Shown: positions 1 to 64,000 of the stretch, in pieces
How positions within the stretch are numbered: position 1 is the stretch's first letter
How the letters are laid out: each line of letters opens with the position of its first letter
NCBI GenBank assembly: GCA_030698565.1
Contig: JAUYJS010000003.1
Span: 12,187 to 76,186 of the forward strand
Length of the DNA stretch: 64,000 nt
Source: Candidatus Shapirobacteria bacterium
GTDB lineage: Bacteria > Patescibacteriota > Microgenomatia > UBA12405
Reading direction: 5' to 3'
Program-made: the position numbers and the translations under genes
Notes under the pieces: model-generated
Database searches by the model: none
Told to the model about the DNA's origin: nothing
The model's input: only the letters and a program-made list of their open reading frames with translations

Positions 1-458
1 TTTTTAGAATTAATATCGTCTAAAATAGAAGCCACTGTAGTCGATTTTCCATGTCCGGTTGGACCAGTCACCAGTACAAAGCCTTGTTTGTAATTAGCAA
101 AAGAACGGAATAGATCCGGAAACCCTAAATCTTCAAAACTAGGTATTTCCGAATTTACAATTCTCAAGGCACAAGCAATCTTTCCTTTTTGAAAATACAA
201 ATTACCCCTAAATCTAGACTTAGTGGTTGACAAAGAAAAATCCAACTCTCTTTCTAGAAAAACTTTCTGTTTTTGTTCCTCGCTTATAATAGAAAAAATC
301 ATTTCTTCTATAAGATGGTCACTTAATGCTCCAAAACTTGATACCTCCGCCAATTCTCCATTTACCCGAATCTTTGGTGTCATCCCCATCATCAAATGCA
401 AATCTGAGGCCTTATTTACAACCGCCAGATCAAGTAGTTCCTGTATTTTAGTATTCAT
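1..458 (-). CDS. pilT: Type IV pilus retraction ATPase PilT, N-terminal part (C-terminus runs off the window start)
   Basis: The reverse-complement translation begins MNTKIQELLDLAVVNKASDLHLMMGMTPKIRVNG and ends with a Walker A motif, GFVLVTGPTGHGKSTT. This is the typical PilT N-terminus. The start codon is at 458-456. Confidence 0.8.
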   Translation of the reverse strand, partial: MNTKIQELLDLAVVNKASDLHLMMGMTPKIRVNGELAEVSSFGALSDHLIEEMIFSIISEEQKQKVFLERELDFSLSTTKSRFRGNLYFQKGKIACALRIVNSEIPSFEDLGFPDLFRSFANYKQGFVLVTGPTGHGKSTTVASILDDINSK

Positions 459-467
459 ATATTTATA

Positions 468-2210
468 TTAATATTGAGCTACTCTCAACACCTCCTCGGC
501 TGTTGTTGTTCCCTCTAAAACCTTAACGTAACCATCCTGCTTCATTGTCAACATGCCTCCTGCCATGGCTTCCTTTTGAATATCTGATGCCACCACTTTT
601 TCCAAAATTAATTTACTGATTTTTTCGGAAATAGTCATCACCTCATAAATAGCAACTCTATTGAAATACCCCGTGTTACTACATTTGTCACAACCAACAA
701 TTTTGGGAATCATAACTTTTTTGCCTTCCTTTTTAAAACGATCTTCTATTGTAGAATACACCGGTCCCAATGTTGTTTTAAATTCAGCCTCTATGTCAGC
801 CGGGATTTCAATTTGAGTAACACAGCTTTGACACACCCTCCGCAAAACTCTTTGGGCCACCACACAAGTCAAAGACGAAACCAATAAAAACGGTTCTACA
901 CCCATATCCAACATTCTTGGCGGTACCCCAGCCGCATCGTTCGTATGCAAAGTAGAAAACACCAAATGCCCTGTTAAAGAAGCATTAATCGCCAATTCTG
1001 CCGTTTCCGTATCCCGAACCTCTCCCACCATAATTACATTTGGATCTTGTCTCAAAAAAGATCTTAATGCCGAAGCAAAAGTTAATCCAGCTTGTGGGTT
1101 AACTTGAACCTGGTTAACCCCTTTCATTTGATATTCCACCGGGTCTTCGATGGTCACCACATTGACTTTTGATGTTGCCACAATATCCAACAAAGAATAA
1201 AGTGTAGTTGTCTTTCCTGAACCGGTTGGACCACACACAATAATAATTCCATGAGGTCGCTCTACCGAATTCATTAAATTTTTATAAGCCAAACCTTTCA
1301 AACCCAAATCTTGAAGTGTCGGTACTTTTTGCGATTTTTTTAATAAACGCATAACCACCTTTTCACCATAAGTCGTCGGCAAAGTTGATACCCGCAAATC
1401 CACGTCATTATTATCAGCTGAAATAAAAAATCTTCCGTCTTGAGGTACTCTTTTTTCGTCAATTTTTAAATTTGACAATATTTTGATTCTCGAAACCAAC
1501 GCCTCATGAATTGATCGGGAAATTACATAAACTTCCTGTAAAATACCGTCTATTCTGTATCTTATTCTCACGTTTTCTTCCAATGGTTCGATATGAATAT
1601 CTGAAGCTCTGGATTTAACTGCGAATTCCAAAATACTTCTAATAATTTTGGCTATATGAGATTCAGATGAAACTGCTTGGGAAAAAGTGTTCGTTTCTTT
1701 TTCGTCATCCTTTTTTCTTTCACTTACCGCCTTAGTTACCTCAGAAGTTATGTTCTTTTCTCTCTCGTATTTTTCCTCAATAAATCCAACAATCTGCTTT
1801 TCAGTTGATATGGCCGTTTTTATTTTAAGATTTGTTTTCTTTTCCAAAAACTCAACAGTTTCCAAATCCAAAGGATTTACCATAGTCACATACAATATTT
1901 TTTCTTTGGTATTCAACTGATAGGGAACTATTTTATATTTCTCAGCTACGCTTTGGGGAACCAAAGTCAAGGCTTCCGGAGCAAAACCAATTTTCTCCAA
2001 ATCGACAAAGGGGACACTTAAAAAAACAGATTTTGTTGTAGCTAGCTGTTCCTCTGACAACAAATTCATCGATCTGACGATTTCTTCCTCAGATTCACCG
2101 GTTTTTAAATGCCGTAAATTAATTTCCTCGTATTTGGCCTCATCTACCAACCCTTTTTCTTTTAAAACATCCCGCAAATTCTTGTATATTTTTTGGGTAG
2201 GATCGTTCAT
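468..2210 (-). CDS. pilB: Type IV pilus assembly ATPase PilB/GspE family
   Basis: It has a GspE_N-like N-terminal domain, the Walker A motif VCGPTGSGKTTT and a C-terminal tetracysteine motif (CQSC...CDKC). It lies immediately upstream of pilT. Confidence 0.85.
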   Translation of the reverse strand: MNDPTQKIYKNLRDVLKEKGLVDEAKYEEINLRHLKTGESEEEIVRSMNLLSEEQLATTKSVFLSVPFVDLEKIGFAPEALTLVPQSVAEKYKIVPYQLNTKEKILYVTMVNPLDLETVEFLEKKTNLKIKTAISTEKQIVGFIEEKYEREKNITSEVTKAVSERKKDDEKETNTFSQAVSSESHIAKIIRSILEFAVKSRASDIHIEPLEENVRIRYRIDGILQEVYVISRSIHEALVSRIKILSNLKIDEKRVPQDGRFFISADNNDVDLRVSTLPTTYGEKVVMRLLKKSQKVPTLQDLGLKGLAYKNLMNSVERPHGIIIVCGPTGSGKTTTLYSLLDIVATSKVNVVTIEDPVEYQMKGVNQVQVNPQAGLTFASALRSFLRQDPNVIMVGEVRDTETAELAINASLTGHLVFSTLHTNDAAGVPPRMLDMGVEPFLLVSSLTCVVAQRVLRRVCQSCVTQIEIPADIEAEFKTTLGPVYSTIEDRFKKEGKKVMIPKIVGCDKCSNTGYFNRVAIYEVMTISEKISKLILEKVVASDIQKEAMAGGMLTMKQDGYVKVLEGTTTAEEVLRVAQY

Positions 2211-2256
2211 AATAAATAATAGTACATTTTTTTAAATCTCAAAGCAACCAAAAACC

Positions 2257-2886
2257 ATGTTTCCATCAACTATAATTATCGGTTCCAAACCAAAAACTAC
2301 CGATTCTAAGATCAAAGAATTATGTCTATCACTCGACCATAATTCTTTAGCCAACAACCCTGACTTAATTTTGATTAATTCAGAATCAGGGTGGGGGATA
2401 GACCAAGTAAGAACCTTAAAAAAATTCTTTTCTCAAAAACCCTTTAATCACCAAAATAAAATTATTATTATTCAGGACGCCCACAATCTCAACGCTGAAG
2501 CTCAAAACGCTCTTTTAAAAATATTAGAAGAACCGGGACCAAATCATTATATTTTTTTAATCACCAATCAACCTTTTTACTTACTTCCCACCATTCTTTC
2601 TCGCTGTCAAACTATTAGGCTTACCTCAAACTTTATTTCCGAATCAAAGGTAATCAGCCCGACTAACGATTTAAATAAAAACCTAAAATTATCAGAAGAA
2701 ATCGGCCAAAACAAAGAAGACATCTTGCCGTTTTTAGAAGAGCAAATTGTTTTACACCAAAAATTATTAGTCGAAAAACCATCAATCAAAGTTTCCACGG
2801 ACATTCAAAAAATTATCAAATCAATTCAGATGATCAAAGCCAACGTCGATCCCAAGTCCGCCCTGGATTATTATTTCTTAGCCTAA
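2257..2886 (+). CDS. holB: DNA polymerase III delta-prime subunit (short form)
   Basis: The LLKILEEPGPNHYIFLIT and ILSRCQ motifs match the clamp-loader delta-prime AAA+ core. Confidence 0.65.
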   Translation: MFPSTIIIGSKPKTTDSKIKELCLSLDHNSLANNPDLILINSESGWGIDQVRTLKKFFSQKPFNHQNKIIIIQDAHNLNAEAQNALLKILEEPGPNHYIFLITNQPFYLLPTILSRCQTIRLTSNFISESKVISPTNDLNKNLKLSEEIGQNKEDILPFLEEQIVLHQKLLVEKPSIKVSTDIQKIIKSIQMIKANVDPKSALDYYFLA

Positions 2887-2892
2887 ACAAAT

Positions 2893-3010
2893 TTGTCATT
2901 CCGAGCAAAATCGAAGGATCAACAAGTTTGTCATTCTGAACGAAGTGAAGAATCTAGCGAAGCGTCAATAAGTTGTCATTCCGAGCGAAGTGGAGGAATC
3001 TAGCGAGCGA
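2893..3010. repeat. Three tandem imperfect copies of a short hairpin-forming repeat (tTGTCATTCCGAGCrAArTcGAAGGATCtag), MITE-like
   Basis: The copies are at 2893-2920, 2927-2964 and 2972-3010. Inverted copies occur at 3310-3348 and a solo copy at 7661-7696. Confidence 0.7.
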
Positions 3011-3030
3011 AACGAGCGTAAACTAAGTTA

Positions 3031-3321
3031 ATGAGCAGAAAATATTTTGTTTATATTTTGACCAATTATAAAAATAGTATTTTATATATCGGCATTACAA
3101 ATAGTTTAGAAAGAAGAGTTTTTGAACATAAAAATCACCTAAACCCAGACTCGTTTACGGCTAAATATCGGTTATATAAATTAATTTGGTTTCAAGAATT
3201 TGAAGATGTTCGTGATGCGATATTGGTTGAAAAAAAGATTAAAGGATGGAATAGAAATAAAAAAATAAACTTAATTAAAGAAATGAATATAAATTTTATA
3301 GATTTGTTTACGCTTCGCTAG
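3031..3321 (+). CDS. GIY-YIG nuclease family protein (small, stand-alone)
   Basis: The N-terminus, YFVYILTNYKNSILYIGITNSLERRVFEHK, is a canonical GIY-YIG motif. The gene is flanked by inverted repeats. Confidence 0.75.
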   Translation: MSRKYFVYILTNYKNSILYIGITNSLERRVFEHKNHLNPDSFTAKYRLYKLIWFQEFEDVRDAILVEKKIKGWNRNKKINLIKEMNINFIDLFTLR

Positions 3322-3348
3322 ATCCTTCGTTGTACTCAGGATGACAAT
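3310..3348. repeat. Inverted copy of the 2893-3010 repeat, overlapping the GIY-YIG stop codon
   Basis: The sequence acgcttcgctagatccttcgttgtactcaggatgacaat is the reverse complement of the upstream repeat consensus. Confidence 0.65.
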
Positions 3349-3407
3349 GTGGCATTAACCGCAGATTAACCTAATTAAACGTTTAAAAGATGTTATAATA
3401 AACTCAG

Positions 3408-4541
3408 ATGTTTTCACCTGTCTTTTCCATCAATAATCGAATCCTAAAAAATATTGGCACTATCGAAGCCGCCAAAGCTGTCATCGACGAAGCCCCTCTA
3501 ATTCCAGCCTACGAAAAACAATTCCAACAAGAAGCTATGGTTAGGACTGTCCATTTCGGTACCAGAATTGAAGGAAATGATTTAACTTTCCAAGAAGTCG
3601 CCAAATTAGTCGAAGGCCGACAGATCACTGCCACCGAAAGGGATATTCAAGAAGTGATAAATTATCGCAATGTTATGTCGTATTTAGAGGAACTTTGGTC
3701 TCTTTTTGATGCTGGTATGCCACTGCCTGACGAAAAAACTGCTCCAAATTTTGATGACACCAACCATCGACCTTTCTTTTATAGCGAGGTTATTTTCAAA
3801 AGGATTCACGAACTAACCACCACCAAAGTAATACCCATGTCAGAAATAGGTCAATATCGTCATCAACAGGTGGTTTTGAAAAACACCCGCACTGGTGAAA
3901 TTGCCCACCGCCCACCGCCCGCCATCGAAGTCCCATATCTTGTGGCCGATTTTGTCGATTGGCTCAATACCCCAGAATCCAAAGAAATACATCCGGCCAT
4001 TAGATCGGCAATTTGTCAATATATTTTAGTGGCCATTCATCCTTTTATCGAAGGCAATGGTCGTGTCTCTCGGGCTTTTGCCATATTACCCTTATACGTT
4101 GAAGGTTTCGATATCCGTCGTCTTTTTTCCCTAGAAGAATATTTCGATCGCAACGCCGAAACTTATTACAATACCATTCAACAGACTCATGAAAAATCTT
4201 CCGATATTTTCAAACGCGATCTAACTCTGTGGATTGAATATTTTACCGAAGCTCTTAGTATTGAATTAAATCGAGTCAAAGAAAAAGTCCAATCACTCTC
4301 ACGCGATATTAAACTCAAACAAAAACTTGGCGGTAAACAAATTCAATTAACCGAAAGACAAATTAAATTAGTTGAATATATGCAACAGTTTGGCGGTCTT
4401 CGCATGCCCGACGCCCAACAACTCATACCCATGGTTTCAGATGACACCATTTGGCGCGATCTCAAAAAATTAGTCGACTGCGGTGCTGTTGAAAAGCGTG
4501 GTTCTACCAAAGGCGCATTCTATTGTCTAACTGATGTTTAA
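3408..4541 (+). CDS. Fic/DOC family protein (AMPylation/filamentation domain) with a C-terminal winged-helix-like tail
   Basis: It carries the Fic motif HPFIEGNGRVSRAF. Its DNA is visibly GC-richer than the flanking sequence. Confidence 0.8.
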   Translation: MFSPVFSINNRILKNIGTIEAAKAVIDEAPLIPAYEKQFQQEAMVRTVHFGTRIEGNDLTFQEVAKLVEGRQITATERDIQEVINYRNVMSYLEELWSLFDAGMPLPDEKTAPNFDDTNHRPFFYSEVIFKRIHELTTTKVIPMSEIGQYRHQQVVLKNTRTGEIAHRPPPAIEVPYLVADFVDWLNTPESKEIHPAIRSAICQYILVAIHPFIEGNGRVSRAFAILPLYVEGFDIRRLFSLEEYFDRNAETYYNTIQQTHEKSSDIFKRDLTLWIEYFTEALSIELNRVKEKVQSLSRDIKLKQKLGGKQIQLTERQIKLVEYMQQFGGLRMPDAQQLIPMVSDDTIWRDLKKLVDCGAVEKRGSTKGAFYCLTDV

Positions 4542-4558
4542 ACAAACCTTCCTTTATT

Positions 4559-4996
4559 TTAAACCCTTTGTCCCTTCGGGACATTTCCCTTAAAAAGGGA
4601 AACTTTTCTTTGTTGAATAAATTCAATTATCCGATCTTTTACCTTACTTAAATTATTTAAAACATCCTCATTTAGGATTCTTAAAGTTTCTATATTTAGA
4701 TTTCTCATAAATTTATCTCTTTCAAAATCTAAATATTTTCTTTGGTTATGATAACCGCCATCAATCTCAATCGCTAACAACAATTCCTTACAATAAAAAT
4801 CTAAAATAAATCTGTTTATTGGTTTTTGTCGCAAAAATTTAAAACCAGTTTTCTTGTCTTTTAAAATTTCATACCAAACGGTATTTTCTGTTCTAGTCGA
4901 ACCTTTTCTATTACTTCTTGATAAATTTTTTAATTCTTCCAAATATTTTAAATGACCCCTTCTAGCAACCAACTTAGATTCATAAATGTTATACAT
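4559..4996 (-). CDS. DUF559 / very-short-patch-repair-like endonuclease domain protein
   Basis: The FILDFYCKELLLAIEIDGGYHNQ core is typical of DUF559 (restriction-endonuclease-like fold). Confidence 0.65.
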   Translation of the reverse strand: MYNIYESKLVARRGHLKYLEELKNLSRSNRKGSTRTENTVWYEILKDKKTGFKFLRQKPINRFILDFYCKELLLAIEIDGGYHNQRKYLDFERDKFMRNLNIETLRILNEDVLNNLSKVKDRIIEFIQQRKVSLFKGNVPKGQRV

Positions 4997-5017
4997 AATA
5001 CATAAATCTTACAACAG

Positions 5018-5112
5018 CCTCCCTTTTTAAGGGAGGTGATCCCGCAACTGCGGGATCGGTGGGTTTAAAAATAAGATTATCATTGTTAAACCCACGGTCC
5101 TCTTTTAGAGGA
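5018..5112. promoter_or_regulatory. Cluster of four consecutive perfect stem-loops in the divergent intergenic region upstream of ligA
   Basis: The stem-loops are cctccctttttaagggagg, gatcccgcaactgcgggatc, gtgggtttaa...ttaaacccac and cctcttttagagg. Confidence 0.4.
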
Positions 5113-5144
5113 AGGAGATTAGAGGGATTAAGCTATAATAATTT

Positions 5145-7106
5145 ATGATCACCCTCGACAAACTCGATCTACAAAAAATGTCTCCCGAGGAAATGGGCGA
5201 ACTTTTGGTCGAAGCCAAAAAGGCTTACTACATAACTAGTAAACCAATAATGGACGATCATACTTACGATACATTAGAGGAAATTTTACGTCAAAAAAGT
5301 CCTTATCATCGGCTTTTTAGTAAAGTCGGCAATCAGAATTTTGATACCGGATTCAATAAAAAAAAGCACACCATGCCTATGGGTTCTCAAAACAAAGTAA
5401 ATATCTACACTGATTTAATTCATTACTTCGAACTCAAGCAAAAGGCTGCAGGCGACATTGATATGAACAGTATTTCTTACGTTGTTCAACCCAAATGCGA
5501 TGGTATTTCTTTGGAAATTGAATATAAAAATGGTCAATTAGTCGACGCCATTACTCGTGGTGATGGGGAAATAGGAGACGTGATTACCCAAAATGTCGTT
5601 AAAATGAAAAATTTTGTCCCAGAAATTAAAGATGATTTTACCGGCTCCGTCCGCTGTGAAATTGTCATGACATTTGAAAATTTTAAAAAAATAAACGACC
5701 TACAAAACATTTATTCCAACCCTCGCAACGCCGCCTCTGGTATATCTCAACGTCTCGACAGTAAATATTCCGAATATTGTAGTCTCTATGCTGTCGATAT
5801 TTATTCATATAATGTACGGGCGATTCACGAATCGCCCTTTTCATCTGAAATTCAAAAAATTGAATATTTAAAAAAACACAATTTTGTTACTGTCGATACT
5901 CTCTGTTGTCCAAAAATTAACGAAGTAGAGCCGATCTATCAAAAATATTTAACCGAAGATCGCAGAGCGTATCCTTTTGAAATCGACGGTTTGGTTATCA
6001 AAATAAACGATCTTGATTTGCAAAGAAAACTTGGTTTTCATAATAACCGGCCCAAAGGTCAAGTTGCCTACAAATTTCCCTCAAAAACCAACCAAACTAG
6101 AATTTTATCGGTTAACTGGCAAGTCGGTCCGATGGGGACTATCACACCCGTTGCCCAAGTTGAACCGATTGAAATTTCTGGTGCTGTTATTACATTTGCA
6201 TCGCTCGCCAATTACCAACTTATCAAAGATAAAAATATAAATGTGGGAGATGTAGTTGAAGTCAGCCGCCGGGGAGATGTTATTCCTCACATCGACAAAG
6301 TAATTACTAAAGTCAACGAAGGTCATTTTTTAGCACCAACACTCTGTCCCTCATGCGACACCAAACTTATTTTGGAAGATAAATTTTTGCGTTGTCCCAA
6401 TATTTCTAGTTGTCCAGCTCAAATTTTTGGAAGTCTCAAATTATTTTGTGACGCCCTCGATATTAAAGGCATTTCCGATAAAACCATAGAAAAACTTTAC
6501 CAAGCTAGTCGTGTTCGTTTGCCAGGCGATTTTTATAAATTAAAAATTTCTGATTTTGAAGATTTAGCTGGCTTGGGAACCAAATCGGGAACCAATATTG
6601 TCAAACAAATTCAGGACAAAAAAACCTTAAATCTAAAACAAGTACTAGGTGCCGCCATTATTCCAAATTTTAGCAACGCTCGGATTCAACAGATTATTAA
6701 TGCTGGCTTTGACACTCCCGATAAAATCTTAAATATTACCACAGACCAATTAGAAAACCTGCCGGGAGTTAAACAAACATTGGCTCAAAAAATTTATCAA
6801 GGCATTCAGTCGCGTAAAAATTTTATCGAATCAATACTTGCTCAAGTTAGCATAAAGAAAATTAGCCAATCTCAAAAATTAGCCAACCAAACTTTCGTAA
6901 TAACTGGAAGCCTAGATCATCCTCGTGAGGAAATCATAAATGAAATCGAATCACTCGGCGGCAAAGTTGTTTCAACCGTCAGCCAAAATACTTCTTATCT
7001 TATTACCAACGAAACCAACTCCAATTCTTCCAAATTTGTCACCGCTCAAAAATTAGGAACCAAGATAATCAATGAAGCTGAATTCTATGATTTAATTAAC
7101 CAATGA
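5145..7106 (+). CDS. ligA: NAD-dependent DNA ligase
   Basis: It has the adenylation motif KCDG (VQPKCDGISLEIEY), zinc-finger cysteines, HhH and a C-terminal BRCT-like region, in 653 aa. Confidence 0.9.
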   Translation: MITLDKLDLQKMSPEEMGELLVEAKKAYYITSKPIMDDHTYDTLEEILRQKSPYHRLFSKVGNQNFDTGFNKKKHTMPMGSQNKVNIYTDLIHYFELKQKAAGDIDMNSISYVVQPKCDGISLEIEYKNGQLVDAITRGDGEIGDVITQNVVKMKNFVPEIKDDFTGSVRCEIVMTFENFKKINDLQNIYSNPRNAASGISQRLDSKYSEYCSLYAVDIYSYNVRAIHESPFSSEIQKIEYLKKHNFVTVDTLCCPKINEVEPIYQKYLTEDRRAYPFEIDGLVIKINDLDLQRKLGFHNNRPKGQVAYKFPSKTNQTRILSVNWQVGPMGTITPVAQVEPIEISGAVITFASLANYQLIKDKNINVGDVVEVSRRGDVIPHIDKVITKVNEGHFLAPTLCPSCDTKLILEDKFLRCPNISSCPAQIFGSLKLFCDALDIKGISDKTIEKLYQASRVRLPGDFYKLKISDFEDLAGLGTKSGTNIVKQIQDKKTLNLKQVLGAAIIPNFSNARIQQIINAGFDTPDKILNITTDQLENLPGVKQTLAQKIYQGIQSRKNFIESILAQVSIKKISQSQKLANQTFVITGSLDHPREEIINEIESLGGKVVSTVSQNTSYLITNETNSNSSKFVTAQKLGTKIINEAEFYDLINQ

Positions 7107-7522
7107 TTTTTAAAGACCGATCTGAATCAGCCAAATTTTTATCCCAAAAAATTAGAGAAGAAATAATTAGCTCTTATTTTCTAACTTATATCGATCCTGA
7201 CAGTCAAAAATATTGCCAATTAATAGCCAACAATCTAAATCAAAAATTAGAATTCTTGCCTAGTCTTTTAGCTACTAGAAAATTGAAAGAAACACCCCGT
7301 TTGGTTATTTTGGACGACGGTCAAACTGACGGCCAAGAGTTCAATGAGTTCACCGATAAAATCAGAAAAGAACATCCTCTGATTAACATTACAATTGCCG
7401 TTCCAGTCATTGCTCAATCAGAACAAAAGCTTTTTCAAGAGGCTTGCGACCAACTCTTAACTTTAATAGTAGAACCTTTGTTTTTTTCAGTAAATCAATT
7501 CTATGAAAATCAGAATCTTTAG
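7103..7522 (+). CDS. Short phosphoribosyltransferase-like protein (COG1926-like N-terminus)
   Basis: The N-terminus MIFKDRSESAKFLSQKI resembles the M.FRDR..AG..LA start of predicted PRTases. RLVILDDGQTDG is a degenerate PRPP-binding motif. It overlaps the ligA stop (ATGA). Confidence 0.35.
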   Translation: MIFKDRSESAKFLSQKIREEIISSYFLTYIDPDSQKYCQLIANNLNQKLEFLPSLLATRKLKETPRLVILDDGQTDGQEFNEFTDKIRKEHPLINITIAVPVIAQSEQKLFQEACDQLLTLIVEPLFFSVNQFYENQNL

Positions 7523-7660
7523 GCCGAAAATAATAAGTAATCGACGCATCTAATATGCATTAGCAGACAATATTCAAGAGTGCTAAGTTAGGAAAGAAAA
7601 TTTATTTACCCGAAGGATAGGACTAAACTAATACAACTACATCAAACGCTATCATTTATT

Positions 7661-7696
7661 ATCATCCTGAGCGAGTGAAACGAGTTGAAGGATCTG
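7661..7696. repeat. Solo copy of the GTCATCCTGAGCG...GAAGGATC hairpin repeat family
   Basis: atcatcctgagcgagtgaaacgagttgaaggatctga shares its ends with the 2893-3010 and 3310-3348 repeats. Confidence 0.6.
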
Positions 7697-7709
7697 ATAT
7701 TATCTCTTT

Positions 7710-8267
7710 ATGAAACTTATTATCGGCCTGGGTAATCCTGATACTAAATATCAAAACACCCGTCACAATCTTGGTCGAATGATTATCGAAAATTTTATTC
7801 AACAACATAAATTATCTTTAAAAAAAATTTCTAAATTATCTGCCCAATTATCAGAATGTAGGAACGGACTGGAGCCTGCCCGCCGCGACGGGTTTCCGTT
7901 CTCTAAAACAATCATTGGTTTCACATCCGAATATATGAATAATTCCGGTGTTGCGGTTAGCAAAATTGCTCAATTTTATAAAATAAATCCAGACGATATT
8001 TACATCGTTCACGACGACCTAGATTTACCAGTAGGGGAGTATAAAATTCAATTTGACCGCGGGCCCGCCGGTCACAATGGCGTCAAATCAATTGTCGATC
8101 ACTTAGGAACCCAAGCCTTCAACCGTATTCGTGTAGGTATTGGCAAGTCGGACAATATTCCAATAGAGGATTATGTTCTTTTGCATTTTACTAAAGCCGA
8201 ACGCGATATAATAAACGATATAATTCCCAAAGTAGTACAGGAATTAGAAAAGATTATTGAAAATTAA
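7710..8267 (+). CDS. pth: Peptidyl-tRNA hydrolase
   Basis: The N-terminus MKLIIGLGNPDTKYQNTRHNLG and the HDDLDLP and GHNG motifs identify Pth. Confidence 0.85.
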   Translation: MKLIIGLGNPDTKYQNTRHNLGRMIIENFIQQHKLSLKKISKLSAQLSECRNGLEPARRDGFPFSKTIIGFTSEYMNNSGVAVSKIAQFYKINPDDIYIVHDDLDLPVGEYKIQFDRGPAGHNGVKSIVDHLGTQAFNRIRVGIGKSDNIPIEDYVLLHFTKAERDIINDIIPKVVQELEKIIEN

Positions 8268-8271
8268 TTTC

Positions 8272-8342
8272 GGGCTCATAGTTAAACGGTATAACGTACC
8301 CTTCGCATGGGTATATTCTGGGTTCAATTCCCAGTGAGTCCA
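8272..8342 (+). tRNA. tRNA-Ala (anticodon CGC)
   Basis: It folds as a cloverleaf by hand. The acceptor GGGCTCA/TGAGTCC contains the G3:U70 alanine identity pair. The anticodon loop is TTCGCAT, the T-loop is TTCAATT, and no CCA is encoded. Confidence 0.8.
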
Positions 8343-8351
8343 CATTCTGAC

Positions 8352-8837
8352 TTAATTCAACCACCACACCGCCGCAGTCAAATAAGTCGCAAAGGTTACC
8401 CAAGCAAGATAGGGTATTAGTAGCCACATTGTCACCGCTTTAATTTTTCTGAATTCTATAATCGTAAAAAAAATCATAACCCACAAAACTAAAATCTCCG
8501 CCACAGCCAAAGTCAAAAGATGAAATTTAAAAAAGATAATTGACCACAATAAATTCAAGGCCAATTGGATCAAATAAATTTTAATTGCCCAACTTCGATC
8601 AGCATCTTTTTGTTTTTTACCAATCTTCTCTGTCCAAATAAAATAAAAGGCAACACCCATCAAAATATATAGAGCCGTCCACACTGGACCAAAAATTCCA
8701 TTCGGCGGCAACAGCGATGGTTTATTTATTTGTGAATACCAGGTTTGAATTTGAGAAATCGTAAAAAGAGAACCTAAATAACCAACGAATAAAGGCAACA
8801 ACAAGGAAATTGCTAGTTTTGGTAAATTAAATTTCAT
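8352..8837 (-). CDS. tspO: TspO/MBR tryptophan-rich sensory protein
   Basis: It is a five-TM protein with FGPVWTALY and Trp-rich motifs. Confidence 0.75.
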   Translation of the reverse strand: MKFNLPKLAISLLLPLFVGYLGSLFTISQIQTWYSQINKPSLLPPNGIFGPVWTALYILMGVAFYFIWTEKIGKKQKDADRSWAIKIYLIQLALNLLWSIIFFKFHLLTLAVAEILVLWVMIFFTIIEFRKIKAVTMWLLIPYLAWVTFATYLTAAVWWLN

Positions 8838-8857
8838 ATTATTAATATAATTGTATC

Positions 8858-9388
8858 TTAAAATTCGGGTAATTTCTCGACCGCTACCAACATTTTATTA
8901 CGCTCATCCTCCTTCAGAAAACAAGATTTTAAGTTCTTTAAATAATCTTTAATAAAGATATAACCGTTGTTATGTATACGACTTAATCGATAAGAAAATA
9001 TTTTTTTTAAATATTCACTATCTGGCTTAAAATATTCAACCATCTCATTATCAATATTGTTATATGATTTTCGGTGAAAATCTTCATGTATATGTAAACC
9101 CATATCATCTGGGATAAACAATATTTCCTCTCTAAAGCCAACTATTGTCGTTAGGTGCCATCTATTTCCAAAGTCACCATTATACAATAATAGTCCAATC
9201 TCCCGACAATGATTATCAATTCTACGTTTTACATACAGACAACCAAAATCACACATAAAACGTTCCTGCTCATTCTCTACTAACTTTAAATTTCCTCTAT
9301 TTCTACAAGCATAAAAATGTCTAAAGCCACCATCAACACATTCCACCTTAAGTGGAACTAATTTCAAATATTCTCGTTCAACACTCAT
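8858..9388 (-). CDS. Hypothetical Cys/His-rich protein
   Basis: It is an ORF with several C..C and H.H.D.H motifs but no confident family assignment. Confidence 0.3.
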   Translation of the reverse strand: MSVEREYLKLVPLKVECVDGGFRHFYACRNRGNLKLVENEQERFMCDFGCLYVKRRIDNHCREIGLLLYNGDFGNRWHLTTIVGFREEILFIPDDMGLHIHEDFHRKSYNNIDNEMVEYFKPDSEYLKKIFSYRLSRIHNNGYIFIKDYLKNLKSCFLKEDERNKMLVAVEKLPEF

Positions 9389-9453
9389 TTTTCCTGATTA
9401 TATCATTGTCTGACTAACTACTTTTATTTATTTTATCTTATAAAATAGTATTA

Positions 9454-9744
9454 ATGAAAACCACACCATCTTCTCTAAAAGATGAACTAAATAAATTCAA
9501 AGAAACTCTGGCTGGTCGACAAAAATATGTTAGAAATGAATTTCAGGCTTATGGATTGGAATTAGCCAAAGAACTTGGTGATTGGAAAAACAAGTCTCTT
9601 TACATTCGATTAGCCAAACAAGTTGATAGAAGTATTCTGGAAAGAGCCCGTTATTTTGTCAAAGATCAGACACCAGCTACCATCAAAACTCCCTATAAAT
9701 TATTCATGTGGAAATTAAAAGAATTGCGAAACAATAAGGTATAA
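9454..9744 (+). CDS. Hypothetical small protein
   Basis: It is an ORF divergent from 8858..9388 with no recognisable motif. Confidence 0.25.
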   Translation: MKTTPSSLKDELNKFKETLAGRQKYVRNEFQAYGLELAKELGDWKNKSLYIRLAKQVDRSILERARYFVKDQTPATIKTPYKLFMWKLKELRNNKV

Positions 9745-9755
9745 TCAAGAGTTAT

Positions 9756-10814
9756 ATGATTTTTCTCAAAACTAATTTAAAAAAGATAATAATCGGTCTA
9801 CTGATATTTTCAGTTGTGACTTTTAGTATCAATAAAATTCGAGCTCAAAGCGACAATATTAACAATCAAAAACTAGATACCAAGAAAGATAAAATTGTCT
9901 TTCCTCAAAAAAAAGACATGAAAGATGAAATTACCCTGACTGGATCCATCGATGCCAGTAAAAAAACTGATCTTAAATTTCAGACATCAGGTCTTTTGGT
10001 CTGGGTGGGAGTCAAAGAAGGGGATAAGGTCAGAAAATGGCAGGCAATTGCCAGTCTAAATAAAAACGACTTGAAAAAAAAGCTACAAGCCGATTTCAAT
10101 GATTACCGATCGGCTCTGTCAACTTTTGACGATACTCAAGACGATTACAAAACCCAAAAGGATAATTTAACTTTGACAGACGATATGAAACGCATCTTGA
10201 TCCGTTCTCAAAATACTCTCAATAATTCAGTCATAAACTACGAACTTTCCGATCTGGCTATAAAATATGCCACCATTTTAAGCCCAATTGATGGCATTGT
10301 CACTCATATTGATCAACCTCTAAGTGGTACCAATATTACCCCAGCTACCGCTACATTTACTATTGTTGACCCAAAAAGTATTTATTTCACTTCATCTATT
10401 AGTCAAGACGATGTCACCAAAATTAAACTTGGTCAAAAAACCGAAATTAATTTAGATAGCTTTCCTGATCAAAATATTAATTCCAAAATTACTTATATTG
10501 CTTTTACCCCAGTTTCAGGCCAAACTTCAACTGTTTATAATGTATATTTTGAACTGCCACTCGACAATTCTACTTTTAATTACCGACTCGGTATGGATGG
10601 TGATGCCAAAATAATTCTGTCTGAATCAAACAATGCCCTTACTCTTCCTGGGAACGCTGTCAAAGAAGAAAATGGTGACAAATATGTTTTAGTAAAAACA
10701 GATGACAATCAATTAACCAAAAAAATAGTTAAAACTGGTATCGAAACCGACGATGATACTGAAATTTTAGAAGGCTTGTCCGAAAATGACCAAGTTGTCA
10801 TCAAACAAAAATAA
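9756..10814 (+). CDS. Periplasmic adaptor (HlyD/MacA membrane-fusion family)
   Basis: It has an N-terminal TM segment and a biotin-lipoyl-like segment (VKEGDKVRKWQAIASL), and sits upstream of an ABC ATPase and permease. Confidence 0.6.
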   Translation: MIFLKTNLKKIIIGLLIFSVVTFSINKIRAQSDNINNQKLDTKKDKIVFPQKKDMKDEITLTGSIDASKKTDLKFQTSGLLVWVGVKEGDKVRKWQAIASLNKNDLKKKLQADFNDYRSALSTFDDTQDDYKTQKDNLTLTDDMKRILIRSQNTLNNSVINYELSDLAIKYATILSPIDGIVTHIDQPLSGTNITPATATFTIVDPKSIYFTSSISQDDVTKIKLGQKTEINLDSFPDQNINSKITYIAFTPVSGQTSTVYNVYFELPLDNSTFNYRLGMDGDAKIILSESNNALTLPGNAVKEENGDKYVLVKTDDNQLTKKIVKTGIETDDDTEILEGLSENDQVVIKQK

Positions 10815-11487
10815 TTCCGAAATCATTTTGGAATTAAAAGATGTTGTCAAATCATATAATTCCGGCGGAACTGTTTTTACAGCGATTAAAGGCGCCAACC
10901 TTCAAATCAAAAAAGGAGAGTTTGTTTCTATTACTGGTCCTTCCGGTTCCGGCAAATCCACTTTAATGCACATCATCGGCCTTTTGGACAACCCCACCTC
11001 TGGTCAAGTCCTTCTTGAAGGCAAGGATATTTCCAAACTTCAAGAACACCAATTGGCTAATTTAAGGAATAAAACATTAGGTTTCGTTTTTCAACAATTC
11101 AATTTATTGCCCAAAACTTCAGCTCTAGAAAATGTCACCTTACCCTTAATTTATTCTGATATTCCTAGCTCAAAAAGAAATGATTTAGGCATAGAAATGT
11201 TAACTAAGGTAAATTTATTAGACAAATTAAAAAATACTCCTGCTCAACTTTCCGGTGGTCAACAACAAAGAGTTGCCATTGCTAGGGCTTTAATTAACAA
11301 TCCCAAAATTATTTTAGCCGACGAGCCAACCGGCAATCTTGACAGTAAATCTGGTGACGAGATCATGGAATTTTTCCATCATTTAAACAAAGACGAAGGT
11401 AGAACCATTGTTTTTGTTACTCACGATCCTGATTTAGCCAAACAAGCCACCCGAATGATTGTTATTAAAGATGGCCGCATATGCTAA
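10786..11487 (+). CDS. ABC transporter ATP-binding protein (MacB/LolD-type)
   Basis: It has Walker A GPSGSGKST, the signature LSGGQQQRVAIARAL and Walker B ILADEPTGNLD. Confidence 0.85.
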   Translation: MTKLSSNKNNSEIILELKDVVKSYNSGGTVFTAIKGANLQIKKGEFVSITGPSGSGKSTLMHIIGLLDNPTSGQVLLEGKDISKLQEHQLANLRNKTLGFVFQQFNLLPKTSALENVTLPLIYSDIPSSKRNDLGIEMLTKVNLLDKLKNTPAQLSGGQQQRVAIARALINNPKIILADEPTGNLDSKSGDEIMEFFHHLNKDEGRTIVFVTHDPDLAKQATRMIVIKDGRIC

Positions 11488-11599
11488 AACCAAGTCCAAG
11501 TGAACTTCTAAATTTCAGCTTTAAATCAATTTTAAAAAAAAAAGTCGGACAGTTCTGACCTCGCTTGGAATTATAATAGGCGTCACCTCTGTCATTTTA

Positions 11600-12703
11600 T
11601 TGACTTCCATTGGCAATGGTCTCAAAAACTATATCAGCAATCAATTTGAAAGCCTCGGGTCAAATTTAGTTTATGTCGCTCCTGGGAAAATTTTTGACGA
11701 CAAAGGCAGATTTAGTAATGGTGGTGGCGGCCATTTTATTACTACTAGTTTTACTCAAGACGACATTTCAGTATTGAAAAGGGGACTCAAAAATACAATA
11801 GTTTTTCCGGCCAACCAAAACCCAGTTGAAATAAAATATAAAAATACTAAAAAAAATACAACATTAGTTGGAACTACCGTCGAATTTGGCAAATATAGAA
11901 ATTTTCTCCCTTCCGAAAATAATGGACGTTGGTTTACCAACGAAGAAAATGACAAAAAAAGTGAGGTTGTTGTTCTGGGCTATCAAATCGCTCAAGATGT
12001 TTTTGGTGACATAAACCCTTTAAATAAAAAAATAATTATTAATGGTAATAATTTAAAAGTTATTGGTATTGTCGACAAAAAGGGCAGTAGTTTTGGCGGC
12101 CCTGATTTGGACAGTTTTGTCTTTATTCCTATTAAAGTCAGCAATAGGATTGTAGGCAACGACCACATCCAAACAATAAGTATTTGGGCTGAAAACAAAG
12201 AAGATATTTCTAATATAAAAGAAGAAGCTAAAAAAATTCTATTAAGTCAAAATTACGACAAAGAAGCTTTTTCTGTTTTTGATTCCAGTCAACTTTTAAG
12301 TAGTATCAACACAATTATTACTGCCCTTACTGTTGCCTTAACCGGTATTGCCGCCATTTCTCTAGTGGTTGGTGGCATTGGAATTATGAATATAATGTTA
12401 GTTACTGTCAGCGAAAGAACCAAAGAAATTGGACTCCGCAAAGCTATTGGTGCTAATCCCAATGCCATTCTCCTTCAGTTTTTAATTGAAGCTGTAATTT
12501 TATCTTGCCTTGGTGGTTTAATTGGTATTTTATTGGGAGCATTAGGCACATTTGCTATCAGTAAATTTTTTCCTGCCCAAATTACTCTTAGTTCTATTCT
12601 ACTAGCTTTTGGGGTTTCCTCTGCTGTCGGTATTATTTTTGGCGTAGCTCCAGCCAGAAAAGCCTCCAAGCTTTCTCCCATCGAAGCTCTTAGATACGAA
12701 TAA
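11600..12703 (+). CDS. ABC transporter permease, FtsX/MacB-like; the N-terminus is probably encoded from 11481 in another frame across an A10 tract
   Basis: The body has a large periplasmic domain and four C-terminal TM segments. Upstream, in frame 0, MLKPSPSELLNFSFKSILKKK runs into the A10 tract. After it, in frame 2, come SRTVLTSLGIIIGVTSVILLTSIGNGL (typical TM1). Confidence 0.75.
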   Translation: MTSIGNGLKNYISNQFESLGSNLVYVAPGKIFDDKGRFSNGGGGHFITTSFTQDDISVLKRGLKNTIVFPANQNPVEIKYKNTKKNTTLVGTTVEFGKYRNFLPSENNGRWFTNEENDKKSEVVVLGYQIAQDVFGDINPLNKKIIINGNNLKVIGIVDKKGSSFGGPDLDSFVFIPIKVSNRIVGNDHIQTISIWAENKEDISNIKEEAKKILLSQNYDKEAFSVFDSSQLLSSINTIITALTVALTGIAAISLVVGGIGIMNIMLVTVSERTKEIGLRKAIGANPNAILLQFLIEAVILSCLGGLIGILLGALGTFAISKFFPAQITLSSILLAFGVSSAVGIIFGVAPARKASKLSPIEALRYE

Positions 12704-12727
12704 GTAGATTTTTGCTATCATTTTAAT

Positions 12728-13291
12728 GTGAGACCTGCATTAAAAAATCATCTTTTTGTATCCATCTCTATTTTTGTAGTAGTCTTCGGTTATTGGTTAA
12801 TATCTCAGCAAAATTTTATCCAATATATTTATTTATTTTTTGGTTTATTACTTGGAACATTTTTTTTGGATATCGACCATATAATTTTTTGGCTATACCT
12901 TAAGCCTGATTTAGACGAAAGTCGTTTAGCCAAAAAAATAATCAAAAATAAAGACTATAAATCCATTCTCATATTATTCAAAACTACTCATCATCATCAC
13001 AATAACTTAATTTTTCATCACTATTTTTTTCAAATCGCTTTGGTTTTAATTTCTTTCTTTGTCTTCACTTCGAGTACCAACGTTTTTGCCATGTCCTTTT
13101 TATTAACTTTAAACACTCATCTTCTGGTAGATGAAATATCCGATTACCAAACCAATCCCAAACATTTACAAAACTGGCTTTTTGCCCGAGAAAACAAGCA
13201 ACTGTCCACCGATAATCTTAAATACTATTTAGGTACATTCATAGTTGTTACTTTTCTTTTTCTCATAAGTCTTCTAAGATTTAAAATATGA
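12728..13291 (+). CDS. Hypothetical His-rich integral membrane protein
   Basis: It has several hydrophobic segments and a His cluster (TTHHHHNNLIFHHYFF). Confidence 0.3.
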   Translation: MRPALKNHLFVSISIFVVVFGYWLISQQNFIQYIYLFFGLLLGTFFLDIDHIIFWLYLKPDLDESRLAKKIIKNKDYKSILILFKTTHHHHNNLIFHHYFFQIALVLISFFVFTSSTNVFAMSFLLTLNTHLLVDEISDYQTNPKHLQNWLFARENKQLSTDNLKYYLGTFIVVTFLFLISLLRFKI

Positions 13292-13806
13292 ATTCAACCG
13301 TTTCTGAAGAAGTTTTTGTTCAAGCCAAGATTTATCTGTCTAGCCAACAAAGGGATTTATTAAGCGATCTAAAAAATATTTTAGAAATATTCAACAAAAA
13401 TGATCATATCAACGACTATTCATTTTTAGTGGCTCCGGCTGCCAAATTATACGAGGGTTACTTAAAAGATTTTTTCTTAAAAATTGGAATAATAAGCCAG
13501 GATGAATATGAAAGCGATCGGTTTAGGGTCGGTAAAACCCTCAACCCTTCATTGCGCTACAAAAGATTTTCAGTATTTCAAAAATTATCTGATTTTCATG
13601 AAAATGGTGAGGAATTAGCCGAAATACTTTGGGACGCCTGGAAATTTGGCCGCAATGAAATTCTTCACTATTTTCCAACTAATCTAAAAAATCTTACCAA
13701 AGAAAACGCTGAAGACAGAATCGTTTTAGTCCTAAACGCCGTAATTAAATCCGGTGAATTTATAAAACAGCATAAATATCTCAAACAAGACCAGGCGTAT
13801 ATTTAG
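13288..13806 (+). CDS. Hypothetical cytoplasmic protein with an Rx4H (HEPN-like) motif
   Basis: It overlaps the upstream gene by ATGA. The GRNEILHY motif fits the HEPN Rx4-6H pattern, which is weak evidence. Confidence 0.25.
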   Translation: MNSTVSEEVFVQAKIYLSSQQRDLLSDLKNILEIFNKNDHINDYSFLVAPAAKLYEGYLKDFFLKIGIISQDEYESDRFRVGKTLNPSLRYKRFSVFQKLSDFHENGEELAEILWDAWKFGRNEILHYFPTNLKNLTKENAEDRIVLVLNAVIKSGEFIKQHKYLKQDQAYI

Positions 13807-14614
13807 TTTTTCCCTCAAAATCCTTAAAAGTTTCTAGTTTAGTTTCCCAAAAAGATAAAGACACCGGAATTTTATCGGCACTTCCCGGCGCATCGACAAT
13901 TAATGTGGGACAAGCCAAACCAGAAACATCTTTTCTCAATTCTGTCATTATTTCAATTTCTTTTTTTAAGGGCACCATAAAGTGTTCAATTCCCGGAATA
14001 TTATTACATTGATAAATATTGTATGGTCTGACACCTAGTTCAATTAATCTAATAAAAAGTTCTTTTAATATTTCAACTGAATCATTAGTACCTTTCAAAA
14101 ACACTGATTGTGAATACAAAATTACACCGGTTTTTCTGATCTTTTCAATAGCCAATTCGACTTTTGAATTTAATTCTTTTGAAGTATTAATATGAATCGA
14201 AAGATAAATTATTTGTTTATATTTTTTACTTAAAATTTTCAAAAATTTTTCTGAAACCAATAGGGGAGCGGTGACCACTGCCCGAGTGTGGATTCTGAAA
14301 ATTTTTAATTGATCCAAAACTTTTAATTTATTTAAAGTGTACTTTAACAAATCTAATACAAATAAAGGCTCGCCTCCTGACAAAATTATTTCAGTAATTT
14401 CTTTATTTTTTTCTATATAATCCACAATTCTATCTATTTCCTCATTAGTCAAAGTTCCTCGCCCTTCTTCTTTTTTACCAATTCTAAAACAAAATTCGCA
14501 CTCAACTGGACATTTTAACGTCAGCTCAATTAAAACTCTGGTTTTATATCTTCTAATTAATCCCTTAACCGGTGTAACCTTATCTTCAAAAAAAATATCT
14601 TTCATTTTATTCAA
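13781..14614 (-). CDS. epmB: Radical SAM KamA-family protein (EF-P beta-lysylation aminomutase EpmB-like)
   Basis: It has the CPVECEFC (CxxxCxxC) and SGGEP motifs, RIHTR, and GVRPYNIYQCNN, a KamA-type C-terminal motif. It is adjacent to an epmA homolog. Confidence 0.65.
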   Translation of the reverse strand: MNKMKDIFFEDKVTPVKGLIRRYKTRVLIELTLKCPVECEFCFRIGKKEEGRGTLTNEEIDRIVDYIEKNKEITEIILSGGEPLFVLDLLKYTLNKLKVLDQLKIFRIHTRAVVTAPLLVSEKFLKILSKKYKQIIYLSIHINTSKELNSKVELAIEKIRKTGVILYSQSVFLKGTNDSVEILKELFIRLIELGVRPYNIYQCNNIPGIEHFMVPLKKEIEIMTELRKDVSGLACPTLIVDAPGSADKIPVSLSFWETKLETFKDFEGKTKYTPGLV

Positions 14615-15596
14615 TCGAAATTAACTTTAAATCATTAATACTTTTAAAATTGGCAAAAATCATAGCCAACCGGTCAACTCCAATAGCTATCCCGGCACAT
14701 TTTGGTAATTGTTTTAAAATTTCAATAAATTCCCAGTCCGGCTCGTATTTTATTAAACCTAATTTTTGTCGTGTTTCAATATCTTTTTTAAATCTTTCTT
14801 GATATTCATCAATAGCTACACCTTCGTTACCGCAATTTCCTAATTCAATCCCATCAATATAAAATTCAAATCTTTCCGCTCGATTATTCTCATTGATTTT
14901 TGTAATGGCGGCTAATTCGGGTGGGTATTCATATATAAAAGTTACCTGTCCATTTTTTCCCAAATTTGGCTCAACTTCGATTCCATAAATTTGAGACCAG
15001 ACATCAGTATAGTCCAAGCCATCTACCCGATATCCTTTCTCTTTGGCTTCGAAAAAAAAATTTTGGTGATCAAAAATATCAGTTATACCCGCATATTTAT
15101 TAAAAGCCTCAGCTACCGTAATTTTTTCGTAATTATCAAAACTAATTATTTTGTCTTGATAATTAATTTCATTTTTGCCAAAAAATTTATTGGCCATAAA
15201 ACTTAATAAACCCATTACATCCTCAGCAATCTTAAAATAATCAGCGTCAACTCGATAAAATTCCAACATAGTAAATTCATAAGAATGCTTTCTTTCTACC
15301 GGCTCTTTATTTCTAAAAGATTTTCCCAAAGAATAACAATTACCAATCCCCGCAGCTATTAGTCTTTTTAAAAATAATTCTGGCGATGGAGTTAAATATA
15401 ATTTTTCTTTATTTTCTGAATACAAATTTTCCGTTTCAAAAACATCCAAATAAGACTCTGGAATTAGTTTAGGTGAAAGTAGGGGAGTATCTACTGCTAA
15501 AAATCCATTATTTTGAAAATACTCGTCAATTAATCGTTTCACTTTTACAAATATCTGGTGATTTTGTAAATTTGCAAATTTAGACTTAATTTTCAT
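14607..15596 (-). CDS. epmA: EF-P lysine ligase EpmA (PoxA/GenX, class II LysRS-like)
   Basis: It has LTPSPELFLKRLIAAGIGNCYSLGKSFRNKEP...EFTMLEFY and GIAIGVDRL class II motifs. Its 329 aa length matches EpmA rather than LysS. Confidence 0.7.
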   Translation of the reverse strand: MKIKSKFANLQNHQIFVKVKRLIDEYFQNNGFLAVDTPLLSPKLIPESYLDVFETENLYSENKEKLYLTPSPELFLKRLIAAGIGNCYSLGKSFRNKEPVERKHSYEFTMLEFYRVDADYFKIAEDVMGLLSFMANKFFGKNEINYQDKIISFDNYEKITVAEAFNKYAGITDIFDHQNFFFEAKEKGYRVDGLDYTDVWSQIYGIEVEPNLGKNGQVTFIYEYPPELAAITKINENNRAERFEFYIDGIELGNCGNEGVAIDEYQERFKKDIETRQKLGLIKYEPDWEFIEILKQLPKCAGIAIGVDRLAMIFANFKSINDLKLISIE

Positions 15597-15707
15597 AAAT
15601 CGAATTATATCAAAATGGGTAACCTGACTACCAATAGTGAATTCTAATTAGGCTAACATTTTTTACATCTATATTGACAAATAACTTTACATTATCTAAA
15701 CTATTAT

Positions 15708-16478
15708 ATGCTTTCAAAATTTATTAAACAATTAAGATTAAAAAATAATTTTAATCAATCATTTGTTGCCGAGCACATTAGTGTCTCTCGTCCAACCTAC
15801 CTCGAAATTGAAAAAGGAACCAGAGACTTAACTATTACCGAAGCTCAAAAACTAGCCGATCTTTTTGGTCTATCTCTTGATTCTCTTTTGAACCAAAACG
15901 AAATTGTTACGGTCGTTGACGATCAAAAAACTGTCATTAAAAAACACGACGATATCCGTATTTCTATCCCCCAAAATAATTTAGAAAAATTTAAACAAGT
16001 ATTACTTTATATTCTCACCAAGGTCGGTTCTAAACCAAATATTGGCGAAACAGCAATTTATAAATTGCTTTATTTTATCGATTTTGATTATTACGAAAAA
16101 TACGAAGAGCAGTTAATAGGCGCCAAATATATCCGCAATAACTACGGCCCGACGCCGGTACATTTTAAGACAATTGTCGAAAAAATGATCAAAGATGGTC
16201 AGCTTGAATCTGTTTCCAGTAAATATTTTCAATATCCTCAAAAAAAATATTTACCAAAAGTATCAGTGAATTTATCAAAATTATCCGGTCAAGAAATCGC
16301 CCACATTGACGATGTTTTAGCTCGGTTGTCTGGTAAAAGCGCCAAAGAATTAACCGAATATTCTCATACCGACAATCCTTGGATGACAAAAAAATCAGGT
16401 GAGGTTTTAGATTATGAATCTGTTTTTTATCGTGATGTCGCTCATTCAGTGCGGGACAATAGCCATGATCAATTATGA
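15708..16478 (+). CDS. XRE-family HTH protein with a C-terminal DUF4065 (Panacea) domain, a putative antitoxin
   Basis: The N-terminal HTH is QSFVAEHISVSRPTYLEIEKG. The C-terminal segment KLLYFIDFDYYEKYEEQLIGAKYIRNNYGP resembles DUF4065. Confidence 0.55.
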   Translation: MLSKFIKQLRLKNNFNQSFVAEHISVSRPTYLEIEKGTRDLTITEAQKLADLFGLSLDSLLNQNEIVTVVDDQKTVIKKHDDIRISIPQNNLEKFKQVLLYILTKVGSKPNIGETAIYKLLYFIDFDYYEKYEEQLIGAKYIRNNYGPTPVHFKTIVEKMIKDGQLESVSSKYFQYPQKKYLPKVSVNLSKLSGQEIAHIDDVLARLSGKSAKELTEYSHTDNPWMTKKSGEVLDYESVFYRDVAHSVRDNSHDQL

Positions 16479-16809
16479 GAGACTAACTATTTTTGATAAA
16501 GAATTTAAACGGTTGTTCAAAAAATATCGTTCACTGGATAAAGATTTGGACATTTTAAAAGCCACTTTAGAATTATTTCCCACTGGTCAAAGTAACAATT
16601 CCGAAATCGTTCACCACAGTGACAATATCAAAATTGTTAAAACTCGTTTATTTTGTCGATATCTTAAAGGTTCAACCTTAAGACTTACTTACGCATATCA
16701 CCAAATCGAAAACAAAATATGTTTTCTTGAAATTTATTATAAAGGCGATAAGGAAAATGAAGACAGAGAGAGAATAAAAGATTATCTAAAAGAAATGGCT
16801 GTAAAATAA
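16465..16809 (+). CDS. RelE/StbE-family toxin-like protein
   Basis: It starts with the ATG inside catgatcaattatga, overlapping the upstream stop. MINYERLTIFDKEFKRLFKKYRSLDKDLDILKATLELFPTG and ...RLTYAYHQIENKICFLEIYYKGDKEN match the RelE fold pattern. Confidence 0.5.
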   Translation: MINYERLTIFDKEFKRLFKKYRSLDKDLDILKATLELFPTGQSNNSEIVHHSDNIKIVKTRLFCRYLKGSTLRLTYAYHQIENKICFLEIYYKGDKENEDRERIKDYLKEMAVK

Positions 16810-16871
16810 CCTAATTATCAATAAACTAACAACCATTGACATAATAATTATATCTAGTAACATAAGACATT

Positions 16872-17075
16872 ATGTCGAATAAAAAAGTTGTTGTTGATCA
16901 AGATAAGTGTATCGGTTGCAACACCTGCCCATTGATTGATCCAGAAACTTTTGAACTAGACCAAGAAACCTATAAAGCTAAAGTCAAAAAACAACCGGAT
17001 ACTATTACAGAGACAATAGACATGAGCATTTCATCTTGTCCCGTCGGCGCCATCTCCATAGTTGAAGAAGAATGA
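16872..17075 (+). CDS. Small 4Fe-4S ferredoxin
   Basis: It has CIGCNTCP...SSCPVGAI cysteine motifs in 67 aa. Confidence 0.7.
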   Translation: MSNKKVVVDQDKCIGCNTCPLIDPETFELDQETYKAKVKKQPDTITETIDMSISSCPVGAISIVEEE

Positions 17076-17617
17076 AATTAAATTCTCATCAAATTAGAAA
17101 AAGTAAGGTGGAAACTGCTCAACTTGAGAGGGAAAATATAAAGCGCAATCCCATTGTTTTAGTTTTGGACAATGTTTTGGACACTTACAACATTGGTTCT
17201 TTTTTTAGATTAGCCGATGCCATTGCCGCCCAAAAAATTTATCTTTGCGGACCAGTAGTTACTCCGCCGAATATTAAAATTCATCGAGCTTCGATTGGCA
17301 CCTGGAAATGGATTCCTTGGGAACACTATTCTTCTACCATCAAATGTCTTCTAAAATTAAAAGAAGAAGGTTATCAAATTATAGCCTGTGAACAAGCATC
17401 CAACAGTGTTGATTATTTAAAAGCCAAATATAAATTTCCTATCGCCATAATTGCCGGCAGCGAGTCAGAAGGTATTTTCAAAGAAGTCCTAAAATTAGCA
17501 GATGTCATTACTGAAATTCCCATGCACGGTATTAATATTTCTTTAAATGTTTTGGTCGCCACTTCCATAATTAGTTACGACGCACTAAACAAAATAAGCA
17601 ATAATTTCCAACGTTAG
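17072..17617 (+). CDS. SpoU/TrmH-family RNA 2'-O-methyltransferase
   Basis: It has SPOUT motifs: IAIIAGSESEGI and EIPMHGINISLNVLVATSI. Confidence 0.7.
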   Translation: MKLNSHQIRKSKVETAQLERENIKRNPIVLVLDNVLDTYNIGSFFRLADAIAAQKIYLCGPVVTPPNIKIHRASIGTWKWIPWEHYSSTIKCLLKLKEEGYQIIACEQASNSVDYLKAKYKFPIAIIAGSESEGIFKEVLKLADVITEIPMHGINISLNVLVATSIISYDALNKISNNFQR

Positions 17618-17762
17618 GCAAAAGATAAAAATAAATAAATTTTATCAAAATTTAATAAAAAATATCCCTATCTTACCGAATATTTTGCTTATTGTAAAGC
17701 TAATTTTGCTCTGTTACAATGGATTTGTTCTAATTTATTTAAAAAACTAAAAATTATCGAAT

Positions 17763-19703
17763 ATGTCTTCCGCTAAAGATTACACTGGTAAACAAATGGT
17801 CGTTCTTGAAGGTTTAGAGCCCGTTAGAAAACGTCCCGCCATGTATATCGGGTCAACCGATATCAGGGGATTACATCATTGTCTTACTGAAATTGTTGAC
17901 AATGCTATCGACGAAGCTTTAGCCGGTTTTGCTAAAAATGTCTGGTTGATTATTCACCTCGATAATTCCGCCACCGTGGCCGATGATGGCCGAGGTATCC
18001 CTTTCGACATCATGCCCAAGTTCAATAAACCAGCCGTCGAAGTTATTATGACCACACTTCATTCCGGTGGTAAATTTGATGGCGATGCCTACAAAGTTTC
18101 CGGCGGTCTTCATGGTGTTGGCGCAGCCTGTGTCAACGCTTTATCAAATCTTTATCAAATTGAAATTAGACGCGACAATAAAATTCACTCAATCGAATTT
18201 AGCCGTGGTGCCCTCAAATCTCCTTTATCAACAATTCCCGAAACTAAGGTAGAAAAACTCAAAAAAATCTTACCAAAAAACATTTCTGGTACAACCGTAA
18301 CCTTTTATCCGGATGCAGAAATTTTTAAAGAAACTACAGAATTTGATTCGAAAGTTATTATAAAGTCCATAAAAGACAGGGCCTACCTAACTTCTAAAAT
18401 TTACTTTCATTATTTTGATGAAAGAAATAATTCAGAACATCATTATTATTTTGAAGGTGGAATTACTTCACTTATAAGAGAACTCAACAAAAATAAAGTT
18501 GTTGTTCATGAACCAATTTATCTTCATCGCGAAGATGCTGGTATAGATGTCGAAGTAGCTATCCAATACAATGACACTTTCCAAGAAAACACTCCCTCTT
18601 ATGTCAATATTATAAATACCAGTGAAGGTGGAACTCATTTAACTGGTTTTAAAACAGCTCTAACAAAAGTTATCAAAGATTACGCCGCTCGAAAAGAAAT
18701 GCTCAAATCCAAAGATGACACCATCACCAGTGATGACGTTCGAGAAGGATTGACTGCCGTTTTATCTATCAAAATGTCCTCTAAAGATCTTCAATTTGAA
18801 GGTCAAACCAAAGGCAAACTAGGCAACAGCGAAGCCCAGCCCATAGTCGCCAAAATTGTCAAAGAAGAATTGGAAATGTATTTTGAAGAACATCCCGACG
18901 TTGCCAAAATTATCGTCAGTAAATCACTTTTAGCTATTCAAATTAGAAAAGCTGCCAAAGCTGCCAAGGATGCGATCATGCGCAAAGGTATTTTCGAATC
19001 TTTGGGACTTCCCGGTAAACTAGCCGATTGCCAATCAAGAGATCCTTCTGAAAGTGAAATCTATATAGTCGAAGGAGATTCTGCAGGTGGTTCCGCCAAA
19101 CAAGGCCGTGATCGTCGATTCCAAGCCATTTTGCCTTTATGGGGTAAAGCTCTCAATACTGAAGGTATGAGACTTGACAAAATTGTTGGCTCTGACAAAT
19201 TAAAAGATTTAATTATCGCCTTAGGTATGGGAATAGGGGAGACATTAAACACAGACAAACTTCGTTATCATCGAATCATTTTAATGGCCGATGCTGACGT
19301 CGATGGTGCTCACATCTCCACACTTCTGTTAACTTTCCTTTACCGACATTTACCTTATACAATCGAAAATGGATACGTCTATATTGCCATGCCGCCGCTT
19401 TATCGAATCAAACACGGCAAAGATATTAAATATGTCTATACCGAAGAAGAAAAAGAGGCTCATCTAAAAGCCATCGATACTTCCAAGAGTTACGACATTC
19501 AACGATACAAAGGTTTAGGAGAAATGAATCCTCAACAGCTCTGGGACACCACTATGAATCCGGAAACTAGATTAATTAAAAGAGTCAATGTTTCCGATGC
19601 CATCAAAGCTGACGAGATATTTCGTATTCTTATGAGTGAAGACGTACCTCCTCGGAAAAAATTCATTCAAACTCATGCCCATTTAGCTATTTTAGACATT
19701 TAG
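17763..19703 (+). CDS. gyrB: DNA gyrase subunit B
   Basis: It has a GHKL ATPase N-terminus (LHHCLTEIVDNAIDEA), Toprim (EGDSAGGSAK) and the C-terminal tail QRYKGLGEM. Confidence 0.95.
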   Translation: MSSAKDYTGKQMVVLEGLEPVRKRPAMYIGSTDIRGLHHCLTEIVDNAIDEALAGFAKNVWLIIHLDNSATVADDGRGIPFDIMPKFNKPAVEVIMTTLHSGGKFDGDAYKVSGGLHGVGAACVNALSNLYQIEIRRDNKIHSIEFSRGALKSPLSTIPETKVEKLKKILPKNISGTTVTFYPDAEIFKETTEFDSKVIIKSIKDRAYLTSKIYFHYFDERNNSEHHYYFEGGITSLIRELNKNKVVVHEPIYLHREDAGIDVEVAIQYNDTFQENTPSYVNIINTSEGGTHLTGFKTALTKVIKDYAARKEMLKSKDDTITSDDVREGLTAVLSIKMSSKDLQFEGQTKGKLGNSEAQPIVAKIVKEELEMYFEEHPDVAKIIVSKSLLAIQIRKAAKAAKDAIMRKGIFESLGLPGKLADCQSRDPSESEIYIVEGDSAGGSAKQGRDRRFQAILPLWGKALNTEGMRLDKIVGSDKLKDLIIALGMGIGETLNTDKLRYHRIILMADADVDGAHISTLLLTFLYRHLPYTIENGYVYIAMPPLYRIKHGKDIKYVYTEEEKEAHLKAIDTSKSYDIQRYKGLGEMNPQQLWDTTMNPETRLIKRVNVSDAIKADEIFRILMSEDVPPRKKFIQTHAHLAILDI

Positions 19704-19715
19704 TTTGTTTAAGCA

Positions 19716-22367
19716 ATGAAAAAAACTGACGACATAGATAAAAAAATATACAGTGGAATCGGCAAGGTTCTAGATGTAGATATTGTTCCAGAAATGGAAA
19801 AGTCTTATCTTGATTATGCCATGAGCGTTATCGTTCAAAGAGCTCTTCCTGATGTTCGCGATGGTTTAAAACCGGTTCACCGAAGAATTATATATGCCAT
19901 GGAACAAATGGGTCTATCGCCAGGCGGTAGAAATACTAAATCAGCTAAAGTTGTCGGTGAAGTTTTAGGTAAATACCATCCCCATGGTGATATGTCAGTT
20001 TATATGGCCTTAGTCAGAATGGCCCAGGAATTTTCTTTGCGCTACCCATTAGTCAAAGGTCAAGGAAACTTTGGTTCAATCGATGGCGATCCGCCCGCAG
20101 CCATGAGGTATACCGAAGTTAAAATGGACAAAATTACCCAGGAAATGATTACCGATATCAACAAAGAAACTGTTGATATGATGGATAATTTCGACGCTAC
20201 TATCAAAGAACCAGTTGTTTTACCAGCCAAAATTCCCAATCTCTTATTAAATGGAGCCGATGGTATTGCTGTCGGTATGGCTACGCGTATTCCACCGCAC
20301 AATTTAAAAGAACTTTGTACCGCCATTGATTTTATTTTGGAGAACAGCCGTTTGGAAAAATTAGAAGAAGAATTAGAGCTTAAGCCTTTTGTTGCCAAAA
20401 CTCAAACCACTCAAGACATCGTTTTGAAACCTGTTTACGAATTAGAAAGACAAAAGTACAATTTTGAAACCACTGCCTCTGTTGAAGAAATTAGTAAATT
20501 TGTCCAAGGACCAGACTTTCCTACATCGGGCGAAATTTATGGTAGAACCGGAATTTTAGAAATGTACAATACTGGCCGAGGTAAATTTGCCGTTCGAGGC
20601 AAGGCGGCTATTGAAGAAACCAAGTCAGGAAAGATTAGAATCATTATCACCGAACTACCTTATCAAGTTAACAAATCTGAATTCGTCAAAAAAATAGCCG
20701 ATTTAGTTAGAGATAAAAAAATTATCGGTATATCCGATTTACGCGATGAATCAGATCGCCATGGTATTCGCGTCGTTGTTGAAATCAAAAAGAACGGTAA
20801 GCCAAAATCCATTCTAAACAAACTTTATAAATACACCGCCCTTCAAAGTTCTTATTCAGCCAACATACTTGCCCTAGTCAATGGTGTTCCCCAAACTCTT
20901 AATTTAAGACAAATGTTATTGCTCTTTTTAAGACATAGGGAAGTTATCGTCAGACGTCGGACTGTCTTTGATCTAAAAAGTGCCATGATGCGCGCTCACA
21001 TTCTTGAAGGTTTAAAAATAGCTCTGGATGTAATTGATGAAATAATAAAAACCATCAGAGCCTCAAAAAATACCGAAGAAGCCAGAGAAAACTTAATGTC
21101 TAAGTTCAAATTCACCGATCTCCAGGCCAATGCTATTTTGGAAATGCAACTTAGAAGATTAGCTGCGTTGGAAAGACAAAAAATTGAAGATGAATACAAC
21201 GAAATCAAAAAAACAATCGATGGTCTGACTTCGATAATCACCAAAACTGAGGTAATGACTACGGTTCTCAAAACAGAAAATAAAGAAATAATGGAAAAGT
21301 ATGGTGATATCAGAAGAACAAAAATTTTCGTTAGGGGATTAGAAGAATTAAGTGAAGAAGATTTAACTCCAAATGAAGCCGTTTTAGTCACTATTACTAA
21401 AACCGGTTACGTCAAAAGAGTCCCAAAAGAAACATATCACTCCCAAAAACGCGGCGGTATCGGCGTGGTTGGTATGACCACCAAAATGGAAGATGAGATT
21501 GAAAATATGATGTCAGTCAATACTCATGACGATCTCTTATTCTTCACCAACAAAGGTCGTGTCTTCAAAACTAAGGTGTGGGATCTACCCGAAAGTAACC
21601 GTCAATCCAAAGGTCAAGCTATCGTAAATTTAATCAATATAATTCAAGGTGAAATTGTTCAAACAGTTTTACCATTCAGCAAAGATTCTGAAGCTAAATT
21701 TATTCTCTTAGCTACCAAAAATGGTACTGTCAAAAAAACCTCCATTGAAAGATTTAAAAATATTCGTCAAAGTGGTTTGGCTGCAATCAAGCTTGATGCT
21801 GACGATCAACTAATTTGGGCTAGAGCCACTACGGGCAAAAACCAAATATTTATGGTCACTCACAACGGTAAATGCATCCGTTTTGACGAAAACGATATTA
21901 GGCCAATGGGCCGTCACACTAGAGGTGTCCGTGGTATTTTTCTAAAAGAAAATGATTATGTTGTCAGTCTCGATGTCGTACCTGCTAACATCGAAGAAGT
22001 TAAGAGTAAAAAGGATAAAAAAGACGCCAAAGAAACATTCCGACACCTGTTTGTAGTTACCGAAAACGGCGTAGGCAAGCGGACCAATGTCTATCTATAC
22101 CCAGCCCAAAAACGCGGCGGTATCGGCATTAAAGTAGCTAATTTAACTTCTAAAACTGGAAAAATAGCTGCGGCTCAAGTAGTTTCTGAAATACACGATC
22201 AAGTAATCTTAGTTTCCAAAAAAGCTATAACCATCAATATGCCTTTAAAAAATGTACCTACATTAAACCGTAACACAAAAGGAGTGATCCTGATGAGATT
22301 CAAAACTACTGAAGATAAAGTAAATGCAGTCACTATATTGGAAAAAAGAACAGAGGGTGAAGAATAA
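19716..22367 (+). CDS. gyrA: DNA gyrase subunit A
   Basis: It has [25 protein letters not shown], the active-site Tyr region and C-terminal beta-pinwheel repeats, in 883 aa. Confidence 0.95.
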
Positions 22368-22697
22368 GTAAGTACATTTATTATAAGACTTAGGATAACT
22401 ATAATATAGGATATTAATTTAATTATTAAATATCTTTAAATTAAAAAATCCACTAAACTAGACTAATTTTATTTATTTTGGATATAATAATGTTCAAAAT
22501 AAAAATTTTAAAAAGAGGGTAGGGGAGTATAATAAATATTATAGGTCTTATAATATAAAAATTGTTAGTTAGCAGACAAATTTACCAACTGATAATAGGG
22601 GATAAAAGTTAAATAATACCGTTATTTAGGGTAAAGTTTGTTATAATTTTCCCATCAAACTTCAAATACTCATATTATAATAAATTTATTAGAATTA

Positions 22698-22715
22698 GTG
22701 TCCTTTATAGGACAC
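22698..22715. terminator. Perfect hairpin GTGTCC-TTTATA-GGACAC immediately 3' of the xerC-like gene
   Basis: A 6-bp stem with a 6-nt loop lies within the AT-rich convergent spacer between gyrA and the recombinase gene. Confidence 0.5.
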
Positions 22716-22731
22716 ACCAAATACACACAAT

Positions 22732-23664
22732 TTATTTGTTACCACTATGAAATTTATCATGAACTTCCCGCAATCTAGCATCAGTCACATGGGTATATAT
22801 TTGAGTAGTCGCAATATTTTTATGTCCCAATATTTCTTGAACTGACCTTAAATCGGCACCGGAACGGAGTAGGTCAGTTGCCATAGAATGACGTAAAGTA
22901 TGTGGTGTAGCCAGCACTGGTAATTTTGCCTGCGTCACATATTTTTTTACCAATCTTTGCACTGATCTGGCTGTTAATCTAACCTTGTCGTCGTCAGCCG
23001 TAATTTCATTCTTTCCAGAGTAGTGAATAAAAAGTGGTTTATATTTATCCATTCGATTTTTTAAATACCGATCCAAATATTCCGCCGCTTGTTTTGAAAT
23101 AAAAACGATTCTAGATTTACCGCCTTTACCAATAATTCCAAACTCTCGAGTCTTTAAATTAATTTGATCACAGTTCAAAAAAACAAGTTCAGATACTCTC
23201 AAACCAGTAGAAAACAAAAGCTCCAAAATCACCCTATCTCTCAACCCAGCCTTTTCTGACAATAATGGTTGGTTAAGCAGTCTTTTCATTTGATCTTCAT
23301 CCAAAAACTTTAAGGAGTGATCTTTATTTTTCGGTACTTCTAGTTTTTCCGGCTGTAAAGTTTTAATGTCATTTTTTATTAACCATTTCAAAAAAGATCT
23401 CAATGCAATTATGTAATATCCCTGGGTCACTATTTTCATATCTCCATTAGTTCCTTTTTGCCTTGATAAAAAAAGTCTGAACCGCCTAACCGTATCGACA
23501 TTAATGTTTTCTATTTTTACTGTATTTTGATTTTCATCCGACAAAAATTTTACTAATACATTTAAATAATGTTCGTAATTTCTAATTGTTAATCTGGAAC
23601 AATTTTTTTCAATCTCCAAATGTTCTAAAAATTTTCTGATCAAATTATTTAAATCATCATTCAC
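22732..23664 (-). CDS. xerC: Tyrosine site-specific recombinase (XerC/XerD family)
   Basis: It has a C-terminal R...HTLRHSMATDLLRSGADLRSVQEILGH...Y catalytic motif. Confidence 0.85.
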   Translation of the reverse strand: MNDDLNNLIRKFLEHLEIEKNCSRLTIRNYEHYLNVLVKFLSDENQNTVKIENINVDTVRRFRLFLSRQKGTNGDMKIVTQGYYIIALRSFLKWLIKNDIKTLQPEKLEVPKNKDHSLKFLDEDQMKRLLNQPLLSEKAGLRDRVILELLFSTGLRVSELVFLNCDQINLKTREFGIIGKGGKSRIVFISKQAAEYLDRYLKNRMDKYKPLFIHYSGKNEITADDDKVRLTARSVQRLVKKYVTQAKLPVLATPHTLRHSMATDLLRSGADLRSVQEILGHKNIATTQIYTHVTDARLREVHDKFHSGNK

Positions 23665-24354
23665 TAAATTATCTTAACATTTTAATAACGATACTAATTA
23701 AGCAAAATTTAAAATCGTTTATCCAAGGGGCTCTAGTGATGTAATGAACGTATTATACGTATCTTTAGGTCTAATATATTAAGTCCCCTAAATTTTAAAA
23801 CCAAGAGAAGTCAAGTAGATAATTTGAAGCTACGGAGCAAAAATCCAGACAAGCGCCAAAGTAGAGTAGAAAACCGTTTATATATAAACCAGATAATTAG
23901 TTATCCAATATTTAAAAAATAAAAATTAGTAATTAAAAATTAAAAAACATAATTTTTGACCTCTCCCCTCGGTTTTAAATTTAGAGTGAGTCGCAAAAGA
24001 TACATTGTGCGACGTAGTAAATACTAGCTTCCCTTGCTAGGAGATAGGTCTCAATTACTAATAAAACAAAACCACAAATTACTAACAATAAATATCTCTT
24101 ACACTTATTATTCTTCCAAGATAATGCCTGGCTATTCCCCACAAGAGCCCTCTTCGTGATCTACTCGTCTAGATTCGAGTTTTCCACACAGACTATATCA
24201 CTCTATATCATTATTCCGTGAAAATTATAGGATATATCGTGAAAATTAATATAATTATAGGACATATTATTATAGGTTACTTCCCTCTTCCCTACCTCAC
24301 CTATCTAAATATATTTTTGTTAAAATAACAAATAAAATATATTTTAAAAATTAT

Positions 24355-25398
24355 TTGTATTTAATGAGCAAATTTATAAACGAAATTAAAATTCAAGCAA
24401 AAAAATATCCTCAAACCATAGTTCTGGCTGATGGATTAGAAGCTAGGACAATCAAGGCTGCCAATATCATTATCAAACAAAAAATAGCCAAGTTAATTCT
24501 TTTGGGCAACAGAGATCAGATTCTAAAATTATCTCCATTATTAGATCACCCCAACGTCCAAATAATTGACCCCGAGAACAATCAATATTCTCAAAGATTA
24601 AGTCAAAAATTATTTGAATTACGCCAACACAAAGGCCTAATATTAACCGAAGCTCAGAAGCTTGTTAAAAATCCATATTATCTAGCAACACTGTTAGTTT
24701 ATGAAAAACTAGCCGATGGTTCCGTTGGAGGGGCTAATCAACCTAGTAGTGAAATTCTTCGACCCGCGCTCCAAATATTAAAAACCAGTACTTCTGCTTC
24801 GACTTTTTTTATAATGTCAGTTCCAAAATCAAAACTAGGATTAAATGGAAACTTTTTATTTGCCGACTGCAGTCTAAACATTAATCCATCAGCCCAAGAT
24901 TTAGCTCAAATTGCCATCGATTCCGCTGATTCTTTTAAATTTATTTTTAAAAAGAAGGCTAAAGTTGCCTTAATATCTTATTCTACTCACGGTAGTGGCA
25001 AGGGTGAGAGTGTGGACAAAATATTACTTGCCAAAAATATTGTTCAAAATCAGCGACCCGACATTATTATTGATGGCGATCTACAAGTTGATGCGGCTAT
25101 TGTACCGCTTGTTAGCCAATTGAAATCTCCCAACAGTAAATTAAAAGGACAAGCCAATGTATTAATTTTCCCCGACCTAAATTCGGCCAATATTGCTTAC
25201 AAATTAACCCAAAGATTAGCCAACGCCCAAGCAATTGGTCCAATATTTCAAGGCATTTCTCGACCCATAAACGATCTGTCACGTGGCTGTACAGTTCAAG
25301 ATATTGTTGATATCGTCGTCGTTACTTGCCTTCAATCTCATCGCCAACTAACCATCAATACAATCGCCAAAATAATTGCTGTCCCTATCCAAGTATAA
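24355..25398 (+). CDS. pta: Phosphate acetyltransferase
   Basis: The N-terminus QTIVLADGLEARTIKAAN and the C-terminal SRGCTVQDIVD match Pta. Confidence 0.75.
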   Translation: MYLMSKFINEIKIQAKKYPQTIVLADGLEARTIKAANIIIKQKIAKLILLGNRDQILKLSPLLDHPNVQIIDPENNQYSQRLSQKLFELRQHKGLILTEAQKLVKNPYYLATLLVYEKLADGSVGGANQPSSEILRPALQILKTSTSASTFFIMSVPKSKLGLNGNFLFADCSLNINPSAQDLAQIAIDSADSFKFIFKKKAKVALISYSTHGSGKGESVDKILLAKNIVQNQRPDIIIDGDLQVDAAIVPLVSQLKSPNSKLKGQANVLIFPDLNSANIAYKLTQRLANAQAIGPIFQGISRPINDLSRGCTVQDIVDIVVVTCLQSHRQLTINTIAKIIAVPIQV

Positions 25399-26138
25399 GT
25401 TAACCAAGTTCGCCTAAACAACCTATCTCTAACATCTGCCTGCAACAGACTGCACAATACATATATCACTGAAACCAAATAAATAGATCCCTTAAAAATA
25501 CCAACTGGCCAAAAAGAGAAAACTAAACCTAATTGTGACATCAATAAAGAAGGTATTAAAACATAAGCCCAAATATTTTTATTTTTACCATCATCAGCCA
25601 GTTCTATTGAAACACTATAAAAATGATATAAAAAAATTAGCCCAGAAATTATAAAAATTAAAGGCATATTTATCCAATAATTAAATCTAAAAGAGAACAG
25701 ACTATCAAATAAAAAAAATGACGTCAAAAGCAAAACAATAAAACTAACCGTATAAGCCGCTCGATATAACGGTGGAGTTCTGTAGCCAATCGACACCAAA
25801 AATACGTTTTCTACTAAAAACATCACATAAGAAATTAGTCCAAAAAAGATACTTATTCCCAACGTAGCCAGAGAGTTTAATGGTAATAATACGATAAATA
25901 AACCAAATCCAATAAAAAATATTACTGGCAAGACTACGGCCATTAGCCGAGTATACAAACTTTCCTCAAAGACGATTCCTAATCCGAACCAAAAACAAAA
26001 AACCATCAACACAATACCCACCAGAAGACCATAATATCTTGATTCAAACGGTAATGAAGCAAAAAAGAAAAAACCGAGAGCTGCAACTAAAGAGGAAATA
26101 ATATATTTAAGTCTTTTTGACATAATCAAACCCGGCAA
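25338..26138 (-). CDS. Hypothetical polytopic membrane protein
   Basis: It has about eight hydrophobic segments. The 5' end overlaps the pta 3' end, so the true start is probably internal. Confidence 0.3.
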   Translation of the reverse strand: MPGLIMSKRLKYIISSLVAALGFFFFASLPFESRYYGLLVGIVLMVFCFWFGLGIVFEESLYTRLMAVVLPVIFFIGFGLFIVLLPLNSLATLGISIFFGLISYVMFLVENVFLVSIGYRTPPLYRAAYTVSFIVLLLTSFFLFDSLFSFRFNYWINMPLIFIISGLIFLYHFYSVSIELADDGKNKNIWAYVLIPSLLMSQLGLVFSFWPVGIFKGSIYLVSVIYVLCSLLQADVRDRLFRRTWLTYTWIGTAIILAIVLMVSWR

Positions 26139-26823
26139 ATACGTTTATAACATCGTCATTTTCTTCCAAACTATCGATAAAATCTAAAATATTTCCCAAC
26201 TCTTCTTCGTTATTTAACATGGTCAAATTTATTGGCTTCATCACTATTTCTGATTTAACTACTTCCATCCCCATACTTTGAACTTTTTTTGTAAAGTTAA
26301 CCAAATCAATCACCTCAGTCCAAACAGTTTTATCATCCACATCGGTTGCTCCAGCATCAATTAAATCCAATTGTTTATCCTCAGGAATCGGGTTCTCAAA
26401 TTCCACCTCACCTTTTCTTTCAAATTGGAAAGCTACCGATCCACTTTCTCCTAAGTTACCTCCATTAACTTTAAAAATTAATTTAATTTCGCCCAAAGTT
26501 CTATTTTTATTATCAGTTTCTACTTCTACTATTAACGGAACACCAAAAGGACCAAATCCTTCCAACATAAAGTTGGTTAAATTATTTTTTCTCTCTTCAA
26601 ATCTAGACAACAATCTGTCAATATTTTCCTTGGGCATGTTAACCGCCTTGGCTTTATCGACAGTGATTTTTAAGTAAGAATTTGTATCAACATTTGAGTT
26701 ATTGCCACCCAACCGAATAGCTGTCATTATAATTTTTGACATCTTAGTGAAAGTTTCGCTTCTTTTTTTATCTTGAGCGCCTTTCCTATTTTTTATATTT
26801 GCCCATTTAGAGTGTCCTGACAT
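26107..26823 (-). CDS. yebC: YebC/PmpR family DNA-binding regulator
   Basis: The N-terminus MSGHSKWANIKNRKGAQDKKR is canonical. Confidence 0.85.
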   Translation of the reverse strand: MSGHSKWANIKNRKGAQDKKRSETFTKMSKIIMTAIRLGGNNSNVDTNSYLKITVDKAKAVNMPKENIDRLLSRFEERKNNLTNFMLEGFGPFGVPLIVEVETDNKNRTLGEIKLIFKVNGGNLGESGSVAFQFERKGEVEFENPIPEDKQLDLIDAGATDVDDKTVWTEVIDLVNFTKKVQSMGMEVVKSEIVMKPINLTMLNNEEELGNILDFIDSLEENDDVINVFAGFDYVKKT

Positions 26824-27649
26824 AACTAGAGTATTTTACCATTTGAGCGAAACCATCACCAAAATAAATTTCAACCTCAGAATTATCCAAACTTTCATTT
26901 TTCTTCATTTCACAATTCCACAAATTACCTAAAATTTTATAAGAAAAGCTATTCTCTACTTCAGAACCATATTCTACCAAACAGTTTTTGACCTCTTTTT
27001 CTGAATTTTCAGTTGATATTATCGAAAAACCAGCCCACTCCATTCTGTCGGCCAAAAAAGTAGCCATACCACTCTCGTTAGTCGTATTAATTATACCAAC
27101 TTTTAAATCCTCATTTAATACCCTATTATCGGAAAAATCTCGCATCATAATCTCAGAAAGTAATGGATAATCATCAGCTAAACTCTTTTTAATTATTTCT
27201 TCTTTAGTCATCATATCCTCCCGATTAAATTGAAACTTAATCCAATTTTTCACACCGACAATCTGCAAGAAAACAGAATTTTTTTTCCAATCATCAATTG
27301 AATTCAAAAATAAAATTTTATCTGGGGTAAAACCAAAATTATAAAAAAATAAATTATTAGCCAAACTTGCCTTATTTTCTTGATCCAATATTTTTTTTAC
27401 TCGATCAACTCTGTACCAACCTAACCCTTCGGGGATCCACATCTCTACTTCCCCATTCACCTTTAAGATATTAATCATCCTTCTGGAAAATGAAATCGAC
27501 ACTAGTTCTATTTCATTATCTGTAATTATTCCCAATTTATAGTCATTATTTCCATCCCAATCCTTACTTTTTATGGTAATACTTATAATCACCAATCCTA
27601 AAACCAACAAGCCCCCTAAAATCAAAATTATCCATTTATATTTATTCAT
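26807..27649 (-). CDS. Membrane-anchored protein with a LytR_C-like C-terminal domain
   Basis: It has an N-terminal TM segment. VGIINTTNESGMATFLADRMEWAGFSII resembles the LytR C-terminal domain. Confidence 0.35.
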   Translation of the reverse strand: MNKYKWIILILGGLLVLGLVIISITIKSKDWDGNNDYKLGIITDNEIELVSISFSRRMINILKVNGEVEMWIPEGLGWYRVDRVKKILDQENKASLANNLFFYNFGFTPDKILFLNSIDDWKKNSVFLQIVGVKNWIKFQFNREDMMTKEEIIKKSLADDYPLLSEIMMRDFSDNRVLNEDLKVGIINTTNESGMATFLADRMEWAGFSIISTENSEKEVKNCLVEYGSEVENSFSYKILGNLWNCEMKKNESLDNSEVEIYFGDGFAQMVKYSSYVRTL

Positions 27650-28358
27650 TGTTGTCCAATATTTGTTGCAAATCAGCGGGCAACTCTGATTTAAATGTCA
27701 TCTCCTGGTTCGTTTTAGGATGAATCAATGTGATTTCAGCTGAATGTAAAAATGGTCTGTTTAAATCTGTTATTACATCACCCCCATACAGTCTATCTCC
27801 CAATAAAGGCCATCTTAAATTACTAAAATGAACTCTAATTTGATGTGTCCGTCCAGTTTTTAAATCTATTTCAACTAAACTATACAATTTGCCACCAATT
27901 CGATATTTATTTATACGACAAAATTTAGTGACAGCCGGTTTTCCATCTGACGATACTGCAAATTTACCAAATCCATATTTAGACCTACTAATTGGCATAT
28001 TTATTTCCCCATCAATCGACGCATCTCCACAAATCATAGCCAGATATTTCTTTTTAATACTTCTATCCTTAAATTGTTTTTTTAATTTAATTAACGCCTC
28101 TTGGTTTTTACCTATTACCAATAAACCGGAAGTTCCCTTATCTAATCGATGTACAATCCCCTCTCTTTCCAAATTATTATTATAATTTTTTGTCAGCCAA
28201 TCCTGAATTGTCCTTTCTTTGATTGTATTTCCTTCTGAGGTAACCACAATTCCTGCCGGTTTATCAATAATCAATACATCTTCGTCTTCATATATTATTT
28301 TTATTCTTTCTTCCATACTTCTACTATAAATAGTAATACACCGGCTACTATTAACCAA
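27642..28358 (-). CDS. RluA-family pseudouridine synthase
   Basis: HRLDKGTSGLLVIGK is the catalytic Asp motif. Confidence 0.8.
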   Translation of the reverse strand: MVNSSRCITIYSRSMEERIKIIYEDEDVLIIDKPAGIVVTSEGNTIKERTIQDWLTKNYNNNLEREGIVHRLDKGTSGLLVIGKNQEALIKLKKQFKDRSIKKKYLAMICGDASIDGEINMPISRSKYGFGKFAVSSDGKPAVTKFCRINKYRIGGKLYSLVEIDLKTGRTHQIRVHFSNLRWPLLGDRLYGGDVITDLNRPFLHSAEITLIHPKTNQEMTFKSELPADLQQILDNNE

Positions 28359-28678
28359 TCATTTAAATTATTAAAAATATTTCCCCACACATTCCAATAA
28401 TCTCTCACATAACCAAATCTATATCTGTCCACAAAATTAATCATACCTCCAATCGTTATCAGTCCTATTCCCCTCTTATTTTTTAAAATATAAAAACCAG
28501 CCAAGCCAACCAACAATCCAACAAATAAAAAATTACTCAACCTGGAAAACCCAAAACTTATCCCTTCATTCTTAATTATTACAGGAACATTATTTGCTAC
28601 AAACTCATGTAACATTCCAAATAATAAAATCAGAAGCAAAAGAAAAAGGCTTTTTTTAGTCTTCTCTTTCTTTTTCAC
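28301..28678 (-). CDS. lspA: Lipoprotein signal peptidase II (short)
   Basis: It has NEGISFGF and IGGMINFVDRYRFGYVRDYW...FNNLND motifs. Confidence 0.6.
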   Translation of the reverse strand: MKKKEKTKKSLFLLLLILLFGMLHEFVANNVPVIIKNEGISFGFSRLSNFLFVGLLVGLAGFYILKNKRGIGLITIGGMINFVDRYRFGYVRDYWNVWGNIFNNLNDWLIVAGVLLFIVEVWKKE

Positions 28679-29039
28679 AATCGATACAAACAGTAGTTTC
28701 TGGTCTAACTGCTAATCTATCGGTATCAATCATTTTGCCGCAATTTTCACAAATTCCATACTTACCCAACTTCATTCTAGTCAAGGCTTTTCTAAATTGG
28801 ACTATTTGGACACTTACAAAGTTAGCTTTAACCTCAGCATCGAAATGTCCTACTTGTTCATCAACGTCTTCTTCTAAAGAATTATTTGTTGTTCGGCTTT
28901 CATCCTTAAACGGATCCGCTTCATTGATGTTTTTTTTAGTTCTTTTTAACTTCACTATTTCCGACTCCAAAAATGTTTTAATCGGCAACAACAGCCGGCT
29001 GGGAAAACTTACTATTTTCATGTCTTTATTCTTGATCAT
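28656..29039 (-). CDS. DksA/TraR-family C4 zinc-finger protein
   Basis: It has a C-terminal CENCGKMI...RL...VCIDCE motif. Confidence 0.65.
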   Translation of the reverse strand: MIKNKDMKIVSFPSRLLLPIKTFLESEIVKLKRTKKNINEADPFKDESRTTNNSLEEDVDEQVGHFDAEVKANFVSVQIVQFRKALTRMKLGKYGICENCGKMIDTDRLAVRPETTVCIDCEKERED

Positions 29040-29707
29040 TATTTTTTTCTCCCTAAAATCTGTAACGGTTCAAATACTTCTCCTAGAATAAACAATCCGA
29101 TCAAAAAAATCAAACTGCCACTTAGGTATAAAATTGGATAGACCATATCTTCTTTGAACCAAAACAATATTAATCCCAATAAAAACATAATAATAAAATT
29201 AGCAAAAAAATAAGCAAAACCCTTTTTTCCGCTTTTATACCACACAAAAGATCGATACTTTTTCTTTACTCGACTAGTTAAAAACCAACCAAAAATTAAA
29301 GCCAGAAATAACGATACTGATTTTAAATCAAAATTACTTTTAAAAACCTCTTCCAAAAAAATCAAAGATATAAATACCATAAAACTATTGATAATATCTT
29401 CAGCTAGTGTCAATAATTTCCAACCTCTTTGATTAGCCACGAGGTAAGAAATAATCAAAAAAACTACATAACCACCAGTAAAACTTATACCAGGTTTTTG
29501 CCAAAAATTAATCCAATCATAATAATTTTCATTCCAAATTCCCCAATTCATTAGGCCAAAAATTAATCTACCACCCAAAAAAAACGCCAACATAGACAAC
29601 CAAGAATAAGATATTAAATCTTCTTCCCTATAATCTTCTCTCAAGTTCCGCCAAGTTAAATAAAGAAAAAGAATTATTCCCAATATTCGAAAAATTCCCA
29701 AAATCAT
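29039..29707 (-). CDS. Polytopic membrane protein, possibly prolipoprotein diacylglyceryl transferase-like
   Basis: The FFLGGRLIF and SFTGGYVVF motifs are loosely Lgt-like, and it lies next to lspA. It is shorter than canonical Lgt. Confidence 0.35.
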   Translation of the reverse strand: MILGIFRILGIILFLYLTWRNLREDYREEDLISYSWLSMLAFFLGGRLIFGLMNWGIWNENYYDWINFWQKPGISFTGGYVVFLIISYLVANQRGWKLLTLAEDIINSFMVFISLIFLEEVFKSNFDLKSVSLFLALIFGWFLTSRVKKKYRSFVWYKSGKKGFAYFFANFIIMFLLGLILFWFKEDMVYPILYLSGSLIFLIGLFILGEVFEPLQILGRKK

Positions 29708-29751
29708 ATATGTCTATTTTACCAAAGAAAAAAACTTCTATTGTTATTTTG

Positions 29752-29796
29752 TACCGAAGGAGGGAACCTGCCTGCCGGCAGGCAGGTCGAACCCCC
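29752..29796 (-). repeat. Duplicated 3' fragment of tRNA-Leu (T-arm plus acceptor 3' strand) with a 20-nt perfect GC palindrome inserted in the T-loop
   Basis: The minus-strand sequence is GGGGGTTCGA-[CCTGCCTGCCGGCAGGCAGG]-TTCCCTCCTTCGGTAC. The real tRNA has GGGGGTTCGATTCCCTCCTTCGGTA. Confidence 0.7.
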
Positions 29797-29807
29797 ATTG
29801 TTCTCTG

Positions 29808-29891
29808 TACCGAAGGAGGGAATCGAACCCCCACAACATTGCTGTCACACGATTTTGAGTCGTGCGCGTCTACCAATTCCGCCACTCCGGC
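29808..29891 (-). tRNA. tRNA-Leu (anticodon CAA)
   Basis: It folds by hand: acceptor GCCGGAG/CTTCGGT, D-arm GCGGAATTGGTAGACGC, anticodon stem CACGA/TCGTG with loop CTCAAAA, a long variable arm, the T-arm GGGGGTTCGATTCCCTC and discriminator A. No CCA is encoded. Confidence 0.85.
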
Positions 29892-29923
29892 ATTTTAAAA
29901 GAACTACAATTCCGCTTTTACCC

Positions 29924-29966
29924 TACCGAAGTTTTGCATTGCAAAACGTAGGTGGGCACTCCGGCA
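29924..29966 (-). repeat. tRNA-Leu-derived mini-helix (acceptor-stem halves joined by a short palindrome)
   Basis: The minus-strand sequence is GCCGGAGTGCCCACCTACG-TTTTGCAATGCAAAA-CTTCGGTA. The terminal cactccggcatttt duplicates the tRNA 5' flank exactly. Confidence 0.55.
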
Positions 29967-29995
29967 TTTTAAAAAACTTTGTTATTATCTCATTC

Positions 29996-31303
29996 CTACC
30001 CCTTCTTTTCCACATCAAAAAAGCTGACTTGTTTGCCATTAAAATACAAATTAAAATTTCCTACCGGACCATTTCTATGTTTTTCAATACTACAAGCCAC
30101 CATTTCCCGAACTTCTTCATCTTCCCGATATAAAAACATAACCACATCGGCATCCTGTTCAATACTGCCAGACTCTCTCAAATCCGACAGTCTTGGTTTA
30201 CCTCCCCTAGCCTCCATCGCCCGGGATAATTGTGCCAATGCTAAAACTGGAATCTTTAATTCTCTGGCTAAATTTTTTAAACCTTGAGAAATTTCTGAAA
30301 CTTCCTGTACCCGATTATCTCGTGTACTTCCATGCATTAACTGCAAATAATCCACTACTATAAATTTAATATCCTTATCCGCCTGCAATCTTCTAGCCTT
30401 AGTTCTCAGTTCTGTCACAGTCAAACCCGGAGTATCATCAATATACAAAGGCGCTTCGGCCAATATTCCCATAGCTTCGGATAAAGAATTAAAGTCATCA
30501 TCAGATAATTGTCCGGTTTTTAATTTCCATGCATCAATCAAACCTTGCCGGACCAAAAGTCTATCTACTAATTCCTCTTTGCTCATTTCCAAAGAAAAAA
30601 TGCATGTCGGAATTTTGTTTTCTACAGCAACATAACGGGCGATATTCAAACAGAAAGCGGTCTTACCCACACCTGGTCTAGCTGCCAAAATTATTAAATT
30701 GCTGTCCTGCATTCCAGCCAGCGTTCTATCTAACGCCGAAAAACCCGTCGCCACACCCCTAAGTCCAGTTCCCATCTTTTGCAGCTCATCTAATCTATCA
30801 AAACTAGCTGTCAAAACTTCTTTGAGCGAAGTCGGAACTGACTTTAAATGCTTTTGGGATAAAGTAAAAATTTCCTGTTCGGCTGCATCCAAAAGTTCAT
30901 CCGAAGGTAAACTATCATCAAAAGCTTTTTCAGTAATTCTGGCCGCTGCTGAAATTAACTCTCTTTTAGCTGATAAAGCTTTTATAATTCGTCCATAACT
31001 TTCCACATTCGCCGCTGTCGGTACATCGTTTGCTAATCTAGCCAAAAACGCTTTACCTCCGATTCGTTTTAATACCTTTAATTCTTTAAGTTTCTCTGAC
31101 ATCGTCACAATATCAATCGGCATTCTGTTTTCATACAGAAGCATCATTGCCTCATAAATTTTACCCAAATTATCATTATAAAATTGTTCTGGTCTCAAAA
31201 ATTCAGATACCGCCAACACCGCATCGTTATCGATTAAAATAGAACCCAAAACGCTCACTTCTGCTTGTTCAGAACTGGGCGGTAATTTCATTACATCTGC
31301 CAT
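29996..31303 (-). CDS. dnaB: Replicative DNA helicase
   Basis: It has an N-terminal DnaB domain, Walker A ARPGVGKT and a RecA-like C-terminal domain. Confidence 0.9.
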   Translation of the reverse strand: MADVMKLPPSSEQAEVSVLGSILIDNDAVLAVSEFLRPEQFYNDNLGKIYEAMMLLYENRMPIDIVTMSEKLKELKVLKRIGGKAFLARLANDVPTAANVESYGRIIKALSAKRELISAAARITEKAFDDSLPSDELLDAAEQEIFTLSQKHLKSVPTSLKEVLTASFDRLDELQKMGTGLRGVATGFSALDRTLAGMQDSNLIILAARPGVGKTAFCLNIARYVAVENKIPTCIFSLEMSKEELVDRLLVRQGLIDAWKLKTGQLSDDDFNSLSEAMGILAEAPLYIDDTPGLTVTELRTKARRLQADKDIKFIVVDYLQLMHGSTRDNRVQEVSEISQGLKNLARELKIPVLALAQLSRAMEARGGKPRLSDLRESGSIEQDADVVMFLYREDEEVREMVACSIEKHRNGPVGNFNLYFNGKQVSFFDVEKKG

Positions 31304-31308
31304 ATATA

Positions 31309-31887
31309 TTATATATTTTTTAACAGAACGACTTCCATTCCATCAGGTAAATTATCTTTTTCTATTTTAAGACTTTCAATTGGTTCTAAACTTTCCTGAT
31401 CAGTTATATCCAAGAATTTTGTTAAATCTTCTTTTTCATTATCATAACCCATAGGTAAAAGATAATTAACCCCCCACTTTTTAGCCCATTCCAACAGTAA
31501 CTTTCCACCAACTTTATCATTCTTTTTTATAGAAGTTATCAACACATCTCCCGCATTAACTCTATCCACTTTTTTATCAGTTAAAGCTTCTTTTAAATCT
31601 CCCATAACACAGACTGTAATTCCATCCATATTTACGACATAAACCGGCTCTCCACCACCACCGTTTATTCCTAAAACCTCTACTCCCCCAACTTCATATT
31701 CTCCTGGACCTCTTATAATTACCTTTTCATTATCCAAACCCAACTCATCAAAACTTTCATCAGTAAAAATGATAACCCTTGATTGATATTTATTAGTATT
31801 TAACAACTCTTTGCTTGGATTAATTAGAATATTTTCCTTTTTTCCCTTTAAAAATATTGTTTGGTCGCCTATTTTTCTTATTTCCAT
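31309..31887 (-). CDS. MBL-fold metallo-hydrolase-like protein (COG2220-like)
   Basis: The call rests on size and fold-family pattern only and is weak. Confidence 0.35.
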   Translation of the reverse strand: MEIRKIGDQTIFLKGKKENILINPSKELLNTNKYQSRVIIFTDESFDELGLDNEKVIIRGPGEYEVGGVEVLGINGGGGEPVYVVNMDGITVCVMGDLKEALTDKKVDRVNAGDVLITSIKKNDKVGGKLLLEWAKKWGVNYLLPMGYDNEKEDLTKFLDITDQESLEPIESLKIEKDNLPDGMEVVLLKNI

Positions 31888-31942
31888 ATATCCTCATTTT
31901 ATCACTCAATTTGGCAAATTTGTGGTATGATCTAGGATAGAA

Positions 31943-32419
31943 ATGATCAAGGAACTGCTTTTAGCCATCGCTTTAGGAGCCTTTTTGGGCTTTGGTATTA
32001 CTGGAGGTTTTTTTGCGTTAAATAAAAATAAAACCACAACCGTAGCCTATAGTGAATTAATCAGTCCAACTCCAATACAAGAGCAATCAAATACCACAAC
32101 CAACAATACTATCAATGCGACTGATTCAACCTTAAAAAATACTACAAGTAATTCATTAATTACAATTACTTCTCCCGAAAATCAATCTGTAGTTACTAAT
32201 TCCAAAGTTACTATCAACGGCTCTGTTACTCCAAAAAGCATTGTTATTATTAGTACTACTAGAAAAGATTACAACACAATCGCTAATGATAATGGTGAAT
32301 TTAGTCAAGACATCGAGTTAGATAGTGGTGCTAATTTAATTAATATTTCCTCTGTTGACTCTCAGGATAATCAAGCTGAAACCAAAATTCTTATTACTTA
32401 TTCCACTGCAAAAATTTAA
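31943..32419 (+). CDS. Secreted/anchored protein with a bacterial Ig-like segment
   Basis: It has an N-terminal hydrophobic segment, a Thr/Asn-rich linker and ITSPENQSVVTNSKVTINGSV. Confidence 0.3.
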   Translation: MIKELLLAIALGAFLGFGITGGFFALNKNKTTTVAYSELISPTPIQEQSNTTTNNTINATDSTLKNTTSNSLITITSPENQSVVTNSKVTINGSVTPKSIVIISTTRKDYNTIANDNGEFSQDIELDSGANLINISSVDSQDNQAETKILITYSTAKI

Positions 32420-33136
32420 ATGATTATATTTCTTTTATTTTTGTTTTCCTTACTAACTCCTCCTCAAATTTTAGCAGTTGAACCAACAGCTGAACCCACA
32501 AAAACAACTAATGTGGATGAAATTAAAAAAATTAGAGAAGCCGTTCAAAAAAAGGTCCAAGAAAAACTTCAACAAATAGTAACCCCTTCCCAATCAGTTA
32601 AATCATCAATTGGCACTATAACCGACATAAAAGATAATCAAATTAGTTTGGAATACCAAAATTCTCCACAGCAAATTTTAGTTTCTGATGAAACAATTTA
32701 TATTGATACTAAAAGAAATAAAACAAAACTCGAAAATTTAAAAGCTGGCCAAGAAATTCTTGCTCTTGGTTATGTCAATACCGAAAATATTTTAGAAACC
32801 AAGAGAATAGTTTTTACTGATCTAAAAACTCTAGACAATAAAAAACAAGTGGTTATAGGCAAAATTGTAGACATCTCAACTTTATATTCCACCACCCCTA
32901 TTTTTACTTTAATTTCTATTAATGATAAAAATAACCAATACCAAATTAAAACAGATCAAAATACCCAAATTGAAGATAAAAGTGGTCAAAAAATAAAAAA
33001 ATTAGCATCTGGTCAAAAAATAATAGTGATTCTACAGCCAGACAAAAAAGTAAACAATACATTTTACGCTTCAAAAATCATTCAACTAGATACAGAGACT
33101 CCTTCCCCTACACCAACAAAAAAAGAAAATAATTAG
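32420..33136 (+). CDS. Secreted hypothetical protein
   Basis: It has a signal-peptide-like N-terminus. It is co-directional and contiguous with the 31943 gene. Confidence 0.3.
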   Translation: MIIFLLFLFSLLTPPQILAVEPTAEPTKTTNVDEIKKIREAVQKKVQEKLQQIVTPSQSVKSSIGTITDIKDNQISLEYQNSPQQILVSDETIYIDTKRNKTKLENLKAGQEILALGYVNTENILETKRIVFTDLKTLDNKKQVVIGKIVDISTLYSTTPIFTLISINDKNNQYQIKTDQNTQIEDKSGQKIKKLASGQKIIVILQPDKKVNNTFYASKIIQLDTETPSPTPTKKENN

Positions 33137-33160
33137 TATAATATTGTGCCCTTAATACTT

Positions 33161-33238
33161 GGTGGTATTAGCTCAATTGGTTAGAGCGCAGCTCTGTGAA
33201 AGCTGAGGTTGCCGGTTCAAGTCCGGTATACCACCCCA
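33161..33238 (+). tRNA. tRNA-His (anticodon GTG) with encoded G-1 and 3' CCA
   Basis: An extra 5' G pairs with discriminator C73. The acceptor is GTGGTAT/ATACCAC, the anticodon stem is CAGCT/AGCTG with loop CTGTGAA, and the T-arm is GCCGGTTCAAGTCCGGT. Confidence 0.85.
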
Positions 33239-33315
33239 GACCGGATACCCTTATCCAGAAACGAAGAAATTGATTGATATATAGGATTAATAGTGTGGTT
33301 CAATGATAGATCGGG

Positions 33316-34389
33316 TTAATATTTATTTATTATTTTTTTGTATCGTGTCGTTGATCCTTGACCAATCCGTTCTATCATCTTTAATTCCAACAGCTTATTT
33401 ATCACCTGATTAATAGTCGGTCTGGGTACACCTGTTTTCTGCGATATTTCTCTCGGTGTAGTTTGGTCAACATTTTTCATATAATTCCACACGATAAGTT
33501 GTTGTGGCGAAAGTATTGTTTCAATGTTTGTTTGAGTAAGTAATTGAATGGCCATTTGAGATTGTGTCAGTAATATATCTAAAAAGAAATTAACCCAAGG
33601 TGACATATCAATGTGTTTAGTTCTTAAAGTCTTTTGACTTTTACGAAGGGCTAAATAATATTCTGGTTTATTATCTTCAATCAACTTTTCGTGTGATACA
33701 TAAGGCATATAGGCATAACCAAACTTAAGTAATAGAAGATTGGTTAATATTCTTGATAATCTGCCGTTTCCATCCTCAAACGGATGGATATTGAGAAATT
33801 CGACAAGAAAATTAGCGATCACTAGAAGTGGATGATATTTATTTTGTTCTAAGGCATTTTTAGTCCAATCTACAAGTTCAGACATTTCCTTGGGTGTTAA
33901 AAAGGCCTTGGTGGTTTCAAAAAGAACCTCGATTGGTTTACCTTTATCATCTATCATTACTACTGTATTTTCTTTTTTCTTATATTCACCCCGATGTAAG
34001 ACATCTTTTCCAACATATTTTAATAACTCTTTATGAAAATGTTTAATGATATTTTCATTAAATACCAATGACTCCCAAGAATTAAAGACATTTTGAAGTA
34101 ACTCATAATAACCCTGAACTTCCTGTTCATCTCGATTACTAAATTTTTGAATAGATATACCCCGAATCATTTTTTCAATCTCTTCATCAGACAATTTTGA
34201 TCCTTCAATACGAGTGGAAGCCCCAGTTGAAGTGACTAATACTGATTGTTTTAATCGACCTAAAATTTGAGGACTAAGTTTAGTACTCCCTTCCCAGTTT
34301 CCCTTAATAGACTCAATTTGGGTAATTTTTAACCAAATGTCAGAAGAAATATTTTCTAATCGAAAATCGAATTTATTATTCATATACAT
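33316..34389 (-). CDS. Fic/DOC family protein (second paralog) with a C-terminal HTH-like domain
   Basis: It carries the Fic motif HPFEDGNGRLSRIL. It lies directly 3' of tRNA-His. Confidence 0.8.
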   Translation of the reverse strand: MYMNNKFDFRLENISSDIWLKITQIESIKGNWEGSTKLSPQILGRLKQSVLVTSTGASTRIEGSKLSDEEIEKMIRGISIQKFSNRDEQEVQGYYELLQNVFNSWESLVFNENIIKHFHKELLKYVGKDVLHRGEYKKKENTVVMIDDKGKPIEVLFETTKAFLTPKEMSELVDWTKNALEQNKYHPLLVIANFLVEFLNIHPFEDGNGRLSRILTNLLLLKFGYAYMPYVSHEKLIEDNKPEYYLALRKSQKTLRTKHIDMSPWVNFFLDILLTQSQMAIQLLTQTNIETILSPQQLIVWNYMKNVDQTTPREISQKTGVPRPTINQVINKLLELKMIERIGQGSTTRYKKIINKY

Positions 34390-34440
34390 AAGATTATATA
34401 AGGTTATATAAGATCTGTCAAGAACCTATACCTCTCATGT

Positions 34441-35262
34441 TTAAAAGAGAGTATTAATTAGAAGCGGTTCAAACTGAGAACGGTCTCTTACCCCCAAAAT
34501 AATTTGAGACACTTCTTTCGCCTCTCCAAGTTTAACCATGCTTTCTTCACTCCCAAAATATCCTTCTCCCCCAATAGCTGGTTCCATACAGCAATAATTC
34601 AAATCATAAATTCCATTATTACTAGCAGCCCAGAACCTGGCGTTCGATAGCCCATTTTGTTTTAACAAAATTTTTCCTAGTCCTGGAATTTCAATTTCAT
34701 TCTCTTCCCTAATTCCTCCATTAATAAAAGTATCTTTCTTAATTAAATCAGCCACAGTTTTTCCGTTCCATTTTACATTTTCCCAACCTTCTGGTGTATT
34801 CCAATAATTATGAATAGCCACATTAACCAGTGCTTCATGGTCTCCTGTATTCTCTACTCTTACTTTCTGTTCAAAATAATTACCAAGAAAAAAAATTTGT
34901 ACTATTTTTAAACTCGTCGGGTACGATCCCATACCCTCACCGCCTTTTTCTAAGATACAACTAATTTTGATAAAATCAGTTCCTATATCTTCGACTTTCC
35001 ATTCCATTTTCCTACATGGACCGTGAGCCACTAAGCCATATTCTCCGCCCTCAATACTAAAATTAGGACAACAAACATGAGTACTCCCTTCTTTTCCATC
35101 TGCTCTTAAAAAAATTCCTAATATTTTTTTATCGTCTAATTTTAATTCCCTAATTCTCCCCCCATTCAAATCAATCTCTAATTGATTTTTACCACCCTCA
35201 CTTTCTATTTTTATTATATTTTTTGTATCAACTTTTTTAATTAAATTTGAATTTTCAATCAT
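34441..35262 (-). CDS. Aldose 1-epimerase-family protein (hexose-6-phosphate mutarotase-like)
   Basis: LVAHGPCR and CCMEPAIG segments resemble the aldose-epimerase fold. The assignment is moderate. Confidence 0.45.
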   Translation of the reverse strand: MIENSNLIKKVDTKNIIKIESEGGKNQLEIDLNGGRIRELKLDDKKILGIFLRADGKEGSTHVCCPNFSIEGGEYGLVAHGPCRKMEWKVEDIGTDFIKISCILEKGGEGMGSYPTSLKIVQIFFLGNYFEQKVRVENTGDHEALVNVAIHNYWNTPEGWENVKWNGKTVADLIKKDTFINGGIREENEIEIPGLGKILLKQNGLSNARFWAASNNGIYDLNYCCMEPAIGGEGYFGSEESMVKLGEAKEVSQIILGVRDRSQFEPLLINTLF

Positions 35263-35333
35263 AACAATTTATAGCACAACTATCTGTTTTTAAAATATAT
35301 TCTATAAAAATTTATAAATGTTAAAATCTAACT

Positions 35334-36581
35334 ATGAATTCAACTAAAATTAAGCCTCAAACCCTCAAAGGCTTCCGTGATTTTTTACCGGAAACTATGA
35401 TTGTCAGAAATTATGTCAAAAATATTTTAATAGAAGTTTTTGAAACTTTTGGTTTTCAACCAGTTGAGACTCCCACATTAGAATATGCCAGTACATTAAT
35501 GGGTAAATACGGCGAAGAAGCCGATAAGCTAGTTTATTCTTTTAAGGACGCCGGAGATCGACAAGTCGGTCTTAGATACGATTTAACTGTTCCCACTGCA
35601 AAAGTTTTATCCATTTATCAAAATCAAATTTCACTACCTTTTAAGCGTTATCAAATACAACCAGTGTATCGAGCCGATAAACCTCAAAGGGGTCGTTACC
35701 GCGAATTCCTTCAATGCGATGTTGATATTTTTGGACCAGAATCCCCTATTAATGATGCCGAAATAATTGCCCTCACTTATACCATTTTAGAAAAATTAAA
35801 TTTCAAAAAATATTCCATTAGAATAAATAGCCGCCAAGTTCTTTATCAAATTTTAGACAATGCCGGTATTAAAAATAACCAAAAATCTGCTTTGCAAAGT
35901 CTCGATAAATACCAAAAAATTGGCGAAGATGGAGTAAAAAATGATCTCATATCTAAAGATATCGATTCTACTAAAATCGATAAATTATTTGACTATATCA
36001 AAAAGGCTCAGCCAGATGATTATTTAAAATCAGTTTTTGAAAAAATTAAAGAATTTGGAGTCCCAAAATCGGCTTATATTTTTGATCCAACCATGATTCG
36101 AGGTCTGGATTATTACACCAGTACTATTTTTGAAACTTACGTCACTGAACCAAAAATGGGTTCTATTACTGGTGGTGGTCGTTATGACAATTTAATTAGT
36201 TCCCTGGGTGGTCCTCAAACTCCAGCCGTTGGTACAACAATCGGTCTAGATAGAATTGTTGATTGTATTTTAGAACTTAATTTATTACCTGAGTTAAACA
36301 AAACTACTACCAAAGTTTTGGTTGCTAATTTTGGAGTGGAAACCGAAAAAGAATCAATTAATCTTTTAAATCAACTCCGCAACAACGATATTGCCTCTAC
36401 TTTTTATCCTACTCCAGACAAAATCGGTAAACAAATTAAATACGCTGATTCTTTGAGTATTCCTTATGTTGCCATGATCGGTACTGACGAGATTAAAAAT
36501 AGTTTAATTACTCTAAAAAATCTTAAAACTACGGAACAAAAATTAATCTCGCTAGAAGAATTATTAAAATTTCTGCTATAA
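35334..36581 (+). CDS. hisS: Histidyl-tRNA synthetase
   Basis: It has class II motifs: [17 protein letters not shown] and GGGRYDNL. Confidence 0.9.
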
Positions 36582-36589
36582 TATCCCCT

Positions 36590-36832
36590 ATGAAACAAGG
36601 AATTCATCCAAAATATTTTGATAATTGTCAAGTCACCTGCACTTGTGGTAATACTTTTACCACTGGGTCAACAATTGAAAAAATAGAAGTTGATGTCTGC
36701 TCTCAATGCCATCCTTTCTTTACTGGACAACAAAAATTTGTCGATATCAAAGGTAGAATTGATAAATTTAATGAAAAATTAGCCAAAGGTAAAGTCTACG
36801 CCGCGGCTAAAAAAACAAAAAAATCTAATTAG
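36590..36832 (+). CDS. rpmE: 50S ribosomal protein L31
   Basis: It has MKQGIHPKY and a CxxC...CxxC zinc ribbon. Confidence 0.85.
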
Positions 36833-36847
36833 CTACTAAACACGTCA

Positions 36848-37609
36848 TTGCGATCTCGATTTATCGAGAGAAGCAATCTCTCTATGCCAACACTCAACCC
36901 TAACATCGCTATTCTCGAATTTTATCCCGGTCCCGGTGGCCAAGAGGCCACTATTTGGGCTGGTGATCTAATAAATATGTATACCCGCTATGCTACTAAA
37001 GTCGGCTGGAAAGTAAGTTTAATTGATGAACATATTATGAAAATAACCGGGTTTGATGTTTTCAATCAGTTAAAACATGAAACCGGTACTCATCGGGTCC
37101 AAAGAATCCCTATAACCGAAAAACGCGGCCGAATTCAAACTTCCACCGCTTCTATTGCCATCATGCCTCAAATCGATTCCAAAGAAGTTAATTTTAGGAT
37201 GGAAGATGTTACCATCACTGCTTGTCGAGCTGGTGGCAATGGCGGCCAAAATGTTAATAAGGTTTCTACTGCCGTTCACTTAGTTCATAAACCAACTGGT
37301 TTAATGTTTGATGTTAGAACCGAACGTTCCCAGCAACAAAATCGAGAAATTGCCATTGATCTTCTTAAGAATAAACTTTGGCAAATAGAAGAAGAAAAGC
37401 GCCAATCCGAAGTCTCTTCTGGTCGTTCCAATATTAGTCAATCAACCCGCGCCGACAAAATCCGTACTTACAATTATCCCAGAAATCAGGTCAAAGACCA
37501 CCGCATTGACGTATCATTCAACAATTTAGATAAAATCATGCAAGGCGAGTTAGATGATCTTTTATTAGAATTAACTATTCTCCCTTCTCCATCTTCACAC
37601 TCAAACTAA
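36848..37609 (+). CDS. prfA: Class I peptide chain release factor, RF1-type (PxT-like PIT motif, GGQ), lacking N-terminal domain 1
   Basis: It has [25 protein letters not shown] and [17 protein letters not shown]. The likely ATG is at 36884. Only about 15 nt separate it from rpmE, so there is no room for domain 1. Confidence 0.7.
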
Positions 37610-38609
37610 TTTCCTGTTTATTTCTCCAAACTTTAAAGTTCACGTCGTCTCCTATTTTCATTTTATTTATGAATGCGACCAACGAACCATCTTTTTCATC
37701 ACTTATTTTTTTATCATTTATTTCAGTAATAATATCATCCATCTTAATGCCACCTTTATCAGCTGAGCTGCCAGATACCACATTCTGAACATATGCTCCC
37801 TGTGGCACATCGTTCAACAAAGCTGCTTGTTTAGAAATTAATTTATAAGCTACCCCCAAAAACGCCCTATCAAATTCCCCTGTCGTCTTAAAATTATCAA
37901 TTGATTCTTTAACCAAGCTAATCGGCAAGGCAAAACCAATATTCTGACCACTTTGAGACGTGGCCACATTTACCCCGATTACGTTTCCGGAAGAATCCAA
38001 CAATGGTCCACCTGAATTACCGGGATTTATAGCCGCATCAGTCTGAATTACATTATCTAGTTTTTCTAATCCTTCGATCGGTGAACCAGCTTCTATTCCA
38101 CGACCCAAGCCCGATATCACCCCAGTGGTCACTGTTGACCTAAATTCTCCCAATGCTGTTCCAATAGCAATTACTGTTTGCCCTACTTTTAATTTATCGG
38201 AATTACCTAGTTTTATTGGAGTTAAATTATTTTTGTTTACTTTTAATATGGCTAAATCAGCCACAGGGTCACGGTAAATTGCCTCGACATTTTCCACGTC
38301 ATCTTTACCAATTACCACTTTATATTTTGCCGTTGTATCAACCACCACATGCTTATTGGTTACAATCAACCCATCAGCGCTAATAATAAACCCAGTACCA
38401 ATATCCTGTTCAATTTTTTGAGTGCTATCACTAAATGTGTTTGATTTGCTTATTGATACTGTAACTACACTAGACGAAGCCTGTTCTACTACTCTTGTTA
38501 TAACCGTTTCTTCATTTACTACTACTTCCTTATTAGGTATTCTCATTACCACCCCAGTCGACACCACTATTATCATCCCCAAGAACAGACCTATTAAAAG
38601 ATTCTTCAT
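37575..38609 (-). CDS. htrA: HtrA/DegP-family serine protease with a PDZ domain
   Basis: [17 protein letters not shown] contains the catalytic His. [18 protein letters not shown] contains the catalytic Ser. There is a C-terminal PDZ domain. Confidence 0.8.
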
Positions 38610-39805
38610 TGAGACAAAACTTCTATAGCTTTATTAAGTTGAAGATCTTCTTTTTGATTACTATCATTTTTAACTTCAACATCCGGATCTACCCCAATTT
38701 TGTGTATATTATTTCCATTTGGTAATAACCATTTGGCAATAGTTACATGTAAACCACTGCCATCACTAAATTGCTCCGGTGCCTGTACTGTACCTTTACC
38801 AAAGGTTTTTTCACCCACTAATTTAGCTCGATTATAGTCTTTCAAAGCTCCAGCCAATATCTCAGCTGCTGAAGCAGACCCACCATTCACCAAAACCACC
38901 AATTTATCATTAATTAAAGCTCCTTTTGATTTATCTATAGAATAAATTTCAACTTTTCCATCAGACGATTGTTGCTTTACCACCACTCCATCAGATAACA
39001 AATCAGAGGCCACCATCACACTCGCATCCAAAAAGCCACCCGGGTTGTTTCTTAAATCCAAAACCACTCCACCAAAGTTTTTATTTGTTTTTTTATCCTC
39101 ATTTATTTTATCAACCACTTCTGGCCATTCCTGGTATAACCTTTCTGTGAATTTAGACAATCTTACCCACGCTATTTTTTTACTGCCAATTTCCTTCCAT
39201 TCTAATTCAGCACTAGGAACTACTATATTATCTCTTTTTAAGGTGACATCAAATGGAGCATCCTTACCCTTCCTAAACATTTTTAATGTAACATCAGTCC
39301 CAATTTTACCTCTTATTAAATCTACCGCTTCGCTTAAAGAAATTCCATTTGTGTCTCGATCGACATTATTGGCTTTATCTGTAATCTTTAAAATCAAATC
39401 CTTGGCTTCTATTCCAGCTTTTGCCGCTGGCGTTTTTGGCAAAGGCGCCATAACCGACAAGATATCGTCCGTATAACCTAGTTGAATTCCCACCCCTCCA
39501 AATTCTCCAGCCAAATCTTCATTTGAATTTTTATTGGCACTTGGAGGTAAGAAGACAGTATAGGGATCATCCAAAGAAGCAACCATTCCCTGTATTGCTC
39601 CATAAGTCATTTTCTGCTGATCTACCTTATCTTTGTCCAAATAAAGTGAAGAAATCTTATCCTTTACCTTCCACATCAAGGATAAATCCATCTGATTTTG
39701 ATTGCCAACCAACGTTCCTTCAGATTTCTGACCAGATTTAAAACTTACTATCGAAACTACCGATAATAAGGCCAAAACTAATACAATATTTCTGATTTTT
39801 TTCAT
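38606..39805 (-). CDS. ctpA: C-terminal processing peptidase (S41 family)
   Basis: It has a PDZ domain and the S41 core LVNGGSASAAEILAGALKD. Confidence 0.8.
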   Translation of the reverse strand: MKKIRNIVLVLALLSVVSIVSFKSGQKSEGTLVGNQNQMDLSLMWKVKDKISSLYLDKDKVDQQKMTYGAIQGMVASLDDPYTVFLPPSANKNSNEDLAGEFGGVGIQLGYTDDILSVMAPLPKTPAAKAGIEAKDLILKITDKANNVDRDTNGISLSEAVDLIRGKIGTDVTLKMFRKGKDAPFDVTLKRDNIVVPSAELEWKEIGSKKIAWVRLSKFTERLYQEWPEVVDKINEDKKTNKNFGGVVLDLRNNPGGFLDASVMVASDLLSDGVVVKQQSSDGKVEIYSIDKSKGALINDKLVVLVNGGSASAAEILAGALKDYNRAKLVGEKTFGKGTVQAPEQFSDGSGLHVTIAKWLLPNGNNIHKIGVDPDVEVKNDSNQKEDLQLNKAIEVLSQ

Positions 39806-39814
39806 AACAATATT

Positions 39815-40561
39815 CTATTCTACCACTATTAAAAGTCTGTTCTTTTTTGAATTTAAAAATAATTGCTCTCTTTTCCCCAAAAAATCCTTTAAATTATTCC
39901 AAGTTTTTTCTTCTATATTCAAAATTGGTAAATTATTTTCCAACTCATAGTCTTTATAATCACCAATTACCACTACCCCAGCAACCCCCACAACTTCCGC
40001 TTTTGATAAAAATGATTCATCCAAATTATTAGTAAAAATAATACTCCCTTCCAGGGAATAGTTTAACTCTGAAATTTTATTTAATATCTTTAAATCGCTC
40101 ATTCCCCAAGCTTTTCCCTCCACCAAAGCACTTCCTTCAAATTCTATGGCCTTAAATTTTAAAACCAATTTATCCTCTTCAATTGAATCTATTTTGGCTT
40201 TTACTGGACTTTTTACTTCTTTTCTTTCTTCAGAATCTATTTCAAATTTAATATTATAAAATTCATCCAAGCCAACAAATCGGCCATTGCAAGGTGACAC
40301 AATTTTCTTTCTAAAAACTCCACTAGTTTCAAACAACAAATCTCCTTCTTTAATAGCTTTATCTTTCCACTTAAAGTTAAACTCTTCCAATTTTTCCTTT
40401 TTAATCCGAGAAAAAAATATAGAAGCATCTACGTTTATTGTTTCCTCAATCAAATAAGAGAATAAAATACTATCTTTATCGACAGAGTCGCCAACCTTAA
40501 CTAAAATTTTTGTATTTTTAGGGAACCCAATCACCCATTTTGTAATTACCTTTGATTTCAT
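39815..40561 (-). CDS. Hypothetical protein (start taken at the internal Met, MKSKVITKW)
   Basis: The longer ORF to 40603 overlaps the terminator hairpin of the rpsR operon, so the internal start is favoured. Confidence 0.3.
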   Translation of the reverse strand: MKSKVITKWVIGFPKNTKILVKVGDSVDKDSILFSYLIEETINVDASIFFSRIKKEKLEEFNFKWKDKAIKEGDLLFETSGVFRKKIVSPCNGRFVGLDEFYNIKFEIDSEERKEVKSPVKAKIDSIEEDKLVLKFKAIEFEGSALVEGKAWGMSDLKILNKISELNYSLEGSIIFTNNLDESFLSKAEVVGVAGVVVIGDYKDYELENNLPILNIEEKTWNNLKDFLGKREQLFLNSKKNRLLIVVE

Positions 40562-40595
40562 AGTAAAATTATAGCAACATATTGGCAAACAAAAA

Positions 40596-40611
40596 CCCGG
40601 CAACGGCCGGG
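40596..40611 (-). terminator. Rho-independent terminator of the rpsF-ssb-rpsR operon
   Basis: On the minus strand, the hairpin CCCGGCCGTTGCCGGG is followed by TTTTTGTTT. Confidence 0.65.
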
Positions 40612-40633
40612 TCTGTTAATTTTAATTTAAAAA

Positions 40634-40873
40634 TTATTCTATCGTAATAAAAGGTAACAAGGCCAAATGTCTTGCTTGCTTTATCGACGTTGCCAATTTT
40701 CTCTGATGACGACCACAAACGCCAGTTAACTGAGAACTTAAAATTCGGCTTCGAGGAGATAAAAATTCTCCCAATTTTTCGTAATCCTCCCACATAGGTA
40801 TAGTTTTACTTTTACAAAAACTACATACTCTACTTCTAGGAATTATTATTTTTCTTTTAGTCTTTTTGATCAT
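40634..40873 (-). CDS. rpsR: 30S ribosomal protein S18
   Basis: The protein reads ...RVCSFCKSK...GRHQRKLATSIKQARHLALLPF. Confidence 0.85.
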   Translation of the reverse strand: MIKKTKRKIIIPRSRVCSFCKSKTIPMWEDYEKLGEFLSPRSRILSSQLTGVCGRHQRKLATSIKQARHLALLPFITIE

Positions 40874-40883
40874 ATTAGTTTAA

Positions 40884-41381
40884 TTAAAAGGGCATTTCTT
40901 CACTAGTATTGTTCTCGTCTGGTTTTTTACCTAAATCATCAGGAATAATAATATCTTCAATCGTAGAACCAGTAGACAATTCTTCTTCAACTACTGGAGT
41001 TTCGTTACCAGCAAGATCAGCCGGTCGATCATTGTTTGCCATACCTTTATTATCCAAAATAATCATATCGTCAATTACAATTTCGGAAATTTGTTTTTTA
41101 TTGTTTTCAGAATCCACAAAATCACGATATTGAATTCTACCATCGACATAAACTCTTCTACCCTTACTTAAAAGTTGAGAACATAATTCAGCTAATTTAT
41201 TCCAAGCTACAATTCTGTGAAACTGGGCATCTTCTTTTCTTTCACCTTGTTTAGTTACCCAAACCCTATTGGTAGCTAATCCAAAAGAAGCTACGGCCAT
41301 TCCACCTGGAGTGTATCTAAGTTCTGGATCTCTGGTCAAATTACCTATTAACATTACTCTATTAAGACATCTACTTGGCAT
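40884..41381 (-). CDS. ssb: Single-stranded DNA-binding protein
   Basis: It has an OB-fold (VMLIGNLTRDPELRYTPGG) and the acidic C-terminal tail ...EEMPF. Confidence 0.9.
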   Translation of the reverse strand: MPSRCLNRVMLIGNLTRDPELRYTPGGMAVASFGLATNRVWVTKQGERKEDAQFHRIVAWNKLAELCSQLLSKGRRVYVDGRIQYRDFVDSENNKKQISEIVIDDMIILDNKGMANNDRPADLAGNETPVVEEELSTGSTIEDIIIPDDLGKKPDENNTSEEMPF

Positions 41382-41393
41382 GTTATCTCCTTA

Positions 41394-41690
41394 TTACTTT
41401 TTTAAAATTAAATAACGAATAATACTTACTTCCCGATTAAGAAACAAATTAACATTTTTTAAATTTAAAGCCTTTAAACTTTCAATGTCAAGTGTCCAAA
41501 AATCACCTTTATTAAAACCATTGATTTCATAAGATAATTCTTTGTTTCCCATATGATCTTTTTTAGAAACCTCAGCACCAGCCTCTTCCATCCAGGAAGA
41601 TACTTTATTTAAAATTGTTTCTTTTTCTTTTTCCTCGGTCTTTGGGTTTAAAACCGCAACCATTTGATATTGATGTTTACTGTCTTTCAT
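41394..41690 (-). CDS. rpsF: 30S ribosomal protein S6
   Basis: The N-terminus YQMVAVLNP matches S6, and the rpsF-ssb-rpsR synteny is classic. Confidence 0.85.
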   Translation of the reverse strand: MKDSKHQYQMVAVLNPKTEEKEKETILNKVSSWMEEAGAEVSKKDHMGNKELSYEINGFNKGDFWTLDIESLKALNLKNVNLFLNREVSIIRYLILKK

Positions 41691-41728
41691 GAACTCACTA
41701 GATTAACATAATAAATTTATTTTTACAA

Positions 41729-43099
41729 TTACTTTATTTTCCTAATTTTACAGTCATCTTTTAAATCTTCAACCATATATCCCTTTTCTAAAATTAATCG
41801 TCTTAACCTATCAGATTCAGCCCAATTTTTCTCCATCCTCATTTTATTTCTTTCTTTGGCCAATTGTAAAACATCCTCAGGTATATTTTTGTCTTTTTCA
41901 AAATTTACATCCAAATTTAAACCCAAAACTTTATCAAAATCTATCAGAGTAGCCTTTTTATCAGCAGGGCCAACACTACTGTCTTTTACTAATTTCCAAA
42001 CAATCGCCATTGCCTCGGGTACCATTAAATCGTCTTCCAATTTTTCAATAAACTGTCTTTTATATTGTTCATTTATACTGCCCTCTTCGGGTAATTCAGA
42101 AACAGTTTCTTTTAGTCTAAAAAATGCTGTTTGTGCAGATTCTAAGGATTTAAATGTAAAATCTAATCCCTTATGATAACTCGAAGATAAGGCTAAATAT
42201 CTTAAGGCTAGTGGATCAAAACCCTTTTCTATTAAGTCAGTAACTAAAAATATATTACCTAGACTTTTAGACATTTTAACCCCCTCATAAGTTAGCCAAG
42301 CATTATGTATCCAATATTTAGCAGTTTGGTGTCCAAAAGCACCATAAGCTTGAGCTATTTCATTAGTATGATGCACCCCAATATGTTCAATCCCCCCCGT
42401 ATGAATATCAAATTCTTCGCCTAAATATTTGGTTGACATTGCCGTACATTCAATGTGCCAACCCGGAAATCCCTCTCCCCAAGGGCTATTCCATTTCATA
42501 ATATGCTGTGGTTGATTCGTTACCCAAAGCAAAAAATCCCAAGGATTTTTCTTTTCCTTATCCACCTCTACTCTAAAACCAGATTCCATTTCTTCCAATT
42601 TTAAATTAGCAAATTTTGAATAATCAGAAAATTTTTGAGTGTCAAAAACTAATCCGGTTTTTGTTTTATATGCAAAACCATTATCTTCGATTCTTTTTGC
42701 CAAATCAATTTGTTCCTTTATATGTTCGGTCGCTCTTGGCACTACGTCCGGCGAACTAATGTTTAATAAGTTTAAACTTTCTAAAAACTGTTTTTCGTAT
42801 TTTCTGGCAATTTCCCACACAGACAAACCTTCTCTTTTTGCGCCCTTCTCCATTTTATCTTCACCCTCATCACTATCCGAAACTAAATGGCCTACATCTG
42901 TAATATTCATGACCCATTTAACATCAAAACCCATATATCTTAAAAATCTGACCAACATGTCCCACTGAACATAAGCATACATATGACCAATATGCTGATT
43001 CCAATAAACAGTCGGTCCGCAAGAATATATCCCTACCTTTTTGTCATGCAAAGGCTTAAATTCCTCTTTCTGTTTGGTCGCAGTATTGTACAAGTTCAT
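41729..43099 (-). CDS. cysS: Cysteinyl-tRNA synthetase
   Basis: It has HIGH ([10 protein letters not shown]), KMSKS (KMSKSLGN) and zinc-binding cysteines. Confidence 0.9.
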
Positions 43100-43125
43100 G
43101 ACTTATTATATAAAATTTAAAACGA

Positions 43126-43554
43126 TTAATCCGGTTTCTTCGAAAATTCAGTAGTTTGTGACATTGAATCATCAGTTGGTTTATTTTTCTTTCTTGGATT
43201 GCCACCTTTTTTATGATCAAGAAAAACTGGATCCTGCATTTCCATTTCCTCGGCTTCTCTTTGTCTTTTTAAATTTTCCAAAAATGCTCTTTCTTCCTCT
43301 TCTTCTTTTTTCTTCTTCTCCTCTACAATTTTTTCAATCTCTCCTTCTACATTTCTTCCATTGCCAATTTGTGATTTTAATTCTGCAGCTTCTTTTTGTT
43401 TTTTTCTTTCATCCTCTGCCTGTCTTTGGGTCATTTCACCCTCAGTCATTGGCTTTATATCTCCCAAAAGTTCTTTTCCGGTAATAATACTTTCCGCAAT
43501 TTTTCCAGTGTGAGAAACCAATTGTTCAACTGTTTCAGCAACGAGTTGTTTCAT
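43126..43554 (-). CDS. Hypothetical Lys/Glu-rich protein
   Basis: It is a low-complexity KE-rich ORF lying between recR and cysS. Confidence 0.3.
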   Translation of the reverse strand: MKQLVAETVEQLVSHTGKIAESIITGKELLGDIKPMTEGEMTQRQAEDERKKQKEAAELKSQIGNGRNVEGEIEKIVEEKKKKEEEEERAFLENLKRQREAEEMEMQDPVFLDHKKGGNPRKKNKPTDDSMSQTTEFSKKPD

Positions 43555-44174
43555 ATACTCCTCCTCCCATCCAAAGCTCGGCTTAAAGTTGCCTGATCGG
43601 CATATTCCAAATCAGCTCCAATAGGCAATCCACTCCCAATTCGGCTAATATTAACTTCTTTATCTATTTCTTCAATTCTTCTTTTTATATACAAAGCAGT
43701 CGCCTCTCCTTCCATAGTTGGATTAGTTGCCAAAATTATTTCCATATCTTTTTTATCAACTTCATTAACCATTTTTCTAATTCGTTGCAATAATTCTACT
43801 ATCTTAAGATCGTCTGGGCCAATATGATCCAACGGATTCACCGCTCCGCCCAAAACATGATAAACACCCTTAAAACCACCCATATTTTCAATTACCATCA
43901 CATCAATAGCTCTCTCCACCACACAGACAACGTTTTTGTTTCTTTTATTATCTGAACAAATTGAACACACTTCAGTATCACCTACCGAAAAGCAAACAGA
44001 ACAAATTTTTATGTCTTTCTTCAAACGCAAAAGTGAATTAGATAAATTATCAATAAAACTCTGTGGCGTATTTAAAAGATAAAATACTAGTCTAGTAGCA
44101 CTTTTTGGGCCAATACCTGGCAACCTTTCAAAGGCAGTAATCAAATTTTTAATTGCCACTGGGAATTCTGCCAT
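43551..44174 (-). CDS. recR: Recombination protein RecR
   Basis: It has HhH (LPGIGPKSATRL), a C4 zinc finger and a Toprim domain. Confidence 0.9.
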   Translation of the reverse strand: MAEFPVAIKNLITAFERLPGIGPKSATRLVFYLLNTPQSFIDNLSNSLLRLKKDIKICSVCFSVGDTEVCSICSDNKRNKNVVCVVERAIDVMVIENMGGFKGVYHVLGGAVNPLDHIGPDDLKIVELLQRIRKMVNEVDKKDMEIILATNPTMEGEATALYIKRRIEEIDKEVNISRIGSGLPIGADLEYADQATLSRALDGRRSI

Positions 44175-44185
44175 ATATTTTTAAT

Positions 44186-44434
44186 TTAAATCAATCCTTC
44201 CAAACCACCCATGTCTTTCATTTTTTTAGCAGCTGCTTCCTGTGATTTTTTCATTGCTCTATTAATAGAGTCTACTAATATTTTATTCTCTACACCATTG
44301 ATGGATAAATATTTTATTTTTTGGTCACCACTAACCTTAATTTTTATACCATTTTCCTCAAAATCAATTATTTCAGCCTCAACTGCCCTTTTTAACTTAA
44401 AAGCTTGTGCCATCATCTTTGCTTTATCAAACAT
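44186..44434 (-). CDS. ybaB: YbaB/EbfC nucleoid-associated protein (short)
   Basis: MFDKAKMMAQAFKL...INGVE matches YbaB, and the dnaX-ybaB-recR synteny supports it. Confidence 0.8.
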   Translation of the reverse strand: MFDKAKMMAQAFKLKRAVEAEIIDFEENGIKIKVSGDQKIKYLSINGVENKILVDSINRAMKKSQEAAAKKMKDMGGLEGLI

Positions 44435-44484
44435 ATTTTTCTATTTATTTAATTTATAATCAACTCTCAATTTTAACATTATTT

Positions 44485-45051
44485 TTAGTTACACTCTCCA
44501 CTCCATAATCCCACTTTATTTTCTTTTGCTATTTTCTCCTCTTCCATAAATTCATCCATTTTATTTACAATAAAATATTTATAAACCACAGCATCTCCCT
44601 GACTCAAAATCGATTTATTAATCATTTCATTATTATAATAAATATATCTCAACAACCTACCATATTTGTCCTTATCTGCTTGGCTTGGATCAGATTCCAA
44701 AACAACTTCTTTGTTTTTAATCTTCAACTCTAAATTATTTTTAGATTTACGGGCAAAGCAAACCATTATTTTTTTCTTATCATTCATTTCCGGCGCATCT
44801 ATTCCCAAAAGCCGCACTTCTTCTTTGTTATTATTTTTTATAACTTCAATCGTATCGCCATCAATTACCCTATTCACTAAATATTCAGTCTTCTCAGGTT
44901 CTTTGTTTTTATAAGTAACTAAACCCAATAAAACAAAAGTTATCAGAATAAAAATATTTAAAATTCGAGTTATATTAGCCGAATATTTCCTTGGCGACGT
45001 CATAAATATCTTCATCTCCTTTTTTAGTATTTTCGGCCACGCCACTAACAT
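44485..45051 (-). CDS. Thermonuclease (SNase-like) with an N-terminal anchor
   Basis: It has VIDGDTIEV...VRLLGIDAPE. It is inserted between dnaX and ybaB. Confidence 0.65.
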   Translation of the reverse strand: MLVAWPKILKKEMKIFMTSPRKYSANITRILNIFILITFVLLGLVTYKNKEPEKTEYLVNRVIDGDTIEVIKNNNKEEVRLLGIDAPEMNDKKKIMVCFARKSKNNLELKIKNKEVVLESDPSQADKDKYGRLLRYIYYNNEMINKSILSQGDAVVYKYFIVNKMDEFMEEEKIAKENKVGLWSGECN

Positions 45052-46495
45052 TTTCTATAGGAGTGTCATTATTAATTACCAATGGTTCTTTTTTAATTTT
45101 ACCCAAAACACACTCCAAAAGCATTTCCACATTAAATACTTTAAACAATCCAGATTCGACAATTTGTTTGTTTTTTATTTCCTCTAACTTATCTTTGTGA
45201 AAAGGATAAAAAACTTCCAACACTAAAGTGTTACCTTTAACCATTTTAGGTCGACAAGATCGTAAAAAAGCCTCAACCGAATGATTGAATGGTTTAACAG
45301 CTGTTAAAACTTTTACCCAACCTTGTTCCACATCTTCCACTTTTATTATCGACAGACCATCGACCACAAACTCTTCTTTAGGTCTGCTTTGCAGACCCTC
45401 ACCGCCTTTATCATTATCGTCACCTAAAAATTCAACTACGGCGAGCTGAAGTGGCAATTGATCGATAAAAGCATCTTTTTCTTGTTTACCAGCCACAATC
45501 AAAAGATTAAACCATCTTTTTAAATCCACTAAATTTAATTTTGATCTATCTGCTAAATTACCCACCCCAAGACATGTCAATAATTTTTGCTGAAAATAAG
45601 CTAAAAGTCTTTGTCTATAAGCCGAAAAATCCACTCCTTTTTCTGCCATTTTCTCTAATCTCATTAAAATAATCTTCCCTTTTTTATTGGCCAAGTCGTT
45701 CTCAAACTCCTCCTCGTTATACTCCCCACTTTTAGCTATAAAAAAGTTTTGAACATCCTCCAAAACAATATTTTGCCCAAATTGTAAAAAAATTTCATTA
45801 AAAGTTTTTTGTAAGTTTCTAAAACTACCATCACTTTTACTTAAAATCAATTCAATTGAATCCTTGTCAATTTTTATTTTTTCTCCCTCGATTATTTTTT
45901 TTAATGATCCATTTAACTCTTCTTTTCCACCTTTATGAAATTCAATATTCACCAATCTTGACAAAACTGTTTCTGGAATTTTGCCCTCATCTGTCGTGCA
46001 TAAAATAAAAATAGTTTGCTTGGGTGGTTCTTCTATTAACTTTAAAAGAGCATTAAATGCCTCTTTAGTTAACATATGAACTTCATCGATAATAAATACT
46101 TTCTTGTTTAATTTAGTTGGCAGGAGATAAGCATTTTCTTTTAGATTTCTAATGTCATCGATCCCTCGGTTTGAAGCGGCATCAATTTCCAAAATATCTA
46201 AAGAACTATTATTCAATATTTCCCTACAATTGGCACATTCATTACAGGGTTCTACCCCTTCCGGATTTAAACAATTCACTGCTCTTGCCACAATTCTTGC
46301 CGCCGAAGTCTTACCTGCTCCTTTGGGGCCGGAGAACAAAAAAGACTGGGGCATATTCTTGTCACCCAACATTTTTTTCAACAGCTTGGCAACACTCTCT
46401 AAATCTAGGTCTTCAATTCTTTGTGGTCTATATTTTAAATGAAATACTGACATCAGAAAATTTAACCAAAATACCTCACCTTTTACAATGATCAT
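44975..46495 (-). CDS. dnaX: DNA polymerase III subunit gamma/tau
   Basis: It has Walker A FSGPKGAGKTS, a zinc module (CNECANC) and a DEVHML-type box (IIDEVHMLT). Confidence 0.9.
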   Translation of the reverse strand: MIIVKGEVFWLNFLMSVFHLKYRPQRIEDLDLESVAKLLKKMLGDKNMPQSFLFSGPKGAGKTSAARIVARAVNCLNPEGVEPCNECANCREILNNSSLDILEIDAASNRGIDDIRNLKENAYLLPTKLNKKVFIIDEVHMLTKEAFNALLKLIEEPPKQTIFILCTTDEGKIPETVLSRLVNIEFHKGGKEELNGSLKKIIEGEKIKIDKDSIELILSKSDGSFRNLQKTFNEIFLQFGQNIVLEDVQNFFIAKSGEYNEEEFENDLANKKGKIILMRLEKMAEKGVDFSAYRQRLLAYFQQKLLTCLGVGNLADRSKLNLVDLKRWFNLLIVAGKQEKDAFIDQLPLQLAVVEFLGDDNDKGGEGLQSRPKEEFVVDGLSIIKVEDVEQGWVKVLTAVKPFNHSVEAFLRSCRPKMVKGNTLVLEVFYPFHKDKLEEIKNKQIVESGLFKVFNVEMLLECVLGKIKKEPLVINNDTPIENVSGVAENTKKGDEDIYDVAKEIFG

Positions 46496-46528
46496 ATCTG
46501 CATCAGCTGTTGTTACCCTCGATAAACG

Positions 46529-46556
46529 GTAGAGACGCGCTGCAGCGCGTCTCTAC
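46529..46556. repeat. REP family B palindrome (GTAGAGACGCGCTGCAGCGCGTCTCTAC)
   Basis: It is a perfect 28-nt palindrome. Together with about 35 nt of 3' flank it is nearly identical to 63577-63638. Confidence 0.8.
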
Positions 46557-46591
46557 AACTTGTCAAATTTTTTAATAAAATCACACCTATC

Positions 46592-46619
46592 GTAGGGGCG
46601 ATTCATGAATCGCCCCTAC
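46592..46619. repeat. REP family A palindrome (GTAGGGGCGATTCATGAATCGCCCCTAC)
   Basis: It is a perfect 28-nt palindrome. Five more copies lie around the RAYT gene at 54997-55683. Confidence 0.8.
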
Positions 46620-46645
46620 CCGTTTATTTTGAAAATACGATTTAA

Positions 46646-47023
46646 TTACTTCTCCAAATTCTCCACTCCGTGTATCAACCATTCTCTCAAGACTTCTTCC
46701 AAGCTCTTTTTTTGAAATTTAACTTCATATTTTAATTTTTGAGTGCAAATCACAATATCTCCCAACCGAATCCAACCGTCAGTATCCATCTTTTTGGACA
46801 TAGGAAAACCTAAAACCTGTGGTATATAACTCATTTTCCTATAAGATAGATTCAATTCTTTGGCTTTCTTTCGTCCCACAAAAAAAATACTTAGCTCAAC
46901 ATTATGTTTATAGCCAAAATTATTTAACGCATCTTCTGATAATTCCCATACCAATTTTTCATTTAATCCCCAATTCTTCGGATACTTCAATAAAATTACA
47001 TTTCTTTTTTTTTCTTCGGTCAT
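46646..47023 (-). CDS. ybeY: YbeY-like protein with a degenerate metal-binding His motif
   Basis: QVLGFP and GDIVIC match the YbeY pattern (DVLSFP, GDIVIS). The C-terminal H..H....H triad is replaced by IHGVENLEK. Confidence 0.45.
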   Translation of the reverse strand: MTEEKKRNVILLKYPKNWGLNEKLVWELSEDALNNFGYKHNVELSIFFVGRKKAKELNLSYRKMSYIPQVLGFPMSKKMDTDGWIRLGDIVICTQKLKYEVKFQKKSLEEVLREWLIHGVENLEK

Positions 47024-47448
47024 AACCTCTCTTTTACTTTTTTTGAAATTACATCTCCACCAACCCGTCCATTTACCGCTGTCATAACATCTCTCATTAC
47101 TAAACCAAAATTTGTTCCATTTTTTTCAATTGCCTGGTCAACCACCCTATCCAATTCTTCCATACTCATTTCTTTTGGCAAATATTCTTTTACTACCGAT
47201 ATTTCATAATCCATCTGTTCAACTAAATCCATTCGATTCGCTTTCAAAAACATTTCTCTTGATTCTTCTTTATTTTTTAATTCTTTTCTCAAAACCAAAA
47301 TCTCTTGGTTATCATCCATACCTCCGGGTGGAAGTTGCAATTCTTTCTTATCCATTAAAGACACTAAAAAACGCAATACATCCACCCTTTGTTGGTTGTG
47401 ATCTTTTAAGGCGGTTACACTATCTGATTTTATTTTATCTTTGAACAT
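47020..47448 (-). CDS. GatB/YqeY domain protein
   Basis: It has the YqeY family pattern and sits immediately downstream of rpsU, which is conserved synteny. Confidence 0.7.
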   Translation of the reverse strand: MFKDKIKSDSVTALKDHNQQRVDVLRFLVSLMDKKELQLPPGGMDDNQEILVLRKELKNKEESREMFLKANRMDLVEQMDYEISVVKEYLPKEMSMEELDRVVDQAIEKNGTNFGLVMRDVMTAVNGRVGGDVISKKVKERL

Positions 47449-47653
47449 GTCTTCGAGAATTTTTAGCTTTTTTGCGGCATTTCTCTCTCCACAAAATTAT
47501 CTTCTTTTTAGCATATCTTTCTTCTGAAGGTTTGCTGTAAGCAGTTTTCTTTTTTACTTCTTCAGTAATATCTTCATCCAAGCACAACCTTCGGAATTTA
47601 CCGATAATGTCGTCTTTTGATTCACCTTTTTTTCTTTTTACGATAATTGGCAT
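47435..47653 (-). CDS. rpsU: 30S ribosomal protein S21
   Basis: The sequence is MPIIVKRKKGESKDDIIGKFRR...RHVQR. Confidence 0.85.
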   Translation of the reverse strand: MPIIVKRKKGESKDDIIGKFRRLCLDEDITEEVKKKTAYSKPSEERYAKKKIILWREKCRKKAKNSRRHVQR

Positions 47654-47696
47654 CAGTTCACCTCCTTTAAACTAAACAGATGACTGGTATTTTACC

Positions 47697-48383
47697 CTAT
47701 ATTTTATTACTTTGTAAGCACTTTAATCTGTCAAGACTATTTATTGATCCGTCACCATTGAAATCTTCTAAAGGATTACACGGATCTTTAGTCACCGTTG
47801 GAACTAATGCTACCGAAGGGGTTGCTGTCTTAGAACCATTAAGACAAAAATTATAATCTACAGAGTTTATCACTCCATCATTATTATAATCAGTGTTTCG
47901 ATTGCAACTAGGAGCACCACTAGGGCTAGCAACTGCTACTGTTGGAGCCAAAATTATCGGAGCTACAGTAGGAACCACCTCATTTCCAGTATTAGCAACC
48001 TTAAAAGTATAAGGTACACCGCTATTGTCAAATATTTCTTCCCCGATTCTAATTCTATAATAGTAAGTTACACTAGACTTTAATGGTGACAATAAAATTT
48101 TATGATCAGTTGTTGCTTCTGTTTCCACAGCCCTCAACAATAAACTAGCTGGATTAGTTCCATATTCCACCACGCCTTGTGTTGCTTTATCCGAAACCCA
48201 AGATACACTTGCACTTTTTCCATCTTCGCTTGGATCAGCCATCACATTTTTTGGTTCAGTCTCTGCCGCCGCACCACTCATATAAGTCTTAACCGTATTT
48301 ACACCCAAAACACCCAATACAATTACTAGCACCAAAATTATACCTACAATAATTGTTTTAACATTTATGCTTCCTTTGATCAT
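47697..48383 (-). CDS. Membrane-anchored surface protein with an FN3/purple-acid-phosphatase-N-like domain and a C-terminal pair of dockerin-like Ca-binding repeats
   Basis: It has an N-terminal TM segment, VSWVSDKATQGVVEYGTN...VTYYYRI, and two repeats: DYNNDGVINSVD and DFNGDGSINSLD. Confidence 0.5.
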   Translation of the reverse strand: MIKGSINVKTIIVGIILVLVIVLGVLGVNTVKTYMSGAAAETEPKNVMADPSEDGKSASVSWVSDKATQGVVEYGTNPASLLLRAVETEATTDHKILLSPLKSSVTYYYRIRIGEEIFDNSGVPYTFKVANTGNEVVPTVAPIILAPTVAVASPSGAPSCNRNTDYNNDGVINSVDYNFCLNGSKTATPSVALVPTVTKDPCNPLEDFNGDGSINSLDRLKCLQSNKI

Positions 48384-49075
48384 AAAAGTCTCAAAAATAG
48401 TGCAGAAAAGACACTAACTATTCCAAACACCATTAATCCAACAGTTGACCCAACACTGCCAGCCTTTGGTAACTCAGCCTGAGTTGTACTAGCTGAAATG
48501 GTTGGTGTGGCAGTTGTAGTTGTAGGGGTTGTGTTGGTTTCTGAACTAGCCGTAATAGTATATGATCCGCTTTGATTAGTTGAACAGTCAATTATATCTA
48601 CACTAGTAGACTTCATAATATTCGAATCAATAGTTGATCCGGTTTGACAAGTAAAATTAACACTGGCAGTACCAGTATTTTTAGCCTTAAAAGTAATCAC
48701 TGCTAAACTTCCAGCCAGGCTTCTATCTTCTACCGTAGTACTATTAGTATCATAAGCACTAAAAGAAAATTTACCTAAAGTATTATCAGATAGTGACTGT
48801 AAATTATCCATAGTAAAAGCAGTACCAGTTGCAGGTTTGGTTATCGAAACAATCTCTAATTTATTGACATCAAAAGTACCCACCACATCCACACCACTAG
48901 CTGTTTCTGTACCACTAGCCACGCCTATAGTCACATCAAAATTTGTACCGTTGACTATTGAAGAGCTAGTCGGAGTTAAAGTTAAATGCGGAGTTGCCAA
49001 AGCCACAGTTGGCGATACAGCAAACGCTAAAAATACCAATCCTACAACTAAATTTAGTTTTATACCTTGTCTCAT
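48380..49075 (-). CDS. Secreted cohesin-like domain protein with a C-terminal LPKAG sorting signal
   Basis: It has a signal peptide. The beta-rich domain (FDVTIGVASGTETASGVDVVGTFDVNKLEIVSI...GSLAVITFKAKNTG) resembles cohesin. It ends with LPKAG plus a hydrophobic stretch and RLL. Confidence 0.45.
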   Translation of the reverse strand: MRQGIKLNLVVGLVFLAFAVSPTVALATPHLTLTPTSSSIVNGTNFDVTIGVASGTETASGVDVVGTFDVNKLEIVSITKPATGTAFTMDNLQSLSDNTLGKFSFSAYDTNSTTVEDRSLAGSLAVITFKAKNTGTASVNFTCQTGSTIDSNIMKSTSVDIIDCSTNQSGSYTITASSETNTTPTTTTATPTISASTTQAELPKAGSVGSTVGLMVFGIVSVFSALFLRLL

Positions 49076-49696
49076 TTATTTAAGAACTTGAACATCTAAT
49101 TTATTGCTCGAGTAAATCAAATTCTTCCCCGTAGCATTCTCTATAAACATAGTAGCAGATTCCTTATTTTCATTACCAGTACTAATTTCAAATTCAAAAT
49201 CCCCCGTCTTTTTGGGTACTACATCAAACTTAATCAAAGGCAATATTTCACTTGCACTTAATTCGACTCCGTTCTTTTCGGAAATTAGATAATTAACCAC
49301 AATTACACTTTGTTTCTCGCTAATTTTACTAAAAGTTGGTTTAGTCAACTTAGAATCAAAAGTTAAACGACTCACAGCAAAAGCTGTTGGATCATATTTA
49401 ATATATATTTCGGCTGTATCTAATGACTGAGTTGTTTTACTAATTAAATTTAATTCCACAGGATATTTTTTTCCAACAACCATACTTTTATTTGGGGTTC
49501 CGAAAATTAGACCTAAAGTTTCTGGCTCAACCACTTTTTTATCTTCAACAACATTTTGAACAACATTAGTTGAAGTATCTGTTTTAACTTGTGGTTTGTT
49601 TTTCTGTTCCAAAGAATTTACCAACACAACACTTTCCAGGATTACTAATATTGCCACTATCGGGATAATAACTCCCATTATTTTTTTTTCTTTCAT
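49076..49696 (-). CDS. Secreted/anchored cohesin-like domain protein
   Basis: It has an N-terminal TM/signal and AEIYIKYDPTAFAVSRLTFD...ILPLIKFDVVPKKTG. Confidence 0.4.
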   Translation of the reverse strand: MKEKKIMGVIIPIVAILVILESVVLVNSLEQKNKPQVKTDTSTNVVQNVVEDKKVVEPETLGLIFGTPNKSMVVGKKYPVELNLISKTTQSLDTAEIYIKYDPTAFAVSRLTFDSKLTKPTFSKISEKQSVIVVNYLISEKNGVELSASEILPLIKFDVVPKKTGDFEFEISTGNENKESATMFIENATGKNLIYSSNKLDVQVLK

Positions 49697-49714
49697 ATTC
49701 TTTCCTTAAAAATT

Positions 49715-51382
49715 TTAATACAACCGATCACTTCTTTGTGATAACGCTACTTTAAAAAGATTCATATCATTAAATGATAATTTACAATTACCATCCAAAT
49801 CACCTGGCATATTATCGCCCGCATTAGCATCCGGAGTACTGCCAATTTTATTCTTTAAGTAAACAAAATCATTTCCATTTATTAAGCCATCCTGACCTGC
49901 TTCTGCTCCTGCCCTAGCTACATCTCCGGAAGAGATTGGTACACCAGAAAAGTCCACGGCTGCGCTGGCAGTATCATTAGTCAAAGTTAATTCACCCACA
50001 TATTTATCATAAAAAGCACTTTGGTTATTTATTCCAAATTTTTCCTGTAAATGTTTTGGCCCTTTTATAAATAGAGAAACATTTTGAGTAAAAGGAAAAT
50101 CTGCCAATCGCAAACTACCCTTGAATACAGCCAAATCACCTTTAGAAGTACCATCTTTAGTAACCACCACACCATCATAAGTTTTTGTCACCCCAGCATT
50201 ATTCATCGCAATTACTTTTACTGGCCAATTTACAGCACAAGCCGAACTAGCAGTTTTAACCCCGCCAAAGGTGACTTTAAAATTTACGAAAGGGAATGAA
50301 GCGTTCGCTGGATCATATATAGAATATGCCTGAGTTTTCGATGCAGTAAAATTAAAAATCACGTTTGGTCCCACGGCTGATGATCTAGCTTGATCAAAAC
50401 TAATATTGCCTGATCCCATACTGGTTCCCATAAAATAAATTATCCCCAATCTAATCGCATCTCCAACTGGCAAATCAGCTTCGGCCAAATCGGATTTAAC
50501 AGACAATTCTAAGCAATTATTACCAACATCTCTTGCATATTCAATTCTAGAAAAGTTAGGATCTAACCAGAATTTATAAAATCGTGGAGATAAATTATTT
50601 CCATAACACACAGTGACCTTGGCTGAATTAACTTTATTTCTATTAGTCTTTAACCATACATTTTGTCCGAATTCAATTCCTACATCATCAACAACGATAC
50701 TATCACTACTATCAAAACCTTCACGACCAAAAGACAAAGAACCATTAACAGTGGTAGTAGTAGGTGCCACAGGATTACTTGCAGGCGGGTTGTTGTTGGC
50801 GACAGGAGCAGCCTCTGAAATCTTATAACTCGTTCCGTTAATCGAGGCCATAGTAATTATTTTATCTAGTTTATCTGGATTCACACCAGTTACTTCAGTT
50901 TTTTCAGAAATCAAATCTATTGCGCCAGTACTTACTTTTAAGGCTTTAAATTGAACAGTAACAGCATTAAATACTGTACTAACATTTGAATTACTAGGAT
51001 TTGTATTGAGTAAAGTAATATCTAAACATTTTTTATTAGCGTAATCGATCGGACTATCAGGAATTAAAACGGTATCAAAAGAAGGATCTGTAATAATTGC
51101 TTGTCCTTGACCTTTTGCATAAGACAAATTAGCAGGATCATAACAAAGATAGGTACTCAAAGCGGTCACTTTAGCATTTTTTGGGTCAACTTTAATAACA
51201 ACATTTACATACCCACCCACGGTTCCAGGAATCTCAGTTTCAGGAGCTAACCACATTTTCCCGTCAGAGATAAATGCCGCTCCCCTTCTAGTATCCTGGT
51301 TTTTTTTAACTAAATTAATCGAAACAGCCAACCCTAAGGCTATAATAAAAGTAGTTATTAAAATTGTTTTTTTACTTTTCAT
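49715..51382 (-). CDS. Secreted multidomain protein with a cohesin-like N-terminal domain and C-terminal dockerin-like repeats
   Basis: It has a signal peptide and VNVVIKVDPKNAKVTALSTYLCYDPANLSY. The C-terminus carries GQDGLINGNDFVYL and GDLDGNCKLSFNDMNLF. Confidence 0.45.
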   Translation of the reverse strand: MKSKKTILITTFIIALGLAVSINLVKKNQDTRRGAAFISDGKMWLAPETEIPGTVGGYVNVVIKVDPKNAKVTALSTYLCYDPANLSYAKGQGQAIITDPSFDTVLIPDSPIDYANKKCLDITLLNTNPSNSNVSTVFNAVTVQFKALKVSTGAIDLISEKTEVTGVNPDKLDKIITMASINGTSYKISEAAPVANNNPPASNPVAPTTTTVNGSLSFGREGFDSSDSIVVDDVGIEFGQNVWLKTNRNKVNSAKVTVCYGNNLSPRFYKFWLDPNFSRIEYARDVGNNCLELSVKSDLAEADLPVGDAIRLGIIYFMGTSMGSGNISFDQARSSAVGPNVIFNFTASKTQAYSIYDPANASFPFVNFKVTFGGVKTASSACAVNWPVKVIAMNNAGVTKTYDGVVVTKDGTSKGDLAVFKGSLRLADFPFTQNVSLFIKGPKHLQEKFGINNQSAFYDKYVGELTLTNDTASAAVDFSGVPISSGDVARAGAEAGQDGLINGNDFVYLKNKIGSTPDANAGDNMPGDLDGNCKLSFNDMNLFKVALSQRSDRLY

Positions 51383-51384
51383 TA

Positions 51385-53244
51385 TTATTTTAATTTATTT
51401 TCTAACCAGATAGCAAAATCGACTAAACTTACATACCCATCACAATTAGCATCAGCTTGGTAATTATTCTTAATAACCTTTCGTCCATCTCCCGTATATT
51501 CACCTACCCAAATATCAAAATCAGACTTATCAGCTTTTGCACTTGTACAACTAAAACGACCACTTTTTCTCTTAATATTGTCAGAATCGTTAGCGCAAGG
51601 GGTGCAAACTGCCGCTACCGGATGATCTAACTTACAACCATTCTCACTTGTGTAACAATCTTTATCGCCTCCACAATTTTTACAATTTCCACCAACGGCT
51701 AATTCACTACAGACCGTCCCTGTATACACCCATCTTTTGTCAGTCAGTGCCACCGAACTACTCGTTCCTGTACAATTTATGGTTCCTGATTGATTAGTTT
51801 GATCAGTTTCATTAATTTTGCAACATACATAATTTTTATTACTACAAGTACCTGTCACTTTAGATCCTTCAGCAGCACATATTGGCGCACCCATACAAAT
51901 AGATCCAGACGGGCAACTGTCTGCTACTGGTGCTACCGGATGATCTAACTTACAACCATTCTCAGTGGTGTAACAATCTTTATCGCCACCACAATTTTTA
52001 CAATTTCCACCAACGGCTAATTCACTACAGACCGTCCCTGTATACACCCATCTTTTGTCAGTCAGTGCCACCGAACTACTCGTTCCTGTACAATTTATTG
52101 CCGCTACTGTTGCAACACAAACACCACTCGCATTTCTAGTTAGAGGTGCCACACATTTATCTACACAATCCCCAGTTGTTCCAGTTAACTGTTTAAAATC
52201 TTTCCCTTTATTAGTACACACTTCCGGTGCTAATTGACTATTACAAACCCGGCTACCACCACTACCACTACATTCACATTTGTATGGTCCTCCATCACTT
52301 GAAAATTGTCCACAAGCCGTTCCACCAAAACACTGAGTGCAATCTGCGGCGGTTGCGGTCGTCTGCCCCACTCCATTCTGATTGTCTGTAGGACAAACTT
52401 GCGGCTTTGCTGAGCAAGTAAATCTCACCCCTTCTTCAACATCTACAGTGTCATTTGGGTTATTACATTTTGGACAATATTTTTCTACAAGCTCTACTAA
52501 CTTCTTCTGATAACTATCAACATAAATCTTACATTGCGATTCTGCGTCATAACATGTAAATACACCACATGGACCAGTGTCACTAACAGAAGTCTGCTCA
52601 TAGCTAATACAACTTTTATCATCTTTACTATACCAATAGGTTTTTCCTACTCTGTTACCAACATCAGTTGGAGCCACACATTTCCCACCAGTACAAGTCA
52701 AACCAACTTGGCAAGTAGTTTGAGATAACCCAGCTGTACAGGCTTCATTTTCAGCCGCTGGATGAGCTTGTTGACAACCACTTAATGCTGTATAGCACTC
52801 AACTTTACTTTTATCATTAGGATAGCAACCTAAACAATTACTAACCGGTCCACTAGTACATACATTATTAATAACTTGAAATCTCGTTTCAGTTAGCGGA
52901 ATTTTTGGATTATCACAAGTTGTTGATGCTGGTGGTTGTACCACCACACCGCCTGCTGCTGGTTGTGCTTCTGGAGTACAGTTCCTTCTCGTCTCTGCTG
53001 TTACATCCCTTTCTTGACAACCAGCAGGTAAAATTGATTTTATTTGCCTTGTTTGAAAACCAGAAGGATAACAAATTCCCCATTGATCAAAAAAAGTATA
53101 GTCGCAAGCTACTGTCGCCTTGCTTCTATTCTCCTGATTATTCTGCACTAATTTTGTCATCGCCGGCAAGGCAACCGCCATCAACAACAAGCCAACCATT
53201 ATAGGAATTTGAGCGAAACCAGCAATTTTTTTAAATTTAGCCAT
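51385..53244 (-). CDS. Secreted Cys-rich repeat protein with a dockerin-like C-terminus; it contains a recent 106-codon tandem duplication
   Basis: It has a signal peptide and more than 60 Cys. The module INCTGTSSSVALTDKRWVYTGTVCSELAVGGNCKNCGGDKDCYT.ENGCKLDHPVA occurs twice and is nearly identical at the DNA level. The C-terminus reads DANCDGYVSLVDFAIWLENKL. Confidence 0.4.
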   Translation of the reverse strand: MAKFKKIAGFAQIPIMVGLLLMAVALPAMTKLVQNNQENRSKATVACDYTFFDQWGICYPSGFQTRQIKSILPAGCQERDVTAETRRNCTPEAQPAAGGVVVQPPASTTCDNPKIPLTETRFQVINNVCTSGPVSNCLGCYPNDKSKVECYTALSGCQQAHPAAENEACTAGLSQTTCQVGLTCTGGKCVAPTDVGNRVGKTYWYSKDDKSCISYEQTSVSDTGPCGVFTCYDAESQCKIYVDSYQKKLVELVEKYCPKCNNPNDTVDVEEGVRFTCSAKPQVCPTDNQNGVGQTTATAADCTQCFGGTACGQFSSDGGPYKCECSGSGGSRVCNSQLAPEVCTNKGKDFKQLTGTTGDCVDKCVAPLTRNASGVCVATVAAINCTGTSSSVALTDKRWVYTGTVCSELAVGGNCKNCGGDKDCYTTENGCKLDHPVAPVADSCPSGSICMGAPICAAEGSKVTGTCSNKNYVCCKINETDQTNQSGTINCTGTSSSVALTDKRWVYTGTVCSELAVGGNCKNCGGDKDCYTSENGCKLDHPVAAVCTPCANDSDNIKRKSGRFSCTSAKADKSDFDIWVGEYTGDGRKVIKNNYQADANCDGYVSLVDFAIWLENKLK

Positions 53245-53363
53245 GTATATAATTTATATAAAAATATATCCGATATATCAGTTAAGCACTTGCCAAAAAC
53301 CACGTCAATGTATCAAATGTAAGAATAGGGAAAAATCAGAACAAACGTATATAAAAATTATAT

Positions 53364-54452
53364 TTATTTTCTAAATATTCTCATCACATCTCCAGCCGTT
53401 ATCAACAATATCAAACTCAAAAGAATCAGCATTCCAACATTATTCACCGCCATTTCAACTTTTTGGTTAGCTCTTTTTCTAAAAATCATTTCATAAATCA
53501 CAAAAATAATTCTGCCACCATCCAATGCCGGAAACGGCAATATATTCACTACCGCCAAGTTAACCGACACAACTCCAAAAAAATGAACCAAAGCCAACAT
53601 TCCTTGGCTTTTTTTGATACTACTTGTCGCCTCAAACATTCCAATCGGACCACTCACATCTTTGGGTATCTGACCCATTAATAATTTTTGGACCATACTG
53701 CCAACCCCACCACCTATAATTTTTCCCCAAAAAAAGGCTTCTTTAAACCCAGCCCCAATACCTTTATAAAACTGATACCAAGGCACTTTTACCATTTCTG
53801 TATTGGAAATTGCTACCCCCATACCCCCCTCGCCCTGCGGTGGATTCTCCCTTATACCTATATTAATTTGTTGATCTTGATTGTTTCTTTTTATATCCAA
53901 AGACACAGTCTTACCTTTAAATTTAGCTACCTCAGAAGTTAATTCACTTGGGTTAGTAACCACTTTAGAATCCACTTTATATATCTGGTCATCTTCTTTT
54001 AGTCCAGCTATCTCAGCCGGAGAATTTTGGGCTATTCCCACAATTTTTACCCTATCTGTTTCCTGGGGAACCCCTAATATTGCATAAACAAAACTAAAAA
54101 TAACAATTGCCAGCACCAAATTCATCAACACTCCGCCCAATACTATTATTAATTTTTGCCATGGATTTTTATTATTAAAAGCAATACCACCTTTACCACC
54201 ACCGTCCTCTCCGTACAATCTACAAAATCCACCGATTGGTAGTAAATTTAAACTAAAGGTGGTCTTGCCAATTTTCTTACCAAAAATTTTCGGTGGTAAT
54301 CCCAAACCAAACTCTTCTACCCTAACCCCAGTTTTAATGGCTGCAATAAAATGCCCAAATTCATGAACCAAAACTAAAATTGACAGAGCAACAATAAAAA
54401 TTAAAATATCCATATAATTATCCCCTAACTTCCACCTCTTTTTTCTTAGCAA
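53364..54452 (-). CDS. rseP: RseP / site-2 protease (M50 zinc metalloprotease with PDZ)
   Basis: It has HEFGH in TM1, a PDZ domain, and a C-terminal TM segment with LDGG. Confidence 0.85.
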   Translation of the reverse strand: MLRKKRWKLGDNYMDILIFIVALSILVLVHEFGHFIAAIKTGVRVEEFGLGLPPKIFGKKIGKTTFSLNLLPIGGFCRLYGEDGGGKGGIAFNNKNPWQKLIIVLGGVLMNLVLAIVIFSFVYAILGVPQETDRVKIVGIAQNSPAEIAGLKEDDQIYKVDSKVVTNPSELTSEVAKFKGKTVSLDIKRNNQDQQINIGIRENPPQGEGGMGVAISNTEMVKVPWYQFYKGIGAGFKEAFFWGKIIGGGVGSMVQKLLMGQIPKDVSGPIGMFEATSSIKKSQGMLALVHFFGVVSVNLAVVNILPFPALDGGRIIFVIYEMIFRKRANQKVEMAVNNVGMLILLSLILLITAGDVMRIFRK

Positions 54453-54969
54453 TTTCTTCTAATTTACCAATATACTGATCAGTTGTTTTTTGTAATTCTA
54501 CTTCGTCTCTCTTAAATTCGTCTTCAGAAATAGTTTTATCCTGTTTTGCATCTTGCAAACCTTTTCTAAAATCTGCCCTAGCATCGCGAGTCATTACTCT
54601 AGCCGCCTCTAATTTTCTACCCAAAAGCTTAATATATTCTTCCCTTTGTTCCGACGTTAACATCGGCAAATTCATTCTAATTAATTGCCCATCGATAGCC
54701 GGTGTCAACCCCACATTTGCCGCCGCAATTCCATTAGAAATTTCTCGTATTGCCGCCTCATCCCATGGTTGAAAAGTCAATGATCGAACATCGGGCACAC
54801 CAATCGAGCCAAGTTCTACCAATTTCATTTTTTGACCACCATACACACTCACCACTACATTTTCAATCAAACCCGGAGTCGCCCGTCCAGTCCGAATTGA
54901 AGCAATATCAGTAGAGAATAATTCCACAATCTTGTCCATTCTTTGCTTCACTTTTTGAAAATCAATCAT
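54418..54969 (-). CDS. frr: Ribosome recycling factor
   Basis: The N-terminus is MIDFQKVKQRMDKIVELFSTDIASIRTGRATP. Confidence 0.9.
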   Translation of the reverse strand: MIDFQKVKQRMDKIVELFSTDIASIRTGRATPGLIENVVVSVYGGQKMKLVELGSIGVPDVRSLTFQPWDEAAIREISNGIAAANVGLTPAIDGQLIRMNLPMLTSEQREEYIKLLGRKLEAARVMTRDARADFRKGLQDAKQDKTISEDEFKRDEVELQKTTDQYIGKLEEIAKKKEVEVRG

Positions 54970-54996
54970 ATTTCAAATTATACCAAAATGTTTCCG

Positions 54997-55683
54997 TACG
55001 GGCGATTCATGAATCGCCCCTACATTTAAAATTTTTCGGATTATTTCTATCTCTTTCCCACATTATCGGATTCATTCTTATATATTCTCTAATTTTTTTT
55101 AACTCAATTTCGTTTCTAACGATATGTTCATAATAATTCCGTTGCCAAACAAACATTCCAATCTCTCTAGATGCATTCATTTTCAAATATCCGATAATTT
55201 TTGACAACATCGATCTCTTCGGTAGGGGCGATTCATGAATCGCCCTGTTTAATTTCCTAATTGATCCATTTATCAATTTGGGCGATTCATGAATCGCCCC
55301 TACATTTTTTATTATTAAAATTAAATGAATATGATTGGGCATTATCTGAAAAATATCCATTACCAAATCAAATCTTGCCTCTAATTTTATTAACCAATTT
55401 TCAATTATTAAACCATTATTATTCGAGATCATCTTGCCATTAATAATGGCACCAAACATTTGCCTTCTTTCAAATGAACATATGGTTATAAAATAATATC
55501 CTCCGCCTGAATAATTCCATTTTTTTAACCGGATTGACCTACGGTGATAATCCATATGTAATAATTATTACATATTATTATTTGTACGGGCGATTCATGA
55601 ATCGCCCCTACCCGTCATCCCGAATTTATTTCGGGATCTAAATCCCGCATTCCTTTTTTGGGCGATTCATGAATCGCCCCTAC
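54997..55683. repeat. Five copies of REP family A surrounding and inside RAYT gene 1
   Basis: The copies are at 54997-55023, 55222-55247, 55279-55303, 55585-55612 and 55659-55683. Each contains GGGCGATTCATGAATCGCCC. Confidence 0.8.
55007..55555 (-). CDS. REP-associated tyrosine transposase (RAYT, IS200/IS605-like HUH), copy 1, with REP-A sequences translated in frame
   Basis: It has YYFITICSFERRQMFG (motif I), MPNHIHLIL (HUH) and WQRNYYEHIVRNEIELKKIREYIRMNP (catalytic Tyr region). GAIHESP occurs twice, and the C-terminal CRGDS is encoded by REP-A copies. Confidence 0.75.
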   Translation of the reverse strand: MDYHRRSIRLKKWNYSGGGYYFITICSFERRQMFGAIINGKMISNNNGLIIENWLIKLEARFDLVMDIFQIMPNHIHLILIIKNVGAIHESPKLINGSIRKLNRAIHESPLPKRSMLSKIIGYLKMNASREIGMFVWQRNYYEHIVRNEIELKKIREYIRMNPIMWERDRNNPKNFKCRGDS

Positions 55684-55692
55684 AAATTTATT

Positions 55693-56151
55693 TTAAATCT
55701 CAAACCTAGCAATTCGGCCTAATTTTATATTTTCACCAAATTTTGCATTCAAAGCTTTAATCAAGTCGTCTACTGTTTTAGAAGAATCTTTCACAAAGTC
55801 TTGTTTTAATAATTCTTCTGGTGTTTCCGGATTCATAGCAGCCACCTGTAAACATAATTCTCTGGATAAATTTACAAACTCTTCATTTTTGGCCACAAAA
55901 TCGGTTTCGCACAACAACTCCACCATGGTTCCAATCTTACCTGTTGAATGGGTATAAGTAGCAACTCTGCCCTGATGTGTTTCTTTTTCCGCTCTTTTTT
56001 CAGCTTTTTTAAATCCTCTTTCTTTTAAAATTTTCTTGGCTGACTCTTCATTTCCCTCAGCTTCTTCCAAAGCCGACTTAATTTCCATAATCCCCAAACC
56101 CATTTCTTCTCTTAATTTTTTGACTAATTCAATTATTTTTTTATTATCCAT
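55693..56151 (-). CDS. tsf: Elongation factor Ts (short form)
   Basis: It has an N-terminal UBA-like LVKKLREEMGLGIMEIKSALEEAEGN, in 152 aa. Confidence 0.8.
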   Translation of the reverse strand: MDNKKIIELVKKLREEMGLGIMEIKSALEEAEGNEESAKKILKERGFKKAEKRAEKETHQGRVATYTHSTGKIGTMVELLCETDFVAKNEEFVNLSRELCLQVAAMNPETPEELLKQDFVKDSSKTVDDLIKALNAKFGENIKLGRIARFEI

Positions 56152-56155
56152 AATT

Positions 56156-57076
56156 TTATTTTACTCCAGCCGCTTTAATAGCTCTTCCAATTTCTTCAAT
56201 AATCAGATTGACACTCTTTACACTATCGTCATTAGTTGGAATAGCAAAATCAACTTTCAAAGGATTACTATCAGTATCCACCATAGCTACGGTCTTGATA
56301 CCCTTACCAATAGCTTCTTTGACGGCTGTTTTTTCAAATCCAGCATCAACTACAAATAAAATATCAAAAAGTTTATCTAAAGTGCTCAAGCCGCCAACAA
56401 TTTTTTCTAATCTAATAATTTCCTTGCTCATCTCCAAAAGTTCTTTTTTAGTATTTTCAGTAAACTTTCCTTTCGCTATACCATCTTTTAGATCGTTCAA
56501 TTTTTTGATATTTTTCTTGATCTGTTCCCAATTGGAAATAGTACCACCCAACCATCTGTCGGTAACATAAGGCACACCAGCATCCATAGCTACTCTTCGA
56601 ACTACTTCTCTAGCTTGTCTCTTTGTACCAACCAATACTATTTGTTTACCATTTCTCTTAGCATTGTAAATAAAATTACATGCTCTTTCTAAATTAGATA
56701 AAGTCTTGGTTAAATCTAAAATTTCAATTCCATCTTTTTTGATATAAATATAGTCACGGAATTTAGGATGAGTTTTAGAAACCTTATGACCCAAATGGCA
56801 ACCAGCCGCCAATAAATCTTTTAAACCAATTGTTAAATTATATTTTTTATCAATTTTAGTCTCTTCACCAGTTTTTTTTACTTCTTTTACTTCGCTCGAA
56901 ACTTCTGCAGCCTTTGCCAACGCGATCTTTTCTGCCTGCACCTTTTCATTTAATTTCTTGATATTTTCAGCTGTAACATTACTTTGATTCTTAGCTTTAA
57001 CTACCAAAGCTTTCTTCACCATCGATTTACCGGTTCGATTAACGGTTTTTACTATTACTTTCTTTTTTTCTGCCAT
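56156..57076 (-). CDS. rpsB: 30S ribosomal protein S2 with a Lys-rich N-terminal extension
   Basis: It has LLAAGCHLGHKVSKTHPKF and a conserved core. Confidence 0.9.
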   Translation of the reverse strand: MAEKKKVIVKTVNRTGKSMVKKALVVKAKNQSNVTAENIKKLNEKVQAEKIALAKAAEVSSEVKEVKKTGEETKIDKKYNLTIGLKDLLAAGCHLGHKVSKTHPKFRDYIYIKKDGIEILDLTKTLSNLERACNFIYNAKRNGKQIVLVGTKRQAREVVRRVAMDAGVPYVTDRWLGGTISNWEQIKKNIKKLNDLKDGIAKGKFTENTKKELLEMSKEIIRLEKIVGGLSTLDKLFDILFVVDAGFEKTAVKEAIGKGIKTVAMVDTDSNPLKVDFAIPTNDDSVKSVNLIIEEIGRAIKAAGVK

Positions 57077-57185
57077 ATTTTCCTTATTAATAAAATTTGA
57101 CCAGGGTTTAAATAACCCAGGATAAATTTAGTCAAATCTTTGAAAATTTATAATTTAGGAATTATAGCACAAGATTGGTCTATTT

Positions 57186-57413
57186 TTAGCCGCCAAAATT
57201 CCCTGTTAACAACTTTCCAGTAGTTTTAAATTTCTCTGACCGACCACTACTAGAAGGTACTTTTACATAAACCTCAGCAGCTGTATCAGTCGGATGGCCT
57301 GCTTCTTTAAGTAATTTATGTCCCGATTTAGCCGCATTTAATAATGCATTTTTCAAAGGAGAGTCTGACATTTCTGGAATACCATTAAATATTTCACCAT
57401 TACCTTCTGTCAT
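57186..57413 (-). CDS. Hypothetical small protein (start taken at the internal Met, MTEGNGEIF)
   Basis: The upstream part of the longer ORF is a G/T-rich low-complexity tract and is unlikely to be coding. Confidence 0.3.
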   Translation of the reverse strand: MTEGNGEIFNGIPEMSDSPLKNALLNAAKSGHKLLKEAGHPTDTAAEVYVKVPSSSGRSEKFKTTGKLLTGNFGG

Positions 57414-57580
57414 ATTTTTTTGTTTTTTAAAATCTAATAATAAAAAAGTATATACACTATATATAGTAAAAATCAAGATATCATCCAAATCAAAACTAGG
57501 GAAAATAAACACAAACACACAACAACCTGAAAAACACCAAAACAAAAAAACAAAACAAACTCCCAAATTCAGGAAAAGAA

Positions 57581-57611
57581 GCGGCTAGCCTCGTCTTTGT
57601 TGGCCAGCCGC
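57581..57611 (-). terminator. GC-rich hairpin terminator 3' of the 57622..57822 gene
   Basis: The hairpin GCGGCTAGCC...GGCCAGCCGC is followed on the minus strand by TTCTTTTCC. Confidence 0.6.
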
Positions 57612-57621
57612 CTCGATTGTT

Positions 57622-57822
57622 TTAGCGAATATGCAACGGAACTGTGCGAACAGGCCGACGATCATTGTGTTTGATCGCCTCAGTGAGATGCCGCTCATGT
57701 TGGACCTGAGTCAAAACCTCAAGTTCCCGCCTTTCAATAGAAGTCAATTGGGAAAGCTTCACTAGCTCGGCAGCTCTTTGGTTCTGTTCAAAAGGATCGG
57801 TCAAAACCAAAACCTTCGCCAT
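57622..57822 (-). CDS. Small hypothetical protein (66 aa) encoded in a GC-rich (about 50%) island with a perfect Shine-Dalgarno sequence
   Basis: AGGAGGTG lies 7 nt upstream of the ATG and a terminator hairpin lies downstream. Composition differs strongly from the roughly 30% GC surroundings. Confidence 0.45.
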   Translation of the reverse strand: MAKVLVLTDPFEQNQRAAELVKLSQLTSIERRELEVLTQVQHERHLTEAIKHNDRRPVRTVPLHIR

Positions 57823-58023
57823 GAAACGACACCTCCTGGTTTTGGATCGGGAAACTTATATTTCCACTACATATATTTTTCAAGTTGTTGTGTTAAGGAA
57901 CTAAATTTATGAAGTTCTATTTGAATCGCTTTTTTTTGATTCCAATGACCTTCAGAAATTATCTCATAATATCAGCTCACTCTTATCTTCGTCAAGTACA
58001 CAAATTACTGCTAAAATATCACT

Positions 58024-60204
58024 ATGTCCGGCGAAAATCTAAGCATTTTGGAAGTTAGACTACCACAAAACAACGAGCACACTTTGGAATCGATGTCCTC
58101 TCTTCTGTCAAATTTCACTCAGTTTTCATCTCCCAGCCTTTTACAAAACCTTTTTAATCGTAGAAAAACCCTAGGTTCCCTAGAAATTGTCCTAACCAAA
58201 GGCCAAATCCATTTCTTTTTTGCCTCGGACAAAGAAAACTCAGAATTCTTTCGCTCTCAAATTTTAGCCCAATACCCCACTGCCATTATTCGAGAAAGCG
58301 AAGATTATTTCTCCAATTATATCGATAATTCCCAAGACAAAAATATTTTTTTTAATCAATTAGGCAATTCCCGATCTTACAGTTACCCTCTAAAAACAGC
58401 CAAAGATTTCAAAGAAACTGATCCTTTAAATTCAGTATTAGCTCCACTATCTCACTCCACCAAACCCGATGATTTTTTTGTTTTCCAAATAATTTTAGCT
58501 TCGCCTCCTAAAAATTGGCAAAGCGGAATTATGAATACAATTCAAAATGGAATTTTAGTTGATCGACAAAAAAATCTTCACCAAGCCCATCCAGATCGGG
58601 CAATTTTCGAACAAAAAATTCAATATCCTGGTTTGGCCGCCCAAATAAATTTATTTTCCAATAGTGCCGCTCTTTTATCCTCTGTCTCTTCATCATTCGG
58701 AATTTACACTTCACCTCGCGGAAATTTTATAAAGACCTATATTCCCGGTCATTTTTCCAAAAGCAAACTAAAAAAATCTATTCTCTCTCGTAAATTCGAA
58801 ACTAAGCTAAAAAATCAAATTTTAAACACAGACGAATTAGCTGCCCTTTGGCATTTTCCCAACACAATTACCAAACTTCCCAATATTGCTTGGGGCAAAA
58901 AATTATATTCTGATCCTCCTGAAAATTTGCCAACAGCTAGTAGCTTAACTCCAGAAGAAAAAAATAAAGTTACTTTTTTTGCCAAGACAGAATTTAGAAA
59001 TAAAGACGCTATTTTCGGTATTAAAGAAGGCGAAGATCGCCGCCGCCATACCTATATTATCGGTAAATCTGGTACCGGAAAAACTACCTTAATCGCCAAC
59101 ATGGCCATTGACGATATCCGCAAAGGCCGAGGTGTAGCCGTTATTGATCCTCACGGCGACTTGTGCAACACCATCCTTGACTATATTCCTAGCCATAGAA
59201 TTAACGATTGTTGTTATTTCAACCCAGCCGATCCAGATTACGTCTATCCATTAAATGTTTTGGAAGCTCAAAACGAATCTCAAAAAGAATTAGTCGCCTC
59301 CGGTGTTATTTCTATTTTCAAAAAACTTTATGGCAATGTTTCTTGGGGTCCTCGACTCGAACACATTTTAAGAAATACACTTCTTACCTTGGTCAATGTT
59401 CCTAACTCTAATTTGGTCAATGTCGTTGAAATTTTAACCAACAAAAGTTTTCGTGAAAAAGTTGTCAGTCAATTAAATAATCAGACTTTAATCAATTTTT
59501 GGCACAATGAATTCGACAGAATGGATCCAAAATTTCAACAGGAATCCGTTTCTCCTATTTTAAATAAAGTTGGTCAATTTATTTCCTCAACTAACATAAG
59601 AAATACCATAGCCCACTCCAAATCTAAAATCAGGATTCAAGACATAATGGATCAAAAAAAGATTTTAATTGCTGATTTATCAACTGGTAAATTGGGCGAA
59701 GACAACTCCGCACTTTTGGGTGCCATGTTGATTACCCAAATTCAGTTGTCTGCCATGAATCGAGTCTTCCAAACAGCCGACGAACGTTCTGATTTTTATC
59801 TTTATGTCGATGAATTTCAAAGTTTTGCCACAGAAGCCTTTATAAAAATTCTTTCCGAAGCCCGCAAATTTAAATTAAATTTAATTGTCGCCAACCAATA
59901 CATGGCTCAACTTGATCGGACAATTCAAGATGCTATTTTGGGCAACGTTGGATCAATTATTTCTTTCGTTGTGGGCAATCAAGACGCTTTTGTTCTCCAA
60001 AAAGAATTTGGGCCGGAATTTCCAGCTGATGATTTAGTTAAAATCGGTCGCTATCAAGTTATCTGCAAACTTTCCATTGATTCAGAAACCACTCAACCAT
60101 TTTATGCTACCACCCTTCCACCTTTGTCTTGTAAAAACCAACAACGCGAAAAACTTATTCATACCTCGCAAGAACGATGGGGCAAGCGAAAAGACAAGGC
60201 CTAA
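58024..60204 (+). CDS. FtsK/HerA/TraD-superfamily P-loop ATPase (DUF87 / type IV secretion coupling-protein-like)
   Basis: It has Walker A HTYIIGKSGTGKTT, the HerA/TrwB-like motif VIDPHGDL and Walker B YLYVDEFQSF, in 726 aa, with no obvious TM segments. Confidence 0.5.
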   Translation: MSGENLSILEVRLPQNNEHTLESMSSLLSNFTQFSSPSLLQNLFNRRKTLGSLEIVLTKGQIHFFFASDKENSEFFRSQILAQYPTAIIRESEDYFSNYIDNSQDKNIFFNQLGNSRSYSYPLKTAKDFKETDPLNSVLAPLSHSTKPDDFFVFQIILASPPKNWQSGIMNTIQNGILVDRQKNLHQAHPDRAIFEQKIQYPGLAAQINLFSNSAALLSSVSSSFGIYTSPRGNFIKTYIPGHFSKSKLKKSILSRKFETKLKNQILNTDELAALWHFPNTITKLPNIAWGKKLYSDPPENLPTASSLTPEEKNKVTFFAKTEFRNKDAIFGIKEGEDRRRHTYIIGKSGTGKTTLIANMAIDDIRKGRGVAVIDPHGDLCNTILDYIPSHRINDCCYFNPADPDYVYPLNVLEAQNESQKELVASGVISIFKKLYGNVSWGPRLEHILRNTLLTLVNVPNSNLVNVVEILTNKSFREKVVSQLNNQTLINFWHNEFDRMDPKFQQESVSPILNKVGQFISSTNIRNTIAHSKSKIRIQDIMDQKKILIADLSTGKLGEDNSALLGAMLITQIQLSAMNRVFQTADERSDFYLYVDEFQSFATEAFIKILSEARKFKLNLIVANQYMAQLDRTIQDAILGNVGSIISFVVGNQDAFVLQKEFGPEFPADDLVKIGRYQVICKLSIDSETTQPFYATTLPPLSCKNQQREKLIHTSQERWGKRKDKA

Positions 60205-60208
60205 TTAT

Positions 60209-62215
60209 TTAAGGCTTCTTCCACCCCGCCCATTTACAGTCCGGATATCTGAAACAACCAAAAAATTTTCTGCCAGTTTTTGTTCTCTTAACCACCCCTT
60301 CAGCTCCACATTCCGGACAATTAAATCCAGCCAGCTCTTTAAAAGGCGCTGTATATTTACATTCCGGAAATCGGCCACAGGACACAAATTTCCCAAACCG
60401 GCCTACCCGAATCACCAATTCGCCTTCTTTGCATTCAGGACATTTTTCATTTAATTTTTCAGTTTCCACCCTGACTCTTTCAGAGTCATTTTCAGCCAAC
60501 TTTACGTCTTTTTCAAATTTATTCCAAAAATTTTTCATCATCACTTTCCATTTCATTTTGCCCAAAGAAATTTTATCCAAATTTTCTTCCATCCCAGCCG
60601 TAAAAGGCAACGATAACACATCGGGAAAATTCTTAACTAAAAATTCATTTGTCGCCACCCCTAAAGCCGTTGGCAAAAATCGTCCTTCTTCTTTTTCTAC
60701 ATATTGCCTCGCCTGAATCGTCGAAATAATCGGAGCATAAGTACTCGGTCTACCAATCCCCTGTTTTTCCAAAGAAGCTACTAAGCTAGCATCGCTATAT
60801 CTTGGTGGTGGATTAGTTTCTACTTCTTCTTTATCAATTCTGCTTTGCAGAATTTTTTCGCCTTCTTTCAAAATTGGCAAAATTTGATCCTCGTGTTTTT
60901 CCTCGGTAATTTTCAAAAATCCATCGAATAACATCCTTACTCCGTTAGTCTCAAAATCACCGTTTCTATTGCTTAATTTAATAACCGTTTTTTCCATTCT
61001 AGCCCCGGCCGCTTGAGTGGCGACAGCTCTTTTCCAAATCATTTCATACAATTTATTTTCTCGTAAATCTCCTTCAATATGAGTTATTTCTACCTTGCTT
61101 GGTCTAATCGCCTCATGAGCTTCCTGAGCATTCTTTGCCGTATTTTTATAAAGCCTCACTTTAGCCGACACATATTCATTGCCATAATGATTGCCGATGA
61201 ATTTCCTAAATTCACCTATAGCTTTATCTGACAAATAAACCGAGTCGGTTCTATGATAAGTAATTAAACCATTTTCATAAAGCTTCTGAGCCACACTCAT
61301 AGTCTGTTTACCTGACCACCCAAATTTTCTCGCTGCCGCTTGTTGTAACTTAGAAGTCATAAATGCCGGCAATGGTGACCTGTGAGTTTCTCTACCAATT
61401 ACTTTGTCTACCGTAAATTCTTTATCTAAATTAGAAATAAATTGGGACACTTCATCTTCTTTTCCAAAAATCGATTTGCTAAAAGTGTAATCACCATCAA
61501 ATAATTTTATTTTTTGAGTTTGGAAAAACTTCTTCTTATCTACCGCAATTAAATCAGCTTCAAAATTATTTCCACTTTTGTTTAATTTTGCTAAAACCTT
61601 AAAATATTTTTCTTTTTTAAAGGCCTGAATTTCTTTTTCTCTTTCACAAATGAGCCTAACCGCTACAGATTGAACTCGTCCAGCCGACAAACCTCTTCTA
61701 ACTTTTCGCCACAATACCGGCGATAAACTATAGCCTACTACCCTATCCAAAACTCTTCTACCCTGTTGAGCATTTACCATATCCATATCAATATCTCGAC
61801 TATTTTTTATTGCCTCTTCGATCGCATCTTTAGTAATTTCATGAAAAGTTACCCGGGAAATTAGACTGCTGTCAATTTTGTTTTTATCGCTCTTTTTATA
61901 AACTGAATTTTCCATCAACCACTTCACATGCCAAGAAATTGCCTCCCCTTCACGATCAGGATCTGTAGCCAGAAATATTTTTTTAGCGGTTCTTGCCGAT
62001 CTTATTATTTCATCAACCACTTTCTTTTTTTTAGGATCAACCACATATTCCACCTCAAAGTCATTTTTCATATCCACGGCCATTTTGTTGCCAGGTAAAT
62101 CCCTCAAATGACCAACAGTAGCGATCACCTCAAAGTCATTCCCTAAATATTTTCCAATTGTTCTAGCTTTGGTCGGTGATTCTACTATTAATAAGTTTTT
62201 AGACATATTAACCAT
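60209..62215 (-). CDS. topA: DNA topoisomerase I
   Basis: It has Toprim (LLIVESPTKA), a catalytic Tyr domain and C-terminal C4 zinc ribbons (CPECKEGE...C..C). Confidence 0.9.
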   Translation of the reverse strand: MVNMSKNLLIVESPTKARTIGKYLGNDFEVIATVGHLRDLPGNKMAVDMKNDFEVEYVVDPKKKKVVDEIIRSARTAKKIFLATDPDREGEAISWHVKWLMENSVYKKSDKNKIDSSLISRVTFHEITKDAIEEAIKNSRDIDMDMVNAQQGRRVLDRVVGYSLSPVLWRKVRRGLSAGRVQSVAVRLICEREKEIQAFKKEKYFKVLAKLNKSGNNFEADLIAVDKKKFFQTQKIKLFDGDYTFSKSIFGKEDEVSQFISNLDKEFTVDKVIGRETHRSPLPAFMTSKLQQAAARKFGWSGKQTMSVAQKLYENGLITYHRTDSVYLSDKAIGEFRKFIGNHYGNEYVSAKVRLYKNTAKNAQEAHEAIRPSKVEITHIEGDLRENKLYEMIWKRAVATQAAGARMEKTVIKLSNRNGDFETNGVRMLFDGFLKITEEKHEDQILPILKEGEKILQSRIDKEEVETNPPPRYSDASLVASLEKQGIGRPSTYAPIISTIQARQYVEKEEGRFLPTALGVATNEFLVKNFPDVLSLPFTAGMEENLDKISLGKMKWKVMMKNFWNKFEKDVKLAENDSERVRVETEKLNEKCPECKEGELVIRVGRFGKFVSCGRFPECKYTAPFKELAGFNCPECGAEGVVKRTKTGRKFFGCFRYPDCKWAGWKKP

Positions 62216-62252
62216 AATTATCTATCCTATCACCTATGTCAAGCAAAGACTT

Positions 62253-62909
62253 TTATAATTTTAAGTTTTTTAGTATATCATCCGCATTCATTACCAATAA
62301 TCCGCCATTCTTAATTAAAAAATTAGGTGTAAAACTATTTTCATCACTAATTCGTCCAGGCACCGCCATAACTTCTCGCCCTTGTTCCAACGCCATTTTT
62401 GCCGTCACCAACGACCCACTTCTTTGACTCCCTTCTACCACTAAAACCCCTAAACTCATTCCAGAGATTATCCTGTTCCTCCTCAAAAAATTTACATTTT
62501 GAATCAAAGTATTATCCTTATATTCTGACACAATTAATCCACCATTTTTCAAAATATTTTGATAAATATATTCGTTGGATTTAGGTGAAATAATATTAAC
62601 TCCCGATGCCAAAACAGCTATTGTTTTACCTTTATTTTCGAGACAAATTTTATGCGCTTCTGCATCAATTCCCAATGCCATTCCCGACACAATCACCCAA
62701 TTATTTCGGACCAATTCTGGTACCAAATTCCTCATCATACTTTGGCCATACCAGCTCATCTGTCTACTTCCTACCACGGCTATTTTTTTATTTTCCTTTA
62801 ATAATTCGATGTTCCCCAAACAAAATAATTTACCAGGACAATCCGGTATCTCTCTTAATAATTCCGGAAATCTTTTATCTTTAATTCCAATTTCAACCGT
62901 TTGCAACAT
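62253..62909 (-). CDS. dprA: DNA processing protein DprA (Rossmann-fold core only)
   Basis: It has IAVVGSRQMSWYG...IVSGMALGIDAEAH...GGLIVSEY. Confidence 0.85.
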   Translation of the reverse strand: MLQTVEIGIKDKRFPELLREIPDCPGKLFCLGNIELLKENKKIAVVGSRQMSWYGQSMMRNLVPELVRNNWVIVSGMALGIDAEAHKICLENKGKTIAVLASGVNIISPKSNEYIYQNILKNGGLIVSEYKDNTLIQNVNFLRRNRIISGMSLGVLVVEGSQRSGSLVTAKMALEQGREVMAVPGRISDENSFTPNFLIKNGGLLVMNADDILKNLKL

Positions 62910-62919
62910 TGTATTTTAA

Positions 62920-63576
62920 TTAATAACAAACATCTTTCTGCCAATTTTTGGGATTATTATCAATATATTGTTTAATCGCCCAATATTCCTTTTCTGTCCG
63001 GATAATCCGATCATAATATCGGGCTTGCCAGGTGAAAAATAACTGGTGACGGTTACATTCTGATTTGACCGCCGCCTTAAATAATTTAATTGTATTGGGA
63101 ATAATTTGCCTTGATTTAAATCCATTTTCCCGTAGAGACGCACTGTGTGCGTCTCTTTTCAATTCCCGATTATTTTGGTTTATCGGTTTGATTTGATTGA
63201 TGATTGGGGAATTTGTTTTGAGACGCATACAATGCGTCTCTACAATGGGTTGATTTTTAATTTCCATTATCAAATGCACATGATTGGGCATAATCACCCA
63301 ATCATCTATTTTAATATTTTTCCTAATTTCCGAGGTTTTTAATAATTCCTGTTTAGCAATTTCTCCCGCCTTGGACAATTTCATTTGACCATCAACAATT
63401 TTTCCCAAGAATTTATTTTTATTATGGGTACAAATGGTAATAAAATAAAACCCTGATTGAGAATAATTCCAATTTAATAACCTCGCCGATTTCACTCGAA
63501 ATTTATCCGCAAACAAATCTGGGTTATCAACAAACATTACATTAATTGTAATATTTATTGCATTAATATGTTGCAT
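62920..63576 (-). CDS. REP-associated tyrosine transposase (RAYT), copy 2, cognate to REP family B
   Basis: It has FYFITICTHNKNKFLG, MPNHVHLIM and WQARYYDRIIRTEKEYWAIKQYIDNNP. ETHCMRL and RDAHSASLRENG are in-frame translations of REP-B copies. Confidence 0.75.
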   Translation of the reverse strand: MQHINAINITINVMFVDNPDLFADKFRVKSARLLNWNYSQSGFYFITICTHNKNKFLGKIVDGQMKLSKAGEIAKQELLKTSEIRKNIKIDDWVIMPNHVHLIMEIKNQPIVETHCMRLKTNSPIINQIKPINQNNRELKRDAHSASLRENGFKSRQIIPNTIKLFKAAVKSECNRHQLFFTWQARYYDRIIRTEKEYWAIKQYIDNNPKNWQKDVCY

Positions 63577-63604
63577 GTAGAGACGCGCTGCAGCGCGTCT
63601 CTAC
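63132..63604. repeat. Three REP family B copies in and at the 5' end of RAYT gene 2
   Basis: The copies are at 63132-63156, 63220-63243 and 63577-63604. The last is GTAGAGACGCGCTGCAGCGCGTCTCTAC, identical to 46529-46556. Confidence 0.8.
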
Positions 63605-63641
63605 AACCTGTCAAATTTTTTTAACAAAATCACACATTTTT

Positions 63642-64000
63642 TTACTCCTCCATCACCTTCTTATATCTTGGTACCAAAGTATTTGGCTCATTAAACCAAT
63701 CTTTCAAAATATCTCCCACGATTGGCGCGGCCTCATCCGACCCCTCACCGCCTCTTTCCACCATTACTGTAATGACAATTTCCGGACTATCTGCCGGCGC
63801 AAAAGCCGTCAACCAAGCATGAGTATCATTGCTCCCATCACCCACTTCGGCAGTTCCGGTTTTACATGCAATGCTAGTTTTAAAATTAAAAAGTGGCCAG
63901 GCAGTTCCGCCCGGCTTACAGGCTTCTTTCATTCCCTCACGAATAGTTTCCCAAGTTTCCCTTTTAATATTCAAACTCTGGCACTGCGGTTGTTTGTCTT
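63642..64000 (-). CDS. Penicillin-binding protein transpeptidase domain, C-terminal end (gene continues beyond the window)
   Basis: The KTGTAE motif (KTG box) and a PBP C-terminal tail are present. The ORF is open to the window edge. Confidence 0.7.
   Translation of the reverse strand, partial: DKQPQCQSLNIKRETWETIREGMKEACKPGGTAWPLFNFKTSIACKTGTAEVGDGSNDTHAWLTAFAPADSPEIVITVMVERGGEGSDEAAPIVGDILKDWFNEPNTLVPRYKKVMEE

Follow-up and report, generated by a model that had tools for sequence, protein, structure and literature searches.

A probable REPtron with in-frame copies of its own REP palindrome between tsf and frr in a Candidatus Shapirobacteria genome

In a 64-kb stretch of a 186.6-kb Candidatus Shapirobacteria contig (the whole stretch that was analysed, referred to below as the window), the spacer between tsf and frr contains a gene for a REP-associated tyrosine transposase, RAYT-1, together with five copies of a short palindrome, REP-1, two of which are read in frame within the gene itself. 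We consider it very probable that this locus is a REPtron, composed of a RAYT of TnpA-Y1 subclass 2.4 (RAYT group 4) and its cognate GTAG-footed REPs, and forming an insertion of ~700 bp in the tsf–frr spacer. The assignment to subclass 2.4, or group 4, is indicated by the motifs, the architecture and the type of REP, as read from the sequence. The phenomenon is one that has already been described; what is new is the host lineage.

Results

The unit and its operon setting

RAYT-1 (55007–55555, minus strand) is flanked by tsf (55693–56151), with rpsB upstream, and by frr (54418–54969), with the gene for an M50/RseP protease downstream. Between tsf and frr lies a REP–REP–RAYT–REP unit of ~700 bp. 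In three related genomes (L086, L087 and L089), whose Frr proteins are 81–83% identical and in which tsf likewise encodes 152 aa, the order is rpsB–tsf–frr, with rseP following frr in L086 and L087. The tsf–frr spacer of these three relatives measures 60–72 bp, within which a GC-rich hairpin and a T run are found together with a TATAAT-like motif that precedes frr; no pyrH, RAYT or REP was found in them within about 8.5 kb. The TTTTGGTATAATTTG motif is retained in the window, just past the last REP. Because the spacer of the relatives is short and free of REPs, the unit either inserted into the tsf–frr spacer or was lost from the relatives.

The first-pass annotation had placed the element where pyrH would normally lie. 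pyrH is indeed absent from the locus, and a tblastn search of the window with E. coli PyrH (an approximate query sequence) gave no match. The suggestion that the element took its place does not hold, however, since the 60–72 bp spacer of the relatives has no pyrH either; as close Shapirobacteria relatives lack the gene at this position, its absence here is the norm for the lineage.

The nearest relatives of RAYT-1 are found at other loci. Two of them, P0012 and P0016, lie in syntenic surroundings beside rplL/rplJ, and a third, P0003, lies beside Big_1 proteins. All three keep both in-gene REPs and have no extragenic copy within 5–10 kb; their stems show a compensated T:A to A:T difference, by which I becomes N and E becomes D.

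RAYT-1 has the features of an intact HUH/Y1 enzyme

The RAYT-1 product is 182 aa long, starting MDYHRRSIRL, and the translated ORF contains the motifs YYFITIC, MPNHIHLIL, WQRNYYEHIVRN and REYIRMNP. The HUH pair corresponds to H75-I-H77 and the catalytic tyrosine to Y158, with a conserved asparagine at N162. In the search proposed by the first-pass annotation, Pfam Y1_Tnp (PF01797) matched significantly, at 25.1 bits against a cut-off of 23. The best NCBIfam family was REP_Tyr_transpos (NF047646), at 50.3 bits, which is below its curated cut-off of 80 bits. A profile built from 24 homologues found 4ER8, the structure of E. coli TnpA-REP, at E = 1.6e-6, with the HUH motif and the WQ..EH..R...Y..NP block aligned; H75 and H77 fall on the HUH histidines of 4ER8, and Y158 and N162 on its Y115 and N119. 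All of the positions that are invariant across the 24 homologues (H75, H77, N140, Y141, E143, R147, Y158, N162 and P163) are kept in RAYT-1, and its length and C-terminal end agree with those of the homologues. In the E. coli protein the GTAG guide is contacted by W94, Q95, W99, E100, H101 and R104 (PMC6006769, Fig. S11 legend). By alignment to 4ER8, the corresponding positions in RAYT-1 are W137, Q138, Y142, E143, H144 and R147, so that five of the six are identical and the sixth is changed from W to Y.

The AlphaFold model of RAYT-1 has a pLDDT of 77.5 overall and > 90 in the core, and falls below 50 over residues 86–110, which is exactly the stretch encoded by REPs. The best Foldseek match of the model was 4ER8_A (rmsd 2.6 Å, TM 0.59/0.64). 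The top 30 matches were exclusively TnpA-REP or IS200/IS605 TnpA structures, and the latter fitted much less well, with an rmsd of 6–12 Å. Taken together, sequence and model present RAYT-1 as an intact HUH/Y1 enzyme of the RAYT type, in agreement with the first reading of the ORF from its YYFITI, MPNHIHLIL and catalytic-tyrosine motifs.

If it acts like its homologues E. coli TnpA-REP and IS608 TnpA, RAYT-1 would bind the REP hairpin in single-stranded DNA, and its W-Q...Y-E-H..R helix would read the GTAG foot. Tyr158 would cut and rejoin the DNA, while the HUH histidines would hold the metal. Such an activity would be expected to spread REPs, or REP doublets, round the genome.

REP-1 at the locus and elsewhere in the window

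The core of REP-1, GGGCGATTCATGAATCGCCC, is a perfect palindrome of 20 nt. When the window was searched with up to three mismatches allowed, seven copies were found, six of them exact and one with a single mismatch; the same search of 100 dinucleotide-preserving shuffles of the window returned none, so that zero copies are expected.

Five of the copies, all exact and all carrying a GTAG foot, are at the RAYT-1 locus, three flanking the gene and two within it. Copy a (55660–55683, minus strand), which consists of GTAG and the 20-nt palindrome, lies 9 nt past the tsf stop and forms the upstream edge of the unit. It is separated by 48 nt from copy b (55584–55611, minus strand; GTAG-core-GTAC), which lies 29 nt upstream of the RAYT-1 start codon and is followed by an AT-only palindrome of 22 nt that overlaps the ATG. 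Copy c (55280–55303, minus strand) is inside the ORF, where GTAG and core are read as V85-G-A-I-H-E-S-P92, in codons that directly follow the HUH strand. Copy d (55222–55245, plus strand; 55222–55249 when taken as REP-CTAC on the strand of the gene), also in the ORF, is inverted, with its GTAG foot on the plus strand, and its minus-strand reading is R104-A-I-H-E-S-P-L111. Copy e (54996–55023, minus strand; GTAG-core-GTAC) is read in a second frame as CRGDS and stop, the TGA of RAYT-1 (55007–55009) being the very centre of the palindrome. This copy is the downstream edge of the unit, and 7 nt separate it from the conserved TTTTGGTATAATTTG motif that precedes frr.

The arrangement that had been reported for these copies, with two upstream, two in frame inside the ORF and one at the stop, is thus confirmed, and all five are exact. 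The palindrome length of 22–28 nt given with it needs correction: at the locus the palindrome measures 20 nt and has a GTAG foot on one side only, and the 28-nt form occurs only at 46592–46619.

Copies c and d together make an inverted, REPIN-like doublet within the gene (55222–55303), which encodes the low-confidence loop of residues 86–110. The REP hairpins are stable when folded as single-stranded DNA, and the doublet folds in this way into one long hairpin (−32.7 kcal/mol, z = −10.4). Only one of the three reading frames of GGGCGATTCATGAATCGCCC is free of stops, the other two containing TGA or TAG, and it is this frame that is used by both internal RAYT-1 copies and by a further copy in ligA. 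The predicted peptides that span the REPs include VGAIHESPK and LNRAIHESPLPK in RAYT-1, and NVRAIHESPF in LigA.

Within this genome REP-1 has spread beyond the locus. One further copy, at 46592–46619 in the ybeY–dnaX spacer, is a perfect 28-nt ‘double foot’ element, GTAGGGGCGATTCATGAATCGCCCCTAC, bounded by GTAG and CTAC. The other, at 5814–5837 (plus strand), has a GTAC foot and the single mismatch, and is read in frame within ligA as V-R-A-I-H-E-S-P. The resulting insert in LigA is missing from most close relatives, and in related genomes several different REP families are inserted in the same LigA loop.

Across 54900–55800, promoter-like sites were no more frequent than expected by chance and the terminator-like matches were the REPs themselves. 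An Rfam scan of 54800–55900 returned only sub-threshold hairpin matches to miRNA-precursor and sRNA models, none of them near the gathering score.

Outside this genome, at least 120 metagenomic stretches contain the exact 24-mer of GTAG and core, and the GC content of their contigs ranges from 28 to 67%. Proximity to a RAYT gene was judged at 85 sites in 80 loci among the matches listed. At 52 of these sites there was no RAYT within 700 nt, 27 were too near a contig end to judge, four were inside RAYT genes and two were near one. The range of GC content and the count at these 85 sites indicate that REP-1 is common to very different organisms and is mostly extragenic. We considered whether the in-gene copy might be the main reservoir of REP-1, and rejected this on the same count of four listed sites out of 85.

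The in-gene REPs compared across relatives

We compared 80 ORFs, comprising 78 relatives from GTDB genomes of many phyla and the two RAYT genes of the window. Other CPR members of the set come from Parcubacteria (L009), Roizmanbacteria (L053) and Saccharibacteria (L066). A tagged hairpin was defined as a perfect hairpin with GT[AG]G or C[TC]AC and was sought between the HUH and WQ motifs. Such hairpins were present in the HUH–Y interval of 51 of the 80 ORFs, with no perfect one in the remaining 29. Their density over the 80 ORFs was 4.40 per kb in this interval, 0.16 per kb in the N-terminal part and zero in the C-terminal part; outside the gene it was 1.54 per kb within 300 nt and 0.10 per kb in the distant flanks.

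The in-gene hairpins are diverse, 62 of 66 being distinct in sequence, and they occur in both orientations and in two reading frames (V-G-A... and C-R-G...). Where they are paired, the usual order is GTAG-hairpin followed by hairpin-CTAC. VGAxxxxP follows the HUH strand in nearly all of the 24 aligned sequences, and the loop peptide varies as base pairing predicts, giving GAIHESP, GAIHELP (with Ala encoded by GCA), GANHDSP, GAHHDAP and RAIRESP. More distant relatives have unrelated hairpins at the same position, and some relatives carry a REP peptide in another loop or in an N-terminal extension. A literature search for the peptide AIHESP found no paper.

Two members of the family, L048 and L069, have no REP in the gene and keep all family motifs. 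In both, the HUH strand runs directly into the next helix, so the 28 residues VGAIHESP...RAIHESPLP of RAYT-1 are an insertion relative to these homologues. The alignment that the first-pass annotation had called for therefore comes out in favour of the first of its two alternatives, that REPs have invaded their own transposase gene: the segment is missing from REP-free relatives, it has a pLDDT < 50, and the hairpins at this place are nearly all different from one another and yet palindromic. The pattern in the relatives fits repeated REP insertion into tolerant loops, as judged from sequence comparison, and argues against both a native peptide and a pseudogene kept open by chance.

A second system in the window

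A second gene, RAYT-2 (62920–63576, minus strand), encodes a protein of 218 aa that is 35% identical to RAYT-1. It scored 20.8 bits on Pfam Y1_Tnp, below the cut-off of 23, and 56.1 bits on REP_Tyr_transpos (cut-off 80). It has a REP family of its own: a REP-2 copy, GTAGAGACGCGCTGCAGCGCGTCTCTAC, abuts the RAYT-2 start codon (63576–63605), and another (46529–46556) shares the ybeY–dnaX spacer with a REP-1 copy, at a distance of 35 nt. Two REP-2 variants are read in frame inside RAYT-2 (63134–63240, minus strand) in the GTAG...CTAC order, the one at 63220–63240 as IVETHCMRLK and the one at 63134–63156 as KRDAHSASLRE. In-gene and extragenic REP-2 differ at three pairs, all of them compensated changes in the stem. 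The window therefore holds one RAYT gene per REP family, and the two systems, with their different REP families, are within 8 kb of each other. RAYT-2 and its REPs are an internal replicate of the RAYT-1 architecture.

Discussion

Are the in-gene REPs tolerated or selected?

On the reading that we prefer, REPs have landed repeatedly within their own transposase gene. The only insertions to survive are those in the stop-free frame and in a surface loop that connects the HUH strand to the helix after it, where they are translated as a disordered loop of 26–28 residues, VGAIHESP...RAIHESPLP. A copy in another frame ends the ORF as CRGDS and stop.

It may be asked instead whether the in-gene REPs have been selected as a nucleic acid module, serving either as a cis site (for autoregulation through the mRNA or the gene, or for mobilization of the gene) or as a heritable seed. 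We think this unlikely, although a number of observations would suit it. In the closest relatives, L081, L084 and L085, both in-gene REPs occupy unchanged positions in the protein, with no extragenic REP within 5–10 kb, and 22 of the 51 hairpin-bearing ORFs have no tagged hairpin within 300 nt outside the gene. Changes in the stems are mostly compensated: a compensated T:A to A:T change accounts for I to N plus E to D in both L081 and L084/L085, and the three pairs that separate the RAYT-2 in-gene copies from extragenic REP-2 behave in the same way; one uncompensated change was seen, in L085. Among the top 120 homologues, 96 of 107 V-G heptamers are compatible with a perfect palindrome, compared with 34–49 when columns are shuffled. 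Hairpins are denser inside the HUH–Y interval than in the immediate flanks, and the inverted pair travels with the gene between phyla. If this reading were true, the in-gene pair could found the REP population of a new host as a built-in seed.

Against selection of this kind stand the existence of family members that have no REP and yet keep all motifs, and the 29 ORFs of the 80 whose interval has no perfect tagged hairpin. The position, frame, number and orientation of the in-gene REPs vary, as repeated tolerated insertions would, and the gene copy is not the main reservoir of REP-1, given how few of the listed metagenomic sites are inside RAYT genes. A perfect palindrome can also be regenerated in the absence of selection, through intrastrand template switching or through conversion from other copies of the REP.

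Does the unit move as a whole?

A related possibility, which we likewise hold to be improbable, is that the whole REP–REP–RAYT–REP unit is an autonomous IS200/IS605-like element that transposed into the spacer, with the outer same-strand REPs as its ends. This would account for the absence of the unit from three related genomes with an intact spacer of 60–72 bp and for the unrelated loci occupied by the nearest RAYT relatives, and the outermost REPs (55660–55683 and 54996–55023) do share an orientation, as the hairpins at the two ends of IS608 do. The empty sites would be explained equally well if the relatives had lost the unit or if it had been gained by recombination, and the synteny of P0012 and P0016 by rplL/rplJ fits vertical descent. 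RAYT-1 occurs once in the window, and its protein cluster has a single member, from one contig. No tnpB-sized ORF adjoins the gene, and the NCBIfam model transpos_IS200 reached 12.9 bits against a cut-off of 55. REPtrons, moreover, are reported not to move as units (PMC6006769). An IS-like fixed orientation of the flanking REPs was considered as a general feature of the family and rejected, because flanking hairpins showed no consistent pattern among the 80 ORFs.

Is the gene decaying, or the peptide native?

That the RAYT-1 ORF is a decaying pseudogene, left open by chance after REP invasion, had been offered as the other explanation in the first-pass annotation, and we consider it very improbable. 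A REP does supply the C-terminus, the NCBIfam score is under its cut-off, and in NCBI the identical protein, which comes from a Candidatus Shapirobacteria MAG, is annotated as hypothetical. Nevertheless, the nine residues that are invariant in 24 homologues are all present, as are the catalytic and GTAG-contact residues, the length and the C-terminal end are those of the homologues, and the core of the model is predicted with high confidence (pLDDT > 90). The use of the sole stop-free palindrome frame by both internal copies and by the ligA copy is a signature of purifying selection. On sequence and model, RAYT-1 is most likely functional and not a pseudogene.

Least credible of all is the notion that the family has GAIHESP as a native, functionally conserved peptide, of which the genomic ‘REPs’ would be copied gene fragments: VGAIHES/LP is indeed the majority form (71 of 107 in the top 120 homologues), and G86 and P92 are invariant in the 24-sequence alignment, but the variants co-vary according to base pairing (I-E-S, N-D-S, H-D-A and A(GCA)-L), more distant relatives have unrelated hairpins at the same place, LigA reads the same palindrome as RAIHESP, most listed metagenomic copies have no RAYT anywhere near them, the AlphaFold model assigns no confident structure to the segment, and GAIHESP with non-palindromic codons was not seen in any of the loci examined.

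Significance

The locus leaves the current picture of REP biology unchanged. It is an example of REP–RAYT systems in candidate phyla radiation bacteria, whose genomes are small; here REPs decorate housekeeping proteins such as LigA and sit within a ribosomal-factor operon. RAYT-1 is labelled hypothetical and is missed by the NCBIfam model, to which the REP-encoded loop probably contributes; many such CPR genes are therefore likely to be under-annotated. With two systems side by side, empty sites and compensated in-gene hairpins, the locus and its relatives also provide a comparison set that could help to decide whether selection acts on in-gene REPs.

Comparison with known systems

Among the top-ranked literature matches, we found no paper that treats RAYT/TnpA-REP in Patescibacteria/CPR specifically. 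One preprint mentions a RAYT in an archaeon.

The closest described relatives are those of TnpA-Y1 subclass 2.4, defined by Quentin et al. (2018, BMC Genomics 19:475; PMC6006769) and equated there with RAYT group 4. In the sections of that paper cited here, the subclass is characterized by NH[IFV]H, WQ and YIxNNP motifs and by ‘double foot’ REPs, and has as its ‘unique feature’ in-frame REPs within tnpA-REP, between HuH and Y, the insert being modelled as a peripheral loop. Group 4 RAYTs are rare in Proteobacteria and are found in 17 bacterial classes (Bertels et al., 2017; PMC5581495). The view that such a system is unusual outside Proteobacteria consequently has to be given up, as what we see in RAYT-1 is a published hallmark of a group that spans many classes. 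RAYT-1 resembles subclass 2.4 in its NHIH and WQ motifs, in its length (182 aa; the mean of the subclass is 194), in having GTAG-footed and ‘double foot’ REPs, and in the in-frame REPs of its beta3/alphaC loop. REP-1 differs from the REP of a Chlorobium member, GTAGGGGCAATTCATGAATTGCCCCTAC (PMC6006769, Table S1), by one compensated pair, G:C to A:T. The differences are that the Y motif of RAYT-1, YIRMNP, is one position off YIxNNP, that a REP provides the stop codon as well, that two systems with distinct REP families occur here within 8 kb, and that the host belongs to Shapirobacteria, a CPR lineage, whereas CPR is not named in the passages of PMC6006769 and PMC5581495 cited here.

With E. 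coli TnpA-REP (4ER8; Ton-Hoang, 2012; Messing, 2012), RAYT-1 shares the fold, the HUH motif, the catalytic tyrosine and the asparagine, as well as GTAG at the foot of the hairpin and REPs flanking the gene, although the two proteins are only about 16% identical. The E. coli enzyme belongs to subclass 2.2 (DHLH, WE, YIHYNP), and its REPs are long and bulged, with none inside the gene. IS200/IS605 TnpA proteins, such as those of IS608 and ISDra2, have in common with RAYT-1 the HUH/Y1 chemistry on single-stranded DNA and hairpin ends with a 5′ guide tetranucleotide, and the outer hairpins of the RAYT-1 unit are on the same strand, as in IS608; they differ in the respects given above, namely tnpB, copy number, the transpos_IS200 score and a far worse structural match.

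Di Nocera et al. (2013) described GTAG REPs, as well as many genes in which REPs are read in frame. In both these intragenic REPs and the Rickettsia palindromic elements, as at the present locus, in-frame palindromes are read as short inserts in otherwise normal proteins, and the hosts include DNA ligase and other replication and repair genes. The situation described here differs in that the transposase of the REPs is itself among the decorated genes, and in that the LigA loop has been the target of several REP families in related genomes.

A second RAYT gene and its REP family

A second REP-associated tyrosine transposase gene, RAYT-2, is present at 62920..63576 on the minus strand, just upstream of the neighbouring dprA. 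Its 218 aa product is 35% identical to that of RAYT-1, the RAYT gene in the tsf-frr spacer, and scored 56 bits against the REP_Tyr_transpos profile. RAYT-2 has a separate REP family of its own, REP-2 (GTAGAGACGCGCTGCAGCGCGTCTCTAC), one copy of which directly adjoins its start codon, so that gene and repeat together span 62920-63605. Two further REP-2 variants within the ORF, 3' of the HUH motif, are translated in frame as IVETHCMRLK and KRDAHSASLRE; compensated stem changes are all that distinguishes them from extragenic REP-2.

Away from RAYT-2, a REP-2 copy is found at 46529-46556. It belongs to a pair in the ybeY-dnaX spacer (46529-46619), in which one perfect 28-nt copy each of REP-2 and REP-1, the palindrome family of RAYT-1, are separated by 35 nt; when folded, each copy forms its own hairpin.

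REPs and other palindromes at resident genes

A REP-1 copy with one mismatch lies at 5814-5837, inside ligA (NAD-dependent DNA ligase; 5145-7106, plus strand), and is translated in frame as NVRAIHESP. Most of the 50 Shapirobacteria LigA proteins that were aligned have no such insert. In at least 11 further proteins of the alignment, the same loop is occupied by other inserts, and several of these are REP-like (VETHHDASLQ, CRDAINRVST, VGTRHALS and GRMSEGQVG). The loop looks like a recurrent hot spot for in-frame REPs.

EF-Ts (tsf, 55693-56151) is just 152 aa long, here and in all three related loci that lack a RAYT gene (L086, L087 and L089). The tsf-frr spacers of these relatives contain a GC-rich hairpin, different at each locus, followed by a T run; the window's spacer is without this native terminator-like hairpin, and REPs stand there instead. 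At the start codon of RAYT-1, and overlapping it, lies a perfect 22-nt AT-only palindrome, ATATGTAATAATTATTACATAT (55554-55575), which may serve as an operator or as a hairpin that controls translation, or may be a chance product of AT-rich DNA.

In the region 29749-29891, the tRNA-Leu(CAA) gene (29807-29891, minus strand) is followed by a partial second copy of its 3' end, GTACCGAAGGAGGGAA...TCGAACCCCCA, which is split by a 20-22-nt palindrome, CCTGCCTGCCGGCAGGCAGG. A nearly identical palindrome occurs at 8889-8912 of L084, an unrelated contig carrying a close RAYT-1 relative. This may represent a third palindromic repeat family, or an integration-site remnant.

Peptide arrays in RAYT relatives

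Some RAYT relatives from other genomes (L017, L022, L040, L054 and L063) carry short tandem peptide repeats, such as GKRQARDAGK x3, GPCAVPK x4 and QPREINNG x4, in the same loop as the in-gene REPs. These look like REP arrays that have expanded and are translated in frame.

Follow-up and report, generated by a model that had tools for sequence, protein, structure and literature searches.

Two RAYT genes, each probably paired with a REP family of its own, in a 64-kb stretch of a Candidatus Shapirobacteria genome

The best explanation for the window, by which is meant the whole 64-kb stretch of DNA that was analysed, is that it holds two REPtrons, each made up of a single-copy RAYT gene and a GTAG-footed REP family of its own, and that both are of subclass 2.4; we put the probability of this at about 0.85. 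The preliminary description of this DNA had spoken of two REP/RAYT families with separate specificities within 64 kb. Their coexistence holds, but the specificities are suggested by the association between genes and repeats. The published signature of subclass 2.4 is matched, and the arrangement is therefore not new. The features of the first pair, called RAYT B and REP B here, are the following.

62920..63576, minus strand: RAYT B gene (TnpA-REP, subclass 2.4 type), longest open reading frame 218 aa
63577..63604: REP B, a perfect 28-nt 'double-foot' palindrome GTAGAGACGCGCTGCAGCGCGTCTCTAC = GTAG-AGACGCGCTG/CAGCGCGTCT-CTAC, upstream of RAYT B
63605..63635: AT-rich 31-nt tail (AACCTGTCAAATTTTTTTAACAAAATCACAC), common to both extragenic REP B copies
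63220..63243: in-gene REP B hairpin H1, GAGACGCAT-ACA-ATGCGTCTC with a CTAC foot (as read on the plus strand), encoding VETHCMRL, aa 112-119
63132..63155: in-gene REP B hairpin H2, a GTAG foot with GAGACGCAC-TGT-GTGCGTCTC (as read on the plus strand), encoding RDAHSASL, aa 141-148
46529..46556: second extragenic copy of REP B, identical to the first, between ybeY and dnaX

All the RAYT motifs that had been quoted for the 218-aa reading frame are present in its translation, FYFITICTHN at aa 43-52, MPNHVHLIM at 96-104, WQARYYDRIIRTE at 183-195, and IKQYIDNNP at 201-209. The catalytic set is complete, with the HUH histidines H99 and H101, W183-Q184, the catalytic Y204, and N208 four residues past the tyrosine. 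In an alignment of 36 homologs of RAYT B, the residues M96, P97, N98, H99, H101, W183, Q184, Y204, and N208 are unchanged. The protein matches the NCBIfam model for REP-associated tyrosine transposases (REP_Tyr_transpos, NF047646) with E=4e-15, although the score is 56.1 bits as compared to a cutoff of 80, and with the Pfam model Y1_Tnp (PF01797) it also stays below the cutoff, 20.8 as compared to 23. These low scores are probably caused by the long loop insert. NF047646 is furthermore an 'equivalog' model, which fits with RAYT scores that fall short of the cutoff despite significant E-values.

The start of the gene is probably Met14 (ATG at 63537-63535), which gives a protein of 205 aa, because the N-termini of the homologs align there and the NCBI annotation of the gene, 'hypothetical protein Q8P53_00660' of Candidatus Shapirobacteria, is also 205 aa long. 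A palindrome had been reported to flank the start codon. REP B at 63577-63604 does abut the first in-frame ATG of the 218-aa reading frame, but if the start is Met14 the palindrome lies 39 nt upstream of it and the two do not touch. At the other end the C-terminus reaches 9 residues past YIDNNP, and there is no tail domain. The gene is found after a PBP gene and next to dprA-topA, a position that is incidental, since the orthologs described below are located elsewhere, after folD or after dnaB. No tnpB gene was found among the open reading frames adjacent to either of the RAYT genes.

To this the predicted structure can be added. An AlphaFold2 model of RAYT B, built on the 36 homologs, has a core with pLDDT above 90, at about aa 40-110 and 160-218, and a segment with pLDDT below 50, aa 112-154, which is the part encoded by the REPs and which is probably disordered. 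This segment lies within the insert that follows the HUH strand (aa 107-157), which is hypervariable among the homologs and predicted to be disordered. When the model was compared to the PDB with Foldseek, the best match was 4er8_A, the E. coli TnpA-REP with a REP hairpin, with E=2.6e-6, a target-normalised TM-score of 0.62, and a sequence identity of about 17%. The next matches were the transposases of ISDra2, IS608, and IS200.

The two extragenic copies of REP B are identical at 28 of 28 positions, and their tails differ by two substitutions and one indel. At the second copy the shared tail (46557-46586) is followed by a copy of REP A, 35 nt past the palindrome, and the stretch 46529-46619 with its REP B and REP A resembles a BIME-like mixed cluster. 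The AT-rich tail is absent beside the B-type palindromes of other genomes. The possibility that REP B and its tail act as a promoter or an intrinsic terminator found no support, as the tail contains a TTGACA without a -10 partner at the proper spacing and a scan of the coding strand was empty.

Inside the gene there are two more copies, which had been described as degenerate and in frame. They are in frame, VETHCMRL and RDAHSASL being their peptides, but they are not merely degenerate: both H1 and H2 have a perfect 9-bp stem, a 3-nt loop, and one foot. The core of H1 is found at 63220-63240 with its CTAC up to 63243, and the core of H2 at 63135-63155 with its GTAG starting at 63132. Together they form an inverted doublet of 112 nt with the feet outward, REPIN-like, inside the predicted disordered loop. 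In dinucleotide-preserving shuffles the expected number of chance matches was zero for each of the palindrome patterns. The heptamer GAGACGC occurs 8 times in the 64-kb window as compared to 1.5 expected, and all eight are within the four REP B palindromes. The extragenic part of the family in the window consists of two copies, one of them away from RAYT B.

The second pair, RAYT A and REP A, has a larger number of repeats.

55007..55555, minus strand: RAYT A gene, 182 aa, paralog of RAYT B, between tsf and frr
46592..46619: REP A, a perfect 28-nt double-foot palindrome GTAGGGGCGATTCATGAATCGCCCCTAC, 27 nt 3' of the ybeY stop codon
54996..55023: REP A copy (GTAC...CTAC) over the 3' end of RAYT A, encoding its C-terminal CRGDS and including its stop codon
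55222..55245: in-gene REP A hairpin, a GTAG foot with GGGCGATTCATGAATCGCCC, encoding RAIHESPL, aa 104-111
55280..55303: in-gene REP A hairpin, core with a CTAC foot, encoding VGAIHESP, aa 85-92
55584..55611: double-foot REP A copy (GTAC...CTAC), 29 nt upstream of the RAYT A start
55660..55683: single-foot REP A copy (core with CTAC), farther upstream of RAYT A
5814..5837: REP A-like copy, GTAC with GGGCGATTCACGAATCGCCC, one mismatch, in frame in ligA, encoding VRAIHESP, aa 224-231

The motifs of RAYT A are NHIH (aa 74-77), WQ (137-138), and YIRMNP (158-163). Compared to YIxNNP, the last of these keeps the tyrosine and the asparagine at +4 and deviates at one position, +3. With NF047646 the protein gave E=2e-13 and a score of 50.3, below the cutoff of 80, and with the Pfam model PF01797 a score of 25.1, above the cutoff of 23. 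A pairwise alignment of the two RAYT proteins, which had been proposed as a check, was made and gave 35% identity with E=6e-33. This bears out the earlier view of the two as paralogous yet different, both of them match the model for REP-associated tyrosine transposases, and the model of RAYT B has an HUH enzyme, the TnpA-REP of 4er8, as its best match. The low identity also means that the genes are not recent duplicates.

The REP A cores are found at positions 46596, 55000, 55226, 55280, 55588, and 55660 of the 64-kb window, and at 5818 with one mismatch. Apart from the one in ligA, all six cores share the same 20 nt. Several of the left feet are GTAC in place of GTAG, with CTAC as the opposite foot. 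The two in-gene hairpins form, as in RAYT B, an inverted doublet, here of 82 nt, with outer feet only. Five copies are extragenic, of which only one is away from RAYT A, and to these comes the one in ligA; the statement that both palindrome families occur elsewhere in the window is accordingly correct, REP B being found at 46529-46556 and REP A at 46592-46619 and in ligA. The copy in ligA does not look like a clean insertion, an alignment with the LigA of T. filiformis showed no added length at this place. The REP-like stretch is therefore embedded in a variable loop and is not a simple addition.

It had also been claimed that each RAYT has a different cognate palindrome, and the comparison with homologs agrees well with this. 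In the window, all REPs inside or beside RAYT A are of type A, and all REPs inside or beside RAYT B are of type B. Among the best 120 public homologs of RAYT B, 94 have type-B peptides in the loop and none has type A, while type-A peptides (VGAIHESPL and variants) are found in 104 of the 119 usable homologs of RAYT A, and type B in none. The RAYT clade and the REP type are, as judged from these sequences, inherited together without crossover, which is what separate specificities predict, and it is likely from this association that each RAYT is specific for its own REP. Metagenomic relatives give a similar picture. A GC-rich perfect hairpin with a stem of at least 8 bp is present in the segment between the HUH and WQ motifs in 52 of 77 relatives. 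The density in this segment is 3.9 per kb, about 15-25 times that found elsewhere (0.26 per kb for the remainder of the gene, 0.15 per kb for the distant flanks). Where these relatives have flanking REPs, the stems match those inside the gene.

The B-type palindrome, GTAGAGACGC-N6-8-GCGTCTCTAC, was found in at least 120 stretches of species-representative genomes; by our own estimate for 20 specified bases, about three such matches would be due to chance. The hosts among the matches listed belong to Bacteroidota, Cyanobacteria, Chloroflexota, Acidobacteriota, Planctomycetota, Desulfobacterota, Gammaproteobacteria, and several candidate-phyla-radiation groups. A RAYT reading frame is present within the retrieved 8 kb at only 9 of the 120 loci among the matches listed, and most of these loci are therefore dispersed REP copies. 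The central 8-mer varies widely, and is perfectly self-complementary in 86 of the 130 copies among the matches listed.

A mechanism for the two REPtrons can be proposed from E. coli TnpA-REP and the IS200/IS605 family, and partly from what is established for HUH Y1 enzymes. By this analogy both RAYT A and RAYT B would be catalytically active. A RAYT dimer would bind REP hairpins that form where the DNA is single-stranded, such as the lagging-strand template, and would read the GTAG foot. RAYT B would then cut by means of Tyr204, to which the DNA would become joined through a 5'-phosphotyrosine link, H99, H101, and N208 would hold the metal, and rejoining of the strands would spread the REP copies around the chromosome, or maintain them there. 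The hairpins inside each gene can be understood as copies of the gene's own REP, placed as an inverted doublet that keeps the reading frame and occupies a surface loop leading from the HUH strand to the following helix. Since this loop is predicted to be disordered, it would probably tolerate the extra peptide.

That the in-gene hairpins might be more than tolerated copies is a possibility that refines the two-REPtron explanation and does not replace it. They could be functional and under selection, for example as an autoregulatory site at which the RAYT binds the gene itself or its mRNA, or as a protected master copy. The orthologs of RAYT B are informative here. Five of them (P0003, P0004, P0006, P0011, and P0012) are found at one and the same site, map-folD-RAYT-vanW-rnhA, which fits with a vertically inherited, non-mobile gene, and a sixth is located after dnaB. 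In these seven genes, that of the window included, with a protein identity of 54-79%, both hairpins are kept at the same place and in the same frames. Of the 21 nucleotides of the hairpin core 16 do not vary, whereas no alignment is possible for the spacer that separates the hairpins. The stem pair 9/13 covaries: four hairpins show a switch between C.G and T.A, and one C.A intermediate is also found. Of the cells, 98.3% are paired, and the observed values were reached in 6 of 500 shuffles. The changes in the amino acids, His-Ser to Tyr-Asn and Met to Val, track the base pairing. Between the window and L121 the doublet had a reverse-complement look, which had prompted the idea of an inversion, but the spacers align in the same orientation only (score 12 as compared to -43), and the difference is a compensatory switch of the pair. 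L121 also keeps the doublet without any flanking REP within 6 kb. Homologs do not all translate the palindrome in one frame (VET..ASL, CRDV..NVST, and VET..RL are found), and the in-gene B hairpins of the window resemble the in-gene hairpins of the orthologs and are unlike the two extragenic copies of the window itself.

Taken from the sequences, this suggests that the in-gene hairpins have been retained for a long time under nucleic-acid constraint, or are continually homogenised, rather than being recent neutral insertions. The picture would be no different if REPs had re-inserted repeatedly, or if extragenic REPs had been the donors in gene conversion. The covariation is also thin; it cannot be taken as a strong proof for the hairpins when only a single pair out of the nine in the stem differs between orthologs, and the support from it is modest. 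In 25 of the 77 relatives the loop has no perfect hairpin, so the hairpin is dispensable, and Quentin et al. read in-gene REPs as tolerated insertions (PMC6006769). We therefore regard it as rather improbable, though worth keeping in mind, that the in-gene hairpins of subclass 2.4 RAYTs are selected nucleic-acid elements and not tolerated insertions, and the reason for this restraint is that only one stem pair varies. If it were true, the hairpins could for example let the enzyme recognise the gene that encodes it and sense or control this gene, or they could be a protected master copy for reseeding the REP family. It would also explain why they are found at one loop position across phyla, and in different frames, with the pairing kept by compensatory changes.

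Less probable still, and in our opinion unlikely, is that both RAYT genes are relics without activity, with the REP copies as fossils from an active past. The low number of REP copies in the window would agree with this, as would the scores under the curated family cutoffs (RAYT A passes that of Pfam) and the several REP A copies with a GTAC foot where GTAG is expected. Both reading frames are however intact and have kept all the invariant catalytic residues. The sequence identity of the extragenic REP B copies, 28 out of 28, and of the REP A cores outside ligA also speaks against it, as copies this similar argue for recent copying or homogenisation.

An autonomous insertion sequence of IS200/IS605 type, in which gene and flanking hairpins move as a unit, would account for the Y1 HUH fold of both proteins, the fold matches to IS608 and ISDra2, the hairpins on both sides of RAYT A, and the position of RAYT A in the normally compact tsf-frr cluster, where it looks like an insertion, but it is very improbable in view of the motifs NHVH and YIDNNP as compared to DH[VI]H and Y[IV]ENQ of subclass 1.1, a sole paralog that is only 35% identical with no near-identical copy in the window, the lack of an adjacent tnpB, the REP copies that are present without the gene, and the five orthologs at a shared site, which imply vertical inheritance.

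The two-REPtron explanation is preferred, and it leaves the current understanding of RAYTs unchanged. The small number of REP copies in the 64-kb window and the scores of the two proteins under the curated cutoffs (all but that of RAYT A with Pfam) count against it to some extent. The window is a clean example of two coexisting, repeat-specific subclass 2.4 REPtrons in the reduced genome of a candidate-phyla-radiation bacterium. That a reduced genome keeps two of them argues against their being pure junk. The pairing of clade and REP, the GTAGAGACGC stem that is found across phyla, and the conservation of the hairpins at the DNA level are together a starting point for finding a role for REPs inside genes.

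What is seen here is a typical RAYT-REP pair of subclass 2.4, or group 4, present twice, and what is new about it is the lineage of the host together with some comparative detail. Quentin, Siguier, Chandler, and Fichant (2018, BMC Genomics 19:475; PMC6006769) equate their TnpA-Y1 subclass 2.4 with RAYT group 4 of Bertels et al. 2017. They describe it by an HuH motif NH[IFV]H, a WQ, a Y motif YIxNNP, a median length of 194 aa, no C-terminal tail, and a variable insertion between beta3 and alphaC, with REPs that are long or 'double-foot', in which one end carries GT[AG]G and the opposite end C[TC]AC (PMC6006769). RAYT B has every one of these sequence characters, and RAYT A departs from them at a single residue, in the Y motif. 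The HuH motif is NHVH (aa 98-101) in RAYT B and NHIH (aa 74-77) in RAYT A. Double-foot or long REPs are found within 1 kb of both genes, at 63577-63604 for RAYT B and at 54996-55023, 55584-55611, and 55660-55683 for RAYT A. The likeness thus includes the HuH, W, and Y signatures, the length, the missing C-terminal tail, the insert between beta3 and alphaC, the double-foot REPs alongside the genes, and the hairpins inside them. Also the number of genes is similar, an average of 1.5 copies per genome with about 40% identity in subclass 2.4 (PMC6006769), and two with 35% in the window. For group 4, Bertels et al. give about 14 occurrences per replicon for the commonest flanking 16-mer.

There are also differences. 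The YIRMNP of RAYT A is one residue off, several feet of REP A are GTAC, and the one-sided 31-nt tail of REP B has no counterpart in the description of subclass 2.4 (PMC6006769). The phyla named for the subclass are Cyanobacteria and Bacteroidetes, together with unnamed 'various phyla' (PMC6006769), whereas the host here is a candidate-phyla-radiation bacterium, Candidatus Shapirobacteria. Our literature search found no treatment specifically of the RAYTs of candidate-phyla-radiation bacteria.

By analogy the two RAYTs would be like the E. coli TnpA-REP (subclass 2.2, RAYT group 2; 4er8) in having the HUH motif with a single tyrosine, the metal-binding asparagine at +4, and hairpins with GTAG feet. 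The E. coli protein differs in its DHLH and YIHYNP motifs, in a C-terminal extension with a conserved serine, and in having no loop insert, and in E. coli the REPs are single-footed, with stems that are longer and bulged. With the TnpA of IS200/IS605 elements (IS608, ISDra2) they would share the fold and the logic of recognising a single-stranded hairpin. Those transposases are autonomous and multicopy, have DH[VI]H and Y[IV]ENQ, and are often accompanied by tnpB, whereas the present genes are single, divergent, and syntenic in relatives.

Genomes with several GTAG-REP families carry repeat-specific REPtrons according to Di Nocera et al. 2013 (PMC3733652), who also found REPs in frame within genes, notably those of replication and repair, including a DNA ligase. 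The repeats of the window are like these intragenic REPs, and like the Rickettsia palindromic elements (PMC3733652), in being palindromes that lie in frame within coding genes, a DNA ligase among them. They differ from the cases of Di Nocera et al. in that the copy in ligA brings no net change in length as compared to a solved LigA, and in that, among the genes that host the repeats, that of the transposase itself stands out most.

The reading frame of RAYT A, a REP-associated tyrosine transposase gene (55007-55555, minus strand), runs at its 3' end into a copy of REP A, the 28-nt double-foot palindrome associated with it. This copy, at 54996-55023, encodes the final five residues, CRGDS, and closes the ORF with its TGA stop codon; the present C-terminus of RAYT A is therefore REP-derived. 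Two further features concern REP A and its surroundings:

55612-55640, hairpin GTCATCCCGAATTTATTTCGGGATC, upstream of RAYT A and between the two REP A copies there
5814-5837, REP A-like palindrome GTAC-GGGCGATTCACGAATCGCCC with one mismatch, within ligA (5145-7106, plus strand)

Together the hairpin and these two REP A copies form a mosaic repeat cluster, and by eye the hairpin is similar to the GTCATTCCGAGC repeat family at 2893-3000. The palindrome in ligA, the NAD-dependent DNA ligase gene, is in frame and encodes VRAIHESP (aa 224-231). This stretch gives the protein no extra length as compared to T. filiformis LigA. A REP within a DNA ligase has been described in another species (Di Nocera 2013).

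Three other ORFs in the window, one of them with its own repeat, were also recorded:

3031-3321, GIY-YIG nuclease ORF, 96 aa (Pfam, E=6e-16)
2893, 2928 and 2973, a third repeat (TTGTCATTCCGAGC...GGAATC) in three direct copies, flanking the GIY-YIG ORF
3334-3347, one inverted copy of the third repeat, also flanking this ORF
51385-53244, minus strand, Cys-rich, secreted-looking ORF, 619 aa
58024-60204, plus strand, 726-aa ORF adjoining topA, with weak matches to conjugative coupling ATPases of the TraD/VirD4 type

The GIY-YIG ORF and its repeat copies (2893-3347) appear to be a small unit in their own right, either mobile or repeat-associated. Inside the Cys-rich ORF a 173-nt segment is present twice (51608-51780 and 51926-52098, 97% identity, 318 nt apart), encoding a duplicated INCTGTSSSVALTDKRWVYTGTVCSELAVGGNCKNCGGDKDCYT module. 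The coupling ATPase matches reached E=4e-13, far under the curated cutoff.

Both extragenic copies of REP B, the palindrome associated with the paralog RAYT B, carry on the same side an AT-rich tail of about 31 nt:

63605-63635 and 46557-46586, tail AACYTGTCAAATTTTTT(T)AAYAAAATCACAC

In other genomes no such tail was seen beside B-type REPs. The tail is not accounted for by any promoter or terminator signal. The B-type palindrome itself, 28 nt and double-footed with a constant outer stem GTAGAGACGC, occurs across many bacterial phyla, in at least 120 stretches of public species-representative genomes; among the matches listed (L001-L120) its centre is variable and mostly self-complementary. 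The exact REP B sequence of the window is also present in a Candidatus Binatia MAG (L036).

Five RAYT B orthologs in other genomes (loci L121, L203, L205, L206 and L207) share the gene order map (Peptidase_M24) - folD - RAYT - vanW - rnhA, which argues that in that lineage RAYT B keeps a stable position and is inherited vertically. Unlike these five, the RAYT B of the window adjoins dprA-topA.
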